Assembly (NCBI GenBank): GCA_963702005.1
Contig: OY969696.1
Location: forward strand, 3,680,001 to 3,744,000
Source of the DNA: Candidatus Aminicenantes bacterium
GTDB lineage: Bacteria > Acidobacteriota > Aminicenantia > Aminicenantales > JAFGBC01
Direction: 5' to 3'
DNA length: 64,000 nt
Each line of letters opens with the position of its first letter. The stretch's first letter is position 1. The notes under the pieces were generated by a model that ran no database searches, was not told the DNA's origin, and worked only from the letters and a program-made list of their open reading frames with translations. Below, piece by piece: positions 1 through 64,000 of the stretch. Made by a program: the position numbers and the translations under genes.

Positions 1-255
1 CCCGGCCGCCTTTTTAAGAAGGTAGGAGGCCGGAGGGGTCTTGAGGGCGAACTGGAATTTCTTGTCCTTGAAAATGGTGATGATGACGGGGATGACCATC
101 CCCTCTTCCATGCCGCGCGTCTTTTCGTTGAACTGGCGGACGAAATCCATGATGTTGACGCCGTGCTGGCCGAGGGCCGGGCCGACCGGGGGGGCCGGGC
201 TGGCCTGGCCGGCCACGATCTGGAGCTTGATCTTGGCGACGATTTCCTTGGACAT
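1..255 (-). CDS. rplK: 50S ribosomal protein L11 (5' part; runs off window)
   Basis: Manual translation from ATG at 255: [38 protein letters not shown]; directly downstream of nusG. Confidence 0.97.
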
Positions 256-264
256 CGGTTCCTC

Positions 265-801
265 CTAAATCTTTTCGACCTGCAGGAATTCGAGCTCGAC
301 CGGGGTCGACCGGCCGAAGATCGTGACCAGGACCTTGAGGGTGTTCTTCTCGTGGTTGACGTCCTCGACGAGTCCGTTGAAGTTGAAGAAGGGGCCGTCG
401 ATGATCCGGACGGCTTCCCCTTTCTCGAAGGAGTGCTTGGGCTTGGGCTTCTCCGAGGTCGTCTCCATGTGCTTGACGATCTGGTTGACCTCGTCCTTGG
501 CCAGGGGCGAGGGCTTCTTGCCCGAGCCGACGAACCCGGTGACCTTGGGCGTCTCCCGGATGATGAGCCAGTTCTCGTCGGTCAGGTCCATCTCGACCAG
601 GATGTAGCCCGGGTAGGCCCGCTTGGTCGTCACGACCTTCTTGCCGCCCCGGATCTCGACGACGTCCTCGGTGGGGATGATGATCTCGCCGATCTGGTCC
701 TGGATGCTCATCTCGGCCGCCCGCTCCTTGATGGAATCCCGCACGAACTTTTCAAACCCGGAGTAGGTGTGGACGATATACCAGTTCTTGGCCATGTTCA
801 T
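265..801 (-). CDS. nusG: Transcription termination/antitermination factor NusG
   Basis: [12 protein letters not shown]-terminus, [11 protein letters not shown] domain ending [18 protein letters not shown]; start could be 795. Confidence 0.98.
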
Positions 802-808
802 GTTCCGG

Positions 809-1021
809 CTATCCCAGGAAGGCTTTGACCTTGGTCAGGGCCCAGGACGACAGGGCGTCCATCAGGAACAGGTAGATCCCAAAAAAGAGCGTGGCCAGGA
901 TGACGACGATGGTCGTGCTGTAGACCTCGCTCCGCGAGGGCCAGGTGACTTTCTTGAGCTCGGCCCGAACGTCCTTGAGAAAGCCGACGAACCGCCGATA
1001 CCATCTCTCTTTTCCGTTCAT
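809..1021 (-). CDS. secE: Preprotein translocase subunit SecE
   Basis: ELKKVTWPSRSE motif followed by one TM helix; between tRNA-Trp and nusG. Confidence 0.96.
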   Translation of the reverse strand: MNGKERWYRRFVGFLKDVRAELKKVTWPSRSEVYSTTIVVILATLFFGIYLFLMDALSSWALTKVKAFLG

Positions 1022-1065
1022 GCTGACACCTTCCCTTCCGTTTCTGCGACCGCCCCGGGGGGATA

Positions 1066-1142
1066 TGGCAGGTGAGGAGGGACTCGAACCCCCAACCTGC
1101 GGTTTTGGAGACCGCTGCTCTGGCCAGTTGAGCTACTCACCT
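1066..1142 (-). tRNA. tRNA-Trp (CCA)
   Basis: Cloverleaf AGGTGAG...CTCACCT, anticodon loop CT-CCA-AA, GGTTCGAGTCC T arm, encoded 3' CCA. Confidence 0.96.
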
Positions 1143-1209
1143 GTCGTCGTTCGCGTCCTCCCATCGGGTCCGCCGTTCCTTCCCTGTCGCTCGCGCCCGC
1201 CGCCGGCCC

Positions 1210-1359
1210 TCACTTAACTTCTTTGTGGAGGGTGTGCATCCGGCAGAAGGGGCAGAACTTCTTGAGTTCCGTCTTCTCGGTCTGCTTCTTCTTGTTCCGC
1301 GTCGACGTGTAATTGCGCCGCTTGCAGTCCGAACACTGCAATGTCACGATCTCTCTCAT
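1210..1359 (-). CDS. rpmG: 50S ribosomal protein L33 (Zn-binding, C+ form)
   Basis: Manual translation MREIVTLQCSDCKRRNYTSTRNKKKQTEKTELKKFCPFCRMHTLHKEVK (49 aa, below ORF-track cutoff). Confidence 0.97.
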   Translation of the reverse strand: MREIVTLQCSDCKRRNYTSTRNKKKQTEKTELKKFCPFCRMHTLHKEVK

Positions 1360-1413
1360 GATGACGCCTTTCCCTGGTTTCCTTTATCTATATATCGCGC
1401 CTTTTATCGTCAA

Positions 1414-1486
1414 AGCCCAAGACCAGAATTGAACTGGTGACCCCGTCCTTACCAAGGACGTGCTCTACCAACTGAGCTACTTGGGC
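1414..1486 (-). tRNA. tRNA-Thr (GGT)
   Basis: GCCCAAG acceptor stem, TAGCTCAGTTGGTAGAGC D arm, loop TT-GGT-AA, TTCAATTC T loop. Confidence 0.95.
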
Positions 1487-1504
1487 CCAACCGGTGACGC
1501 CGAG

Positions 1505-1579
<75 letters not shown>

Positions 1580-1587
1580 AAAGATTA

Positions 1588-1670
1588 TGGGCAGGGAAGG
1601 ATTCGAACCCTCGAAGCGTTTCCGCAGCGGGTTTACAGCCCGCCCCATTTGGCCACTCTGGAACCTGCCC
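1588..1670 (-). tRNA. tRNA-Tyr (GTA)
   Basis: GGGCAGG stem, loop CT-GTA-AA, long variable arm, GGTTCGAATCC. Confidence 0.95.
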
Positions 1671-1757
1671 AGTCTTCATCGCTCGACACCCCATACATAC
1701 ATCCTGAGATCACCGGCCCCGCCTTCGGCAGCGCCGGTGATCGCTCGCCTCACAGCG

Positions 1758-1830
1758 AGCCAGCGAAGGGACTCGAACCCCTGACCCGCTGATTACAAAT
1801 CAGCCGCTCTACCTGCTGAGCTACGCTGGC
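1758..1830 (-). tRNA. tRNA-Thr (TGT)
   Basis: GCCAGCG stem, loop TT-TGT-AA, GGTTCGAGTCC. Confidence 0.95.
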
Positions 1831-1982
1831 ACGTCCTTAACATAGAACGAAAAAATGAAAAAGCCGACCGCCTTACGGGGGAGTGGAGTAAGAGAAAGAT
1901 TCTTTGAAAACGCTCTTTCTCTCTACCAGCTCGATTTTGCGCGCGCGGTGACTATCTCAAAATGTAAAAGAGTCCTTGAGGC

Positions 1983-2011
1983 ATCCTATCTGAAATGCAA
2001 ATTTTTGTCAA
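1983..2011 (-). promoter_or_regulatory. Sigma70-type promoter of the tRNA-rpmG-secE-nusG operon
   Basis: TTGACA-17 bp-TAGGAT on minus strand with AT-rich upstream tract. Confidence 0.65.
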
Positions 2012-2049
2012 TAGTCCGGCAAAAATAATTAAGGTCGGCGCCGGCCCCT

Positions 2050-2562
2050 TCAGAACCCCCGGCGGTCGGTCAGTCCGGGCCGGCGGGTCTTCTCCAGGAC
2101 CTGGCCCAGCTGACGGTAAAAATCCACGGAGAAAATGAGATATTTGGCCTTCTGTACCAATGTCAGGTTGGCGGCCAGGAACGCCTCGAGCTCCTCGTCC
2201 TTGCCCTTAATCTGGTCCCGAAGCGTCCGGACTCGTCCGATTCCGGCCAGGATTTCGGCTTCGTCCGGAGCGGCCTTATCGGCCGCGGCCCTCAACCCCT
2301 CGATCTCGGGGCCGAGCCGGCGCTGGATGTCCAGCTTCTCCTTCTCGATGCGGTTGATGACGGGATAGATCTTCGCGCTCTGCTCCTCGGTCAGGTCCAG
2401 GGCCTGGGTCATGCGCAGGAGCCTCAGGGTCAGCAGGTTCTCGCGGAGCCGCTCCCGGTTCCGGGCCTGCGGGAAGGGCGAAGCAGCCGCCAGCGTCGCG
2501 CCGAAGGCGCAAAGGGCCAGGACCGTCAGGACCGGCCGCGGGTTGATAGCTTTCATTTTCAT
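2050..2562 (-). CDS. Spy/CpxP-like periplasmic helical protein
   Basis: Signal peptide; LDLTEEQ and LTLVQ (LTxxQ) motifs; third gene of ECF operon. Confidence 0.7.
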   Translation of the reverse strand: MKMKAINPRPVLTVLALCAFGATLAAASPFPQARNRERLRENLLTLRLLRMTQALDLTEEQSAKIYPVINRIEKEKLDIQRRLGPEIEGLRAAADKAAPDEAEILAGIGRVRTLRDQIKGKDEELEAFLAANLTLVQKAKYLIFSVDFYRQLGQVLEKTRRPGLTDRRGF

Positions 2563-2572
2563 GGTCAGCCTC

Positions 2573-3175
2573 CTAAGATCGTTTCTCGTTCCGGATTACG
2601 GATTCGATGCGGGCCAGATCGTCATCGCTCAAGCCCTCCCAAAACAAAGGATCGTCCGACGGCGAGCCGAGCGCCCCTTCCCCCTCCCCGCCGATCGCTT
2701 CGTCGATGGACGCCTGAAGGGCGAGGGCGAAGGAGCTTTCGAGCTCGGGATTGTCGCCGATCTCGGTCATGATGGACGCGATGGTATCTTCGAAGGAAAA
2801 CACGAACGGCCCGGGGGCGGGCCGGACGGGGCGGATAAACACGAAGTAAGCGGCGAGCGCGGCGGCCGCGGCCAAGCCCACCCCGCCCCACGCCCAAGGC
2901 CGGCGCACGAACAAGGGCAGACGGGCCGGGACCGAGGGCGGCTCCCGGCGGAGTCGCGCGGCCAAACGCGCGTCGAAGTCCCGCCAATAGGCGTCCGGCC
3001 GCTCCGCGCCGCGATTCAGCTTCGAGGCGCCGGCCTGGAGATTCTCAAGATTCAGGCGGTAGGCCCGGCAGGACGGGCAGGAAGCCAGATGTCGCGCCAG
3101 CGCCTTCTTTTGACCGGGAGTTAGGGCTCCGTCCATTTCGTCCGAGATCCAGCGCTCGATCCTCGCGCATCTCAT
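2573..3175 (-). CDS. Zinc-binding (zf-HC2) anti-sigma factor
   Basis: HLASCPSC (HxxxCxxC) motif, one TM helix, overlaps ECF sigma stop. Confidence 0.9.
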   Translation of the reverse strand: MRCARIERWISDEMDGALTPGQKKALARHLASCPSCRAYRLNLENLQAGASKLNRGAERPDAYWRDFDARLAARLRREPPSVPARLPLFVRRPWAWGGVGLAAAAALAAYFVFIRPVRPAPGPFVFSFEDTIASIMTEIGDNPELESSFALALQASIDEAIGGEGEGALGSPSDDPLFWEGLSDDDLARIESVIRNEKRS

Positions 3176-3747
3176 GGCTTCACCTCGTTCAGGAAGGGCT
3201 TGAGTTTGGCTTGGAGCATCTTCCGGGCTTTGTGCATCCTCCAGGAGACGGTGTTCTCCGAACAGCCGAGGATCCCAGCGGCCCTGCCGTGGCTCATGCC
3301 CTGATTGACGACGAGCTGGAAGGCCGTCCGGAAAGGAAGCGGGAGTCCGCCCAAAGCTTCCGCGATCTTGACGGAGATCTCGTCCGTTTGGGAGCGAAGC
3401 TCGGGCGAGGCGACCGCCTGCGCCTGGGCGGACGGCGGCGTGTTCTCGAGGAGCTCGCTCCTCCCCTTTTCCCGGCTCCTTTTCTTGATGTGGTTCATGG
3501 TCAGATTGACGGCGATTCGGTAGATCCAGGTGTAGAAGCTCGACCCGCCCCGGAAACCGCCGATCGACCGGTAGGCCGACAGGAACGTATCCTGGGCCAG
3601 GTCGTCGGCGTCGGCGTGGTTGCGAACCAACCCGAAGATCGTCGCATAGACCCTCAGTTGGTGGCGGCGGGCGAGCTCGACGAAGGCCGCCTCCTCTCCC
3701 GCCTGGGCCTGCCGGACCAGCGCCTCCTCGGACAATCCATCCATCAT
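3172..3747 (-). CDS. ECF RNA polymerase sigma factor
   Basis: Region 2 (DADDLAQDTF, FYTWIYRIAVN) and region 4 (LGCSENTVSWRMHKARK); ATG start after GGAAGG. Confidence 0.93.
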   Translation of the reverse strand: MMDGLSEEALVRQAQAGEEAAFVELARRHQLRVYATIFGLVRNHADADDLAQDTFLSAYRSIGGFRGGSSFYTWIYRIAVNLTMNHIKKRSREKGRSELLENTPPSAQAQAVASPELRSQTDEISVKIAEALGGLPLPFRTAFQLVVNQGMSHGRAAGILGCSENTVSWRMHKARKMLQAKLKPFLNEVKP

Positions 3748-3872
3748 GCCTTCCACCCGATTAGACAATCATTATACCTAATCCTTGGCCGGAGGGAAGC
3801 CGGCCGGGAAGCGCTCCTTCCGAGCGGGGCGCGCTTGACACTGCGCCGGGGATGCCCCTAAAATGTTTGAGC

Positions 3873-5087
3873 ATGGAAAAAATCATCTACCTGGACAACA
3901 GCGCCACGTCCTATCCCAAACCCGAGTCCGTCTATGCGTTCATGGATCAGTTCTACAAACGCGCGGGCGTAAACCCGGGCCGTTCGGGCTACGATCTGTG
4001 CATGGAAGCCGGGGAGCTGCTGGAGGCGACCCGAAAGCTCCTGACCCGGTTCTTCAACGGCCGCGATCCCAATCGCCTCTGTTTCTGCTATAACGCCACC
4101 GACGCCCTCAACCTCATCATTTTCGGGATGCTTAAAAAGGGGGACCACGCCGTCACGACCAGCCTCGAACATAATTCCGTGCTCCGTCCCCTCTATCATC
4201 TGTCCCAAAACGAAGGCGTCCAGGTCGACACCATTCCCTTCGACGGGGCGGGATTCGTCGACCCGGACAGGGTTTGCGGCGCGATCAAACGGAACACTCG
4301 GCTTGTTATCGTCAACCACGGGTCGAACGTCATCGGCACGATCCAACCCATCAAGGAGATCGGCCGCCGCTGTCGGGAGGCCGGCGTTCCGTTTGCCATC
4401 GACGCCTCGCAGACGGCCGGCCACATCCCGATCGACCTCCAGGATACCAACGTGGACGTCATCGCCTTCACCGGCCATAAATCGCTGATGGGACCGACCG
4501 GGATCGGCGGCTTGTACGTCGGGGACAACGTCAAGATCCGGCAAACTCGAGCCGGCGGGACGGGCGTCCGTTCCGCCGAGCGATTCCATCCGGAGGACTA
4601 CCCCTATCACCTGGAGTTCGGCACGCCGAACATCCTGGGAGCGGCCGGCCTCAACGCGGGCGTGACTTGGATCCAGGAACAGGGCTTGGCGTCCCTGTCC
4701 GCCCATGAAATGAAGCTGACCGCTCAGCTCCGGGAGGGCCTCCGGAATATCCCCGGTGTCACCTTGTACTGTCAGGACGACCTCACCGACCACCTCCCCG
4801 TCCTGACTTTCAATATCGACGGCCTGGAGGCGGTCGACACCGGAACCCTGCTCGACGCCGAATATAACATCGCCTGCCGGACCGGCCTCCACTGCGCGCC
4901 GCTGGTCCATGAACAGTTGGGCACGGCCAAGATCAAGGGAGCGGTGCGTTTCGGGATCGGCCCCTTCAACACCGAAGAGCAAATCAAGAAGGCGGTCGAA
5001 GCCGTCGCGGAGATGGCGTCCTCGGGCATCGGCAGGCCCAAGGCGGGCCCATCGGTTCCTGCGGAGCGCCGTCCTACGACCGACTGA
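3873..5087 (+). CDS. Cysteine desulfurase-like class V PLP aminotransferase
   Basis: YLDNSATS, EHNSV, DASQTAG, TGHK (PLP Lys), RTGLHCAP (group II type Cys motif). Confidence 0.9.
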   Translation: MEKIIYLDNSATSYPKPESVYAFMDQFYKRAGVNPGRSGYDLCMEAGELLEATRKLLTRFFNGRDPNRLCFCYNATDALNLIIFGMLKKGDHAVTTSLEHNSVLRPLYHLSQNEGVQVDTIPFDGAGFVDPDRVCGAIKRNTRLVIVNHGSNVIGTIQPIKEIGRRCREAGVPFAIDASQTAGHIPIDLQDTNVDVIAFTGHKSLMGPTGIGGLYVGDNVKIRQTRAGGTGVRSAERFHPEDYPYHLEFGTPNILGAAGLNAGVTWIQEQGLASLSAHEMKLTAQLREGLRNIPGVTLYCQDDLTDHLPVLTFNIDGLEAVDTGTLLDAEYNIACRTGLHCAPLVHEQLGTAKIKGAVRFGIGPFNTEEQIKKAVEAVAEMASSGIGRPKAGPSVPAERRPTTD

Positions 5088-5279
5088 GTTCGGAGTTCCC
5101 GTTGTCGCGCCCGCTCGACCCCATTCCCGCTATCGCGTCCACCGGCCCAGACGCGCCCGGATCTTTTCTTTGACGCTCATCGCCTGCCTGTGATAAAGTT
5201 CTGAGGTGTTCATCCTTTTAGACATTAAGGGGGAATCAGCTTTTCCCGCTAATCCTATATACCCTTAGGAGGGTTCAAT

Positions 5280-7112
5280 ATGAATGTCTCAGCAAAGCAA
5301 CGTCGGCTCGCGCTCAAAGTATTTCCCGTTATCACCGTCATCGTCCTTCTTGCGCTAGCTTTCGGGCCGGGCCTCGGGGCCCAGGACAACAAGGCGATCG
5401 CCAAGAAGCTCGCGGGCTTCGACGCCTATATGGCCAAGATCCTCAAGGACTGGAACGCGCCCGGGATCGGCGTCGGCGTCGTGGTCGGCGACAAGCTCGT
5501 CTTCGCCAAAGGCTACGGCTACCGGGACTACGAAAAAAAACTTCCTTTCACCCCGACGACGCTGTGCCAGATCGCATCCAATACCAAGCTGTTCACGGCG
5601 GTGGCCGCGGGCATGCTCGTGGACGAAGGGAAACTGACCTGGGACAAGCCGGTCCGGGACTCCGTGCCCTCCATCCGGTTCTACAACGACGAGCTGAATA
5701 ACACGGTCACGCTCCGCGACATGCTGTCCCACCGCACGGGCATCACCCGGCACGACACGATCTGGTACCAGTCGGACGACACGCGGCCGCAGCTCTTCGA
5801 AAAGGTCAAATATCTAGAGCCCCAGGAGCCTCTTCGGCAGACCTTCCTTTACAATAATTTGATGTTCGCCGCCGTGGGGTACATCATCGAACTCCAGTCG
5901 GGCAAGACATGGGAGGATTTCGTCCGTGGCCGTATCTTTAGGCCCCTGGACATGACGAGCACCGTCTATTCCATCGCGGACTTGGTCAAGCAGCCCGACC
6001 ACGGCGTGCCCTTCACCGAGAAGCGCGACACGTTCGAGCTCTACAAGATCCCCTACTACGAGGACATCGGGGGTGTCGCGCCCTGCGGCGCGATCATCTC
6101 CAATATCCAGGACATGTCCCACTGGCTCATCGCCTTGATGAACGACGGTAAGTTCGCGGAGAAGCAGGTCCTCCCGGCGGCCGTGCTCAAGGCCACGCTG
6201 GAGCCCGCCATCGCCCTGCCCAACACGACCGCCGAAGTCCGCGGGTACTGGGAAATCCTGAATTCCGCCTATGGGATGGGACGGGAGTCGCTTATCTATC
6301 GGGGGCACCTGCTGACCCTCCACGGCGGGGACCTGCCCGGATTCCATTCCCAGGTCTCCTTCATGCCCCGCGAGCGGATCGGCGTCATCGTCTTCGTCAT
6401 CGGCAACCACTGCGCCAGCCTCTACAACTTCGTAAGCTACAACGTTTACGAGCGTCTGCTGGGGATGGACCAGACACCCTGGAGTGCGCGCTTTCTCGAC
6501 CTCCGGCTCAAGGGAAAGAAAGCGGGTACGGAAGCCCGAGCGAAAGCCGGCGCGGACCGCGTCCCGAACACGAAACCCTCCCATCCGATCCACGACTACG
6601 CGGGCGAGTACGAGCATCCCGCCTACGGCGTCCTGAAGGTCGAGCTGAAGGACGGCGGGCTCGGGATGGACTTCCACAAGATCCGGCTTCCCCTTAACCA
6701 CTTCCACTATGATCGCTTCGAAACGCCCGACGACGAAATCTACGGCCGGACCGCGATCAACTTCATGACCAATCCCCAGGGCGATATCGACAAGGCCCTC
6801 GTTTCCTTGGACGAAGCCGAAGTGACCTTCACGCGCAGGCCCGAGACGCTCGACGTCAAGATATTGGGACAGCTGGCCGGAACCTATGAAACCCCGACAG
6901 GCTACAAGTTCCAGGTCGTTCTTAAGGAGGACGGCGGGCTTTTCCTGGTGTATCCCGGAGAGCCCGAAGAGAAGCTCATCCCCTATAAAGGCCTTCAGTT
7001 CCGCATCAAGCTTTTCTCCGACGTCATCTTCGAGTTCGTCATGGAGAACGGCCAGGTCAAGGCCCTCAAACAGAGGGATCCCTCCGGAGAGTATATTAAT
7101 ATAAGGAAGTAG
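5280..7112 (+). CDS. Secreted serine hydrolase, beta-lactamase (class C/S12) family with C-terminal DUF3471-like domains
   Basis: Signal peptide, SNTK (SxxK), LYNN (YxN), HGG motif, YAGEYEHPAYG. Confidence 0.88.
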   Translation: MNVSAKQRRLALKVFPVITVIVLLALAFGPGLGAQDNKAIAKKLAGFDAYMAKILKDWNAPGIGVGVVVGDKLVFAKGYGYRDYEKKLPFTPTTLCQIASNTKLFTAVAAGMLVDEGKLTWDKPVRDSVPSIRFYNDELNNTVTLRDMLSHRTGITRHDTIWYQSDDTRPQLFEKVKYLEPQEPLRQTFLYNNLMFAAVGYIIELQSGKTWEDFVRGRIFRPLDMTSTVYSIADLVKQPDHGVPFTEKRDTFELYKIPYYEDIGGVAPCGAIISNIQDMSHWLIALMNDGKFAEKQVLPAAVLKATLEPAIALPNTTAEVRGYWEILNSAYGMGRESLIYRGHLLTLHGGDLPGFHSQVSFMPRERIGVIVFVIGNHCASLYNFVSYNVYERLLGMDQTPWSARFLDLRLKGKKAGTEARAKAGADRVPNTKPSHPIHDYAGEYEHPAYGVLKVELKDGGLGMDFHKIRLPLNHFHYDRFETPDDEIYGRTAINFMTNPQGDIDKALVSLDEAEVTFTRRPETLDVKILGQLAGTYETPTGYKFQVVLKEDGGLFLVYPGEPEEKLIPYKGLQFRIKLFSDVIFEFVMENGQVKALKQRDPSGEYINIRK

Positions 7113-7136
7113 TCGGCGCCCGTCCCCCCGGAATCC

Positions 7137-7562
7137 TTACTCTAATGACCGCAGAGCCCTGGTGAACGCTCTTGGACTCAGGATCCCGATCCCTTCGTAC
7201 TGCTTGATGGCCAGCACATCGGAATCCGCGGAGATAATATAGTCGGCGCGACCCGCGATAGCGGCTTCGAACAGCGCATCATCGTCGGGATCGCGGCAGA
7301 CACGAACGCGCGGCCCGGGAATAACGATGTCGCCCCGAAGGGCTAACAGAGCTAGGAAAGCCTCCATGGCAGAACGGTCCAATCTATATTTTTTACTCAG
7401 CTTAGGATAGGTCAGAACCGAGACCAACTCCTGAAGGAGCCCGGAGGAAAAGACGACCGTAAACCGTCCTTGGCGAAGATCCTGAAGGATAGCGCCCGTG
7501 GGTCCGTCGGGCTTGATGAGCCCGCTGACGAGGACATTCGTATCGATGACCGCGCGGATCAT
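7137..7562 (-). CDS. PIN-domain toxin (putative toxin-antitoxin component)
   Basis: VIDTNVLVS, CRDPDDD, IISADSD acidic PIN residues; overlaps antitoxin. Confidence 0.9.
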   Translation of the reverse strand: MIRAVIDTNVLVSGLIKPDGPTGAILQDLRQGRFTVVFSSGLLQELVSVLTYPKLSKKYRLDRSAMEAFLALLALRGDIVIPGPRVRVCRDPDDDALFEAAIAGRADYIISADSDVLAIKQYEGIGILSPRAFTRALRSLE

Positions 7563-7852
7563 CGGCGTTTGGGGCCCCGCAGGCTTTTTCGGGCCTCTTG
7601 AACGTCGTTTTCAACCTCCCTAAAAGACGAGCCTGCGCTGGCCGCCGCCATCTTGGCCAGAAGCTCATCGAACCTCTTCAAGACTCCGCTTTCATCGATC
7701 TTAACATAATTGAGATACTGCTCGTAAGGAACCAAGACGGCTTCCGGCCTGCTCCCGCGCGTGAGGACGTAGGGGATATGCTCCTCCGCCACCTCATCAA
7801 AGACTTTTTTAAATTTTCTCTGCAGATCGGTGACGCCGATGATTTTATTCAT
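7559..7852 (-). CDS. Phd/YefM family antitoxin
   Basis: LTRGSRPEAVLVPYEQY motif; upstream of PIN gene. Confidence 0.88.
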   Translation of the reverse strand: MNKIIGVTDLQRKFKKVFDEVAEEHIPYVLTRGSRPEAVLVPYEQYLNYVKIDESGVLKRFDELLAKMAAASAGSSFREVENDVQEARKSLRGPKRR

Positions 7853-8031
7853 ATATACCTCAATATGTATTTATATATATATTATATTTATAAGCGTCAT
7901 GTCAAGATATTCATGAACCTAATCGTTTTTTGAGAGGATACGCGAGTTCAGTCGTTCGCCCCAACGACGCCATTCCCAGACCATCGTCATTAAATCGGCA
8001 AAAACTTCCGATAAAAGTGCTGCGTTCCCGG

Positions 8032-8056
8032 AATTAAGTCGTGTGTCCCCAGAATT
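8032..8056. repeat. REP-like family A, single copy
   Basis: AATTAAGTCGTGTGTCCCCAGAATT identical to copies at 26.2 kb and 31.4 kb. Confidence 0.85.
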
Positions 8057-8140
8057 CCCCCGGCAAATTGACTTGGGGAGGGGGTCCTTGATATTATTTG
8101 AACTCACTCTAACTCTAAGGAAGGTTCGAAGGATTCGCTC

Positions 8141-9433
8141 ATGATTGAACGCTACACCCGTCCCGAAATGGGCGCGGTCTGGACCGACCGGAACCGCTAC
8201 CGGAAGTGGCTCGACGTCGAGATCGCCGTCTGCGAGGCCTGGTCCAAGCTCGGCAAGATCCCGGCCGCCTCGCTGCGCCGGATCAAGGCCAAGGCCGACT
8301 TCAACGTCGCCCGGATCGAGACCATCGAGCGCGTCGTCAAGCACGACGTCATCGCCTTCCTGACCTCGGTCGCCGAGAAGGTCGGCCCCGATTCGCGCTT
8401 CATCCACCTCGGCCTGACCTCCTACGACGTCGTCGACACGGCCCTGTCCCTGCTCATCAAGGAATCCCTGACGCAAATCCGCCGCGACCTCCTCGCCCTC
8501 CGCAAAGTCATCAAGTCCCAAGCCCTCAAATATAAAATGACGCCGACGATCGGCCGGACCCACGGCGTCCACGCCGAGCCGGTCACCTTCGGGTTCAAGC
8601 TCCTGGTCTGGTACGAGGAGGTCGGCCGCCACATCGATCGTGTCGACCGCGCCCTGGCCGTCATCGACGTGGGCCGGATCTCGGGCTCGGTCGGGACCTA
8701 CATCCACCTCAACCCGCGCGTCGAGACGATCGCCCTGCGCCGTCTTGGCCTGGCCCCCGCCCGGGTCTCGACCCAAGTCCTCCAGCGGGACCGCCACGCC
8801 GAGGTCCTGTCCGCGCTAGCCCTGCTGGCCTCCTCGCTCGAGAAGTTCGCCGTCGAGGTCCGCCACCTCCAGCGGACCGAGGTCCTCGAAGTCGAGGAGC
8901 CCTTCACCAAGGGCCAGAAGGGCTCGTCCTCGATGCCCCACAAGAAGAACCCGGTCCGCTGCGAGCGGATCTCGGGCCTGGCCCGGATCGTCCGCTCCAA
9001 CCTCCAGGTCGCCCTCGAAAACATCCCCCTCTGGCACGAGCGGGACATCTCCCATTCCTCGGCCGAGCGGGTCGTCGTCCCCGACTCGTTCATCCTGACC
9101 GACTACATACTGGCCGAGACGACCGACATCATCCGCAACTGGCGCGTTTATCCCGTCCGGATGCGGGCCAACATCGACGCCACCCGCGGGCTGGTCTTTT
9201 CCCAAGCCGTCCTGCTCGCCTTGACCCGCAAAGGGATGCTCCGCGAAGAGGCCTACGGCGCCGTCCAGGCCGCGAGCCTCAAGGCCTGGGAAGAAAGGCT
9301 CGATTTCCGGGACCTCGTCGCGGCCGACCCCAAGGTCCGCAAGCTCCTGGGCGAAGCCGAGCTCCGGGCCTGCTTCTCCCTCGCCCCCTACCTGGGGAAG
9401 ATCGACGCCATTTATAAAAAGGTGTTCCGATGA
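8141..9433 (+). CDS. purB: Adenylosuccinate lyase
   Basis: [26 protein letters not shown] signature. Confidence 0.98.
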
Positions 9434-9672
9434 AAGTCAGAATCCTGGTTTCCTTCAAGGACAGCGTCCTCGACCCCCAGGGCCAGACCGTCAAGAACGC
9501 CCTGCTGACCCTGGGCTACGGATTCGTCAAGGACGTCCGCCAAGGCAAGGTTTTCGAGCTCGACCTGGAAGGGATCGGCGAGGCCGAGGCCCGCCGGGCC
9601 ATCCCCGAGATCGCCGACAAGGTCCTGGCCAACCCGATCATCGAGAAGTTCAGCTGGGACATCCTGCCATGA
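9430..9672 (+). CDS. purS: FGAM synthase subunit PurS
   Basis: VLDPQG, VRQGK, LANPIIE. Confidence 0.97.
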
Positions 9673-10361
9673 AGTTCGGCGTCGTCGTCTTTCCCGGGTC
9701 CAACTGCGACTTCGACACGCTCTACGTCCTGCGCGACGTCCTGAAGCAGGATGCCGTCTTCCTCTGGCACAAGAACCATGACCTGGGCGGCGCCGACTGC
9801 GTCGTCCTCCCGGGAGGATTCGCCCACGGCGACTACCTGCGCTCGGGCGCCATCGCTAAATTCTCGCCCCTGATGCGGGAGGTTGGCGAGCACGCGGCCA
9901 AGGGCGGCCTTGTGTTGGGTATTTGTAACGGCTTTCAGGTCCTGCTCGAGCTCGGCCTTTTGCCCGGGGCCATGCTCCGCAACAAGAACCTCAAGTTCCT
10001 CTGCCAATTCGTGAACCTGCGCGTCGAGAACGAGCGGACGGCCTTCACCAACCGGGCCCGCAAAGGCCAGGTCCTCCGCATCCCGATCGCCCACTTCGAC
10101 GGGAACTACTACGCGCCGGCCGAGGTCTTGGACGAGGTCGAGCGGAACGGCCAGGTGGTCCTCCGCTACGCCGACGAGCAAGGGCGCCTCGGCGAAGACG
10201 CCAACGTCAACGGATCGCTGCGCGCGATCGCCGGGCTGGTCAACAAGGCGGGGAACGTCATGGGCCTGATGCCCCACCCGGAGCGGGCCTCGGAGGCCCT
10301 GCTGGGCGGGACGGACGGTCGGGTCATCCTCGAATCCATCATCCAGGGCCGCATGAGCTGA
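9669..10361 (+). CDS. purQ: FGAM synthase glutaminase subunit PurQ
   Basis: FPGSNCD, GICNGFQ, MPHPER. Confidence 0.98.
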
Positions 10362-10381
10362 ACGCCGGAAAAAGGATCGCC

Positions 10382-12584
<2,203 letters not shown>

Positions 12585-12592
<8 letters not shown>

Positions 12593-13442
12593 GCACTTCG
12601 CCCTCGCCGCGGCGGTCCTTCTGGCGGTCGCCGTCTCCCCGGCTCAAGCCGGCCTTACCCTGAGCCTCCGCCTCGCGGGCGGCATGAGCCGCCTCGCCCT
12701 TAACGACGCCAACACGATCCTCAAGGACTGGGAGACCTGGCACCTCAAGGAAGTCGAGGACAATCGCAAGTTGGCCTTGGTCGAGGACAAGGTCGGTTCG
12801 ATCCACGTCGGAGTCGATTTCGAAACCGAGGTCGTGCTGGGACTCGGCCGCCATTTCGCTCTGAGCGTCTCAGCCGGGGTTCTCCACGCCACCCTGTCCG
12901 AGAAGAACGCGATCGTGACCGTCGCCAGGCCGACCGGGACTTTCAGCTACGCCCACACCATGACCGCGAGCGCCTTCCCCGTCTTTATCTCCGGCTATGC
13001 CCTGCTGCCGCTCGGCGCCAGGTTTTCTCTCTATGCCAAGGCGGGAACGGGCCTCATCTGGGGTAAATTCGTCGACCGGGAAGCCAACAAGCTCATAACG
13101 GCCGAGAAGTTCTTCTACCCCGTATCTCAATCGGCCACATCGCGGGGAAAGGTCCTGTCGGCCGGAGCCGGTCTGTCCTTCGCCGTCGACGACAACCTGT
13201 CCTTTTACCTCGAGGCCGCGGGCCGCAAGGCGGCGCTGACGGATTTTACGGGAGAGACCAAGGGAGGTATCAAGGGCGCGCTCTATTCCTTCGAACAGTA
13301 CGACAACAAGCTCGAGTACTGGCAGCGCCGGTTCGAGGTCATGGAGCATTCGCCGGAGGGGTCTATCTTCCGCGATCAAGGAAAGGCCAAGATCGACTTC
13401 AGCGGATTCTCGGTCAAGCTGGGCCTCGCGCTGAAATTTTAG
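12585..13442 (+). CDS. Outer-membrane beta-barrel protein
   Basis: Signal peptide [22 protein letters not shown], amphipathic beta strands, C-terminal LGLALKF; true start at ATG 12585. Confidence 0.75.
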
Positions 13443-13464
13443 TCTCCGGAGCCAAGGGGGAGAC

Positions 13465-14100
13465 ATGGACGACATCACCTTCACGAGCCCCAAGAAGTGC
13501 GGGCGGATCGCCGTGTTCCTGTCGGGGCGAGGATCGAACTTCCAAGCCATTCACAACGCCATCCGCGAGGGACGGATCGACGCCGAGATAGTCCTCGTCG
13601 TCAGCAACATCGAGACGGCGCCGGGACTGGAGACGGCCCGCCAGCGGGGGCTGGAGGCTGTCTGGCTCGACCCCAAGTCGTACCCGACCCGCGAAGACTA
13701 TGACACGGCCCTGCTGGCCGAAGTCCGCAAGCGGAATGTCGACCTCATCTGCCTGGCCGGCTACATGAAGATCGTGACACCCCTCCTCTGCCGGGCCTTC
13801 GTCCACAGGATCATGAACATCCACCCGGCCCTGCTGCCCGCCTTCCCCGGCCTCCACGTCCAGAAAAAGGCCATCGAGTGGGGCGTGCGTTATTCGGGCG
13901 CGACGGTCCACTTCGTGGCCGAGGAGGTCGACATGGGGCCGATCATCCTCCAAACCGTCGTGCCCGTCCTTCAGGACGACACGGAGGAAACGCTCAGCGC
14001 GAGGATCCTCAAAGAGGAGCACAAGATCTACCCCGAGGCCGTCCGGCTCTTCTTCGACGGGCGGATCGAGGTCCGCGGCCGCCGCGTCTTCCTCCGCTGA
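13465..14100 (+). CDS. purN: Phosphoribosylglycinamide formyltransferase
   Basis: SGRGSNFQA, NIHPALLP, GATVHFV, DMGPII. Confidence 0.98.
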   Translation: MDDITFTSPKKCGRIAVFLSGRGSNFQAIHNAIREGRIDAEIVLVVSNIETAPGLETARQRGLEAVWLDPKSYPTREDYDTALLAEVRKRNVDLICLAGYMKIVTPLLCRAFVHRIMNIHPALLPAFPGLHVQKKAIEWGVRYSGATVHFVAEEVDMGPIILQTVVPVLQDDTEETLSARILKEEHKIYPEAVRLFFDGRIEVRGRRVFLR

Positions 14101-14121
14101 GCTCCGCCCGGCGGTTTTTGG

Positions 14122-15693
14122 TCAGCCGATTGTTCCGGTGACTTTTACAGCCGTCAGGCGGTCTTTTCGGGTGATCGTCCCGGGCTTCGTGACCGTCAGC
14201 CGCAGCAAAGATCCCTTTATCTCGAGCGTTCGGAAGGGGCGGGAGAGCGCTTCTCCCGGCTCGACAATCGCTCCGTCCAGTACCATGGATTCAATCGAGA
14301 GAATATAGAAAACGACCTTCTTGCGCTTGGCGTCCCAGTCGTTTTCCTCATAGACGCCGGCTTCCTGGACCTGGAGCAAAAGGTCCGCATTCTTGAGAGC
14401 ATAAACTTGATACCGGCGGCAAAGGGACTTGGACCCCTCATCGACGATCCAGGTTTTATCGAGACTGTTGCGGGAGCGGGAGATGCCCCGGTAAGAAAAT
14501 TCCAGCTCCAGCTTCTCCAAGGATTGCCGATTGAACGATTCGAATTCCCGGGCAAAGCCTTCCCGGTATTCATCGATCAGCTTGCCGGTAGCTTTCAGGA
14601 TATTCTCATAACCGTAAATATCCTTGGGCCGGGCGACAAGCTTGTCCGGCGGCGTTTCAGCGACCCCAAGCTTCTGGGAAAGAAGGATATGGAATGCGAA
14701 TCCGGGACCGGCGGCCTGGGCTGAAGGCTTCCAGTCCAGTCCGAGAAAATCACACAGGTAGCCGAGGGCGGCCCCGACCGGGTAGATGCGATTGCGCGGC
14801 ATATCCTCGGGCGAGACCGTCTCGCCCGCGAACCGGGCCAGGAAGTCATCTTTTAAGCGCCCGGGAAAAGAGAGGGAAGCAAACCCGGGAAGGCCGGCCG
14901 TGTTCTTGATGAGCGAGAGGGCTTTCATCTCTACATACCGGGCCGTTCCCTCGCGGATCTCGAGGCCCTGTTCATGCCCCGCAACGAACCCCTCTCCGGC
15001 CCGCCACCGCTCGGCCCGGACGGCGACGAACATCCTGAGCAGATCCTCTACGTCACGACGCGCCCCCGCTTCCGACCTGCCGACCGCGTCCATTAGGATC
15101 TTCATCTCCAGGCAGGCCAGCGCCGTGTTAGGCCGGTCAAGGATGGGATATCGCTCCTCCCGCTGCCAGGGGATCTCGCCGAAATGGCCAGCCTGGAACT
15201 GATGGAAGGCCTCATGGGCGATGAACCCGGCCAGGTACGCATCCGTGGGAGTGGGCAAGCCTTGAGGGTCTTCGGGCAGACCGATGGCGACCGTCTTAAC
15301 GCCTCCGATCTCGAGGTCGAAGACCAGCTGTCCGATGAGATCACCCCATGAGCCCTCGTGGTAGAGGACTTTCGTCCCGAGCTCCGGCCATCCTTCCGGG
15401 CAGGCCGTAAAGCCGTCGATCGGCTCGGGCGGATTGAACAGAAGAACCCATTTCTTGGGGATATAGACGAGATATGTCTGTGCCGCCAGATTGTAGCCCG
15501 GCCAGACGGCGGACGGGTTGGCTTTGAACATCGTGACGATGGAGCGGCAGATCTCGACCACCATCCTTTCGTAGTCGGAGAGCTGTGCTCCGGGAGGGGC
15601 TTGGCGGCCGTTCGTCGCTGGAAAAGAAAAGCCCAGTCCGAAAAACAGGATAAAGACCCCCAGGGTTTTCGTAATTTTCAGCGGTAATATCAT
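14122..15693 (-). CDS. Secreted protein with HExxH motif (possible metallopeptidase)
   Basis: Signal peptide; AHEAFHQFQ and downstream EIREGTARY (gluzincin-like Glu). Confidence 0.6.
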   Translation of the reverse strand: MILPLKITKTLGVFILFFGLGFSFPATNGRQAPPGAQLSDYERMVVEICRSIVTMFKANPSAVWPGYNLAAQTYLVYIPKKWVLLFNPPEPIDGFTACPEGWPELGTKVLYHEGSWGDLIGQLVFDLEIGGVKTVAIGLPEDPQGLPTPTDAYLAGFIAHEAFHQFQAGHFGEIPWQREERYPILDRPNTALACLEMKILMDAVGRSEAGARRDVEDLLRMFVAVRAERWRAGEGFVAGHEQGLEIREGTARYVEMKALSLIKNTAGLPGFASLSFPGRLKDDFLARFAGETVSPEDMPRNRIYPVGAALGYLCDFLGLDWKPSAQAAGPGFAFHILLSQKLGVAETPPDKLVARPKDIYGYENILKATGKLIDEYREGFAREFESFNRQSLEKLELEFSYRGISRSRNSLDKTWIVDEGSKSLCRRYQVYALKNADLLLQVQEAGVYEENDWDAKRKKVVFYILSIESMVLDGAIVEPGEALSRPFRTLEIKGSLLRLTVTKPGTITRKDRLTAVKVTGTIG

Positions 15694-16056
15694 GTGCTCC
15701 TCTTTTACGACTCATCCCGAAATTCCATAAATATTCTCTTTATTATGAGACGTTCTATTCAAAGAAAAAGTTACACGTTGGTCGTGATTCCCTTCCGACA
15801 TCGGATTGCGTCCGGGCGATTCCCGGTTTACTTGCGGAGGCCCCCGATCACTTCGTCAGAACCCTGAGCTCGATTCCCGACAGATATTGGCGCGTATGAT
15901 AAAGACGGTGTGTCGATGACCAACGCTATAACTTATATAGAAGGTCAAGGCAGAAAATCAAACCTTAGAAATCTTCCTCTCTCTCCTCGGCCCCCGGAGC
16001 GCGGCCTGCTCGAAGACAGGGGAGGGCGCTGGTCGTTTTTAACTCGGATGTCGACT

Positions 16057-16449
16057 TCAGGCCCCGGACTTTTTCCCCTTGATTTCGAAGAGATTGTTGT
16101 CGGAGTCCTTGATGAATATAACCAGAGAATCACCTTTGGGAATCTGGCTGATGGAGAAACCCCGGCGGCGGCATTTTTCAAGAAAATCAGGCAGGTCATC
16201 GACTTCCAGACAGACGTGCTCGATTCGGCCCGTCCTGCCCGGATGACGGCTGTCGATGAAGACTTCGAACTGAAGGGATTCGTCCGCATAGTTGACCATC
16301 CTCAACTCAGCGTCCCTATCGAAAAGTGCTTTTGACATCTCCCGGGAAAGCGTTTTGGATTCCGACTTCTTAAGTCCCAGCGTGTCGCGCAAGAATCGGT
16401 CGGCGTTCTCCTCGGAACTGTACACGAGCCCGACGTGCCTGAGCTTCAT
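16057..16449 (-). CDS. VOC/glyoxalase family protein
   Basis: LRHVGL, EHVCLEVDDL, FIKDSDNNLFEIK; ATG 16449 overlaps upstream stop. Confidence 0.85.
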   Translation of the reverse strand: MKLRHVGLVYSSEENADRFLRDTLGLKKSESKTLSREMSKALFDRDAELRMVNYADESLQFEVFIDSRHPGRTGRIEHVCLEVDDLPDFLEKCRRRGFSISQIPKGDSLVIFIKDSDNNLFEIKGKKSGA

Positions 16450-17468
16450 TCCCAGCCTTCCTGCGGCTTGATGATGACCTTGAGCGATTCCCGGCCGTCG
16501 ATCACGAGCCGGAAGCCTCGGGCGATGTCCTTGAGAGGAAGCCGATGGGTGATCATGTCCTCGACTTCTATCGTCTCCGTTTTGAGGAGCCTCATGGCCT
16601 CGACAATATCCGGCGGTCCGCAGTAGTAAGACGTGAGAATTCTGACCTCCTGCGTCCAAAATTCGTTGAGGGGCACGGAGACCTGCTTCTCCGGTCCGGG
16701 GACGGCGAAGAAGACGACAGCTCCGCCCTTATCAACGCATTTCCAGGCCTGGGCCACCGCGGACAGAGCCGAGGTGCAGAGAATCACGACATCCGCTTTG
16801 CCGCCGAGCTCGGCCCGCAGTAATTCGGGAACATCAAACGAAGCGTCGCTGGTGGCGTCGGCTCCATTCTTGCGGGCCAGGGCCAGCCGGTCGGGGTTGA
16901 CGTCCGTCGCTGCAACGCGGCAACCCTTGGCTTTGGCCAGCTTCACCTGCGGCAACCCCGACATGCCGCAGCCCATGACGAGCACTGTTTGGCCTTTTTT
17001 AACCCCGGCCAAGTTCTGCGCCCGAACGACACAGGCCAGCGGTTCGATAAACGTACTCCGGTCATAGCTCATCGTATCGGGCAGCCGGTAGGTCCCTTTT
17101 TCCACGAGGTCCTCGGGAACAAGAATATACTCGGCATATCCGCCCGGCAGCCGGACCTTGACATTCGGGCAAACGGGATAGTGTTCATCCCGGCAATAGT
17201 GACATTCGAAGCAGGGCACTTTGGGCGCGATACAAACCCGGTCCCCAGGCACGTACTCGGAAACCGCTTCGCCGATTTCGACGACTTCCGCGCCGATCTC
17301 ATGCCCCTGGACGAGCGGCGCGCGGGGCAGCCGATACCATTCGACGATATCGCTCCCGCATATCCCGCAGGACCAGACTTTGACCAGCATCTCGCGCGGA
17401 CCTGGCTTGGGGCGCGGGACATCTTCGATCCGAATATCCCGATTGTTATACCAGAGGGCGACCTTCAT
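16446..17468 (-). CDS. Zn-dependent alcohol dehydrogenase (MDR; sorbitol/threonine DH-like)
   Basis: CGICGSD, GHE, CxxCxxC...C structural Zn, GCGMSG Rossmann; start MKVALW. Confidence 0.92.
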   Translation of the reverse strand: MKVALWYNNRDIRIEDVPRPKPGPREMLVKVWSCGICGSDIVEWYRLPRAPLVQGHEIGAEVVEIGEAVSEYVPGDRVCIAPKVPCFECHYCRDEHYPVCPNVKVRLPGGYAEYILVPEDLVEKGTYRLPDTMSYDRSTFIEPLACVVRAQNLAGVKKGQTVLVMGCGMSGLPQVKLAKAKGCRVAATDVNPDRLALARKNGADATSDASFDVPELLRAELGGKADVVILCTSALSAVAQAWKCVDKGGAVVFFAVPGPEKQVSVPLNEFWTQEVRILTSYYCGPPDIVEAMRLLKTETIEVEDMITHRLPLKDIARGFRLVIDGRESLKVIIKPQEGWE

Positions 17469-17484
17469 GAGGGGACCTGCTTGA

Positions 17485-18372
17485 TCAGGGTTTTTTCTGT
17501 TTCTTGAGCGTTTGAAAAAGGTCAAAGGCCTTGGCCGGAGGCTCATTCTTGTGGACAACAGCCCGGACCGCCTGGATCATGGCCTCGGGCGCATCCGACT
17601 GAAAAATATTCCGGCCCATGTCCACTCCGGCGGCGCCCTCCTGGACGGCGTTGTAGGCCATGCTCAGGGCGTCCAGCTCCGGTATTTTTTTTCCGCCGGC
17701 CATGACGATCGGCACCGGGCATGAGGCGCAAACCGTATCAAAGCCCCGCTCGACATAGTAGGTCTTGATGTAATGGGCGCCGAGCTCGGCGCAGATCCGG
17801 GTGGCCAGCCTGAAGTAGCGGGCGTCGCGGGCCATGTCCTTCCCCACGGCGGTCACGGCCAGGGTCGGGATTCCATAGCGCGTGCCGGCGTTGACCATGC
17901 CGGTCATGTTGATGATCGACTGTCTCTCGAAATCGCCGCCGATGAAGACCTGGACGGCCATGGCGCAAACGTTCAGACGGACGGCGTCCTCGATATCGAC
18001 CGCGAGATCCTCGTTGGACAGTTCCTTGAGGATGCTTGTCCCGCCCGAAACCCTAAGGACGACGGACTTGGGCGTGGAGGCCGGGATGATGGTCCGAAGG
18101 ATACCCCGGGTCAGCATGAGGGTGTCGGCATAGGGCACGAGGGGAAGGATGGTGAGGTCGACCCGCTCCAGGCCCGTGGTCGGCCCCTGGAAATATCCGT
18201 GGTCGATGGCCAGCATGACCGTTCGACCGGACTCGGGGTTGAAGATCCGGGCCAGCCTGTTTTGCATGCCCCAATCCAGCGCGCCGGAGCCTTTCAAGAA
18301 GAAGGGCTGATTTTTTTGGGGGATATCCGCGCAATAATTCTTGGCTTCCTTGAGGTCGTCGACATCGGGCAT
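17485..18372 (-). CDS. lsrF: LsrF-type class I aldolase / 3-hydroxy-5-phosphonooxypentane-2,4-dione thiolase
   Basis: [42 protein letters not shown]. Confidence 0.92.
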
Positions 18373-18541
18373 TTCGTTTCTCCTTGACGGTGTGGGGACG
18401 GGGGTATTTTATATAAAAATGACGTCCATTGCATCAGTCCATTCGGCAAATTGCCGGAAAAGGCAGAGCTGTAAGAACTCTTTACGCCGGCGCTCCCAAG
18501 CGGGCAGCCTGACCCGACAGGCCGCAGTTTCCAAGGGAGCG

Positions 18542-18692
18542 GTCAACCCCTCGACTCCCCGGCATGAATGCCGGGGTTTGTTCGGGGTTAACCCTGAGCC
18601 TCGCTTCTTATTCCCGCCTTTCAGGGCGGCACACACGAACCGTTCCCGGTTCGTGAGTACTGCAAGGCTGGGTAGCGTCGGCGAACGGGTCA
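18542..18692. repeat. ~150 bp multi-hairpin repeat (family D), with nested family C hairpin at 18629-18669
   Basis: Aligns by eye with 42152-42294; hairpins CCCCGGCATGAATGCCGGGG and GGGTTAACCC. Confidence 0.8.
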
Positions 18693-18719
18693 TGGCATAA
18701 AATATGCTTAGGTGTTGGG

Positions 18720-19964
18720 ATGAGGACGATCGAACACGTGGGAGTCTTCTTCCTGAGCCGGGTCTCGGCCGCCGCGGCGGTCGTTGCCGTTATGGTGCCT
18801 GTGCTGTTTTTCGTCCCCGGCGTGGCCCGGCCCGACCGGCCCGTCACGGCCGCCCTCATCGAAGTCCGGATCTTCGAGCTCCTCAACGCCGAGAGGGAGA
18901 GCCGCGGCCTCGGCCGTCTCGAGCTGTCTCGGGATCTTGCGGAGCTTGCCCGCGGCCACAGCCGGGACATGGCGAGAACGGGCAGCCTGTCGCATGAGTC
19001 TTCGTCGGGAAAATCCCTGGGCGAGCGGCTGACCGATTCGGGATTCTTCTTCGAGATGGGAGGGGAAAACGTCGCCTTTTCCGAGACCTTCGTTTCCGAG
19101 TTCATCCACAAGGCCCTCATGGACAGCCCCGAGCATCGGGGCGAAATCCTCAGGCCCGAATACGACCGGGTCGGAATCGGCGTCGCCTACGCGGCCGGCA
19201 AAGGCTACTACCTAACCCAGGATTTCATCCGCTCGCTCATCCCCGTTTCGGCCGGAGAAGCCGAGGCCGAACTCAAGCGCCGGATCAACGAGGCCCGCGC
19301 CGCCAAGGGGCTTGATTCCCTCGTGTTCGTGCCCGAGGCGGACGCGGTCGCGCGCTCCTATTCGGTAAAGAAGGCCGGGCTCGGGACGCCGCCGCCGGTG
19401 GCGAAGCTTCTGGGCGAAGTCACGATCGATTTCGTCACGGCCGGAACGCTTGACCTCGATTCGATCAAGCCCAGCGGCGTCCGTTCATCGGCTTACGAGG
19501 AAGCCGGGCTGGGCATCTGGTTCGGGCGCGACGGCGAGCATCCCGGAGGCGGCTATTTCATCACGCTCCTTCTGTTTAAAAAGGATCCCTACCGGCGCAT
19601 GAAGCGGGATGAGCTGAGGTCGGCCGCCCTGGCCGCCGTTAATAAGGCGCGGCGCCGGGCGGTCCTTCCCGAGCTGGAATTGGACGCCCGCCAATCCAAG
19701 ACCGCCGATCAAACGTCCGAGGAGATCCTTCGCGGGACATGGAAACCGCCAGCCGCTCCGACTTTTCGCGGACAAATCGGGCGGCTCGCCATGACTCTCC
19801 CCAAGACTATCGGTTATATCGTCGACGACCTTTCCCTTATTCCTCCACCGATCGAGACCGACGTCCTCAAAATCCAGCGTCGGAAAATCGGGATCGGGAT
19901 CGCCCGCGGGAAGTCGGACACCTTCCCGCGCGGCGCCTACTGGGTGACGATCGTTTATCAGTGA
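18720..19964 (+). CDS. CAP (SCP/PR-1) domain protein with degenerate repeated CAP domains
   Basis: LLNAERESRGL, ARGHSRDMA, GENVA, MDSPEHR, VGIG, TQDF. Confidence 0.85.
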   Translation: MRTIEHVGVFFLSRVSAAAAVVAVMVPVLFFVPGVARPDRPVTAALIEVRIFELLNAERESRGLGRLELSRDLAELARGHSRDMARTGSLSHESSSGKSLGERLTDSGFFFEMGGENVAFSETFVSEFIHKALMDSPEHRGEILRPEYDRVGIGVAYAAGKGYYLTQDFIRSLIPVSAGEAEAELKRRINEARAAKGLDSLVFVPEADAVARSYSVKKAGLGTPPPVAKLLGEVTIDFVTAGTLDLDSIKPSGVRSSAYEEAGLGIWFGRDGEHPGGGYFITLLLFKKDPYRRMKRDELRSAALAAVNKARRRAVLPELELDARQSKTADQTSEEILRGTWKPPAAPTFRGQIGRLAMTLPKTIGYIVDDLSLIPPPIETDVLKIQRRKIGIGIARGKSDTFPRGAYWVTIVYQ

Positions 19965-20102
19965 GACCGGCAGGTCGCGCCGGAAGATCTTGACTTCGCC
20001 CTGCGGCCGAAAGTATCATTCCATCGTGGCCAGGAGGGGAGATTCCTCAAAAGAAAAATCCTATGCAAATAAATTTTTGTGATTCCGAGGAGGGGAAGGA
20101 TC

Positions 20103-21624
20103 ATGTCCGCCAAAAAAGGCCTTTTTCGGTTGTTTTTTGCCTTAGTTCCATTGATATCCATTTGTTGGGCGGCTCGGGTCTTTCAACCAGACAAAGGGAT
20201 CAAGTTTGATAAACCCGTCAACATCTCCAAGAACAAGAACCGGCTCGAGACCCAGACGGCGATAGCGGTGGATAAAAACGGGGTCGCCCATCTCGCCTGG
20301 GCCGGTTATTATTACCGGAAAGGAGCTCCCGACGGAGTCACCTCCGATATTTTTTATTCGAACAACAGAACGGGCTCGTTTTGCAGCCCCCAAAAAATCC
20401 CGGTCTCCGTTGATTGGTATTCAATGGACCCCTCCATCGCTGTTGACTCCAAGGGTTCCGCCCACATTGTTTTCAGGAGGGACTCGAGTACGTACGCTAT
20501 CACGGGTGATGATGATCTTTACTACACATCCAACGCTAAGGGCAGCTTTGACGCTCCCTCCCTTATTGTTGATGGGAATGGCGAAGTTGCGAGCTCACCA
20601 GAGGATCCGATCATCCATATTGATCCTGATAATAATCCGTGCCTTTCGTTCACATCAAATTGCTATCGCGGCAATTGGTCGGAGCTACATCTTCTCGTTA
20701 TGAAAAAATCAGGTGGAAAGTGGAGTTATCCTCAGCTCGCCTACAAGTCAGTATGGCTTACTGACTATGATTCTGTGATCGATGGGGACGGGTATTTCCA
20801 TATCGTCATTTTATATTTCGGGGAGAAGTACGAAATATATTATACTCACAACAGAGGGGGCGATTTCATTAGTCCTGTTATCGTCCAAGCCAAAAAGCAT
20901 AAAGACACTGGCGACCCGAGCATCGCGGTCGACAGCCTCGGGAAACGCTCATATAACCTACCGTGACGATACGGGGGCATTCGGGACACCCAGATTATTT
21001 TACACCAACAATATCTCAGGTAGGTTTTCAGCCCCTGTTCCACTGCTCAATTCTGATCGTTTGCATTTCTCCGCTATCGGCGTCGACGGACATGACTTCG
21101 TTCACGTGGCATATAAGCTGCTCCCTTTAAACGGGGAGGGCATGATGTATTATGCCAATAATTACACCGGGAAATTTGTGGAAACGGCCCAAAAAATGAC
21201 CGGCATATATTGGTTCCACGGGTCCCGATTTTTTACGGTGGGGCCCTCGTTCTCCATTCATTATGGTTTTTGGGATTTCATGGGAGACGTCTATGATTCG
21301 GATTGCGAAGTATTCTATTTGAAAGGAACGTGCGATCGCCCGCCGGTTCCCATAAATCCCGGCCAATTGGCCGTAACGGTCTTGTCTGCGAGCAAGATCC
21401 GGCTGAAATGGGAAGACGGTTCGAAGAACGAATCGGGCTTCGAGGTCCAGCGCAAAAAAAGCGTTGGCGGGAAATGGACGAAGATTGCCCGGACTCAAGC
21501 CAATGTCCAAACGTATCAGGACCAAGGGCTTGACGCCCAGACGCTCTATAGGTATCGAGTCCGGGCGTTCAATTCGGTCGGCAATTCCTTATATTCCAAC
21601 ACGGCCCAAGGAAAGACGAAATGA
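20103..21624 (+). pseudogene. Secreted beta-propeller-repeat + fibronectin type III protein, frameshifted near 20943
   Basis: Repeats (P)SIAVDxxGxAHI continue across ORFs 20079..20966 and 20782..21624; C-terminal FN3 LKWEDGSKNESGFEVQR...YRYRVRAFN. Confidence 0.75.
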
Positions 21625-21638
21625 ACCGTCCGGGGAGC

Positions 21639-21720
21639 AGCCTTGCGGCACTCATGACCCAGAAACGGGTCATGAGTACTGCGAAACGCCTGCACTCATG
21701 GCTTCCATGAGTGTCGAAGG
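21639..21720. repeat. Family C palindromic hairpins (two adjacent)
   Basis: ACTCATGACCC-agaaac-GGGTCATGAGT and CACTCATGG-ctt-CCATGAGTG. Confidence 0.7.
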
Positions 21721-21788
21721 ATTGACCGAGCAGACTTAATCGCCTATAAATATTATATCTAAAACATAATTAAGGGAGGGTGGCCGAA

Positions 21789-22172
21789 ATGCCAAAGAAT
21801 GCGGCTTGCATCAAGTTACTTCTCTGGATCGGCGTTGTCGTATTCCTGCTCTGGTTTCTGGCCTTTGCCATCGCGCCCGAACGCGTGCTCCCCGCCCTGG
21901 GTCTTCACGAAAATCATGGGTTCATCCCGCGCTTGTATGGAATCTTCCAGCTGAGTTGGGCCTTGTTATTCTTTTTCGCGTTGAAAGACGTCGAAAAGAA
22001 TATCGCGATCATCAATAGCGCCATATTCACCGGAGCCCTGACGGTCATTTTTCTCGTGGTTTACCACATCGCCAAGGTCAAAACGGGCTGGTTCCTCCCG
22101 GCAAGCGCGGCCGTCCTGCTCATCTATACCGCGCTGCTCTATATGTGCAAGCCAAAGGCCGCCCGGCCATAA
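21789..22172 (+). CDS. Small 4-TM membrane protein
   Basis: Four hydrophobic segments; GGGAGG RBS. Confidence 0.7.
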
Positions 22173-22285
22173 AGCTGCCCGTATCCGGCCCGCTCACTTT
22201 CGCGTTCACAAAAGAAAGGGAAAACCCTATAATAGAGGGGCTTGTGCGGGATAATCTTCCGATTCCAGGTGAAGGATCCGCTGTC

Positions 22286-23512
22286 ATGAAACCGGTCGCC
22301 GAACAACTCGCGTACCTCAAGAAGGGCTGCGTCGACATCATCCAGGAGGACGAGCTCAGGGCCAAACTCGAGCGCTCGGTCCGCGAGAACCGCCCCCTCA
22401 AGGTCAAGGTCGGATTCGACCCGACCGCCCCCGACCTCCATCTGGGCCACACCGTTATCCTCCGTAAAATGAAGCATTTCCAGGATCTCGGCCACGAAGT
22501 CGTCTTCCTGATCGGAGACTTCACCGGGCTCATTGGAGACCCGAGCGGCCGCAACGCGACCCGGCCTCCGATGACCCGCGAGGAGATCGCCCGCAACGCC
22601 GAGACCTACAAGGCCCAGGTCTTCAAGATCCTCGACGCCCACAAAACGATCATCGATTTCAACTCGCGCTGGCTGGGGGCGCTGACCAGCTTCGAGATCA
22701 TCCAGCTCGCCGCCAAGTACACGGTCGCCCGCGTCCTGGAGCGGGACGACTTCACCAAGCGCTATAAGACCGGCCTCCCCATCTCGGTCCACGAGCTCCT
22801 CTACCCTCTTTACCAGGCCTACGATTCGGTCGCCCTCCACTGCGACGTCGAGATGGGCGGCACCGACCAGAAGTTCAACCTCCTGGTCGGCCGCGACATC
22901 CAGCGCGAGTACGGCCAGGAGCCGCAGATCGTCATCACCCTGCCCCTGCTCGAGGGGCTGGACGGCGTCGAGAAGATGAGCAAGTCGCTCGGGAATTACG
23001 TCGGGATCACCGAGCCGCCGGCCGAGATGTTCGGGAAGCTCATGTCCGTGAGCGACCCTCTCATGTACCGCTACTACGAGCTGCTGACCGACGAGCCGGC
23101 GCAACGGATCGAAGCCTGGAAGAAGGAGGCGGCCGCGGGCAAGGTCAACCCGCGCGACGTCAAGGTCAGGCTGGCCAAGACGGTCATCGCCGACTTCTGG
23201 GGGGCGGAGGAAGCGGACAAGGCCGCCGCGGGCTTCGACCGCGTCTTCCGCGACAAGGAAGTGCCGGACGAGATCGAGGAGAAGGCCGTGAGCCTCGAGG
23301 GCGGGGCGAAGGACGCGCCGCTCGCCCAGGTCTTGACCGACTGCGGGATCTTTCCGTCGCGGGGCGAGGCCAAGCGGGTCATCCAGCAGGGCGGCGTCTA
23401 CCTCGACGGCAAGCGCATCGAAGACATCTCTTACCGGATCGACTTCGGCGCTAAGCCCGCCTACGTCCTCAAGGTCGGGAAGAAGAATTTCTATAAACTC
23501 GTCATTCGATGA
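22286..23512 (+). CDS. tyrS: Tyrosine--tRNA ligase
   Basis: [13 protein letters not shown] (HIGH), [14 protein letters not shown]-terminal S4 domain; start MKPVAEQ. Confidence 0.98.
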
Positions 23513-23515
23513 ATT

Positions 23516-23549
23516 CGGGGTCAAACCTACACTTTGTCACTTTGTGCAA
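23516..23549. repeat. REP-like family B, single copy
   Basis: CGGGGTCAAACCTACACTTT identical to both arms at 28574-28646. Confidence 0.85.
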
Positions 23550-23665
23550 ATCTCCCCCGATGACGCTAATCTGTATCCCTGACTAGGCTCTTCGCCCGTT
23601 ATCGCGGGATTCGTTCCAGCCGCGCTCGGCGCAGCCGGCGATATAAACTTCAAGGAGGACTGAGC

Positions 23666-24409
23666 TTGAGACAAAGAATCCGGAACTTCATCGTTCTCAT
23701 TTCTCTGCTGGCCTTCCCTCTAACCCTGAATTATTTCTCTCCCTATCTGAGCATGAGCGGAGCCAGGGAGGGCATTGTCTCGGGAAGCCTGGCGTTATTC
23801 GGGCTTCTTCTGGTCTCATCGCTCATCCTGGGGCGGGCCTTCTGCGGATGGATCTGTCCGGGCGGCTGCCTCCAGGATTTTTGCCAGAGGATTAACAACA
23901 AGCGCCGGCCGCGCCATCATTGGATTAAGTTCCTCGTCTGGGGACCGTGGTTCGGGATGGTTGTTTTCCTGGCCGTCAAGGCCGGCGGATTCCACAAGGT
24001 CGCTCTCCTTTACATGATGGAGAAGGGAATCTCGGTCAGCGAACCGGCCAATTTTTACATGTACTATACGGTCCTTATCCTGTTCCTGGTTCTAGCCGTC
24101 GCCTTGGGCCGCCACGCCTTCTGTCACTACGCCTGCTGGATGGCGCCCTTCCTGATGATCGGCCGAAAAGCCCGCAACATCGTTCATTGGCCCGCCCTCC
24201 AGCTTCGAGCGCGGACTGAGAATTGCACGAACTGCCTGACCTGCACGCAGGTCTGCCCCATGAGCATCGACGTCAATGCCGAAGTTCAGGCCGGCGACAT
24301 GGAGCATTCCGACTGTATCCTTTGCGGCCAGTGCGCGGACAACTGTCCGAGCCGGGTCATCGGCTATTCGTTCGGGCTGAGCGGAAAAAAGAGCCGCCGT
24401 TCTCGATAA
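23666..24409 (+). CDS. Membrane 4Fe-4S binding protein (NapH/MauN/YccM-like)
   Basis: GRAFCGWICP, FCHYACW, two CxxCxxCxxxCP ferredoxin motifs, TM helices. Confidence 0.88.
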   Translation: MRQRIRNFIVLISLLAFPLTLNYFSPYLSMSGAREGIVSGSLALFGLLLVSSLILGRAFCGWICPGGCLQDFCQRINNKRRPRHHWIKFLVWGPWFGMVVFLAVKAGGFHKVALLYMMEKGISVSEPANFYMYYTVLILFLVLAVALGRHAFCHYACWMAPFLMIGRKARNIVHWPALQLRARTENCTNCLTCTQVCPMSIDVNAEVQAGDMEHSDCILCGQCADNCPSRVIGYSFGLSGKKSRRSR

Positions 24410-24476
24410 GTTGACATCGGCGTCCGGGTATGATAAATGGAATCAGAGACTTGCGATTAGAATGATGGAGGTCAAA

Positions 24477-24746
24477 ATGCCCGCTAAAGCCAAGAAAAAA
24501 GCCAAACCGAAGGTGAAATCCAAGGCCAAGGTTAAAGCCCGGCCCAAGGCGAAACCCCGGAAAGTCCGGACGGTTGTCAAGGTCGTCACCAAAGTGAAAG
24601 AGGCGCCCAAGAAGGCCTACCCGGCGCTCCAGTGCGGAGTATGCGGCTACCGGGTCATTGTGGACGAGGCCTGCGGCTGCGTCGAAGAGCATGTCCTGAT
24701 GTGCTGCAGCCAGCCGATGGCCAAAACCAAGGTCGTCCGCCCGTGA
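24477..24746 (+). CDS. Small protein: Lys/Ala/Pro-rich N-terminus + desulforedoxin-like Cys-rich C-terminus
   Basis: GGAGG RBS then MPAKAKKKAKPKVKSKAK...CGVCG...CGC...LMCCSQPM. Confidence 0.7.
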   Translation: MPAKAKKKAKPKVKSKAKVKARPKAKPRKVRTVVKVVTKVKEAPKKAYPALQCGVCGYRVIVDEACGCVEEHVLMCCSQPMAKTKVVRP

Positions 24747-25033
24747 TCATCGCTGAATTGGCGATCTTCCCGACGAGCGAGGGCGCCTCCGTCAGCCGCT
24801 ACGTCCGGAAAGTTTTGAAGGTCCTCGAAGGCTCGGGCTTGAAGACGACGACAAGCGCGATGTCGACGACGATCGAAGCCCCCAACCTGGCCGCGCTTTT
24901 TACAGTTGTCGCAAAGACGGACGAGGCTCTGGCCGGGATGGGCGCCAAGCGCATTCACATCGACCTCCGCGTCGATCACCGCCTCGATAAAGACGCGACG
25001 ATGGCCTCCAAGTTGGCCGCCGTCGGGAAGTAA
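24743..25033 (+). CDS. Thiamine-binding protein (MTH1187/YkoF-like)
   Basis: IIAELAIFP, SVSRYV, AMSTTIE, RIHIDLRVDHR; GTG overlaps upstream TGA. Confidence 0.85.
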   Translation: MIIAELAIFPTSEGASVSRYVRKVLKVLEGSGLKTTTSAMSTTIEAPNLAALFTVVAKTDEALAGMGAKRIHIDLRVDHRLDKDATMASKLAAVGK

Positions 25034-25130
25034 GCCGATAAGCCGGGGCAGCCGGCCGAGGCCAAACCTGCACTTGGTCACTTAGTGCAAATTTCTCCGG
25101 GTAGTGCTCATCCAATTTCCGGGTTACTTA

Positions 25131-26111
25131 TCAGAGCAGCGTTCGGGATTTTTCGAGAACGTCCCTGGCGGAATTTTTCCAGACCGCCTTGGCGATCTGG
25201 ATATCCTGGACGGCGACGCCGGTCAGGTCCGCGACCGTCGTCTCCCCGTCCGATGCGCGCTGAAACTTTTTCTCCCGGACGACTGCGCCCAGCTCGACGA
25301 CGTCCTCGGGCTTGATCGCTCCCGCCGCGAAAGCCTTGAAGCACTCCCCGCGCAGGCGCGCCTGGCTCAGGCTGTCGACGACGACGCGGTCGGCCATTCT
25401 CAATATCGCCGGGTCGAGCTCCTGCTTTTCGGCCGTGTCGGACCCCATGGCCGTGATGTGGGTCCCGGGCCTTATCTGCGCGGCCGTGAGCAGCGGCCCC
25501 CGCGACGGCGTGCAGGTCACGATGAGACTGCATTCGGCGGCGACCTCTCCGGCGTCGCGGGTCGTCCTCACCCGGAATCCGATCGCCTCCATGTCCTTTT
25601 TATAAGCGGCCAGCTCTTCATCGTTGACGCCCCAGGCCGTGACGTCGCGGCAATCGAGGACGCCCCGGAGGTACTCGAGCTGCATCCGACCTTGGATCCC
25701 GGCACCGAGGATTCCTATCCGCGTCACTTTGCGGGGGGCAAGGTACTTGGCTACGACGGCCCCCGCCGCCGCGGTTCGCACGTTCGTAAGATGGCCTTCG
25801 TCAAGAAGGACGGCCAAGAGCTCGCCCGTTTTTTGGCTGAAGAGCAGCATCAAACCGTTCGACGACGAAAGTCCCAACTTCGGGTTTTCGTAGAAGCCCG
25901 AGGCGACCTTGATGACGTAGACGTCGTCGCCCTTGACGTAGCCGTATTTGATGTGGACGTCTCCGGGCGGATCCTCGAAGATCATCTCGCCGACCGGAGG
26001 CACGACGACCCGACCCTGCGAATAGGCGACAAAGCCCTCCTCCATGGCGCCGACGACGTCCAGCCCGCGCAGGGCATCCTTGATTTGAGCGAGGCCGAGT
26101 ATAACGGGCAT
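25131..26111 (-). CDS. Ornithine cyclodeaminase / mu-crystallin family protein
   Basis: LTNVRTAAAGA, GAGIQG, AMGSD...KQELD, DLTGVAVQD; start MPVILG. Confidence 0.92.
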   Translation of the reverse strand: MPVILGLAQIKDALRGLDVVGAMEEGFVAYSQGRVVVPPVGEMIFEDPPGDVHIKYGYVKGDDVYVIKVASGFYENPKLGLSSSNGLMLLFSQKTGELLAVLLDEGHLTNVRTAAAGAVVAKYLAPRKVTRIGILGAGIQGRMQLEYLRGVLDCRDVTAWGVNDEELAAYKKDMEAIGFRVRTTRDAGEVAAECSLIVTCTPSRGPLLTAAQIRPGTHITAMGSDTAEKQELDPAILRMADRVVVDSLSQARLRGECFKAFAAGAIKPEDVVELGAVVREKKFQRASDGETTVADLTGVAVQDIQIAKAVWKNSARDVLEKSRTLL

Positions 26112-26146
26112 GATCCGAGTATACTTCAAGTCAGGGTCAGAGCTGA

Positions 26147-26239
26147 AATAATTCTGGGGACACACGACTTAATTACGGGCGTAGCCAATAATTAAGTCGT
26201 GTGTCCCCAGAATTATTAATCGCCCAGAATTATTAATCG
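26147..26239. repeat. REP-like family A inverted doublet plus 17 bp tandem duplication
   Basis: Perfect 29 bp inverted repeat 26147-26175 / 26189-26217; CCCAGAATTATTAATCG twice at 26206-26239. Confidence 0.9.
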
Positions 26240-26976
26240 ATCTTAGTGACGGGCAGTGGGACGGCGGGCCTGGTGCCCTCTATGAAAATAGCCATCCGGA
26301 CGTAAGCGCGGTCCCCCGGGTCGGAGGGGCTGTAGGGCGGCTCACCCTCGTAATCGCGCCAGCGGTCGAGGAACTCCGCGCGCGGGATAAAGCCCCGCGT
26401 CCCGAGGAGCGACGGGTCCTCGAAAACGAGGTTCTCGCCTTCGACGCCGATCAGGACGACGTAGTGCCCGTCCTCCCAGTCATCCGCCCAGTGGAAATGG
26501 GAGTTTTTTAGATCCGTGTTCGTCCAAGCCTGAATATCAACGATAGGAGGAACGCCGCGCCCGAGAGAATCTTCGAGATCGGCGACGGTCAGGCCCTCGC
26601 GGATCTCAGCCTTGAGGCCGAAATTGCGGGCGACCCTGACGATCGCGTCGGGATTCGTACCCCGCTCCGGATCCGTTCTGAGGGCGACCATGAGTTCGCC
26701 CTCGCGCAGGTCGACACCCCAGTAGTGGAGGACGGCCTGGAGCGCCGCGGCCCCGCAGGAATAATTCGTCGACTGCCGGACGTCGGGAATGGCCTCGATC
26801 AACCGCGAGGACGCGCCCCCCGGGTAGGAATACCCGCCCTTGGAATGGACTGAGATGCGAGGCTGCGGATTCGCGATCGTCTCGGCCCGCTTCTTGAGCC
26901 CCAGGTAGCCGGTGAGAAGCATCAGAAGCAGCGCCGCCATCAGGACGGCCGACATCATGACGATCTGTTTTCTCAT
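26233..26976 (-). CDS. C39 family peptidase, membrane-anchored/secreted
   Basis: QSTNYSCGAAAL (Q..C), GHYVVL (H), FEDPS (D); N-terminal hydrophobic helix. Confidence 0.88.
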   Translation of the reverse strand: MRKQIVMMSAVLMAALLLMLLTGYLGLKKRAETIANPQPRISVHSKGGYSYPGGASSRLIEAIPDVRQSTNYSCGAAALQAVLHYWGVDLREGELMVALRTDPERGTNPDAIVRVARNFGLKAEIREGLTVADLEDSLGRGVPPIVDIQAWTNTDLKNSHFHWADDWEDGHYVVLIGVEGENLVFEDPSLLGTRGFIPRAEFLDRWRDYEGEPPYSPSDPGDRAYVRMAIFIEGTRPAVPLPVTKID

Positions 26977-26995
26977 TGAAAAATGGTGTCCATCA

Positions 26996-28552
26996 TTATT
27001 CTTTTGGCTGGGAGGAGGGGCGTTCGCCAAAGATCCGTTCGTAGAGCTCGGGGTAGGCGTCCTTGCCGCCGAGCATCAGACACGTTATCGGCATGACCTC
27101 GCGCGCCAGGATCGACATTCTCCCCGCCACCGCCCTAATCTCCCACTGGGCCGCCGTATCCTCCCTCAGCCGCGAGATATGATACATCTCTCGGACATTG
27201 ACCTTGAGGAGAACCCGGCGCCGGTGCGCGTTCGTCAACACGTAATCGGCCGCCTCTCCGATCCCCGCCTCGCTCTTAAGCGCGTCGTAGGCTTCGTTCG
27301 TCCGCCCCACGATATCCATGAACTCCCCGTGCGCGCCGATCGCCTCGACCGAGGGCGGCACGGTGACCCCGAGCTCGGGATCATAGCGCTGCCTCGTCAA
27401 TGTCGCCATCCGGTGCCGCTTGAGCTGGGCGAAGCACGACGCCGAGACGACAAGCTCATAGGTCAGGTCGGCGTGCTCGAACTCGCGCAGCGGGTAATCA
27501 TAGAACTCCATCCGCTTGAAAGCGGTCTTGTAGACACGGAGCTTTTCGTCCTGGGACATCCGGGCCACCCGCCTCCGCCACTCCCGGAACGACAGCCCCG
27601 AAGTCGCGAACAGCATGGCGACCAGAACCCGGTCGTCGGCGTCGGAGGAGTGGGACGCCAGCCGGACGGTCTCCTCGTCCTCGTCCGGGTGCGGATCGCT
27701 CAGGCCGCGGGACGCGTGGCCGCGCGCCATCCGCTCCCGTTCGGAGCGCTCGAAGTCGGCGACCTCCTCGCGCTTCGCCTCCTCGGCGAGGTCCGCGTAG
27801 GCGCACTCGTCGAACGGGCTGGCCTCGGTGAAAAGGATGATGGACGGCGCCACTTCTTTGGCGAGCGCATAAAGACGCTCGTTGAGCTCCCGGAATTCGG
27901 CCTGGCGCTTGGCGGCGAACCGTCGCAGCAGGAGCTCCAGGTTCCGGGCGTTGATCGTCATCCCCAGCTGGCCGTGGGTGGCCAGGCTCACGATGTAGCG
28001 CGCGTCTTCCTTGGCCCAGCCCTCGAGGAGGGCCTTGCTTCCCGGCTCATCGGCCATTTCTTTATTATTATCAATGACATAGGGAAGAAGCCGCTTGTAG
28101 AGGGAATGGTAAAGCGCGTTTTGGGCCCGCACCGTCCCCAGAAAAAGATCCTCGCAGGCACGGCCGGCCCGCTTGACCTCCTCCGGGACGAGGAAGTCGT
28201 CGCCGAGGGTGATGTAGCGCTGGGACTTCTCGGTATAGGAGCAGAGGCGGAACCGCTCGAGCTCCTCGATCGCCAGGCGGCTGACGCCCATGACGTCGAA
28301 GTTGAAGACGGCGTGCTCGGCCACCGAGTGGTGGCCCATGGTGAAGATGATGTTCTTGTTCGTGCGGCGGGCCCCGCCGACTTCGATCCTGGCTTCGGCG
28401 CGGAGCTCGTCGACGGGCTTGGGGTTGCGGGAGATACGGGCGTAGGCGGCCGCGAGCGTTTCGGGGGTCACGTCGAGGCGGCCGGGCTCATGGCGCTTGA
28501 GGGCGTCGATGACCTCGCGGTCGACGTTGTACCCGGCCAGCACGACCCGCAT
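26996..28552 (-). CDS. thyX: FAD-dependent thymidylate synthase, tandem two-domain form
   Basis: GHHSVAEH, SYTEKSQRY, EDARY; second domain REFEH, QLKRHR, AQWEIR. Confidence 0.9.
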   Translation of the reverse strand: MRVVLAGYNVDREVIDALKRHEPGRLDVTPETLAAAYARISRNPKPVDELRAEARIEVGGARRTNKNIIFTMGHHSVAEHAVFNFDVMGVSRLAIEELERFRLCSYTEKSQRYITLGDDFLVPEEVKRAGRACEDLFLGTVRAQNALYHSLYKRLLPYVIDNNKEMADEPGSKALLEGWAKEDARYIVSLATHGQLGMTINARNLELLLRRFAAKRQAEFRELNERLYALAKEVAPSIILFTEASPFDECAYADLAEEAKREEVADFERSERERMARGHASRGLSDPHPDEDEETVRLASHSSDADDRVLVAMLFATSGLSFREWRRRVARMSQDEKLRVYKTAFKRMEFYDYPLREFEHADLTYELVVSASCFAQLKRHRMATLTRQRYDPELGVTVPPSVEAIGAHGEFMDIVGRTNEAYDALKSEAGIGEAADYVLTNAHRRRVLLKVNVREMYHISRLREDTAAQWEIRAVAGRMSILAREVMPITCLMLGGKDAYPELYERIFGERPSSQPKE

Positions 28553-28573
28553 GCCGAGATTATATCAAAACCC

Positions 28574-28646
28574 CGGGGTCAAACCTACACTTTAGTACTT
28601 TGTACAAGAAGATTGCACTTTTTGCCAAAGTGTAGGTTTGACCCCG
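28574..28646. repeat. REP-like family B inverted doublet
   Basis: Perfect 20 bp inverted repeat CGGGGTCAAACCTACACTTT at 28574-28593 / 28627-28646. Confidence 0.9.
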
Positions 28647-28649
28647 TTT

Positions 28650-30113
28650 TTATCCGATGCGTTTGGCGCACTTCTGCGCCGCGCCCAGCGCCCCGGGCAC
28701 GCCGCCGATCTGGGTCGCCCAGCACGATCCAATCAGCAGCCGTTTCACCGGAGTGTCGACCGTCGTCCCCATCGCGCTCTTGTAGAATTTATTGGCCGGG
28801 TTCCAGCTCCAGGCCGAGGTGGCGCCGTCGCTGTTGCCGGTGTAGCGCTCGTAAGTCAGCGGCGTCGCCGCATCCACATATTCGATTTTTGCTTCGAGCT
28901 CCGGGATGACTTTAGCGGCCTTGGCGATGAGATCCCGCCGCATCCGCTCTTTGAGACGGCCGTATTTCTCGCGGTCGCCCCCGCCCCAGTTGTCCTGCCA
29001 GTGAAAGGGCGCCACGGCTTGGATCATCAGGCTCGACTTGCCGGCCGGCGCCAGCTTGGGATCGTGCAGGGAGGGCGAATAGAGACCGATCGAGCATTTG
29101 GCGAAGTAGTCGGGGTCCGCGGCGTTTTTGACGTCCGCGCCCGGCTGCTCGTCGAAAAAGCTCAGGTGCGGCGCCTTCATCTTTTCCCGCAACTTGTCGC
29201 CGGCCATATTCAAGCCAAGATAGACCGTGGCTATGCCCTCGGAGACCGCGGTTTTCCTGACCCTCTCCAGCCAGGGCGCCGGAACCAGGCTCGGGTTGTC
29301 AAGCAGGTTAAGGAAAGTTTTCTTGAAGTCGCAGGCCGAGATCACCCAGTCGGCGGCCTGCTCCTTTCCGTCGGCTTCGACTCCGGCCGCGGCGCCGTCG
29401 CGGGTGATGATTTTAGTGACCGGCGTCTTCAGCCGCAGCTCGCCGCCCAGGGATCGAAACTTTTCGGCCAGAGCGTCGGCCCAGCTCTGCATCCCGCCCT
29501 TGACGGTCCAGTAGTCGTGCAAAAACGTGGAAAAAGCGGCGCCCAGGATCCAGACGCTCATCTCCGGGTAGCCGACCCCGTCCAGGAGGCGGCAGATTCG
29601 GCTCTCGCGGTCGAAGAAACGCGCGTTGAAATCGCTGATGGAGACGCCGCGGTACTTCATGTATAGAATGAGCACGCTCAGGACGCCGGGCAGCATCGCA
29701 AAACCCTTGCCGCGGATGAGCTTGAGCATGGCCTTGACCATCGGGTCAACGGCCGCGAAGTAGCGCGCCAGCCTTTCCCGATCGCCGGGGAAAGCGGCCA
29801 GCAAACCCTGTTTGTACTGCTCGAAGTCGCGCGGAACGAAATCGTATTCCGCCGCCAGCACGTGGATGGGCTGGGGCACGAATTCGATCCGGTCGTAAAC
29901 GCCCAGTTTTTTCATGGCCCCGAAAACCTGGCGGGAGGATTCGAACGAGAGGGTGCCGCTCTCGAAGTAAAAGCCTTTGCGCCGGAAACCCGAGATGTAG
30001 CCGCCCGGCACGGTGTTCGACTCGAAGATGGTGACGGCGTGGCCTTTTTCGGCCAACAGGCAGCCGGCGGTCAATCCGCCCAGGCCGGAACCGATGATCG
30101 CGATCTTGCTCAT
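28650..30113 (-). CDS. Phytoene desaturase-like NAD(P)/FAD oxidoreductase
   Basis: IIGSGLGGL, PGGY...RKGFYFESG, ATPLTYERYTGN, GGVPG. Confidence 0.88.
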   Translation of the reverse strand: MSKIAIIGSGLGGLTAGCLLAEKGHAVTIFESNTVPGGYISGFRRKGFYFESGTLSFESSRQVFGAMKKLGVYDRIEFVPQPIHVLAAEYDFVPRDFEQYKQGLLAAFPGDRERLARYFAAVDPMVKAMLKLIRGKGFAMLPGVLSVLILYMKYRGVSISDFNARFFDRESRICRLLDGVGYPEMSVWILGAAFSTFLHDYWTVKGGMQSWADALAEKFRSLGGELRLKTPVTKIITRDGAAAGVEADGKEQAADWVISACDFKKTFLNLLDNPSLVPAPWLERVRKTAVSEGIATVYLGLNMAGDKLREKMKAPHLSFFDEQPGADVKNAADPDYFAKCSIGLYSPSLHDPKLAPAGKSSLMIQAVAPFHWQDNWGGGDREKYGRLKERMRRDLIAKAAKVIPELEAKIEYVDAATPLTYERYTGNSDGATSAWSWNPANKFYKSAMGTTVDTPVKRLLIGSCWATQIGGVPGALGAAQKCAKRIG

Positions 30114-30121
30114 TTCCGCCC

Positions 30122-31366
30122 TCAAATTTTCTTAAGCTTTTTGAGGAAGGACGGGTCGACGTCGCAGCCCAGCCCCGGCTTATCGGGAAGGACGAGCTCG
30201 TCGCGCTCGAGCTTGACGCCGTCGACGATCGGGTCCATGACATGCTCGGAGTTCCCGTCCAGGTCCGCGAAACAAACGTTGGCGTTCGCGACGACGACAT
30301 GCGCCGCGGCCGTCAGCCCCAGCCGGCTCTCGAGCATGCAGCCGACCATGCACTTGATGTTGGCGGCGTCGGCGATATGGGCGATCTTGACGCTGTTGAA
30401 GATCCCGCCTGCCTTCATGAGCTTGATGTTGAAGTAATCGCAGGCCTCCTCGCGGATGAGCTTGACGGCGTCGGGCGGCCCGAACAGGGCCTCGTCGGCC
30501 ATGATCGGGATCGGGCTGTGGTTCCGCACCTCGCGCAAGCCGGCGACATCCGACGCCGCGACCGGTTGCTCGCAGAACTCGATTCGATATTCCGCCAGCC
30601 GCTCCAGCGATTCCCTGGCCTGGGGCACGGTCCAGCCCTGGTTGGCGTCGATCCGGAGCGCGACTTTGTCTCCAACCGCCGCCCTTATGCCCTTGATCCG
30701 CGCCGCGTCCAAGGCCACCTCCTGCCCGACCTTGACCTTGATCGTTCGGTAGCCGCGCTCCGCGTATGTCTTCGCCTCCGCGGCCATGTTTTCGGGCGTC
30801 TCAAGCGAAACCGTTATGTCGGTCTCGAAGCGCGTCCGGTCGCCGCCGCCCAGGAGCCGGTAAACCGGGAGCCCAGCCACCTTGCCCAGGATGTCGTAGA
30901 GGGCCATGTCGAAGGCCGCGACGATCGAGGGGTTGGCGTGGACGATCGGCCCCGCCCCGCACACGAAGGCCTCTATCGCGAGCGGGTCCTTGCCGACGAA
31001 CATGTCGCGAAGGCTCCGCGCGGCCGCGATATTCGTCTCCTGCGTCTCGCCCGTAATGGGCGGGAAGGGGCAGGCCTCCCCGATGCCGACAATCCCGGCG
31101 TCTGTCCGCACCCGGACCAGGACGTCGGTGGCGCTGTCCATCTTCCCGATCGAGATCACGAAGGGAGAAACGAGCTTGATGTCGAAGGGGTAGATCTCGA
31201 CGTCCGTGATTTTCATGGTTCTAACCGCCTCCCGCGTTTCCTCGAGAGCCGAAGCTGCCGAGCCCGGCGTAGTTGAGGCGCCCGCCGCCATTCGTTTGGG
31301 CGACAAGGCCGTCACCGCCGCCCCCAACCCCAGGTATTTTAGGAAGTTTTTTCTGGTCAACGACAT
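30122..31366 (-). CDS. Dipeptide epimerase (enolase superfamily, L-Ala-D/L-Glu epimerase-like) with Tat-like signal
   Basis: IKVKVG, IDANQG, EQP, ADE, NIKLMK, DLDG; N-terminal LTRKNFLK + hydrophobic stretch. Confidence 0.9.
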   Translation of the reverse strand: MSLTRKNFLKYLGLGAAVTALSPKRMAAGASTTPGSAASALEETREAVRTMKITDVEIYPFDIKLVSPFVISIGKMDSATDVLVRVRTDAGIVGIGEACPFPPITGETQETNIAAARSLRDMFVGKDPLAIEAFVCGAGPIVHANPSIVAAFDMALYDILGKVAGLPVYRLLGGGDRTRFETDITVSLETPENMAAEAKTYAERGYRTIKVKVGQEVALDAARIKGIRAAVGDKVALRIDANQGWTVPQARESLERLAEYRIEFCEQPVAASDVAGLREVRNHSPIPIMADEALFGPPDAVKLIREEACDYFNIKLMKAGGIFNSVKIAHIADAANIKCMVGCMLESRLGLTAAAHVVVANANVCFADLDGNSEHVMDPIVDGVKLERDELVLPDKPGLGCDVDPSFLKKLKKI

Positions 31367-31430
31367 GTTCTTCTCCTTATTTCTGTCTCCATTTAATTCC
31401 GTCATCATATAATTTCTATTATGCGGTTTT

Positions 31431-31462
31431 CAATAATTAAGTCGTGTGTCCCCAGAATTATT
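31431..31462. repeat. REP-like family A, single copy
   Basis: CAATAATTAAGTCGTGTGTCCCCAGAATTATT identical to 26186-26217. Confidence 0.88.
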
Positions 31463-32750
31463 TCAGCTTGGCGAGCTCGCTCAGGAGCTTTTCGATATGA
31501 CCGGGCGTATGCTCGCTGAAAATTGAGGCCCGCAGAACCCCGCCCGCCGGCGCGCCCACGTACTTCAAATACGCGACCGCGACGCCCCTCTCCATAAGCG
31601 CCCTCTGGGCTTTCTTCATATCCTCGGCCGACCCCATCATCCAGGTCACGATCGGGACGCAGGTGTCGTTCATCTCGAACCCGAGCTTTTTCATCCCGCC
31701 CTTCACGGCCGCAACATTCTTCCACAGCCGCTCCCTCATCTCGGGATGGGCCTTGACGATCTCGAGCCCTTTGATCGAGGCCGCAACCGCCGGAGTCGGA
31801 GACGGCGTCGCTCCCGAATAGATCCCAAGCGCCCTGATCTTGGCGCAGAGCGGCTTCGACCCCACCATAAAACCGCCGTGTCCGCCGAAGGCCTTGCTCA
31901 TCGTCCCTGCCATGATCAGCCGCTCCCCCGCCGCCAGCCCGAAATGCTCGTAAGTCCCGCGCCCATTCTTCCCCAGCACCCCGACCGCGTGCGAGTCGTC
32001 GAGGGCGATAATCCCCCCGTACGGCTCCATGACCTTGATATACTCCGGCACGGGCGCGATGACCCCGAAGGTGGGGAAGATCCCGTCCGTCATCAGGAGC
32101 AGCCGCTGCCCGGCCTCGAGCTCGCTCTTCAGTTTCCGCCGCAAATCCTCGGGGTCGCGATGCCGGAACGTCACGAACGGCTTGCGGGCGGCGGCGATCC
32201 CGTCCTTGACGCTGAAATGGGCCGTCTCGTCTATGAACGCAACGTCATACCTGTCCGCCAGCGACTGGGCCATGATCAAGCCGTCGAAGTACCCGCTCAC
32301 GAAGTGGACCGCGTCCTCGGTCCCGAAATAATCGGCGAGCTTCCGCTCGCACTCTAGCAGGACCGGGTTGTTCCCGAACCCCGCCCGCGTCGTCGCGCTG
32401 TGCGTCCCGTAAATCCGGAAGGCCTCGATCCCGGCGTTGATGACGTCGGGGTTGTCGTGAAGGGCAAAGTAGCCCGTCCCGCCGAAATAGACATAGCTCT
32501 TGCCGTTGATCACGGTCTCGGGGCCGGGCCCGCTCTCCATGACGAACATGTCGCCGTACGGCGGCGGCGCCTGCCCTTCCGCGGGCCGCCCTATCGCCAG
32601 CCCCAGCCCTTCGATATCCTCGATATAGCCGGGAGAAAGCGGGACATCCGGAGAAACGGGGACCGGCGCCGCGTTTCCGCCTTTTCTAAGGAACTTCAAC
32701 CCGAACGCTCCCGCCGCCGCCTTTTTCAGGAACTCCCTGCGATTCGCCAT
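31458..32750 (-). CDS. Class II PLP enzyme (8-amino-7-oxononanoate synthase / alpha-oxoamine synthase family) with twin-arginine motif
   Basis: DETAHFS, TDGIF, DDSHAVGVLG, GTMSKAFG; N-terminal NRREFLK. Confidence 0.85.
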   Translation of the reverse strand: MANRREFLKKAAAGAFGLKFLRKGGNAAPVPVSPDVPLSPGYIEDIEGLGLAIGRPAEGQAPPPYGDMFVMESGPGPETVINGKSYVYFGGTGYFALHDNPDVINAGIEAFRIYGTHSATTRAGFGNNPVLLECERKLADYFGTEDAVHFVSGYFDGLIMAQSLADRYDVAFIDETAHFSVKDGIAAARKPFVTFRHRDPEDLRRKLKSELEAGQRLLLMTDGIFPTFGVIAPVPEYIKVMEPYGGIIALDDSHAVGVLGKNGRGTYEHFGLAAGERLIMAGTMSKAFGGHGGFMVGSKPLCAKIRALGIYSGATPSPTPAVAASIKGLEIVKAHPEMRERLWKNVAAVKGGMKKLGFEMNDTCVPIVTWMMGSAEDMKKAQRALMERGVAVAYLKYVGAPAGGVLRASIFSEHTPGHIEKLLSELAKLK

Positions 32751-32904
32751 GAGGTCCTCCTCCCTGAAAGTCGGGGACATCCGCCAATTGCTGCTATTTT
32801 AAAACGGGTCCCCGGATGTTCTTTCATTAAGCTCCATTATTTGACTTCTCCCCTCGACCGTCAAGATAGAAGTTTTGGGACAATTTCGCGTCCTTCGAAC
32901 CCCA

Positions 32905-32927
32905 TACTCAGGGAAGCCCTGAGTACT
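32905..32927. repeat. Family C/D-related hairpin
   Basis: TACTCAGGG-aag-CCCTGAGTA(CT). Confidence 0.55.
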
Positions 32928-32985
32928 AGAAGCCTCGTCGGCTGAGCCTGTCCGAGGAAGACTGGAGTTTCAGGCTGGCTTAACA

Positions 32986-33016
32986 TTGACAAAACTGGTC
33001 ATTTTGACCATATAAT
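32986..33016 (+). promoter_or_regulatory. TA promoter with operator palindrome
   Basis: TTGACA at 32986, TGGTCA-ttt-TGACCA at 32996-33010, TATAAT at 33011. Confidence 0.65.
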
Positions 33017-33033
33017 GCGAGGAGGCAGAATTC

Positions 33034-33309
33034 ATGGAATCGATTCCTTTGACCAAAGCGAAAGCGAGATTCTCGAGCCTGGTGGATCGTCTCATCCATT
33101 TGAAGGGCCAAATCGTGATCACCAAACGCGGCAAACCCGTGGCGGCCATGATTCCCTACGAAGACTGGGAGCGTCTTCAGGCCGGCGCGGCCGGAGGATT
33201 GGCCGGCGTCGCGACTCCCCGCGATGATTTGGACGTTGCGATCGACTCCATGGTCGAGGATATTTACCGGGCCAGAGCCAAAGCTAAAGGACGAAAGCCG
33301 GTCCTCTGA
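33034..33309 (+). CDS. Phd/YefM family antitoxin
   Basis: AKARFSSLVD, ITKRGKPVAAMIPYED. Confidence 0.92.
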   Translation: MESIPLTKAKARFSSLVDRLIHLKGQIVITKRGKPVAAMIPYEDWERLQAGAAGGLAGVATPRDDLDVAIDSMVEDIYRARAKAKGRKPVL

Positions 33310-33716
33310 TGTATCTTTTTGACACGGATGTCCTCAGCTCCGTCGCGAAAAAGCGCCGTCCGTACGGTTTGATGGAGAAGCTCGCCCGGGCGCCGCGAGC
33401 CGCTCAATTCACCAGCGCCATGAACGTGGCGGAAATCTACTTCGGGATCTTCAAGATGGAGGGCCGTGAAAGCCTGCTTCGGTTCTTCGAGGAGCAAATC
33501 TTCCCCAAGCTGAATATACTTCCGTTTGACCGAGAGAGCGCCGCGATCTTCGGGCGGATCAAGGCCGAACAAGAACGAAAAGGCCGGCCCAGGTTCGAAA
33601 CCGACCTCCAGATCGCCGCGATCGCCTTACAGCATCGCCTGACCCTTGTCACGGGCAATGTCCGGCACTTCATCGGCATTCCCGGCCTCAAGGTCGAGAA
33701 CTGGCTCGGATCCTGA
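33309..33716 (+). CDS. vapC: VapC family PIN toxin
   Basis: YLFDTDVLS, DLQIAAIAL, LVTGNVRHF, GLKVENW. Confidence 0.93.
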   Translation: MYLFDTDVLSSVAKKRRPYGLMEKLARAPRAAQFTSAMNVAEIYFGIFKMEGRESLLRFFEEQIFPKLNILPFDRESAAIFGRIKAEQERKGRPRFETDLQIAAIALQHRLTLVTGNVRHFIGIPGLKVENWLGS

Positions 33717-33778
33717 GAGCGAGTTCCGCAGGCGCCGAGAAGAGCGGCGAGGGAACGAGGCCGCTCGCCGGATCCGGC

Positions 33779-35293
33779 TCAGGCCAAACCCACGAGGGGC
33801 AGGAGGAGCCGCAGGCCGACCCAAAGGATGAATCCTCCAAGAATGTCGAAGAGGGCGCCCGCCCGGATCATTTTGGTGATGGGGATCATGCCGGAACCGT
33901 AGACGATGGCGTTCGGAGGGGTCGAAATGGGCAGCATGAAGCCCCAACTCGCCCCGAGGGTGGCTCCGATCGCGGGAGGCACCGGATTGATCCCGGCCGC
34001 CAGGCTGAGGGAGATCACGACGGGGACGACCATGCTCGCCGAAGCCGTGTTGGACGTCACTTCGCTGACGAGAATTCCGATATAGACCGCAGCCAGGGTC
34101 AGCCCCCAGAGCGACGTCGCCCCGAGGGCGTTGATGATCCCCTTTCCCACGGTTTCGGCCAGCCCCGTTTGAAACATCATCTGGCCGAGCGATAGCCCGC
34201 CGCCGAAGAGGACCAAGGTTCCCCAGTCGATGCCGACGGCCTGCTTCCAGCTCAGCGTGAACTCGCGCTTTTTCCGGTCGACCGGCAGGATGAAGAGAAG
34301 GATCCCCGCGACAAGGGCCGCGGCCGCCTCCGGCATCCGCGCGCTAAAGGTCCGCGTCCAATGCCCTTCGGTCCCGAAGATGAGCATCAGGAACCCCGGC
34401 GTTATCCAGAGGACGACGGCCGTCAGAAAGGCGGCCAGGGCGTTTTTCTGGCCTCGCGTCCAGGGTCCGAGCTTCAACCGTTCGAGGCGGATGTACTCCC
34501 GGCAGCCCTCGATCCGGACAAGCTCGGGTTTGTGGAGACGGTACATAAGAATGAAGAGGGCGACGTACATGACGGCCAGGATGGGCAGGCAGAAGAGAAG
34601 CCACTTGAAGAAGGGGATTTGGACGCCCGCGAATTTCTCGATCATGGCCAGGCCGATGAGGTTGGGCGGAGTGCCGACCGGGGTTCCGATGCCCCCCGTC
34701 GATGAAGCGAATGAAGCCATGAGCATCATCCCCGTGGCAAAACGCAGCTTCGCCGGATCGACGGGCTTCCCCGTTTGGCTGGCGATGAGGTCGGCGAAGC
34801 AGCGAACGATCCCCAGGCCGATGGGAAACATCATAGCCGCCGTCGCCGTGTTGCTGATCCACATCGAAATGCCGGCGCAGATCAAGCCGTAGGCCCAGAG
34901 GATGCGGCTCGTCCTGTCGCCGATCCAGCGGATGGAGAGAATCCCGAAGGCAAACCTCCGGTCGAGGCCGTGGACCATCATGGCCTCGGCGATGAGGAAG
35001 CTGCCCAGGAACAGGAAGATGACGGGATTGGAAAACGGGGCGAGGACGTCATTCGCCGGGGCCACTCCGCCGACGATGCAGAGGACGGCGCCGCTTAAGG
35101 CCGTCACGGGGAGGGGAACGGGCTCGGTCACCCACCATACGACGACCCAGGCGAGGACCGCGGCGAGGAAATGGGCCGCGGGGGTCAGCCCGGGAGTGGG
35201 CACGAGGAAAAGGACGAGGCCGGCGGCCGGCCCCAGGAAAAGGCCGATTGCGGCCCGACCTCGTTCGAACCGGCTTTCGCCGTCAATCTCCAC
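33779..35293 (-). CDS. SLC13/DASS family anion (di/tricarboxylate) symporter
   Basis: WISNTAT, TPVGTPPN, SNTAS, FMLPISTPPNAIVY. Confidence 0.93.
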   Translation of the reverse strand: MEIDGESRFERGRAAIGLFLGPAAGLVLFLVPTPGLTPAAHFLAAVLAWVVVWWVTEPVPLPVTALSGAVLCIVGGVAPANDVLAPFSNPVIFLFLGSFLIAEAMMVHGLDRRFAFGILSIRWIGDRTSRILWAYGLICAGISMWISNTATAAMMFPIGLGIVRCFADLIASQTGKPVDPAKLRFATGMMLMASFASSTGGIGTPVGTPPNLIGLAMIEKFAGVQIPFFKWLLFCLPILAVMYVALFILMYRLHKPELVRIEGCREYIRLERLKLGPWTRGQKNALAAFLTAVVLWITPGFLMLIFGTEGHWTRTFSARMPEAAAALVAGILLFILPVDRKKREFTLSWKQAVGIDWGTLVLFGGGLSLGQMMFQTGLAETVGKGIINALGATSLWGLTLAAVYIGILVSEVTSNTASASMVVPVVISLSLAAGINPVPPAIGATLGASWGFMLPISTPPNAIVYGSGMIPITKMIRAGALFDILGGFILWVGLRLLLPLVGLA

Positions 35294-35457
35294 GGTCTTC
35301 CCTTTGCCCCCCTAGATACCACATGTCGAAAATGGAAGTCAACGGGCGGCCGGACGGCCGTTGACTCCGGCCTTGGGGTCGGCTAGAATCTAGAATCTAG
35401 AGGACAGAAAATGGAGGTTTTTCCGGGGCCCTGCGTTTTAACGTCGACGAGGTCAAG

Positions 35458-37011
35458 ATGAAGACCACCGCGGGCAAGCTCCAAGAGCTCAGGGAACGAC
35501 GGAAGGCCGCGCTCGTCGGCGGGGGAGCGGAGCGGATCAAGAAAATCCATGACGAGGGACGGCTGACCGCCCGGGAGCGGGTCAACCTCCTCCTCGACCC
35601 GGGAACGTTCCAGGAGCTCGGGGTCTTTGTGACCCATCGCTGCATCGATTTCGGGATGGACAAACAGAAGATCGTCGGGGACGGAGTCGTCGCCGGGCAC
35701 GGGAAGGTCCACGGCCGTCTCACCTACGTTTTCGCCCAGGACTTCACCGTTTTCGGCGGCACGATGAGCGAAGCCAACGCCGCGAAGATCTGCCGACTGA
35801 TGGACCTCGCCCTGGAGAACGGAGCCCCGGTCATCGGCCTCAACGACAGCGGCGGGGCGCGGATCCAGGAGGGCGTCGCGAGCCTGGGCGGATACGCGGA
35901 CGTATTTCTGCGGAATACGCTCGCCTCCGGAGTCATCCCGCAGATCTCGGCGATCATGGGACCCTGCGCGGGGGGCGCCGTTTATTCGCCGGCCATCACG
36001 GACTTCATCCTCATGGTCGACCGCACGAGCCACATGTTCGTGACCGGCCCCAACGTCATCAAGGCCGTGACCAACGAGGAGGTCAGCTTCGAGGAGCTCG
36101 GCGGCGCGAGGGTCCACTGCGCCAAGAGCGGGGTCGCGCATTTCCTGGCCGAGAACGACCAGGACTGCATCCTTCAGGTCCGCCGGCTCCTCCAGTATCT
36201 TCCCCAGAACAACCTCGACGACCCGCCGCGCCTGGAGACCGGCGACGACGTCAACCGGACCGACGAGACGCTCGACTCGATTGTGCCCGACAATCCAAAG
36301 GAACCGTACGACATGATCGAGGTCGTCAAGCGCGTCGTCGATAACGGCGATTTCCTCGAGGTCCAGCCCCTCTATGCCCGGAACATCATCGTCGGCTTCG
36401 CCCGCCTCAACGGCCGCAGCGTGGGCATCGTCGGCAACCAGCCGAAGGTCCTGGCCGGGGTCCTCGACATCAGGTCTTCACTCAAGGGCGCCCGGTTTGT
36501 CCGTTTCTGCGACGCCTTCAACATCCCGCTCGTCACCTTCGAGGATGTGCCGGGATTTCTGCCCGGCACGGAACAGGAGTTCGGCGGGATCATCAAACAC
36601 GGGGCAAAGCTTGTCTACGCCTACTGCGAGGCGACAGTGCCCAAGATTACCCTGATCACCCGCAAGGCTTACGGAGGCGCCTACATCGTCATGTCGTCGA
36701 AACACATCCGCGCCGACTATAACATGGCCTGGCCCACGGCGGAGCTCGCCGTCATGGGCGCCGAGGGCGCCGTGAGCGTCCTCAACCGCAAGGAGATCGA
36801 GAAAGGGAAGGACCCTGAAGCCCTCCGCCGGAAGCGGATCGAGGAGTACAACGAGAAATTCGCCAATCCGTACATCGCGGCGGAACTGGGATACCTGGAC
36901 GACGTCATCGAACCCCGAGAGACGCGGCCCAAGATCATCGCCGCCCTGGAGAGCCTGGAGAACAAACGGCAGAGCCTGCCGCAAAAAAAGCACGGGAATC
37001 TGCCGCTGTAG
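35458..37011 (+). CDS. pccB: Acyl-CoA (propionyl/methylmalonyl-CoA) carboxyltransferase subunit
   Basis: [38 protein letters not shown]. Confidence 0.93.
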
Positions 37012-37042
37012 TCCGGACGGGATCGAGACAAGAGGACGACGG

Positions 37043-37459
37043 GTGTTCATTCGAAAGAATGCCTGGCGGCGGGCGGCCCGCCTGGGGGGGCTCCGGCCTG
37101 CTCACGGTTGGCCCCCCGTCCGGATTGAGGAAGGCAAGTTCTATGCCGACTTCGCCGGCCGCCGGCACGATCTCGAGGTTTTTGACGAACGGCTCATACC
37201 AACCCCTCGGACCGCCGCGCCGGTAAGCCCAGACGCTTCGACCGTCGTCAGGTCCCCGATGCCCGGGCTCATTGTCGATGTGCGGGTCCATGTCGGAGAC
37301 CGCGTGCGCGCGGGGTCAGCCGTCGTGGTGATGGAGGCGATGAAGATGCTGAACGAGCTCCTCTGCGAGGTCGACGGCATCGTCAAAGCGGTCAACGTCA
37401 AACCGCGGGACAGTGTCGAATCCCAGGCCCCCCTGATCGAGGTCACGAGGGCGGAATGA
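37043..37459 (+). CDS. Biotin carboxyl carrier protein (aberrant N-terminus)
   Basis: SPMPG...MEAMKMLNE biotinylation motif; start uncertain. Confidence 0.8.
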
Positions 37460-39075
37460 CCGGACGACGCCGCATCGCCGAGGGCCACAAGGTGTCGTCC
37501 GAAACCTCGTCCCGCATCCCCGTCAAACCCCTTTATACGCCGGCCGACGTGGACGAGGATCGCTACCTCGAAAACCTTGGCTTCCCCGGCGATTTTCCGT
37601 ACACGCGGGGCGTCTATCCCACGATGTACCGCGGCCGTCCCTGGACGATCCGCCAGTACGCGGGATTCGGGACGGCCCGGCAGACCAACGAGCGGTTTCA
37701 TTCCCTCCTCAAAAAAGGACAGAAGGGGCTTTCGGTGGCCTTCGACCTCCCCACCCAGCTGGGCTACGACTCGGACGACCCGATGGCCGAAAGCGAGGTC
37801 GGCCGCGTCGGCGTCGCCGTTGATTCCCTCGAGGACATGCGGGTCCTCTTCGACGGGATTCCGCTCGAAACGATCAGCACGTCGATGACGATCAACGCCA
37901 CCGCCTCGATCCTTCTCGCGCTCTATGTGGCCCTGTCCGACGAGCGGGGCCTCGACCGGAGAAAGCTCAGCGGAACGATCCAGAACGACATTTTGAAGGA
38001 ATACATCGCCCGCGGCACCTACATCTTCCCGCCCGAGCCCTCGATGCGCCTCGTCCAGGACTCGCTCCTGTGGTGCGCCGAAAACGTCCCGAACTGGAAT
38101 CCCATCAGCATCAGCGGGTATCACATCCGCGAAGCGGGGTCAACGGCCGTGCAGGAGGTCGCCTTCACCCTGGCCGATGCGCTTGCTTACGTGGCCGCCG
38201 GCGTCAGCGCCGGGCTCGACGTGGACATCTTCGCGCCGCGGCTTTCGTTTTTCTTCTGCGCGCACAACGACCTCCTCGAAGAGGTGGCGAAGTTCCGGGC
38301 CGCCCGGCGGATGTGGGCGCGGATCATGCGGGACCGGTTCGGCGCGAAGCGGGCCGAGAGCCTGCGTCTCCGCTTTCACGCCCAGACGGCGGGCAGCACC
38401 CTCACCGCCCGCCAGCCCGCAAACAACGTCGTCCGGGTGACCCTGCAGGCGCTGGCCGCGGTCCTCGGAGGAACGCAATCGCTCCACACGAACAGCCTGG
38501 ACGAAGCCCTGGCCCTCCCCAGTGACAACGCCGCCCGGATCGCCGTCCGGACTCAGCAGATCCTCCTCGAAGAATCGGGGGTCGCCGCGACCATCGACCC
38601 CTTGGGAGGGAGCTACGCGATTGAAGCCTTCACCAACGAGATCGAACGTCGCGCCTCGGACCTCATCGAACGAGTCGAGGCCATGGGCGGAATGGTCAAG
38701 GCGATCAAGCGGGGTTTTCCGCAGCGGGAGATCGAAGCGGCGAGTTACGAGTACCAGACCTCCATCGGACGCGGAGACCGAAAGGTCGTCGGCGTCAACG
38801 CTTACGTCGACGACGGCGAGACCGCGCCGGAGGTCTTCGCGATGGACCCCGAGATCGAAAAAAGCCAGGTCGCCGCCCTCAAACGGCGAAAGGCCGCGCG
38901 GGACGGGTCGGCGGTCCGGAACGTCCTGGCCGAGCTCGACCGGGCGGCCGCCGGGAACGGCCCCCTTTTCCCGTCGATTCTCGAGGCCGTGAAGGCGTCC
39001 GCGACGCTCGGCGAGATCTGCGGGATTCTGGCCAAACGCTTCGGCCGTCACCGGGAAAAGCCGTCCGTAGGGTGA
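37456..39075 (+). CDS. Methylmalonyl-CoA mutase, large (substrate-binding) subunit
   Basis: RQYAGF (Tyr) and [13 protein letters not shown] (Gln/Arg) specificity residues, SISGYH; no DxHxxG B12 domain. Confidence 0.92.
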
Positions 39076-39078
39076 AAG

Positions 39079-39489
39079 ATGATCAAAAAGGTCGACCACA
39101 TCGCCGTCGCCGTTGAGAACCTCGATGAGGCGGTCGAACTCTTCGAACGAACCCTGGGACTCAGGGTGACGCATCGCGAGAGCGCGGCCGCGTTCGACGT
39201 CGAAGCGGCGACCTTCGACCTGGGGGACATCGCCCTCGAGCTCATCGAGGGGACTAGTGAGGTGTCGGAGGTCCGCAAATTCATCAAGACCCGGGGCCCG
39301 GGCCTGCATCACATCGCCTTCGCCGTCGACGATATCGAGCGGTCCCTCGCGAGTCTCAAGGCCAAGGGCGTCCGCCTCATCGACGAAACGCCGCGGCCGG
39401 GACGAGCGGGGTCGCGCGTCGCTTTCATCCACCCCCAGTCCACCCGCAAGGTGCTGATTGAGCTCGTCGAGCCGGGGCGCAAGGCGTAG
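39079..39489 (+). CDS. mce: Methylmalonyl-CoA epimerase
   Basis: VDHIAVAV, LELIE, GPGLHHIAF, AFIHP, VLIELVE; adjacent to mutase. Confidence 0.92.
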   Translation: MIKKVDHIAVAVENLDEAVELFERTLGLRVTHRESAAAFDVEAATFDLGDIALELIEGTSEVSEVRKFIKTRGPGLHHIAFAVDDIERSLASLKAKGVRLIDETPRPGRAGSRVAFIHPQSTRKVLIELVEPGRKA

Positions 39490-39628
39490 CCCGGTTTTAT
39501 AGAATGCTCATTAAGCCGGCGCAGCAGAAAGCGAATTTCTTAATCCCCCCATGTGACATTTCAAATGTGGCAATACGGTTCAGCGCAGCGGAAAAACATG
39601 ATTTCTTGTCTTAATTAGGAGGACGAAA

Positions 39629-39934
39629 ATGATCCCGAAAACAAGACTTGGAAAATGGGCAGGAGGATTGTTGGCAGTTTTTCTTGTGCTTTTAATAGCG
39701 CTTATCCTTGGCAGAAATGTTGCAGGATTCCAACCAGGGACCCCACTAATTGGCATAGTGGGATTATGTGCGATGATTGCTGGAATTGCCACTTTCGTTA
39801 CCGGGGTCGTAAGCTTAACGAAGTTCAAGGATCGCTCATTCGTCGTGATCTTGGCCGTAATCTTCGGATCCCTTGCCATCCTCATTATCATAATGGAGGC
39901 GGCTGAGGGTATTATCTGGCGCTCAACTCATTAG
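39629..39934 (+). CDS. Small 3-TM membrane protein
   Basis: AGGAGG RBS; PKTRLGKW followed by three hydrophobic helices. Confidence 0.7.
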   Translation: MIPKTRLGKWAGGLLAVFLVLLIALILGRNVAGFQPGTPLIGIVGLCAMIAGIATFVTGVVSLTKFKDRSFVVILAVIFGSLAILIIIMEAAEGIIWRSTH

Positions 39935-40014
39935 AGGACAAACGGTCGCGTCGGATCTCCGGCACTTTCTGGTTTGACATCCGGCGACGCCGCGATTTAT
40001 CATCCCCAACGCTA

Positions 40015-40404
40015 ATGATCGAGCAAAAACGAATGACTCTGGGGCTCGTAACGATCGCGGTGATCATGTTCTTCGCGGCGGTGGCCACGGATATTTTTTG
40101 GGTCGGGAGATTCGCGGCCGACAAGTTTCCCTCGACTATGGCTATCGAGGACCGTGTCTATAATGCTTTTGTCGCCCCTGATCTCATCCTATCGATCCTG
40201 CTTTATATCGGGGCCTACGGCTTGCTCAAATTGAAAAAGTACGGGCTTGTAGCTACATATCTGGCCATGGGAATGTGGCTGTTCGACTCCTTTTTCGTGC
40301 TCGGGATCACCAAACTCTCCCGTATCAATATCATCGGCCCCAGTCTCTTTTTCGTGTTTTTCACCATCATCTATCTCTGGAAAAAGAAAAATCTTCTTAG
40401 CTGA
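40015..40404 (+). CDS. Small 4-TM membrane protein
   Basis: Four hydrophobic segments. Confidence 0.65.
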   Translation: MIEQKRMTLGLVTIAVIMFFAAVATDIFWVGRFAADKFPSTMAIEDRVYNAFVAPDLILSILLYIGAYGLLKLKKYGLVATYLAMGMWLFDSFFVLGITKLSRINIIGPSLFFVFFTIIYLWKKKNLLS

Positions 40405-40428
40405 CCTATTTCGAATCCGAGAATCTTG

Positions 40429-41973
40429 TTACCGGAATATCACATACAGCGCTAGGGTCAGCGCGACGACGATCGGCCCGAGCCACTTGAGCGCCGGCGC
40501 CGGAGTCATGTCGAACCCCTTCTGCTCGGGCATCGTGACCGGCTCCTTGAGCGGCCGCATCATCGTAGCAACCGCTAAAACAACGACGATCGCCGCGAAG
40601 GTGATTCCCATCCTGTTGAGGAAGGCGATGTCCCTCGCCCAAACAAGAAGCGCCCCGTAGATCGGAACGTTAAGCAGGAGCGCTGTCACGCCCGCGAATC
40701 GTGGCGTCTTTTTAACGAACAGCCCGAAGACGAAGGCCGCCAGGACCCCGGGCGAGACGAAGCCCTGGAACTCCTGGATATAGTTGAAGATCCCCTTGAA
40801 TTTCGGGCTGCCGAGCTGCGGTGCGATCAAACATACGGCGACGACGAAGACCAGGGTCGCCCAGCGCCCGAGCCTGATCAGCGACTCGCCGCTGGCGTCC
40901 TTCTTGACGTGCCGCTTGTAGAGGTCCATGGTCAGCAGGGTCGCGACGCTGTTGAGGAGCGAGCCGAGCGTGCTGATGACCGCGCCCGAGATCGCCGCCA
41001 AAATAAACCCGCGCAGCCCCGGCCCGACCAGGTTCTTGATTAAAAGCGGGTAGGCCTGGTCCGTGGTCGCGCCCGGCGCCGTGAGCTCGGCCCGGAACAG
41101 CTGCCAGGAGATGATCCCGGGCATGATGATGATGAACGGGATGAGCAGCTTGAGAAATGCCGCGAACACGATCCCGAGCTGGCCTTGCCGCAGGCTCTTG
41201 GCGGCCAGGGTCCTCTGAGTGATGAACTGGTTGAGCCCCCAATAGTAGAAGTTCGGGATCCACAGCCCGACGACCAGGGTCGTCCAGGGGATGACGGGGT
41301 GGTTGGCCGGCATGATGACGTGGAGCTTCTGGCCGCTGGCCGCGACGAAAGCGCCCCAGCCGCCGACGGCCTTGAGGCCGATGATCAGGGTTACGATCCC
41401 GCCCAGGATCAAGCCCGACCCCTGGAATAGGTCCGCCCAAGCGACCGCCTTGAGCCCTCCCCAGGTCGTATAAATCGCGGCCAGGATCCCGATCAACCAG
41501 ACCGCTTTGACCAGGTCAATGCCGAAGATGGTGTTCAGCGCCAGCGCGCCCGTATAGACGACCGCCGCGATGCTGACCGCGACGTACATGATCAGGAGAT
41601 AGAGAGCCATCAGCCCGCGTGCCGCCGGGCTGTAGCGGTATTCGAGATATTCGGGAATCGTGTAGATCCCGGCCTTCAGGAATTTGGGCAGGAAGAATAA
41701 GGCCACAAGGACGAGCGTGATGGCCGCCATCCATTCGTAGCTGGCCACGGCAAGGCCGGAGATCCCCGCTCCTTGTCCAGACATGCCCACGAAGTGCTCG
41801 GTCGAGATGTTGGCAGCGATCAGGGAGAATCCGATCAGCGGCCAGACCAGGCCCCGACCGGCCAGGAAAAAGTCCTCCCCCGACCTCTCGCGGCGGCTTT
41901 TGTACATGCTCACGCCGATGACGATGAGGAAAAACACGGCGAAGACGGTGATGTCAGCCCAATGGAGGTTCAT
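40429..41973 (-). CDS. Sodium:solute (sugar) symporter, SSS family
   Basis: FFLAGR, AANISTEHFVGMSG, NQFITQRTLAAK; start MNLHW. Confidence 0.93.
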   Translation of the reverse strand: MNLHWADITVFAVFFLIVIGVSMYKSRRERSGEDFFLAGRGLVWPLIGFSLIAANISTEHFVGMSGQGAGISGLAVASYEWMAAITLVLVALFFLPKFLKAGIYTIPEYLEYRYSPAARGLMALYLLIMYVAVSIAAVVYTGALALNTIFGIDLVKAVWLIGILAAIYTTWGGLKAVAWADLFQGSGLILGGIVTLIIGLKAVGGWGAFVAASGQKLHVIMPANHPVIPWTTLVVGLWIPNFYYWGLNQFITQRTLAAKSLRQGQLGIVFAAFLKLLIPFIIIMPGIISWQLFRAELTAPGATTDQAYPLLIKNLVGPGLRGFILAAISGAVISTLGSLLNSVATLLTMDLYKRHVKKDASGESLIRLGRWATLVFVVAVCLIAPQLGSPKFKGIFNYIQEFQGFVSPGVLAAFVFGLFVKKTPRFAGVTALLLNVPIYGALLVWARDIAFLNRMGITFAAIVVVLAVATMMRPLKEPVTMPEQKGFDMTPAPALKWLGPIVVALTLALYVIFR

Positions 41974-42099
41974 GCGAGACGTTCTCCCTTGCCGGAAATC
42001 GGTTTCGTATACGGACGCGCTCGATTCCGCGCACGGGTTCAATTATAGCGAGCGACCGCAACGCGTCAACTCAAATCTGGGGATCGCTAACGTATCCCC

Positions 42100-42140
42100 T
42101 GACCAACCACTTCGGTCATGTGACCAATATTATTGGTCAA
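42100..42140. promoter_or_regulatory. Cluster of TGACCA/TGGTCA inverted repeats (orphan operator)
   Basis: GGTCA-tg-TGACC and TGACCAATA-t-TATTGGTCA. Confidence 0.5.
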
Positions 42141-42151
42141 TAGAATCGTCA

Positions 42152-42294
42152 GTCAAACCCTCGACTCCCCGGCCTGAAGGCCGGGGCTTGGTCAGGGTTG
42201 ACCCTGAGCCTCGCTTCTCCTCCCCGCTTTGAAAGGCGGGGCTCCGATTTTAAGCCCCGCTTTTCAGGGCGGGGTAGCGTCGGCGAACCCGTGA
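42152..42294. repeat. ~145 bp multi-hairpin repeat (family D)
   Basis: CCCCGGCCTGAAGGCCGGGG, TCAGGGTTGACCCTGA, two CCCCGC-N8-GCGGGG hairpins; matches 18542-18692. Confidence 0.8.
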
Positions 42295-42527
42295 AAATCA
42301 TCTCCGAAATAAAAAAGCGGAACAAGGTTCTTAGATTACTGTCTCCGACCGATTGCGTCAAAGACCGCTTGGCGGCCTTTTATCATTGGAATGACCGGCA
42401 ATCGCTGGAGCAGGCGATCCTGGTGAGTCGGAGCCGTACCGTCGACCTCAAAGAGATCCGCAGGTGGTCGCTCAAGGAAGGGATGGCGGAGAAACTGGCG
42501 GTTTTCAGGAAGTCGCTTAAAACCTGA
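42289..42527 (+). pseudogene. C-terminal remnant of a putative nucleotidyltransferase-type TA protein
   Basis: LLSPTDCVKDRLAAFYHWNDRQSLEQA...DLKEIRRWS; no start codon, 5' end abuts family D repeat. Confidence 0.55.
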
Positions 42528-42577
42528 GCTTATAATGGCGTCACCTATGCCAAGGCTCGCCTCGATATCAAGAAATT

Positions 42578-42691
42578 ACTTGACATATAGCGCATGAAAA
42601 GGGGACAATATTCCCTGTAATAGCGCGAAATGTCAAGTTCGCTTGAAGCCAGAGTTGATATTTCGTGTATAAATAGGGGGAAATATTCCCT
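42578..42691. promoter_or_regulatory. AbiE operon promoter/operator region
   Basis: ACTTGACAT...ATGTCAAGT inverted repeat (42578-42638) and two AGGG-x-AATATT-CCCT palindromes. Confidence 0.55.
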
Positions 42692-42711
42692 ATAGGGAAA
42701 CGGATTATAAA

Positions 42712-43509
42712 ATGAGAACAAGCGAATTCTTTGCCACGCATCCCGTTTTTTCCCTCGATGAAGCCGCGAAGGTTTTAGAGGTGCCCGGCGGTCGGTCCGG
42801 GACAGTGGAACGTCTCAAGCATTATCTTGAAAAAAAACGGCTGAGACTAGTGACTCGCGGGGTTTATGCGGTCATGCCGCCCGCTTTGAACACCGATCAA
42901 TTCCAACCGGATCCTCTCCTCGTGGCCCAAGCGGTTCGACCCGACGCCGTTTTTTCGCATCATAGCGCCCTCGAGCTTCTCGGCGCGGCACACTCTCTCT
43001 GGAACCAGGGCGCCGTTTACACGAGAAAGCGGCGGAGGCCGCTCCGCCTGGACGGCGGACGCATCTATTTTTTAGATCATCCCCATCCCATGAGAAACAA
43101 AGCTGGAACATATTTCGCGACCCAAAAAATAGAACGGCGGGGAAAACTGCTCGAAGTGACCACGCCCGAGAGGACGCTCGTCGAGGGATTCCGCCGGCCG
43201 GCCCTGGCCGGCGGGCTGGAGGAATTTGTGCGCTCAGCGGCCGGCTTTCCGGTCCTCGATCTCGATCTTCTCGAGGAGATCCTTCAGCGCTACGACATGG
43301 CCTATCTTTGGGTTTCGGCCGGCTGGTTCTTGGAAAAATTCCAAAAGAGTTTTCATGCCTCCGAAAACGTCATTCATCGAATGGAGCGGCGCCGGCCGCG
43401 GTCTCCGCACTATCTTGAACGGGGAAGCCGCGGCGGTTCGCTGTCGACAAGGTGGAACCTGATCCTGCCCAAGTCGCTTCTACAGTTGGGAGAGCCGGAT
43501 GAAACCTAG
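42712..43509 (+). CDS. Type IV TA antitoxin, AbiEi family
   Basis: N-terminal wHTH (VTRGVY), SHHSALELLG, TTPERTLVE, RWNLILP. Confidence 0.85.
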   Translation: MRTSEFFATHPVFSLDEAAKVLEVPGGRSGTVERLKHYLEKKRLRLVTRGVYAVMPPALNTDQFQPDPLLVAQAVRPDAVFSHHSALELLGAAHSLWNQGAVYTRKRRRPLRLDGGRIYFLDHPHPMRNKAGTYFATQKIERRGKLLEVTTPERTLVEGFRRPALAGGLEEFVRSAAGFPVLDLDLLEEILQRYDMAYLWVSAGWFLEKFQKSFHASENVIHRMERRRPRSPHYLERGSRGGSLSTRWNLILPKSLLQLGEPDET

Positions 43510-44476
43510 CCTCGAATTCCTTGAGCGTTGTTCGGCCCAAACCGGTTTCCAGATAGCGGCGCTGGAAAAAGTCATCCGGCTTGGAGAAATGGCCGGGGAT
43601 ATCGCACGGCATCCCCTGCTCGGCGGAATTCTCGCCCTCAAGGGAGGGACGGCGTTCAACCTCTGCTTTGGCGGTCAGCCCCAGCGCCTTTCGGTGGACT
43701 TGGATTTCAATTATATCGGCGGCGCCGAACGGGAGAAAATGCTCGAGGCGCGCCCGCGGCTGGAGGCGGCCGTCGCGGATCTCGCTCGCCGCCGGGGATA
43801 TCTGGTTCAGAAATCAGCGGATGCTTTTGCGGGCAGGAAACTTTACCTGCTCTACCGATCCGTACTGAGTCAAAATGATCGAATCGAAATAGACTTGAAT
43901 TTCCTCTTCAGGGTACCCATCGCGGGCACGGAAAAGAAGCCGCTCTGGCAGCCCGGCGAGTTGGACCGGCCGGAGGTTCTGGTCGTCGGCAGGGAAGAAC
44001 TCATAATTGGAAAACTTCTCGCCTTCCTGGAGCGCGGCGCGGCAAAGGACGTCTGGGACACCGCCCACATAAAAGAGTCCGCCGACAATGTCCTGAAGTC
44101 CGTTCTTTTTCGAGCCAGGTTCATCGCGATGTCGGCCGTTCTTGATCATCCCCTTCCCAGCTATGGCCGTTCGCGTCTCGAGGGTCTCGTTACGGACCGT
44201 ATCGCCGTCGAACGGCTCGGTCCGATGCTGGCGCTAAGGTCCGTTCCCCCGGCCAAAGAACTCATTGAAAAGGCATGGACGGTTGTCGACCCGTTCCTCA
44301 AACTGGATCCCCCAGAGGAGGAATACATCAAGGCTATTTATGAAGGTGAACTCAAGACGGAGCGTCTCTTCCCGGAAGCGCCGGAAGAAGCCGCGAGATT
44401 CAAAGGACATCCGGCCATCTTATGGAAGCTGGCCAATATCAGAAAAAATCTGAAGCGCCCAACGGGAACCCCATGA
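43499..44476 (+). CDS. Type IV TA toxin, AbiEii/AbiGii nucleotidyltransferase
   Basis: LEKVIRL, LKGGTAFN, RLSVDLDF, GKLLAFLER...KDVWD. Confidence 0.9.
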   Translation: MKPSLEFLERCSAQTGFQIAALEKVIRLGEMAGDIARHPLLGGILALKGGTAFNLCFGGQPQRLSVDLDFNYIGGAEREKMLEARPRLEAAVADLARRRGYLVQKSADAFAGRKLYLLYRSVLSQNDRIEIDLNFLFRVPIAGTEKKPLWQPGELDRPEVLVVGREELIIGKLLAFLERGAAKDVWDTAHIKESADNVLKSVLFRARFIAMSAVLDHPLPSYGRSRLEGLVTDRIAVERLGPMLALRSVPPAKELIEKAWTVVDPFLKLDPPEEEYIKAIYEGELKTERLFPEAPEEAARFKGHPAILWKLANIRKNLKRPTGTP

Positions 44477-46167
44477 AAAACAAGGAGCTGGCCGTCCTGT
44501 TCGACCGCATCGCCGACGCCCTTGACATCAAGGGCGAGCAGGCCTTCAAGGTCCTCGCCTACCGCCGCGCCGCCCGCATCCTCGACGAGATGACGGACGA
44601 CGTCGCCCAGATCGCCGCCGCCGGCAAGCTCGAGGATATCCCCGGCATCGGGAGCGGAATCGCCAAGAAGATCCAGGAGTACATCCAGACCGGCGAGATG
44701 CAGAAGTATAAGGAAGCCCTCTCCGGCATCCCGCCCGGCCTCCTGACCCTCCTCGACATCCAGACCCTGGGCGCGAAAACGATCAAGCTCATGCACGACG
44801 AGCTCGGCGTCGCCTCCCTCTCCGGCCTCAAGAAGGTCATCGCCGACGGCCGTCTGGCCGCCCTCCGCGGCATGGGCGACAAAAAAGTCGAAAACATCCG
44901 CAAGGGGATAGAGCTCTTCGAGAAGGCCTCCCAGCGCGTCTCGATCTGGGCGGCCCTCCGCGTCGCCGCTTCCCTGATCGATCACCTCAAGGAATCCGGC
45001 CTGGTCGACAGGATCGAGGCAGCCGGGTCGCTCCGCCGCATGAAAGAGACCGTGGGCGATATCGACGTCCTCGCCTGCGCCAAGAAGAGCGGCGGCAAGG
45101 ACGGCGCCCGCATCATCGAGCGCTTCACGCACGCCCCCGACGTCAAGCGCGTCCTGGCCGCCGGCGCCACAAAAGCCTCGGTCATGGTCGCGACCGAGGA
45201 CGGCGAGCGCCAGGTCGACCTCCGCCTCGTGGACCGCTCAGAATATGGAGCCGCCCTCCAGTATTTCACGGGCTCCAAGGCCCACAACATCAAGCTTCGC
45301 TCCATGGCCAAGGACAAAGGCCTCAAGATCTCCGAGTACGGCGTCTTCAAGGGCGCGCGGAAGATCGCTGGCGCCGCCGAGGAGGAGGTCTACGCCGCCC
45401 TCGGCCTGGCCTGGGTTCCGCCCGAGATGCGCGAGGACCGCGGCGAGGTCGAGCTCGCCCTCGCCCGCCGCCTCCCGGCCATCCTCGACTACGGCGACAT
45501 CAAGGGCGACCTCCACGTCCACTCCAACGCGAGCGACGGGACGCTCACCCTGCGAGAGATCGCCGACCACGGCCGCCGTATGGGCTATTCCTATATCGCG
45601 ATCTGCGACCATTCCCAGAGCGTGAAATACGCCCACGGCCTCTCCCCCGACCGCCTGCGCCGGCAGATGAAGGAGATCGACGCCCTCAACCGCTCGCTCA
45701 AGCCGAAGCGCTTCCGCCTCCTCAAGGGGACCGAGGTCGATATCCTTGCTGACGGCTCGCTCGACTTCCCGGATTCTCTGCTCAAGGAGCTCGATTTCGT
45801 GGTCGCCGCGATCCACTCCGGGTTCAAGAAGAACGTGACCGAGCGGATCCTGAAGGCTATGGAGCATCCCTACGTGAAGGTCATCGCCCATCCAACGGGC
45901 CGCCTCATCAGCGGCCGCGAGGGGTACGCCGTGGATATCGAGAAGGTCATCGCGGGCGCGAAGCGCACCGGCAAGGCCCTTGAGCTGAACGCTTACTACG
46001 ACCGTCTCGATCTCGATGAGTTCAACTGTAAACGTGCCCGTGAGCTCGGCGTAAAAATTAGCATTGGCACCGACTGTCACGCCGCCAGTGGCCTTGAGAT
46101 GATGCGCCTCGGCGTCGGCATCGCCCGCCGTGCCTGGCTGGGGAAATGCAATATTTATGAACTCTAG
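44473..46167 (+). CDS. polX: DNA polymerase X with PHP domain; extreme C-terminus replaced
   Basis: AGSLRR, GDIDVL, QVDLR, YFTGSKAHN; PHP motifs DLHVHS, DHS, EVDI, AHPTGR, TDCH. Confidence 0.95.
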   Translation: MKNKELAVLFDRIADALDIKGEQAFKVLAYRRAARILDEMTDDVAQIAAAGKLEDIPGIGSGIAKKIQEYIQTGEMQKYKEALSGIPPGLLTLLDIQTLGAKTIKLMHDELGVASLSGLKKVIADGRLAALRGMGDKKVENIRKGIELFEKASQRVSIWAALRVAASLIDHLKESGLVDRIEAAGSLRRMKETVGDIDVLACAKKSGGKDGARIIERFTHAPDVKRVLAAGATKASVMVATEDGERQVDLRLVDRSEYGAALQYFTGSKAHNIKLRSMAKDKGLKISEYGVFKGARKIAGAAEEEVYAALGLAWVPPEMREDRGEVELALARRLPAILDYGDIKGDLHVHSNASDGTLTLREIADHGRRMGYSYIAICDHSQSVKYAHGLSPDRLRRQMKEIDALNRSLKPKRFRLLKGTEVDILADGSLDFPDSLLKELDFVVAAIHSGFKKNVTERILKAMEHPYVKVIAHPTGRLISGREGYAVDIEKVIAGAKRTGKALELNAYYDRLDLDEFNCKRARELGVKISIGTDCHAASGLEMMRLGVGIARRAWLGKCNIYEL

Positions 46168-46352
46168 AGAAAACAAGAGTGTTGAGCATTATTCCGAAAA
46201 AGTGATGTTCTAGTGAGGAACCATGAATGGACAAGCTTGACAATCAATGTATTATGCATCCCTATGGCCCATAATTGAGGACTCAATTCGGCGTTATCGT
46301 AGCAATCTTAATATTTGATAATCATTATTTAAGTGATATATTTATTTAATCG

Positions 46353-47261
46353 ATGACAAACGAAATGGATCCTAAATGGAAACGGTTTGAAAAAGCCGTT
46401 TTTGAAATTCAGAAACAGCTTTCACCTGATTCAGACGTAAAATATAATGATTTTATTAAAGGGGTAGATTCGCAAGCGCTTAGGCAGATTGATATTAGCG
46501 TTCGGAGACATATTGCTCAGTACTCAATATTGATTGTAATTGAATGCAAAGACTATAAGAAGTCAATTGATATCAAAGTCGTTGAAGAATTTGCTGGACT
46601 TGTTAAAGACGTGCGCGCTAATAAGGGAGCAATAATTTCAAGCTCAGGTTTTACAGAGTCGGCTCTTCGCTATGTTAAAGCCCATGGGATTGATGCTTTT
46701 CAACTTATTGACACAGAAAGTATGGACTGGAAAGTTTATGCCTCGGTCCCCGTTCTTTTAGAAAGCACTAATTTCAAAAGATTCAGAATAATCTTTAAAA
46801 ACTTCACAAAGTTGCCAAGAATCATAGAAAATGCCGATGTAAAGACATTAAAGTTGTTTTCGACTGATGGTGAGCTAATGGGAACAATCGGAAATATTAT
46901 TGCCAATAAATGGAACAATCATGAGATAGATGAAATGCCCGGGGAAAAAGAGGTTCAAATCGGAAAAAATATATCTTTAGAAATCGCAAATGATCATGTA
47001 ACGCCAATTGATATTTATGCACAGGTCTATGTAGTAAAGAACTTTTATTACGGCAAGTTGCCGATACACTTTAAAGGCTTTCAAGATTTGCAAAATGGTG
47101 GAGTCATATCTAACGAGCTAGAAACAGATGCGATAGAGCCGTACAAAATAGAAAAAGGATTAATTGAGGGATGGGAAAAAATAGATAATCCTGAAGACTT
47201 GTCAGTAACGCCATTTATGAGGCTTAGTGTAAAAGACCACATTCCAGTCGATAAATTGTAG
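46353..47261 (+). CDS. Mrr-like PD-(D/E)xK restriction endonuclease with unknown C-terminal domain
   Basis: FEKAV, RQIDIS, IECKDY, KGAIISSSGFT. Confidence 0.82.
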   Translation: MTNEMDPKWKRFEKAVFEIQKQLSPDSDVKYNDFIKGVDSQALRQIDISVRRHIAQYSILIVIECKDYKKSIDIKVVEEFAGLVKDVRANKGAIISSSGFTESALRYVKAHGIDAFQLIDTESMDWKVYASVPVLLESTNFKRFRIIFKNFTKLPRIIENADVKTLKLFSTDGELMGTIGNIIANKWNNHEIDEMPGEKEVQIGKNISLEIANDHVTPIDIYAQVYVVKNFYYGKLPIHFKGFQDLQNGGVISNELETDAIEPYKIEKGLIEGWEKIDNPEDLSVTPFMRLSVKDHIPVDKL

Positions 47262-47378
47262 TCTTGGTTGAGCTCTTTTCATTTTAAGAACATAGTAACA
47301 ATAAATAGAATTAGGGGGGAATAATTTGCTTATACATGGAAATGTCCCGGAACTTATCAGATAATCGACTTATCTAGG

Positions 47379-48791
47379 CTAATGACTTACTAAATCTTTA
47401 TATTTTTGATTCCTTGCGAGCAAAGTCTTAACATTTTCGACGGGCATCCCCAATTCCGATAGGAAACAGATTTCGATTACAAACTTCATCTTTTGGACCA
47501 GCCAATTTAAGGATTGTCCTTTTTTAACTTGAGATTCAAGTTGTTCATCATAATGCGTCAAATAATTTCTTGTATTACATACATCCTCTATGAACAAATC
47601 CGGAGATTTTATGAAAAGTGTAATCCAATCCCCGCATTGTCCCAATATTATTTTTAGCCTTTTCCTAAGAGAAAAATCATTCAGATATTTCATTTTATTG
47701 CGTAAACTCTCTTTGAAGTCTGGATCAAGGCTATTCTCAATTGCGTTGAGAAAAGCGTCGTATTGTGATCTAAAATCTTCGTCTGAAACATATTTCCCGC
47801 CGGATGTGCGTCTATGGTAGGATTCTAAAGCTTGCGCTAAGCTAAGAAACTCATGATTGCGATACATTGAGGGATTGTAGAAAGTGCCGAAGTATAGCTC
47901 ATACACAGGACATAGTAAAGATGACTTATCAATCCAATTCTTCAGATAGATAGTAAAATAATCAGCTATGTCTCTGAACGTAAATAGCATTTCATGCTGA
48001 TGGACCTTTGCGGAATAATCAACAAATATGCCTGCGCGAGTGAATATTTGGATATCGTTTAATACGATCTCTCCATTTGCCAGTTTTGTAACGCTGTCCT
48101 TGGACTTCCCAATAATGGTGCGGGGGTATATGGCTTTGCCTATGGCGAGGCTCAGAAAGTCTCGAATATTTTCCATGATTCCATCTAGATATACCCTGAA
48201 ACCGAGCGGTTTCGGAGGTTTTATGTTTATGAAGATCGTTTGTTTTAAGTCGAAGGAATATGTAAGATCAGAGTGAGAACCGAAGTTGAAGTTAATATTA
48301 ATATCATAATTTTCTAGCTTTGCTACAATCGCCTTTGGCGGTTCATATGTGTAAGCAATTTTCTTGATATGCCCATTTTGATCAATTTCCGTGTCTTGTT
48401 TGAAGCCTGAGATCCCAATCCATTCCTCTAAATTCGAATAGCTTATCGAAATATCATCTAAAAGGATTTCTTCTTCTTTCTTAAAGTGACAGCCGATAAA
48501 TATTACATTAACATAGAAGACTGATTTCGGTAGGCCGGGAAAGCTTAAACTAAACGATTTTTCAAAGCACTTGTATAGGGTTATCGATTTTCCGCTAACC
48601 GTAACGCCTAAAATGATAGTTGGAGCAGATAATTCTTTATTAATAATTCCGCTAAGATCATCAATACCCTTAAAAGTGCCAATGAGTTCGAGGCAGGCTC
48701 CTTCTTTAGGATTATATTTAAGTATGCCGGATATCTGAAAATTGGGATTTTCGGGGAGCCACCAAACACCGCTATGCTCAATCGTTTCCAT
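47379..48791 (-). CDS. ApeA-like HEPN protein (N-terminal ApeA-type domain + HEPN RNase)
   Basis: GVWWLPE...ISGILKY...LELIG N-terminus; FLSLAQALESYHR; RNYLTH (Rx4H). Confidence 0.8.
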   Translation of the reverse strand: METIEHSGVWWLPENPNFQISGILKYNPKEGACLELIGTFKGIDDLSGIINKELSAPTIILGVTVSGKSITLYKCFEKSFSLSFPGLPKSVFYVNVIFIGCHFKKEEEILLDDISISYSNLEEWIGISGFKQDTEIDQNGHIKKIAYTYEPPKAIVAKLENYDININFNFGSHSDLTYSFDLKQTIFINIKPPKPLGFRVYLDGIMENIRDFLSLAIGKAIYPRTIIGKSKDSVTKLANGEIVLNDIQIFTRAGIFVDYSAKVHQHEMLFTFRDIADYFTIYLKNWIDKSSLLCPVYELYFGTFYNPSMYRNHEFLSLAQALESYHRRTSGGKYVSDEDFRSQYDAFLNAIENSLDPDFKESLRNKMKYLNDFSLRKRLKIILGQCGDWITLFIKSPDLFIEDVCNTRNYLTHYDEQLESQVKKGQSLNWLVQKMKFVIEICFLSELGMPVENVKTLLARNQKYKDLVSH

Positions 48792-49018
48792 TTAGAACCT
48801 CTGCAACGGTTATCTAAAGCCCAAATTATTAATAATTTATAATATTTTAACCTGCCTAGGCAAATGCGTCCTTTTTTGACTAAGCTATTTTATAGTAACC
48901 TTCTCATTTTTGCTTAGGGCGGCGAGCCATCATTAACTCTCTTCGAAAGCCAACTCGAAATAGAGGCGGGTGCCATAAGATTAGGTCTGAGAGTAGCTCG
49001 CGGGACCCGTGACGCCGC

Positions 49019-49237
49019 TGACCTGTTACCCTTAAATCGGTCCAGGTATAATAAGAAAAACCTGGGAGAGGAGATATTTGATATGCTTTTAGAGGCCAGG
49101 GTTGTGATAGAAGACTGGAGCCGGGAATATATCCTACGTCGGCCTCACAGATCTCTGAGATATCAGCCACCATCGCCATAGACCATAATGCTTGAAAATC
49201 TCACTTCTGAGGTGGTACATTGAACGGGGGCAGATCA
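49019..49237 (+). mobile_element. Internally deleted IS3-family element (miniature relic)
   Basis: TG...CA ends with imperfect IRs (TGACCTGTTACCC / GGGGGCAGATCA); interior translates EIFDMLLEARVVIEDWSREYILRRPHRSLRYQPP, the IS3 OrfB C-terminus pattern. Confidence 0.75.
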
Positions 49238-49464
49238 AGAATACGATCAGAGTATCTGCAGTTCACGATCTTTACGGGACAATGATGAACGAAGGTACAA
49301 ATAAAGAAATTCTGGTAAAAACGAGTTGCTACGGCCTAGATGCTTTCGAATTTTCGAAAGACAAGCCGATAGAGCTGCTGGATGGTGGTCAGTTGCTTTA
49401 TCTGCTTAATCAGATTGGCGTCAATGCACGTATAGTTTTTCCGGAGGAGTGGAAAGGAAACTAG
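49238..49464 (+). pseudogene. C-terminal fragment of Mrr-family restriction endonuclease
   Basis: VSAVHDLYGTMMNEG..KEILVKTS.YG.DAFEF.KDKPIELLDG; 5' part cut off at the IS right end. Confidence 0.75.
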
Positions 49465-49520
49465 GAAATATATATGGGATAAGGCTGAGTCTATTGTTAT
49501 AAAAAGGACAGTGAACCCGG

Positions 49521-51674
49521 ATGGTTAGCCCGCTTGGAACATGGGAGAATGAATTAGCGAGTGCTATCCTCAGTATTGAGCTTATCAGAAGGAATACGGC
49601 CGGGGCAATTCTTTCGGCTGTTCCAAACCGAGAAAGGTGGGAAGACTTTTTAAACTCAGTTAGGGCGGAGTGGGATAACTGGAAAGTTAGCTTAGAAAAC
49701 TACCCGGCGTGTCTGGTCGTCTTATACGGCGGGGTCGCCTTCTTCAAATACGAAGATTTAAGGTTTTGGCGTTACTTTTCTGAGGCAGTCACGGGCCGCA
49801 CCGGTGAGGAACCTCCGTCACCTTCCCAACAAACGCATATAAATAAATTTTTCCGAAAGGCCCTTGAGGATAACCAATTAAAAATAGTATCTCAAGCCGG
49901 CAAGATCGACTTTGTAGGTTCCGCAATCTGGCACATTGGCGTTCCTCTCTCTCTATGGGATGGATTCATTGACATCTGTGAGTGGGCTTTATGGCAGCAG
50001 GATTGGCAGTCGATGCCAGCAGCTGATTGGGCCGCCGAGGTTACGAGGCACATCCCGAGTCGGCCGCGGTTGAGAAGGTTCCTAATCGAGAATCGGGCAG
50101 CAGCCGCCAGTTTCATTCAGGAAATTCTAGAAGTACGAGAAATTCTTAGGAATGATCTCAGCCTAACCATTGAAGATATAGCCCGCGCAAGTGTTCTTCG
50201 CTTTGAGTTTTTTGACGAAGTTCCGGAGACAGCTGAATTTATACGTTCTCAGAATCCAGATTCTTTATTTAAGAATCACGCAAGAATAATATGGAACGAA
50301 AGCAGAAGAAAGATCTCTGTTCAACTCCCTGGCGTAAATCGGGAACAATTGCCTGCAATGTGGCAGCTTGGCTGCCGACACCAACAAGCAGCCTTGACTC
50401 CAACTGAAATGGTTCTCGATGCTGAAGTCTTCCAAAGTAAACTCTCGTTGGTTTTAAAAACCAGGGAAGCCCGCGAGTTCCAGAGTCTTTTCGGAGCTTC
50501 CCCATGGGGATTTTTTGACGTTGAGGCCGCTGGGCAATTAGTTAATTCTAACCGAGACGTACTCCCATTAAAAAGCTATGCATTAATTTCCAATCAACAG
50601 ATTGAAATAAAGAATGTCCAAGGCTTTGATCACGCCGAAGGTGATATAAACGAGTCATTTGAACTATCGGATGGCTCGATATGTTTTATGACGCGTCTTT
50701 GGCCAACAGGAAATTATGCTGAAATAGAACTACGTCATCAAGGAGAGCCCAAGAAACTCCGCTTTAGAACGAGAGCCAAGATTGCGGTTCGCCGTTTCTT
50801 TGGAAAACATTATAAGGCTGCGTATTTTATTCGGATGCCTGATGGTACAATCGAATGCGAAGAATATCCAATTTTCTGCGTGGCCATACCCAGAGACTTC
50901 TTTAAGGACAGTTATGCAGAATTACGTAGACATTTCAGAATCAAGGAGGGAGATAGTACCGCGAGTGGCCATTGGCAGCAGATTAGTGCAAAAATGGGAG
51001 AGGGGGACCGCGAGTATTTCGAATGGATATGGGGGGATACGCCTTTCATCGAAACTAAATCGGATAAAACGATCAAGGATCTCAGAAGGCTAGGCGATGT
51101 TGTTAGGCCAAAGGACGTTAAAGGCAAGAAAGAATTGTGTATTAAGTCCCCCGAATTTTCCTATAGCTACACTGTTGAGAAGCGCGGCCGCAACAGAAGA
51201 ATTGATGAATGCTGGAAGGATCTTCCGGGCAAATATGCACTATGGTTCATCCTTTGCCAGGCAGGAGAAAACGAGGCTGGCATGAAATTAGATGATATCT
51301 TAATTGCGCGAGACGTAGTAGTCCCCAATGCACCAGATTCGTCATTCTCTAATTATCTCCTTCGTAGGTATGAGTCCTTAGGATTCTTGATACAAAGAGG
51401 ACACAGATGGGAGATGGGCAAGCCGCGGGCCGAACTAGGATATCCAGCCAGTGGTTCCTTCGAATTAAAGTATTGTGGAGATCCCTCTATTCTTTGGGGA
51501 TCATATCGTAGGCTTTCCTGGGATAATATCGTCCTTCCAGCAGTCGAAGTCGTAAGTAGACGAGACGAGCTACCATTCCTTCGTATGGTATGGAGATCTG
51601 AAGCAAGGGCAAAGATAGAATGGGATCTCAAAACCCACGGTGTTGAAATAGCGAGAGAGTTGTGGAGTCATTGA
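49521..51674 (+). CDS. Hypothetical 717 aa partner of DUF1998 helicase (Druantia DruH/DruF-like position)
   Basis: Long ORF in island, overlaps helicase start by 13 bp; no catalytic motif recognised. Confidence 0.7.
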   Translation: MVSPLGTWENELASAILSIELIRRNTAGAILSAVPNRERWEDFLNSVRAEWDNWKVSLENYPACLVVLYGGVAFFKYEDLRFWRYFSEAVTGRTGEEPPSPSQQTHINKFFRKALEDNQLKIVSQAGKIDFVGSAIWHIGVPLSLWDGFIDICEWALWQQDWQSMPAADWAAEVTRHIPSRPRLRRFLIENRAAAASFIQEILEVREILRNDLSLTIEDIARASVLRFEFFDEVPETAEFIRSQNPDSLFKNHARIIWNESRRKISVQLPGVNREQLPAMWQLGCRHQQAALTPTEMVLDAEVFQSKLSLVLKTREAREFQSLFGASPWGFFDVEAAGQLVNSNRDVLPLKSYALISNQQIEIKNVQGFDHAEGDINESFELSDGSICFMTRLWPTGNYAEIELRHQGEPKKLRFRTRAKIAVRRFFGKHYKAAYFIRMPDGTIECEEYPIFCVAIPRDFFKDSYAELRRHFRIKEGDSTASGHWQQISAKMGEGDREYFEWIWGDTPFIETKSDKTIKDLRRLGDVVRPKDVKGKKELCIKSPEFSYSYTVEKRGRNRRIDECWKDLPGKYALWFILCQAGENEAGMKLDDILIARDVVVPNAPDSSFSNYLLRRYESLGFLIQRGHRWEMGKPRAELGYPASGSFELKYCGDPSILWGSYRRLSWDNIVLPAVEVVSRRDELPFLRMVWRSEARAKIEWDLKTHGVEIARELWSH

Positions 51675-54600
51675 ACTCTCGGTTTATCAACGAGGTGTTT
51701 CTGCCATATAAGGAATTCTTACGAGCAAAGTATCGATTCCATCGTCAATTTGAGCATGCGAAGTCCGCTTGGGAAAACAAATTGACTATGGAAGAACTAG
51801 TGAACGGTGCGTATCTTGAAAAATCACAGGTATATGCAGCCGGATTGCCTCTCGAAAAACTGAATCTACATAAAGCAACCCGAGAAACCATAAGCGCCCG
51901 ATTAGATGGACGGGACTTGTGGAAACACCAGACGGATGCCCTCCAACTTCTACTTGACGGTAAGAATGCTGTTATTGCAACCGGCACAAGTAGTGGCAAA
52001 ACACTTTGTTTCCAGATTCCTATCCTTGATGATCTGGTCCGGCGGCCTTCCCCTGGCCTTCGGGCAATTATCATCTATCCGCTTAATGCTTTAGTGAATG
52101 ATCAACTTGAAGAATGGGAGCAGATGCTTAAAAGCTATCCTTCCATCACCTTCGCTCGATTTACAGGTCAAACACCAAAAACACAAATCGATTATATTGA
52201 AAGACTCAAAAACGTATCTCGCACCCAGCTCCGCGACCAACAATTATCACAACGAGATCTTGAAAGAATCGTTTATGAACAGGTTCAGCAGAAAATAAGA
52301 GAGGCTATACCAAATCGCCTAAACCACAGGGAGGCAATACGAGCCACCCCCCCGAACGTTTTAGTTACCAATTTCTCGATGCTCGAATACCTCCTCGAAC
52401 GGCCGGTTGACGCTCCGATATTCGAAAACGGGGACTTGAAATTCCTTGTCTTAGATGAAGCCCATGCCTATCGAGGAGTCCAAGCTACCGAGATCGCTTT
52501 CTTAGTTCGGCGCCTCAAGGACCGTCTTGGCGTTATGTCGTTAACGTGTATTGCCACGTCCGCCACTCTCGGAAAGCTTGAAGATGCAGATAGTCGTGCA
52601 AAGGTTCGAAAATTTGCATCGGATATATTTGGGGAACAATTTTCCGAGCCAAATCCTATCTTCAGCACGATTACTGTCCCTCCAATATTGCAGCCAACGA
52701 TTAGCCCAAGTCCAGAAAATTATGTAGCGGCACTAAGCGCACTGAGGAGCAACCATGCCGCTGATGTTGCATATCATCTAGGAATTATTGAGAGTGCTCC
52801 CAGCATCACAACTATCCTCAGTCATGATGAAAATCTTTATCGGCTGCGGAGGGAGATTCTTTCCAAACCGTGTTTGATAAAAGACGCTGCAAAAGCTTTG
52901 TGGCCAACTAATGAAAAAGCGGAAGAAGGCCTATTTGCTCTGCTGGAAATTGTGGTGTTTGCAAAGGAAGATCAAGCACATGAGGATCTCCTTCCCACGA
53001 GGCTTCATTATTTCATCAGGGCACAAGATGGGCTACATATCTGTTTGCGCAAAGACTGCCCCGCTCGAAGTGAAGGAAGAGCTGCTTTCTTTGTATCGCG
53101 GACGACTGAAAAAGAAGTCCCCGAAGGTGAGTGTCCAGAGTGTTACCGAAGTGGCTTGAAATCGCACCTGGTTGAAGTGGTGACCTGCAGAAAATGTGGC
53201 TATCTATTTGGCGCCCTCCAGGACTTGGGACCTCGACGTGCTCAGCTTCACGGAGACGCAGATAATGCGATTCTGCCGCATTTTGACTCGTTCGATACGG
53301 GACTAGGGTGGGCAGGAGACTCGTATTGGTCGTATTTTTCAACCGCAGAAGACTTGCCGTTCCCCGAGCAACTCAGGCTGGATGAAGACGATGACGATCA
53401 ATATGACCTATTTCTTCACCCGGCAACACTTGACTGGTGCGTTATCTGCGGAAAGAAACACGATTTAGGCGATGGTGATAATTGTAGATGTTCAAAACCT
53501 CATCTACGAAAAATCCAAGTGTTTCATAGACAATGTCCCACCACTGGCAAAGCGGAGGACCGAGAGAATCTTTATGGTAACGAGAAGGAATTATTAACCG
53601 CATGTCCTAACTGCGGGGCGAGGAACGCATCTGGGATTGAGCCGCTTCGGCGTTTTCAGGAATCCGATGATGAAGTTGGTTTAGCTATGGCAATCCCGTT
53701 TGCGCATTTTCAAATAGAACCCTGGCTGGGGCAAAGTAGCCCTCCGCGCAAGCTACTCTGCTTTACCGATCACCGTCAACGGGCTGCGGCTTTTCCTTCG
53801 TTGCTTGAGGAAGAAACATTTGACTGGGACATGGGGCGGAAAATAGTGGAAACAGTTATTAGGGTGTCACGTCCTCCCAGTGTTGTTGAATTGGGTGAGC
53901 ATCTTGCTGAAATAGCAGACCCTAACTCATCTCTGTATGATCCAAACTTCTTCCTTCCGGTATCTAGATACCCAGATGAAGACCTCGATTCGAAAGAAAA
54001 GCGCAATCTCTGGGTCGCAGAGACGTTTTCTTATTTCGGAATCCCGGACTCAGCCCGTGATTCGGCCGAGGACTTGGGCCTGATAAGAGTGGAGTATCGT
54101 CTGAAAAACGATGAAATAAAAGAACTTAATGAGCCTATTCTGAACTTCACACGAGACTTTGAGGAAGCAAACGCGTTATTACAGACATTGCTTAGATTCG
54201 TAAGGCACAGAAAGGCTTTTACTTTGCCCAAGGGCGTAAAGCCTGATGCGGTGGCTTTTGGAAGAGTTACCGCTGATTTGGCTTATGTTAAACAAAAGGG
54301 GAATGTCAAAAACAGCATCGGATGGCTTCCAGCCAGGGATAATGAAAGTGCGATTACGGATTATGTGCGTCGTATATTTCATATTACTCATAATGAAGCG
54401 CTAAATATTGCCAGCGCCATCTGGGATATTCTCACCTTGCGACATCTTTTACTTGAATACAGGGGCAGATGGAAACTCGATCACGAGCGTTTGTATGTTT
54501 TAAGATCGGAAAAGCGATATGTATGCAACCGTTGCGGTTTGGTAATTGCTTATTCAGTACGCAATTATTGTCCCAGAAGAGAATGTAACGGGACATTGGA

Positions 54601-56527
54601 GCTGAAAGACTTCGACCCTTCAGAAAATATTATTGGTCGTTGGGTTGCCGGAGTAGGGCACCCTAGATTTGCCGCATTGAAATCCGAAGAGCATACCGCA
54701 CAGATTAGCAAAGACTTGGCCAAGGATATCGAAGACGAGTTTCGAGCCCAAGGGATCAATCTTCTAAGCAGTACAACGACGTTTGAAATGGGTATAAATA
54801 TTGGAGACCTTCAAAAGGTGCTTCTAAGGAATGCTCCCCCATCGAGTGCCAGCTATGTGCAGAGAGTAGGAAGAGCAGGCCGGGGCAAAGAAAAGAATTC
54901 AGTAGCCGTTACGCTCTGCCGACGAACAAAATATGATGGCGATGCTTGGGAGAACCCCCCGCGCCTCATGGCGGGGGAAGTACACGTGCCTGTGGTATAT
55001 ACGAAGAACCGTGTCATCTCGCAACGACACTTCAATGCTACGGCGTTTGCAGCCTTTCTGCGGGTAAAAATAAGGGATCAGGGCGTGCTTGGAAAGGTAT
55101 CACAGAAAATTCGCATTGAATCCTTTTTGCCTACCGAGTTCCGGAAGAACATTCCGAAGGATTGGTTCCAGCTGAAATCCGAAGGCCTTTATTTGGATTT
55201 TCCATATTGGTTCAATGATAAAGCCGAAGATGAAATTTTCCACGGAGATGCCGGTCACATGGTTGTTGAAGCAGCATGCGGCTTTGTTGATGCTCGAATT
55301 GTCGCAATTCAGACATATATAGATATACTAAATAATATCGGAGAGGAACTGCGGGCATTTATGAGTGAGCGCCAAGGGCTAATAGTCGAAGGAAAAGACA
55401 TAAGGGATATTGACCAATCGATAAAAAATATTCTTGGGAATGACGTAATATCCACCTTAGTACAAAATGGTTTTTTGCCTAGATACGCGTTTCCTCTAGA
55501 TGTTGTAAAATTGGAAACAGGAAAAAGTCGTTGGTCAGCTGATTCTGATGTCGAGCTAAATCGTGATAGGGGGCTAGCGATAGCAGAGTTTGCTCCTGGA
55601 GCTCAGGTTATTGCGCATAAAAAGGTTTTCACGAGTGCAGGACTCTATGTCGTAAGCAAGAGGGATAAACCAGAACAACGGTGGTATTCTAAATGCCCTA
55701 CGTGTGAGCAGATTCGCACGAGTTCGACAAAAGAGTCCCTAAAGGGAGCATGCCTGGTGTGCCAACGGCCAATTACGGATCAATACATTTATCCGTTCGT
55801 CTCTCCTGCTGCTTTCAGCGTGCGAGTGAATGAGACACAAGGAGGGACCCGTTATCGTCGCAGTACGCTCTTGCGGCAAAGGCAATCAATCACGCACTTT
55901 ATTGATTATATTGGAGAGGAAAGTTATCTAGAACGCGGGCTTTTTAGAATTGCACTGAAAGAATCCGGGTCTTTATTCCGGTATAATCTGGGCCCGAATA
56001 ATGAAGGATTTATGCTTTGTCCCGAGTGCGGGGCAAGTGAGTCTCTCAGACGATATCGAGCGGGGAAGAAACACCTGAAGCTTCGATCATTCTCGGGAAC
56101 AACGATGTGTGGGAACACCCGGCCATGGACAAAACGACTCGCATATGGACATGAGTTCTCAAGCTTTTGTCTTATAGCTCGACCTTTAGGCGTGCCGCCA
56201 CCCGTGGAATCTCTTGCTTATGCCCTACAAAGAGGTTTGTGTCGTACGTTAGATCTTGAATCCTCGGATATAGGTGTCTCCTGGCGGTGGTTAGCGACTA
56301 AAACAGGTCGGACCGGGTCGGAAATAATTCTATATGACTATGCTCCAGGAGGAGCGGGATTCGTAAAAGAAGGTTATGAAAACTGGGAACAAGTAGTCAA
56401 ATCTGCCTTCGAGATGTGTAATGAATGTACATGTGATATGGCATGTTATGATTGCCTGAAGAGTTACCAAAATCAGGCTCATCATGAGATCCTGAATCGT
56501 CGTGCTGTAGCAGATTTTCTTAGATAG
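51662..56527 (+). CDS. SF2 DEAH-box helicase with multiple Zn fingers and C-terminal DUF1998 (DruE/MrfA/YprA-like)
   Basis: KHQ, TGTSSGKT, YPLNALVNDQ, LDEAH, SAT, EHTAQ, TFEMGINIG, QRVGRAGR, YDYAPGGAG, CxC..ACYDCL; many CxxC pairs. Confidence 0.92.
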   Translation: MESLNSRFINEVFLPYKEFLRAKYRFHRQFEHAKSAWENKLTMEELVNGAYLEKSQVYAAGLPLEKLNLHKATRETISARLDGRDLWKHQTDALQLLLDGKNAVIATGTSSGKTLCFQIPILDDLVRRPSPGLRAIIIYPLNALVNDQLEEWEQMLKSYPSITFARFTGQTPKTQIDYIERLKNVSRTQLRDQQLSQRDLERIVYEQVQQKIREAIPNRLNHREAIRATPPNVLVTNFSMLEYLLERPVDAPIFENGDLKFLVLDEAHAYRGVQATEIAFLVRRLKDRLGVMSLTCIATSATLGKLEDADSRAKVRKFASDIFGEQFSEPNPIFSTITVPPILQPTISPSPENYVAALSALRSNHAADVAYHLGIIESAPSITTILSHDENLYRLRREILSKPCLIKDAAKALWPTNEKAEEGLFALLEIVVFAKEDQAHEDLLPTRLHYFIRAQDGLHICLRKDCPARSEGRAAFFVSRTTEKEVPEGECPECYRSGLKSHLVEVVTCRKCGYLFGALQDLGPRRAQLHGDADNAILPHFDSFDTGLGWAGDSYWSYFSTAEDLPFPEQLRLDEDDDDQYDLFLHPATLDWCVICGKKHDLGDGDNCRCSKPHLRKIQVFHRQCPTTGKAEDRENLYGNEKELLTACPNCGARNASGIEPLRRFQESDDEVGLAMAIPFAHFQIEPWLGQSSPPRKLLCFTDHRQRAAAFPSLLEEETFDWDMGRKIVETVIRVSRPPSVVELGEHLAEIADPNSSLYDPNFFLPVSRYPDEDLDSKEKRNLWVAETFSYFGIPDSARDSAEDLGLIRVEYRLKNDEIKELNEPILNFTRDFEEANALLQTLLRFVRHRKAFTLPKGVKPDAVAFGRVTADLAYVKQKGNVKNSIGWLPARDNESAITDYVRRIFHITHNEALNIASAIWDILTLRHLLLEYRGRWKLDHERLYVLRSEKRYVCNRCGLVIAYSVRNYCPRRECNGTLELKDFDPSENIIGRWVAGVGHPRFAALKSEEHTAQISKDLAKDIEDEFRAQGINLLSSTTTFEMGINIGDLQKVLLRNAPPSSASYVQRVGRAGRGKEKNSVAVTLCRRTKYDGDAWENPPRLMAGEVHVPVVYTKNRVISQRHFNATAFAAFLRVKIRDQGVLGKVSQKIRIESFLPTEFRKNIPKDWFQLKSEGLYLDFPYWFNDKAEDEIFHGDAGHMVVEAACGFVDARIVAIQTYIDILNNIGEELRAFMSERQGLIVEGKDIRDIDQSIKNILGNDVISTLVQNGFLPRYAFPLDVVKLETGKSRWSADSDVELNRDRGLAIAEFAPGAQVIAHKKVFTSAGLYVVSKRDKPEQRWYSKCPTCEQIRTSSTKESLKGACLVCQRPITDQYIYPFVSPAAFSVRVNETQGGTRYRRSTLLRQRQSITHFIDYIGEESYLERGLFRIALKESGSLFRYNLGPNNEGFMLCPECGASESLRRYRAGKKHLKLRSFSGTTMCGNTRPWTKRLAYGHEFSSFCLIARPLGVPPPVESLAYALQRGLCRTLDLESSDIGVSWRWLATKTGRTGSEIILYDYAPGGAGFVKEGYENWEQVVKSAFEMCNECTCDMACYDCLKSYQNQAHHEILNRRAVADFLR

Positions 56528-56547
56528 CAATGTCGAGGGGATGTAGA

Positions 56548-56625
56548 GGACCTTCCCCCCTTAAATCAGTCCAGGTATAATGAGAAAAACCTGGGAGAAA
56601 GGAGTTTTGATGGGCAGGGTACGGT
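56548..56625 (+). mobile_element. Isolated IS3-family left end
   Basis: 56558-56598 matches 49029-49069 at 39/41 nt; followed by AAGGAG + ATG GGC AGG. Confidence 0.7.
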
Positions 56626-56699
56626 CGTGTCAAGATTAGCTCGCAACTTCGGGGCCATCGTAACCCTCTTCAGCTCGCCACCTGAGCTGCCATGAAGGC
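56626..56699. repeat. ~75 bp imperfect direct repeat, copy 1
   Basis: Similar to 62451-62526 (core CTCTTCAGCTCGCCRCCTGAG). Confidence 0.7.
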
Positions 56700-56787
56700 G
56701 TGGTTGCATTCCATGTGTTCTCAAGTTGGACTAAGAAAGAAATCCATAATTTATCTCCTATCGCCGCATAGCCGAGCAGCTTGAACC

Positions 56788-57790
56788 TCAGTGTGAGGCG
56801 TTCCCAAGAATCCTATCTCCAACAAGCTTCAGCACATCGGGTGAAATCGTTTCGTCAATCTTGGCATATTCCCTCGGGTGGCCGGTTTGGGCTGTTTGGA
56901 AAAGGTGATTCAAGCCAGGGAGCATTTTGATTTCATAATGGGTATTCCCTGCCTCTTTAAGCGCTTGTTCGATTGCGGCAAGGTTGATGTCGGCCCGCAC
57001 CTGAGTATCCTTATCCCCGTTCAGGGCAAGGACAGGGCAGCGGACCTTTCGCAGCGCCGTCGCTGGGTCATAGCCGGCAATGAGGCGGGCCCAGGGATAA
57101 TCGGCGGCGAGCTCCTTCCAATCCGAAAGAACAGACGCTTCGCTGGCACTTAATTCCTTTTTCTCCGCGTCCGTCATGCCGGTCAGGGATGCTGCGATGA
57201 TCCGTTTGAATTCGGGTTCCGCTTCCTGATAATTATCATGGCTTCGGATCGCCCGTATCAGCCGTTCATTCATAAGGTCTGCTTTGCGGACGGCTTCCGG
57301 GCCGGCGCCGCCGCTCCTCGCAGTATCCTCAAGCTGTTCCATGAGCAGCCGATCTCCCGGGACCCCGGTTCCCGCCAGCAAGACGAGAAACGCCACCTCC
57401 GAATTTCGGGCCGCGACCATGGGAGCGATGATTCCGCCTTCGCTGTGACCGATGAAGCCGATTTTACGGTCGTCGCAGCGCAGGACGGCGATCCCCCTGC
57501 GCGTCAGGGCGTCGGCCCAGACCAGGAACGGCCGGTGGCCGGCGATCGTCGAATCCCGGTCCTGGGGGCCGGAACCGCTGACGAGCACGGCCGCGGGAAA
57601 GGGGCCCGGGCCGGCGGGGATGGTTTTGGCTCCCGGAGTCCGCGGCCATCTTGCCTTCGAAGACGATCCCGTAGCTGCTCATGTCCAGGACGAGGTTGGG
57701 CGGCGTGAAACGGACCTCCTGGACGGACATGGCGCGGGATTTCTGAGCGGGGATGGAAAGTTTGTTCTCGCTCGCGGTCATCGTTGCCGC
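56788..57790 (-). pseudogene. Alpha/beta hydrolase with internal deletion and broken 5' end
   Basis: SGSGPQDRD, GHSEGG, KDTQV, LNHLFQ present, but LRCDDR joins directly to KIGFIG; N-terminal portion in another frame. Confidence 0.75.
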
Positions 57791-57813
57791 CTGCTGGCAG
57801 GCCCAGAAAGGGT

Positions 57814-58554
57814 ATGGACCCGGTCTATATTCTGTTCGGCCTGGTCGCCTTCCCCCTGTTCGCCGCCGCATCCTATTTCGCTCTCGCCTTCGCCGCCGGG
57901 ATCCTGGACGAGGAGTTCTCGCGGCGCATTCGGATCGCTTTCATCCTTTTTTGGGCGGTTCTATTCGCGCTGTTCCTGGTGAGGATCCAGTTCGCCCTGC
58001 GCGGGATGAGAATTCCGCCCGCCGTCCGGACGCTGAACATGGTATTGGGGATGGGCATGGGCGTCTCCCCCATCGCCATCAATGTATATATGATGGTTCG
58101 GGCAGGGCGGCGCTCGCGCTCCGAGGAGAGGGCGGGGCTGGTGAAGTTCGGGGCCGTTTCCCTGGCCGGCTACCTGCTGCTGATCGCGGCCATGATCATA
58201 CCCCAGGCCGGCCTGCCGTTCCGATTGGCTGTCCCGCTCTTGTTGGGGATCGCGATGCTATCCCCGGTTTTGGTTTTGAGGGGGTTCCTGACGCGCTTCT
58301 ATCGGCCGATCCCGGCCGGGATCTTCGAGGGGCCGACGCTCGGCGGGCTGTGCGAGCGGTGCGGGCTCTCGAACCGGGAAGGGGAAATCCTGGGCCTGCT
58401 TCTACGGGGAAAGAGCAACAAGGAGATCGAGAGGGATCTGTTTATATCGCCCCATACGGTCCGGAACCATATCCATAACATCTACCAGAAGCTCGGGGTG
58501 GGGAGCCGCCTGCAGCTGATGAATTTCGTGAGGACGAGGATCGAATTGGACTGA
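57814..58554 (+). CDS. Membrane-bound LuxR-family HTH regulator (possibly 5'-truncated)
   Basis: Several TM helices then LSNREGEIL...GKSNKEI...ISPHTVRNHIHNIYQKLGV. Confidence 0.85.
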   Translation: MDPVYILFGLVAFPLFAAASYFALAFAAGILDEEFSRRIRIAFILFWAVLFALFLVRIQFALRGMRIPPAVRTLNMVLGMGMGVSPIAINVYMMVRAGRRSRSEERAGLVKFGAVSLAGYLLLIAAMIIPQAGLPFRLAVPLLLGIAMLSPVLVLRGFLTRFYRPIPAGIFEGPTLGGLCERCGLSNREGEILGLLLRGKSNKEIERDLFISPHTVRNHIHNIYQKLGVGSRLQLMNFVRTRIELD

Positions 58555-58557
58555 GGC

Positions 58558-58579
58558 TCCACGGACTTACGTCCGTGGA
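58558..58579. terminator. Hairpin between convergent genes
   Basis: TCCACGGAC-ttac-GTCCGTGGA. Confidence 0.5.
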
Positions 58580-58605
58580 ATCACGCGTCGGGATCGGCGA
58601 ACGGC

Positions 58606-59739
58606 TCAATCGGCAGCCAGCTTGAAGCGGGCAAAGGCAAAAGAGCCGTCCCCGTTTTTCTTGGTGAGATAAGCGTAGGCGAAACCGTTCCTAAAATGGA
58701 CGGGCATCACGGCTTCATAGTCCCCCGGATCGATCTTGACCGCGGCCAGCTGCCGGCCGTCGGTCGTGTAAACCTTGAACGAGACGTCCCGTGAAAAATG
58801 GGCCGCATTGAAATCGTATATGAGGATGCGCCCGTCGGCGCCGAGCGCCAAGCGCGAATAAAGGGGGAGATATTCAGGGAGCTCGATATCGGCCTTGTTC
58901 CGGGCCAAGAATCCGATGTTCTTCGGGTTCTCATCCGCTCTTACGGCGAATTCGAGGTGCTTCCAGGTGATCTTGGTCCTTTCGACGTCCAGGCTGAAGG
59001 AGGAGAGCTTGTCGCCCGCATACGAGAAGAAGGCGATCTCCGGACTCCCTGAACAGGCGACGAGGACCTTGCCGGGGCCAGCCTTGGCTAGAAAGACGGC
59101 GGGCTCCCATTCCATGACCCTGAGATTGAACTTGGACAACGGCCTGTCCCAGTCAAAAAACGCCAACTCTTTGTCCCGGCCGTCCCCAAGGTCCTTGACC
59201 AGGACGCGATAACGGACGGCGATCACATGAGGCGGGCCCGTCCGCTCTTCGTAAGCGACGCAGACGATCTTCCCTCCGTCGAGAGCGGCCAGAGAAAGGA
59301 TCGACCGGGGGACGCCGGCGCCGCCGGCCGGCTGGACCGTCCTCAAAAATTTCCCGTCCAGGTCGAACAAGCTCAACCGTTTGTTTCCCGCGTCATTGAC
59401 GACAAGGATCTTCCCGTCAAGGACGTCGAGGGCACCGGGGTTCAGAAGGTCTCCCGGTCCTTGGCCTTTCCGGCCGAAGCTCTTGATGAGGTTCCCGTCG
59501 GGGTCGAACTTATGCACAAGGCCTTCGGCCGAGGCCGGCCGGAAGAACGACCCGTCGGGAAGGAAAGCCGTCCAATTGTCGGTTGTCGGTTCGAAAAGCA
59601 TATCCCATTCCGTGCCCTTCCCGAACGCGGGGTCAGGGATGATCTTGACGGTACCGGACCTGAAGTCGGCCTGCCCGATCTTCGGCTGCCCCACACCTAA
59701 GGTCCCGGCTACGACGAAAAAAACGACGGCACCGATCAT
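58606..59739 (-). CDS. 6-bladed beta-propeller (NHL-like) exported protein
   Basis: Signal peptide; KFDPDGNLIKSFGRKGQGPGDL, FDLDGKFL repeats; GGAGG RBS. Confidence 0.82.
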   Translation of the reverse strand: MIGAVVFFVVAGTLGVGQPKIGQADFRSGTVKIIPDPAFGKGTEWDMLFEPTTDNWTAFLPDGSFFRPASAEGLVHKFDPDGNLIKSFGRKGQGPGDLLNPGALDVLDGKILVVNDAGNKRLSLFDLDGKFLRTVQPAGGAGVPRSILSLAALDGGKIVCVAYEERTGPPHVIAVRYRVLVKDLGDGRDKELAFFDWDRPLSKFNLRVMEWEPAVFLAKAGPGKVLVACSGSPEIAFFSYAGDKLSSFSLDVERTKITWKHLEFAVRADENPKNIGFLARNKADIELPEYLPLYSRLALGADGRILIYDFNAAHFSRDVSFKVYTTDGRQLAAVKIDPGDYEAVMPVHFRNGFAYAYLTKKNGDGSFAFARFKLAAD

Positions 59740-60008
59740 GGCAACCTCCCTCCTATCCCGAGAGGGTCGTCAGGATCCCCCCGGAACATGCCTTTCAATA
59801 TTTTAATACGCCCCAAAAGGCCAAATCATTCAGGGCGACGTTCACCGGGCTTTGGGGAGAAGCTGCCAGCGTGTGTGGGCGGCGTAAGCGGTGTTCGCAC
59901 GCAGGCTGGAATTCAGGCCGATTTCCCATCCCGCCCCTGGGGACAAGCATAAATTCCGGTTTCGAGAAAGTCAAGAGCTTGAGGGCTCATGTTTTGCATT
60001 AAGGCTCG

Positions 60009-60121
60009 ATGAGCATGGGTGTCTCCCCCATCGCCATCTATGTCTATATGATGGTTCGGGCGGGGCGGACCTCGCGCTCCGAAGAGAGGGCGGGGCTCGT
60101 GAAGCTCGGGGCCGTTTCCCT
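60009..60121 (+). repeat. Diverged 113 bp copy of an internal segment of the LuxR gene (58051-58163)
   Basis: Both translate MGVSPIAIxVYMMVRAGRxSRSEERAGLVKxGAVSL. Confidence 0.85.
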
Positions 60122-60169
60122 TATTGTGCGAATAATCTCGCATGAAATATATCTTGAAATAGTATATAC

Positions 60170-60211
60170 AAAGTGCTATTATTCAATTAATAAATGAATT
60201 ATTGCGCTTTT
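60170..60211. promoter_or_regulatory. Imperfect inverted repeat upstream of second AbiEi (probable operator)
   Basis: AAAGTGCTATTATTCA-N9-TGAATTATTGCGCTTT. Confidence 0.5.
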
Positions 60212-60219
60212 GGTGTAAC

Positions 60220-61026
60220 ATGGAAACCATATCAGGCTTAGGGAAAAAGGACAGAAAAAGGCTCTCGGCGATTTTCCGGGAAACAAAGGGGACTATTTCC
60301 GTAAGAGAAGCGGCCGGCATCCTGGATATCGATTCTACCGATGCGGCTAAGATGCTTTCTCGGTGGGCGCGGAAAGGCTGGCTTTCCCGTATTCGGCAAG
60401 GCTTATACGTGCGCGTGCCGCTGGAGTCGAGCACTCCCGATATCCCTCTCGAAGACCCATGGATCGTCGCCGACCGCTTGTTTTCCCCATGCTATATAGG
60501 CGGATGGAGCGCCGCGGAATACTGGGATCTCACCGAGCAGATTTTTCGCACGATTGTCGTCATGACAACCAAGAGACCCAGGGATCGCGCCCCCGTCTTA
60601 AAGGGGACGAGCTTTATGCTCCGCACCGTGTCTGAGAAAACATTGTTCGGAACAAAGTCTATATGGAGAGGGCAGGTCAAAGTGTCCATTTCCGATCCCT
60701 CCCGGACCATCCTCGACATGCTGGCCGACCCCCGTCTCGGCGGTGGGATACGCCCGACCCTGGACCTGTTCTTGAACTACATGAAATCCGAGAATAAGGA
60801 CGTTTCCCTCCTGACCGAATATGCCAAGCGCCTGGGCAACGGAGCCGTTTTTAAGCGTCTCGGATTCTTGATGGAACGCTATGCTCCCGATCAGGCCGCG
60901 GCCATCGCTCTCTGTAGGGCTCAGCTGACGAAAGGGCTCGCCAAACTTGATCCCTCTCGAAAGGCCGGAAAGTTGGCGACTCGCTGGAGGCTGTGGGTGC
61001 CGGAGAATTTGGCCAAGGAGAAGTAA
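60220..61026 (+). CDS. Type IV TA antitoxin, AbiEi family
   Basis: wHTH (GWLSRIRQGLY), YIGGWSAAEYWDLTEQ, SDPSRTILD, KRLGFL, RWRLWVP. Confidence 0.9.
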   Translation: METISGLGKKDRKRLSAIFRETKGTISVREAAGILDIDSTDAAKMLSRWARKGWLSRIRQGLYVRVPLESSTPDIPLEDPWIVADRLFSPCYIGGWSAAEYWDLTEQIFRTIVVMTTKRPRDRAPVLKGTSFMLRTVSEKTLFGTKSIWRGQVKVSISDPSRTILDMLADPRLGGGIRPTLDLFLNYMKSENKDVSLLTEYAKRLGNGAVFKRLGFLMERYAPDQAAAIALCRAQLTKGLAKLDPSRKAGKLATRWRLWVPENLAKEK

Positions 61027-61027
61027 T

Positions 61028-62425
61028 ATTATCACCCATCGGGAGATTATGGAGTTTTCCAGGGAATTCGGCCTTACGCCTAATATAATCGAGAAGGATT
61101 ATTTGCTTGGCTGGCTGCTGGCCGGCATCTCGAATCATCCTGAACTCGGTCAGAGTTGGATTTTCAAAGGCGGCACGTGCCTTAAGAAATGCTATTTCGA
61201 AACCTACCGTTTTTCCGAAGATCTGGATTTCACGCTCGCCCGGGCTGAGCACCAAGACAAGGATTTCCTGATCGGCGCGTTCAAGAAAATCGCGAACTGG
61301 ATTTACGATGCCGCGGGCATCGAAATCCCTCGTGAATCGATACGATTTGATTTGAATACAAATCCCCGCGGAAAAATATCCGTGGAGGGACGGATCTACT
61401 ATAAAGGACCTCTCGGATTCGCGGGACCTTTGCCTCGCATCAAATTGGACTTGACCGCGGATGAGATCCTTGTCTTGAATCAGGTTTCGCGCGAAGTCAA
61501 TCATCCCTATTCCGATAAACCGGCTGGCGGGATCCACTTCAAGTGCTACGGGTTTGAGGAGCTCTTCGCCGAAAAGGTCAGAGCCCTGGGAGAGCGGTTA
61601 AGGCCAAGAGATCTTTATGACGTCGTTCATCTCTACAGGCATTTCGGAACGGGCCAAAACCGCGAGCTTGTTTTAAGCACGCTAAAGAAGAAGTGCGAAT
61701 TCAAAGAAATTCCCCTCCCTGTCATGGAAACACTCGAGGGCAAGCCGGAACGAGCCGAATTGGTTTCCGAATGGAATAGCATGCTGGGCCACCAAGTGCC
61801 CGTCTTACCGCCCTTTGAACAATTCTGGCAAGAGCTTCCGGAATTATTCGACTGGCTTTATCGCGCGGTAGAGAAGGCTGCCCCCGCATCCATGCCTGCT
61901 ATTAAGGGCGAGGATATTGACACGACGTGGCATCCCCCTGCCATGGCCCAAGCCTGGCATATGGCTATTCCTCTTGAGGTCATTCGCTACGCCGCTACGA
62001 ATAGGTTGATTGTCGACTTAGCCTATGGAGGAAGTCGACGCCTGATAGAACCATACTCTTTAAAACGGACTCGAGAAGGTAACCTGCTCCTCCATGCTGT
62101 AAAACATGAATCGGGAGAGTCCCGATCTTATAGGGTTGACCGTATTGAAGGCGCAAAGGTTACCCAGAGGTCATTTCGGCCGAAATACGCCATCGAGCTG
62201 ACAATTAAAGAGCCCTATCAAGCTCTCCCGACATCGAAGAGGTCGGCCTGGATAAAGCCGATCAGTCGTTTGCATGACTCGGGACCCAAATATATTTTCA
62301 AATGCAGCCTATGCGGTAAGAGATTCACTAAAAAGTCATTTGATGCGACTCTCAAAAACCACAAAAACAAATTCGGACATCCTTGCCCGAGCCAAATAGG
62401 ATTATATGTCGCAACGAAATACTAA
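61028..62425 (+). CDS. AbiEii nucleotidyltransferase fused to WYL domain and C-terminal Zn finger
   Basis: IEKDY, FKGGTCLKK, RFSEDLDF, AEKVRAL..R.RPRDLYD; RLIEPYSL...RSYRVDRI; CSLC...H...C; start ATT 61028 or ATG 61049. Confidence 0.88.
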   Translation: MITHREIMEFSREFGLTPNIIEKDYLLGWLLAGISNHPELGQSWIFKGGTCLKKCYFETYRFSEDLDFTLARAEHQDKDFLIGAFKKIANWIYDAAGIEIPRESIRFDLNTNPRGKISVEGRIYYKGPLGFAGPLPRIKLDLTADEILVLNQVSREVNHPYSDKPAGGIHFKCYGFEELFAEKVRALGERLRPRDLYDVVHLYRHFGTGQNRELVLSTLKKKCEFKEIPLPVMETLEGKPERAELVSEWNSMLGHQVPVLPPFEQFWQELPELFDWLYRAVEKAAPASMPAIKGEDIDTTWHPPAMAQAWHMAIPLEVIRYAATNRLIVDLAYGGSRRLIEPYSLKRTREGNLLLHAVKHESGESRSYRVDRIEGAKVTQRSFRPKYAIELTIKEPYQALPTSKRSAWIKPISRLHDSGPKYIFKCSLCGKRFTKKSFDATLKNHKNKFGHPCPSQIGLYVATKY

Positions 62426-62450
62426 AAAGCGAGCGGGTAACGAGAGAGGC

Positions 62451-62526
62451 CGTATCAAGATAAGTTAATAACTTCAGGGCCATCATATAGCTCTCTTCAG
62501 CTCGCCGCCTGAGTTACCGGGAAGGC
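62451..62526. repeat. ~75 bp imperfect direct repeat, copy 2
   Basis: Similar to 56626-56699. Confidence 0.7.
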
Positions 62527-62540
62527 TTTGAAATCGCTAT

Positions 62541-63896
62541 TCAAACCGGCTTTTGGATCGCGTTTCGGACAGCATCCGGATCCAAAGACGGGTTCCGATC
62601 AAGGATGTCCACTACCCTTTCCGGGATTGGCGTATAGAGCTTCCTGAGGTCATCCATAAACACGGGGCGGATGGAGAGGCGCTCCTTGGGCTCACGCAGC
62701 TTGGGATTCCACTCGACCACGAGAAAGCTCAGGTAAAGGAACAAATCGGCGTCGGCTAGGGCGTCCTTTTGGAGGAGGGAGGCGAGCCTTCCCACGAGCG
62801 TTCGGCTCCTTCCAAGGCGCGCCAGGACCTTATTCCCCAAGGCGGAGTATTCGCGCCACTGGTCGGCCGAAGGGTATAGGGGCTTGGCGCGATAATCCAT
62901 AGAGCGATAGTCCGTGGCATGAAGGGCCGATCCCCCTCCCCCGTTGATGATGTGGACGGGGGCGTCGTTCTTAAGGGGCGCGACGCCCGCTTCGCGCTCG
63001 AGGTATTTCGCGAAGGTGGAAGAATCGTACTCCTCATAGTTGTGATCGTGGCCGCAGATGATATGGCTGATCGAGCGGTGGCCGGCCAGGATGCGGTAGA
63101 GCGTCTTGAGCCTGACGGCCTTGTCGTTCTTCTGCTTGCAGAGGGCCGGGATATGAAAGAGGACGATGGACGTTTTGTCCTCGCGGTCGGCCAGGGTCAG
63201 CCGCTCCTCGAGCCATTGGTGCTGGCGCGTGTCCGGGGGCGTCGTTCTCCAGGGCCCGCGCAGACCGTCGAGCTTTCCCGACATCCCGGAGTCGATTCCG
63301 AGAATGACGAACGGAACGCCGGGGCTCTTGAGCTCCCAGTACGTCCCCGGCTGGGGGACGAAGCGGAGGCCGTGGTCCTCCCAGCGCTTGGCGTACTTCC
63401 TGGTGCAGAAGGTGTCGAAGTATTCCCGACCCTGGCCGGCCGAGTAATACTCGTGGTTTCCGGGGACGGACCAGATCGGGATTTGGAAATCGCGGTAGGG
63501 CTCGAAGAATCCGGCCAGGTAGTCGTCGCGGTCCCGGTTGTTGTTCTCATCGATCCGGCCCGCCGGGTTGGCCAGGTCGCCGACGATTATCATGAAATCG
63601 GGCTTGAGATGGTGGAGGAGGGGCAGGAGGCTGTATTGGGAGCGGTCCCCTTCGCCGGTATCCCCGAGGATGACGAAGCGAAATCCGCGAGAGGGATCGC
63701 GGGCGGGGTCGAGGAGATCGGCGAAGGATTGGGAGCGGCCGGGAGGGGCGGTCGGGTCGGCCGGGCCGAAGGCTTCCCGCCACGCGTTGGAATCGTCCGG
63801 ACGGAGGAAGCGGCGCGAGGCCCACAGGTTCGAAGGCTTGAGCCAAAATCCGGGTCCGCGGTTTTTGGCAAAAGCCGGGAAGCTGAATTTGACCAT
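62541..63896 (-). CDS. Calcineurin-like metallophosphoesterase
   Basis: GDTG, VGDLA, PGNHEYY, LFH, CGHDH, GGGG. Confidence 0.88.
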   Translation of the reverse strand: MVKFSFPAFAKNRGPGFWLKPSNLWASRRFLRPDDSNAWREAFGPADPTAPPGRSQSFADLLDPARDPSRGFRFVILGDTGEGDRSQYSLLPLLHHLKPDFMIIVGDLANPAGRIDENNNRDRDDYLAGFFEPYRDFQIPIWSVPGNHEYYSAGQGREYFDTFCTRKYAKRWEDHGLRFVPQPGTYWELKSPGVPFVILGIDSGMSGKLDGLRGPWRTTPPDTRQHQWLEERLTLADREDKTSIVLFHIPALCKQKNDKAVRLKTLYRILAGHRSISHIICGHDHNYEEYDSSTFAKYLEREAGVAPLKNDAPVHIINGGGGSALHATDYRSMDYRAKPLYPSADQWREYSALGNKVLARLGRSRTLVGRLASLLQKDALADADLFLYLSFLVVEWNPKLREPKERLSIRPVFMDDLRKLYTPIPERVVDILDRNPSLDPDAVRNAIQKPV

Positions 63897-63903
63897 CGGC
63901 GTT

Positions 63904-64000
63904 TTAGGCGTTCTGGGCGGTTGTCGCCGCGGCCTGATCCGTTCCGTTCGACTTGCTCCTCCCCTTCTGGAGGCGGAACAGCAGCGTCACGATATCGTTC
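63904..64000 (-). CDS. 3' end of an unidentified gene entering from the right edge
   Basis: Open frame NDIVTLLFRLQKGRSKSNGTDQAAATTAQNA-TAA ending 7 bp before the phosphoesterase ATG. Confidence 0.4.
   Translation of the reverse strand, partial: NDIVTLLFRLQKGRSKSNGTDQAAATTAQNA

Follow-up and report, generated by a model that had tools for sequence, protein, structure and literature searches.

[quoted passage not shown] In the MenT toxins, the phosphate is accepted by the Ser/Thr that precedes the catalytic Asp by two residues, four conserved nucleotidyltransferase (NTase) motifs being stated in the same source (PMC11375011, likewise from its available part). These reports put out of date the view, taken in a first-pass annotation of the locus described below, that such systems are usually controlled only by antitoxin level. 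It should be noted that the AbiE system of S. agalactiae gave no protection against 32 coliphages (available part of bioRxiv 10.64898/2026.01.19.700257), so that a defence role may not be assumed for every AbiE.

Among WYL proteins, CapW, DriD and PafBC detect ssDNA through their WYL domains, and defence systems are under the control of CapW and BrxR. A WYL domain stimulates a nucleic-acid enzyme in the PIF1 helicase and in WYL1 acting with Cas13d (PMC9186387, from its available part). The fusion of WYL with DUF1814 was listed by Makarova et al. 2014 (PMC4012209), who proposed, in the available part of the text, a ligand-sensor role for it; both the fusion and the sensor idea have thus been in print for 12 years, and the value of the present locus lies in the biology of the toxin tail, not in a new kind of system. 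A search of the literature found no functional study of the AbiEii-WYL-finger architecture, in agreement with the first-pass annotation.

The abiEi-abiEii pair and its surroundings

The locus lies in a window of 64,000 nucleotides—the whole stretch of DNA analysed—from Candidatus Aminicenantes bacterium, and comprises two genes on the forward (+) strand. The gene abiEi (60220..61026) encodes an antitoxin/repressor of 268 amino acids with an N-terminal winged-helix part and a C-terminal antitoxin part; abiEii (61049..62425) encodes a toxin of 458 amino acids, counted from ATG. AbiEi is directly upstream, the gap of 22 nt placing both genes in one operon. The mechanical start of the toxin reading frame, a TTG at 60947, overlaps abiEi, and the ATG at 61049 has been taken as the start. 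AbiEi matches Pfam AbiEi_4 (1.7e-8) and the PADLOC AbiEi model PDLC02271 (8.9e-114), while the toxin matches Pfam AbiEii (PF08843, DUF1814; residues 23-261, 2.1e-38) and the PADLOC AbiEii model PDLC02317 (9.4e-176), a model of 396 positions covering residues 1-390. The reading frames and motifs agree with the AbiE pair with a complete NTase described in the first-pass annotation, and the Pfam and PADLOC survey which that annotation had suggested recovered AbiEi, AbiEii and WYL. At the level of sequence, the locus is confirmed as a genuine two-gene AbiE toxin-antitoxin module with an extra C-terminal tail on the toxin. The architecture, taken at first to be unusual, is not so, since PDLC02317 already spans NTase and WYL and there are thousands of homologues: the protein search yielded at least 7844 relatives among 8000 scored candidates, and relatives are encoded in 532 of 600 genome stretches from many phyla. 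As a member of a widespread, already catalogued AbiEii sub-family, the locus is in itself an ordinary one.

The DUF1814 NTase core occupies toxin residues 1-275 (61049..61873, +), as delimited by Pfam, Foldseek and the invariant motifs. The latter—KGGT (40-43), SEDLDF (56-61), D134, EK (175-176) and RPRDLYD (185-191), residues being assigned to motifs by our own reading—contain the stretches G41-G42-T43, S56-E57-D58-L59-D60 (61214-61228, +), D134, E175-K176 and R185-D191, all of them invariant in 20 sequences. Foldseek matched the N-terminal domain with MenT4 (6y56, 3.5e-8) and MenT3/TglT (6j7o and 6y5u, ~2-4e-6). S56 is a candidate phospho-acceptor, because the published acceptor sits two residues ahead of the catalytic Asp; it would have the position that MenT1 T39 has relative to D41 and, like AbiEii T65, would lie on the loop between helix 3 and strand 2. 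T43 of KGGT was also considered as the acceptor and dropped, since the published position is on that loop, two residues ahead of the catalytic Asp.

The co-fold of AbiEi with the toxin gave an ipSAE of 0.62 versus 0.00 for the best control; the ipSAE mark used is reached by 58/80 solved complexes and by 2/110 mismatched pairs. The runs have at least 79% of contacts in common, with partner pLDDT of at least 82. AbiEi is placed on the active-site face of the NTase, touching toxin residues 55, 57-58, 185 and 232-249, i.e. contacts that flank S56. The co-fold has no confident AbiEi contact with any toxin residue past 249, an absence in a model not being evidence of absence. The docking site modelled for AbiEi is accordingly the active site of the NTase rather than the tail; this prediction may owe its pass to memory, since the similar AbiEi:AbiEii complex of S. 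agalactiae has been solved.

Upstream of the operon, a promoter-like site (60154..60182, +) reads TTGAAA, 17 nt, TGcTATTAT with an extended -10; it is a consensus match only, found in a consensus scan with 10/12 matches and the TG. Its -10 hexamer is overlapped by an operator-like imperfect inverted repeat, ATTATTCA-N9-TGAATTAT (60178..60202, unstranded), with the core TTCA-N9-TGAA at 60182-60198. The first-pass annotation had described a normal AbiEi behind an operator-like repeat; the antitoxin stands as described, while the repeat is less convincing than was claimed: when the window sequence is taken alone, 12 of 30 shuffles equal its arms ATTCAATTA/TAAATGAAT (60181-60199). A search of 60130-60220 with 6-nt seeds returned no inverted repeat. 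It is the comparison of 67 upstream regions that makes the repeat credible, 18 of them having the core at -45 to -30, where 200 shuffles gave 0.12 on average and never more than 1. A distal TTCA-N9-TGAA site occurs in 16 of the 67 related regions (shuffles, at most 2); the window copy has the proximal site only. TTCA-N9-TGAA is hence regarded as a putative operator conserved across related loci.

The site of the distal operator in related loci is occupied here by the left junction (60008..60121, +), a 114-bp copy of an internal piece of a luxR-type gene with 91% identity to 58050-58163, as revealed by blastn of the window against itself. The sequence has only two copies genome-wide, and directly after it the GC content falls from ~0.60 to 0.44, the dip extending across 59950-62500. 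On the right flank, a 79-bp stretch (62448..62526, +) with 77% identity to 56623-56699 also has two genome copies. A full-length orthologue was found in 1 of 30 related genomes and in neither of the two of the same genus; full-length copies are present on four megaplasmids, the cultured hosts being represented by Rhizobium megaplasmids and Aromatoleum toluvorans Td21, and the tree neighbours belong to different phyla. The GC dip, the sparse orthologues, the megaplasmid copies and the cross-phylum tree neighbours argue for mobility. Of 80 related loci, 79 have an AbiEi homologue directly ahead of the toxin; a search of the 80 for a further conserved gene came up empty, the biggest clusters of neighbouring genes being integrase (11/80) and HsdM (8/80). 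The best explanation is a horizontally acquired, self-contained AbiE module. A search of 50,697 phage genome records (E<=1e-10) gave no match; among sequencing runs, no RNA run was listed as containing the sequence, and the DNA runs listed had small shares of at most 0.12, which says nothing on expression or habitat.

The same surroundings could suit a decaying or silent passenger, a module that in this genome is currently devoid of function: the distal operator is missing, with a gene fragment in its place, the locus is a solitary islet outside any defence island with a truncated gene fragment at its edge, and the genome has five other AbiEii loci, all without WYL. Both reading frames are, however, intact, all the family-invariant catalytic, WYL and finger residues are kept, and the promoter-like site and proximal operator are retained, which leaves this possibility a very improbable one.

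The WYL-finger tail of the toxin

The tail begins behind a variable, low-confidence linker of residues 276-305 (61874..61963, +; pLDDT <50 over residues 273-306 of the full-length model) and consists of a WYL domain, i.e. an Sm-like β-barrel (residues 306-385; 61964..62203, +), a basic disordered linker (residues 386-412; 62204..62284, +) with pLDDT <50 and a length that differs among homologues, and a CCHC zinc finger (residues 413-458 plus the stop codon; 62285..62425, +) with invariant ligands and pLDDT >95.

The WYL domain, delimited by Pfam, VIA-align and the DriD alignment, corresponds to the one the first-pass annotation had placed from about 61970. Pfam WYL (PF13280) matches residues 310-371 with 26.4 bits (cut-off 21.8). 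Of the 43 related tails, 42 are recognised by the same model at E<=0.01, with a lowest E-value of 5.7e-11. Profile searches against PDB sequences gave WYL proteins only at E 1.4-1.6, and none among the 60 matches listed in another search; as no useful E-values were thus obtained, the assignment needed fold searches. The tail model (pLDDT 84.9) has WYL proteins in all of the top 24 Foldseek rows, and its barrel has them in all of the top nine VIA-align rows, with designed SH3 barrels (Z 8.9 and 8.2) next and Hfq/Sm proteins (Z <=8) after them; the best matches are PafBC (Z 11.9, rmsd 2.0 Å over 79 residues), CapW-ssDNA (Z 11.8) and DriD (Z 11.5), the range with PafBC, CapW, DriD and BrxR being Z 10.4-11.9 and rmsd 1.9-4.0 Å. 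The barrel is also matched by 6oaw, deposited as a 'CRISPR Cas-related protein', at Z 7.5 in VIA-align; we take this entry to be WYL1. Modelling of the tail as a WYL/SH3-like fold, proposed beforehand as a check, turned out positive, and a true WYL β-barrel in the toxin tail is confirmed by the predicted structure.

The eponymous W-Y-L triad is without a match, reading L346-L347-L348 in the DriD alignment, as had been read from the sequence at first pass. The LLL is nevertheless compatible with WYL membership, because the triad of the characterised WYL protein DriD is itself degenerate (NYL; PMC9186387, available part). Conserved in the domain are E334-P-Y-S337 and R359-S-Y-R362-V-D-R-I366; the latter, R359-S-Y361-R362-V-D-R-I, aligns to DriD R204-S-W206-R207-L-D-R-M, an alignment that leans on the fold match, its HMM E-value being weak (1.4). 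According to the available part of PMC9186387, R204-S-W206-R207 of DriD contact ssDNA and the Tyr of its triad contacts phosphate, the place of that Tyr being taken by Leu in the toxin.

As for the finger, C419, C422, H438 and C446 are invariant in 43/43 diverse aligned tails, so the CxxC...H...C motif of the first-pass annotation is borne out. The pattern is C-x2-C-x15-H-x7-C, the fourth ligand being C446 and not the adjacent H444, with spacings of x2/x15/x7 in 39 and x2/x15/x8 in four of the 43 tails. It differs from the classical C2H2 pattern C-x2-4-C-x12-H-x3-5-H (zf-C2H2_4, 11.9 bits versus the cut-off of 27), and no Pfam family matches the finger consistently across the 43 tails: zf-C2H2_4 is found in four at E<=0.01 and Zn_ribbon_8 in 12, under its cut-off. 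The finger profile gave weak finger matches among PDB sequences (7.6e-4 to a six-finger protein), i.e. a weak C2H2-like similarity, and its residues 405-458 gave no lead in the ESM Atlas, where both hits (scores 0.79 and 0.76) are WYL-bearing fragments. The VIA-align rows span model residues 5-86 only, the finger being outside that span. By its sequence pattern, the finger is of CCHC type, outside the classical C2H2 family model. The tail behind the barrel has a net charge of +12 here and of +12.7 on average (43 sequences). It should be pointed out that the finger was lost at least nine times at the tips of the tree (71 tree rows), which shows that it can be dispensed with, at least over short times.

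Across the best 150 of 198 representatives (E<=1e-30), the WYL-finger module invariably stands at the C-terminus and the protein never exceeds 490 amino acids; an AbiEii remnant is present in 10/10 sampled mid-length representatives, and the 80 small proteins with the module are mostly singletons on short contigs. Among these small, mid-length and best 150 proteins, stand-alone modules or other fusions were sought and only fragments of AbiEii fusions were seen; as far as seen, the module is restricted to AbiEii proteins. The WYL fold, the DriD-aligned R359-S-Y361-R362, the charge of +12 and the invariant CCHC ligands point to nucleic-acid binding, and the tail is best read as a candidate nucleic-acid-binding unit of WYL, basic linker and CCHC finger.

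What the tail may do

In the mechanism proposed here, AbiEi would repress the operon at TTCA-N9-TGAA over the -10 hexamer and would neutralise the toxin both by docking and by driving the auto-phosphorylation of S56. Once free, the toxin would extend RNA at its 3' end by added nucleotides, with tRNA acceptor ends the likeliest target, and so stop translation. The tail would serve as a single-stranded nucleic-acid clamp on the end being extended by the NTase, or on the growing product, and might thereby set the choice of target and raise activity, as WYL may do in the PIF1 helicase or WYL1-Cas13d. A clamp is preferred to a generic sensor on the following grounds: the module is seen C-terminally on AbiEii only; no fixed packing is predicted across the NTase-WYL linker (pLDDT <50); and the family substrates are single-stranded tRNA 3' ends, with the WYL domains of PIF1 and WYL1 stimulating enzymes. 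In the full-length toxin model, with its mean pLDDT of 67.6 and pTM of 0.56, the placement of domains is read only as not confidently packed, and the low-confidence inter-domain linker gives no prediction of a fixed position for the tail against the catalytic domain. The reading favoured here, if tentatively, is that of a standard AbiE module with a tail that clamps the single-stranded substrate end.

Several points weigh against the clamp. WYL is missing from the remaining AbiEii sub-families (PADLOC models of 250-310 positions) and from the five further AbiEii loci of this genome, and since characterised AbiEii/MenT enzymes modify tRNA without such a tail, the tail is not needed for catalysis as such, so that a regulatory add-on fits equally well. 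Moreover, the WYL domains of defence and damage regulators with known ligands (CapW, DriD and PafBC) are all sensors, CapW did not bind U7 RNA, and the phosphate-contacting Tyr of DriD is replaced by Leu.

The sensor view, advanced by the first-pass annotation and going back to the idea of Makarova et al. 2014, sees in the tail a detector of infection or DNA damage: phage ssDNA/RNA or a nucleotide signal would lift auto-inhibition or free AbiEi, and the NTase would be turned on post-translationally. Besides the ssDNA-sensing and defence-controlling WYL regulators named above, to which one sensing c-di-GMP can be added (from a source available in part), it is consistent with the R-S-[WY]-R ligand-contact motif being kept, with an NTase family that works without the tail, which makes the latter look like an accessory layer of control, and with a modelled position outside the confident AbiEi interface that would leave the tail free for another ligand. 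The trigger of AbiE is, in addition, described as unknown in the introduction of bioRxiv 10.64898/2026.01.19.700257, a text available in part. The module has, however, not been seen on other effectors or as an abundant stand-alone protein, contrary to what is usual for a generic sensor module; the model predicts no confident contact of the tail with the catalytic domain; and solved WYL sensors hold ssDNA between WYL and the WCX dimer domain, which the toxin does not have. Such ligand gating is possible but doubtful. Substrate-end clamping, weakly held as it is, is favoured over pure allosteric sensing, which is rather unlikely, and the data here do not favour an allosteric switch over a substrate clamp. 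Slightly bolder, and unlikely, is a single-chain sensor-effector whose WYL-CCHC tail would read single-stranded phage nucleic acid or a nucleotide signal, license the NTase and override the phosphorylation imposed by AbiEi; if true, it would provide the trigger of AbiE-type abortive infection that has long been sought. Replication or packaging intermediates are candidate phage signals for it.

The tail may also serve assembly or targeting, by dimerising the toxin, tethering it to the nucleoid, ribosome or phage DNA, or binding DNA for operon control beside AbiEi. WYL regulators are dimers (PMC9186387, available part), the tail combines a high positive charge with a finger motif resembling C2H2, and the reported disturbance of phage DNA packaging by L. 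lactis AbiE (available part of bioRxiv 10.64898/2026.01.19.700257) could suit a DNA-directed tail. Against this stand the missing WCX dimer domain and an AbiEi that already brings a winged-helix repressor and an operator, and this role appears improbable.

Whichever reading is adopted, a large cross-phylum AbiEii sub-family with a built-in tail offers a direct handle on the question of the AbiE target or trigger, as the ligand of the tail, once found, would reveal either the one or the other, and the survey yields concrete residues for mutation: S56, D58/D60, R359/R362 and C419/C422. New in the present analysis are the invariance of the finger along with at least nine losses at the tips, the occurrence of the WYL-finger module only on AbiEii as far as seen, the co-fold predicting AbiEi on the NTase active site, and the putative operator TTCA-N9-TGAA, conserved in related loci and present in this locus as the proximal copy only.

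Relation to known systems

The locus resembles the S. agalactiae AbiEi/AbiEii and L. lactis pNP40 AbiE systems in the bicistron of antitoxin followed by toxin, in the COG5340-type winged-helix AbiEi and in the DUF1814 motifs. Inverted-repeat operators lie upstream there, two in number, versus one putative operator in this copy, and the AbiEi found here belongs to another PADLOC sub-model. The S. agalactiae heterodimer was solved with AbiEi on the active site (available part of bioRxiv 10.64898/2026.01.19.700257), the arrangement also predicted here. The main difference is the WYL-linker-finger tail of ~160 residues added to the present toxin, the word 'WYL' being absent from the text of that preprint.

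Structurally, the N-terminal domain is closest to the MenT toxins MenT1, MenT3/TglT and MenT4, with identities of only 9-18%, the motif KGGT...FS-x-DLDF being in common in the alignment with MenT4. The solved MenT chains of 288-292 residues match only the NTase part of the toxin model, and the MenA antitoxins represent three different families (PMC11375011, available part), whereas the partner here is AbiEi. The 'AbiGII-like nucleotidyltransferase (DUF1814)'-WYL fusion of Makarova et al. 2014 (PMC4012209) has, as far as its available text describes it, the same architecture as the toxin; the C-terminal CCHC finger is absent from that part of the account, and PDLC02317 ends ahead of it.

With the wHTH-WYL-WCX regulators CapW, BrxR, DriD and PafBC, the toxin shares the WYL barrel and the strand R-S-[WY]-R-x-D-R-[IM]. 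It differs from them in having neither an HTH (Pfam) nor the WCX dimer domain, in its LLL triad, and in its output, which is an enzyme in the same chain instead of a DNA-binding domain; the toxin is outside that family, the WYL domain alone being in common. The PIF1 WYL and WYL1-Cas13d pairs, likened here by description, are similar in coupling WYL to a nucleic-acid enzyme, although the enzymes differ.

The gene pair and its three-part toxin

Two co-directional genes occupy a low-GC islet, with a GC content of 0.44-0.56 (~59950-62500) versus 0.58-0.67 on either side. The gene abiEi (60220-61026, + strand) encodes an antitoxin/repressor of 268 residues, recognized by both Pfam (AbiEi_4, 1.7e-8) and PADLOC (AbiEi, PDLC02271, 8.9e-114); it is followed, after a gap of 22 nt, by the gene (61049-62425, + strand) for the 458-residue toxin, a nucleotidyltransferase (NTase) of the AbiEii type. 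A TTG at 60947, offered by the ORF listing as the toxin start, overlaps abiEi and is an unlikely start. Many homologues begin seven codons earlier (MIDRQEIM...), the window copy having ATT there (61028). Pfam assigns residues 23-261 of the toxin to AbiEii (2.1e-38) and residues 310-371 to WYL (26.4 bits vs a cut-off of 21.8), giving just a sub-threshold C2H2 hint at residues 417-440.

Concerning the source genome, the window locus is the only one of its six AbiEii loci to carry a WYL domain, the only other WYL match (36.2 bits) being found within a 755-aa open frame at 3303296-3303508 of the genome (G000:C1). A second AbiE-like pair of the window (42712-44476) has a 325-aa AbiEii (Pfam 9.1e-24) without WYL, which shares 11 nt with the end of an upstream 265-aa ORF that has no match in the Pfam search; next comes, at 44422-46167, a gene of the PolX type (HHH_8, DNA_pol_B_thumb, PHP).

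The toxin has the catalytic motifs that the first-pass annotation had read in it, and 20 homologues of 62-71% identity show them unchanged. The AlphaFold model of the full-length toxin is middling (pLDDT 67.6, pTM 0.56, the linker 273-306 being below 50), its N-terminal half matching MenT4 (6y56, 3.5e-8) and MenT3/TglT (~2-8e-6). The tail that follows the linker—WYL barrel, basic linker and finger—was also modelled separately, as residues 296-458, from 43 aligned diverse sequences; its pLDDT was 84.9 overall, above 90 in the barrel and above 95 in the finger. With this model, the first 24 rows of Foldseek are all WYL proteins (PafBC, DriD, BrxR, CapW), and VIA-align, run against 48,161 chains, places nine WYL entries on top, with designed SH3 barrels and Hfq coming after them; the values were Z 11.9 for PafBC (rmsd 2.0 A, 79 residues), 11.8 for the ssDNA-bound CapW and 11.5 for DriD. 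The lack of a WYL fold in the tail, named by the first-pass annotation as a refuting outcome, does not apply, the tail model matching WYL proteins in both searches.

All four finger ligands (C419, C422, H438 and C446) are kept in 43/43 tails, with a spacing of x2/x15/x7 in 39 and x2/x15/x8 in four. No Pfam family matches the finger consistently across these 43 tails (Zn_ribbon_8 in 12, C2H2 models in 1-4, all weak), and a profile search of PDB sequences gave weak C2H2-like matches only; it is a CCHC finger without assigned class. The combination of NTase, WYL and zinc finger had thus been correctly recognized for a real three-part toxin, as indicated by Pfam, PADLOC, the fold matches and the 43/43 ligands.

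Abundance and anatomy of the fusion

The PADLOC AbiEii model PDLC02317 (396 positions) spans toxin residues 1-390 at 9.4e-176, covering the NTase and WYL parts, and the NTase-WYL combination is therefore already catalogued as an AbiEii sub-family. A word-indexed protein search found at least 7844 relatives at E<=0.001 among 8000 candidates scored; nearly all of the 120 matches listed have 449-494 aa, are 59-71% identical over their full length and are annotated PF08843+PF13280. At least 532 of the 600 pattern matches listed, with one genome per species, encode relatives, the best 80 of these coming from Acidobacteriota, Nitrospirota, Thermodesulfobacteriota, Alpha-, Beta- and Gammaproteobacteria, Chloroflexota, Planctomycetota and others. 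The architecture is thus widespread, and the sensor idea has been in print since 2014, the WYL-DUF1814 fusion and the sensor hypothesis both appearing in Makarova et al. 2014 (PMC4012209). Full-text literature searches, judged from their listings and from selected passages, returned no functional study of the AbiEii-WYL fusion, in agreement with the first-pass annotation. What the WYL-CCHC tail does, in a defence family that ranks among the most abundant, is the question worth a bench test.

Searched exhaustively as a profile, the tail by itself gave 198 representatives (clusters at 50%) at E<=1e-30, a count that rises to 757 at E<=1e-10. In the best 150 of the 198, the WYL-finger module is always C-terminal and none of the proteins exceeds 490 aa; sampled proteins of 296-380 aa all (10/10) have an N-terminally truncated AbiEii piece before the module. 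Proteins of 89-286 aa with the module number only 80; most are singletons on short contigs, and they look like fragments. Within the matches listed, the WYL-finger unit is, judging from sequence, dedicated to AbiEii.

Among 80 related loci, an AbiEi homologue lies directly upstream of the toxin in 79, the toxin match of the remaining one beginning at residue 38. The CCHC finger is present in 60; of the other 20, three run off the contig, four are interrupted or frameshifted, two start the finger and then decay, and the remaining 11, with complete ORFs of 387-428 aa, end after the WYL domain. At L022:6001-7410 and L058:6001-7332, two of the related loci, the finger begins normally (…YV.QCSLCGKKF and …YVFRCTV, respectively) and then diverges in what looks like frameshift decay. 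On a FastTree of the NTase+WYL part with 71 rows—10 of the 80 loci having been excluded, namely three at contig ends, five interrupted or partial (L060, L062, L067, L070, L084), L072, whose match is split, and L071 from Gracilibacteria, which may use another genetic code—the absence of the finger takes 12 changes, at least nine of them forced by well-supported branches. The fingerless rows are not clustered beyond shuffled labels (297/500 shuffles as low), the largest group being one pair and the others single rows. Thus, although the finger is frequently lost, lineages without it do not last, a pattern suggesting that the finger matters over the long run.

No third conserved gene was found among the neighbours of the 80 loci, the largest neighbour clusters being tyrosine integrases (11/80) and type I HsdM methylases (8/80, mostly immediately downstream). 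The HsdM gene begins within ~10 nt of the toxin stop at two related loci (L011:7410-8900 and L013:7407-8921), six further loci also having HsdM, and the AbiE-WYL pair thus often heads type I R-M operons. The module is distributed patchily, with a full-length orthologue in one of 30 related genomes and in neither of the two congeneric ones, whose completeness is 92% and 83%. Full-length copies are found on four megaplasmids of Rhizobium and Thiodictyon, and 50,697 phage records gave no match to the module at E<=1e-10. Cultured non-pathogens with an orthologue include Rhizobium sullae and Aromatoleum toluvorans.

Upstream region and edges of the islet

The operator-like inverted repeat noticed upstream of abiEi is, in the window alone, not above chance (12/30 shuffles), but its core recurs in position among 67 upstream regions, i.e. 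the window and the 66 of the 80 related loci with a placeable start. The core TTC[AG]-N9-[CT]GAA is present at -45 to -30 in 18/67 regions (shuffles at most 1) and at -125 to -95 in 16/67 (shuffles at most 2), both sites occurring together in 10. From the work of Hampton et al. in 2018, AbiEi of S. agalactiae is said to bind two inverted repeats cooperatively. A putative promoter, TTGAAA-17-TGcTATTAT, is present in the window, and the proximal site (60182-60198) overlaps its -10 hexamer.

The distal site is absent from the window upstream region, where GC-rich DNA stands in its place, ending in a 114-bp copy (60008-60121), 91% identical, of an internal segment (58050-58163) of a luxR-type (GerE) gene located two genes upstream (57784-58554). 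The segment has just two copies in the whole genome, and the duplicate, which marks the left edge of the islet, looks like a scar of the recombination that imported the cassette and removed the distal operator. It should be noted that the copy produces a spurious 62-aa ORF (60009-60197), and that a terminator-like hairpin (60124-60145; TTGTGCGAATAATCTCGCATGA, then an A/T-rich run) sits exactly between it and the promoter-like site. The right flank (62448-62526) repeats 56623-56699 over 79 bp at 77% identity, again with two copies in the genome; the former lies just 3' of a minus-strand metallophosphoesterase gene and the latter just 3' of a minus-strand alpha/beta-hydrolase gene. The cassette is thus bracketed by copies B'...A' of sequences ordered A...B ~4-6 kb upstream.

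Possible roles of the tail and predicted docking of AbiEi

The tail strand R359-S-Y361-R362-V-D-R-I aligns with R204-S-W206-R207-L-D-R-M of DriD, an alignment of weak E-value that leans on the fold match; the Arg and Trp of the DriD strand contact ssDNA (PMC9186387). The E-P-Y-S337 segment matches E-P-W of PafB/C, and in CapW, mutation of a conserved WYL Ser or Arg abolishes ssDNA binding. The stretch after the barrel carries a net charge of +12 in the window toxin (mean +12.7, range +3 to +21), the NTase core being acidic (-6) and the tail joined to it by a flexible tether. Taken together, the WYL barrel, the aligned strand, the basic charge, the invariant finger and the tether argue for a single-stranded nucleic-acid-binding module. 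The tail may clamp the single-stranded end of the substrate or product of the NTase, a reading that is slightly, and tentatively, preferred to that of a sensor because the module appears dedicated to AbiEii, because no packing of the tail on the catalytic domain is predicted, because the family substrates are single-stranded tRNA 3' ends (bioRxiv 10.64898/2026.01.19.700257) and because the enzyme-linked WYL domains of PIF1 and WYL1 act by stimulation (PMC9186387).

When AbiEi and the full-length toxin were co-folded, with alignments built for this analysis and three controls, the ipSAE was 0.62 vs 0.00 for the best control, the mark being reached by 58/80 solved complexes and 2/110 mismatched pairs; since a like complex has already been solved, this pass may reflect the model's memory of it. 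The runs share at least 79% of contacts, with a partner pLDDT of at least 82. The confident predicted interface comprises toxin residues 55, 57-58, 101-132, 185 and 232-249, and AbiEi residues 106-111, 148-151 and the invariant G174-G-G-I-R178 loop; tail residues are absent from it, unlisted residues being uncertain rather than excluded. This predicted position outside the interface supports the sensor, in which the nucleic acid bound by the tail would be a signal and not a substrate, as do the function of AbiEii enzymes without the tail and every WYL domain of known ligand in defence regulation; such a gated toxin is considered only a little less probable than the clamp. A role of the tail in assembly or targeting is unlikely, and a silent passenger still less likely.

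With regard to neutralization, S. agalactiae AbiEi binds AbiEii and induces its auto-phosphorylation at T65, which abolishes the NTase activity (bioRxiv 10.64898/2026.01.19.700257), and the same logic is described for MenT1 (T39, with D41 as the base) and MenT3 (S78) in PMC11375011. In the present toxin the candidate acceptor is S56, which precedes the first catalytic Asp by two residues (S-E-D58-L-D60) and is invariant among 20 homologues; the full-length model places it on the loop that connects helix 45-51 with strand 58-63, a position like that described for T65 of S. agalactiae AbiEii.
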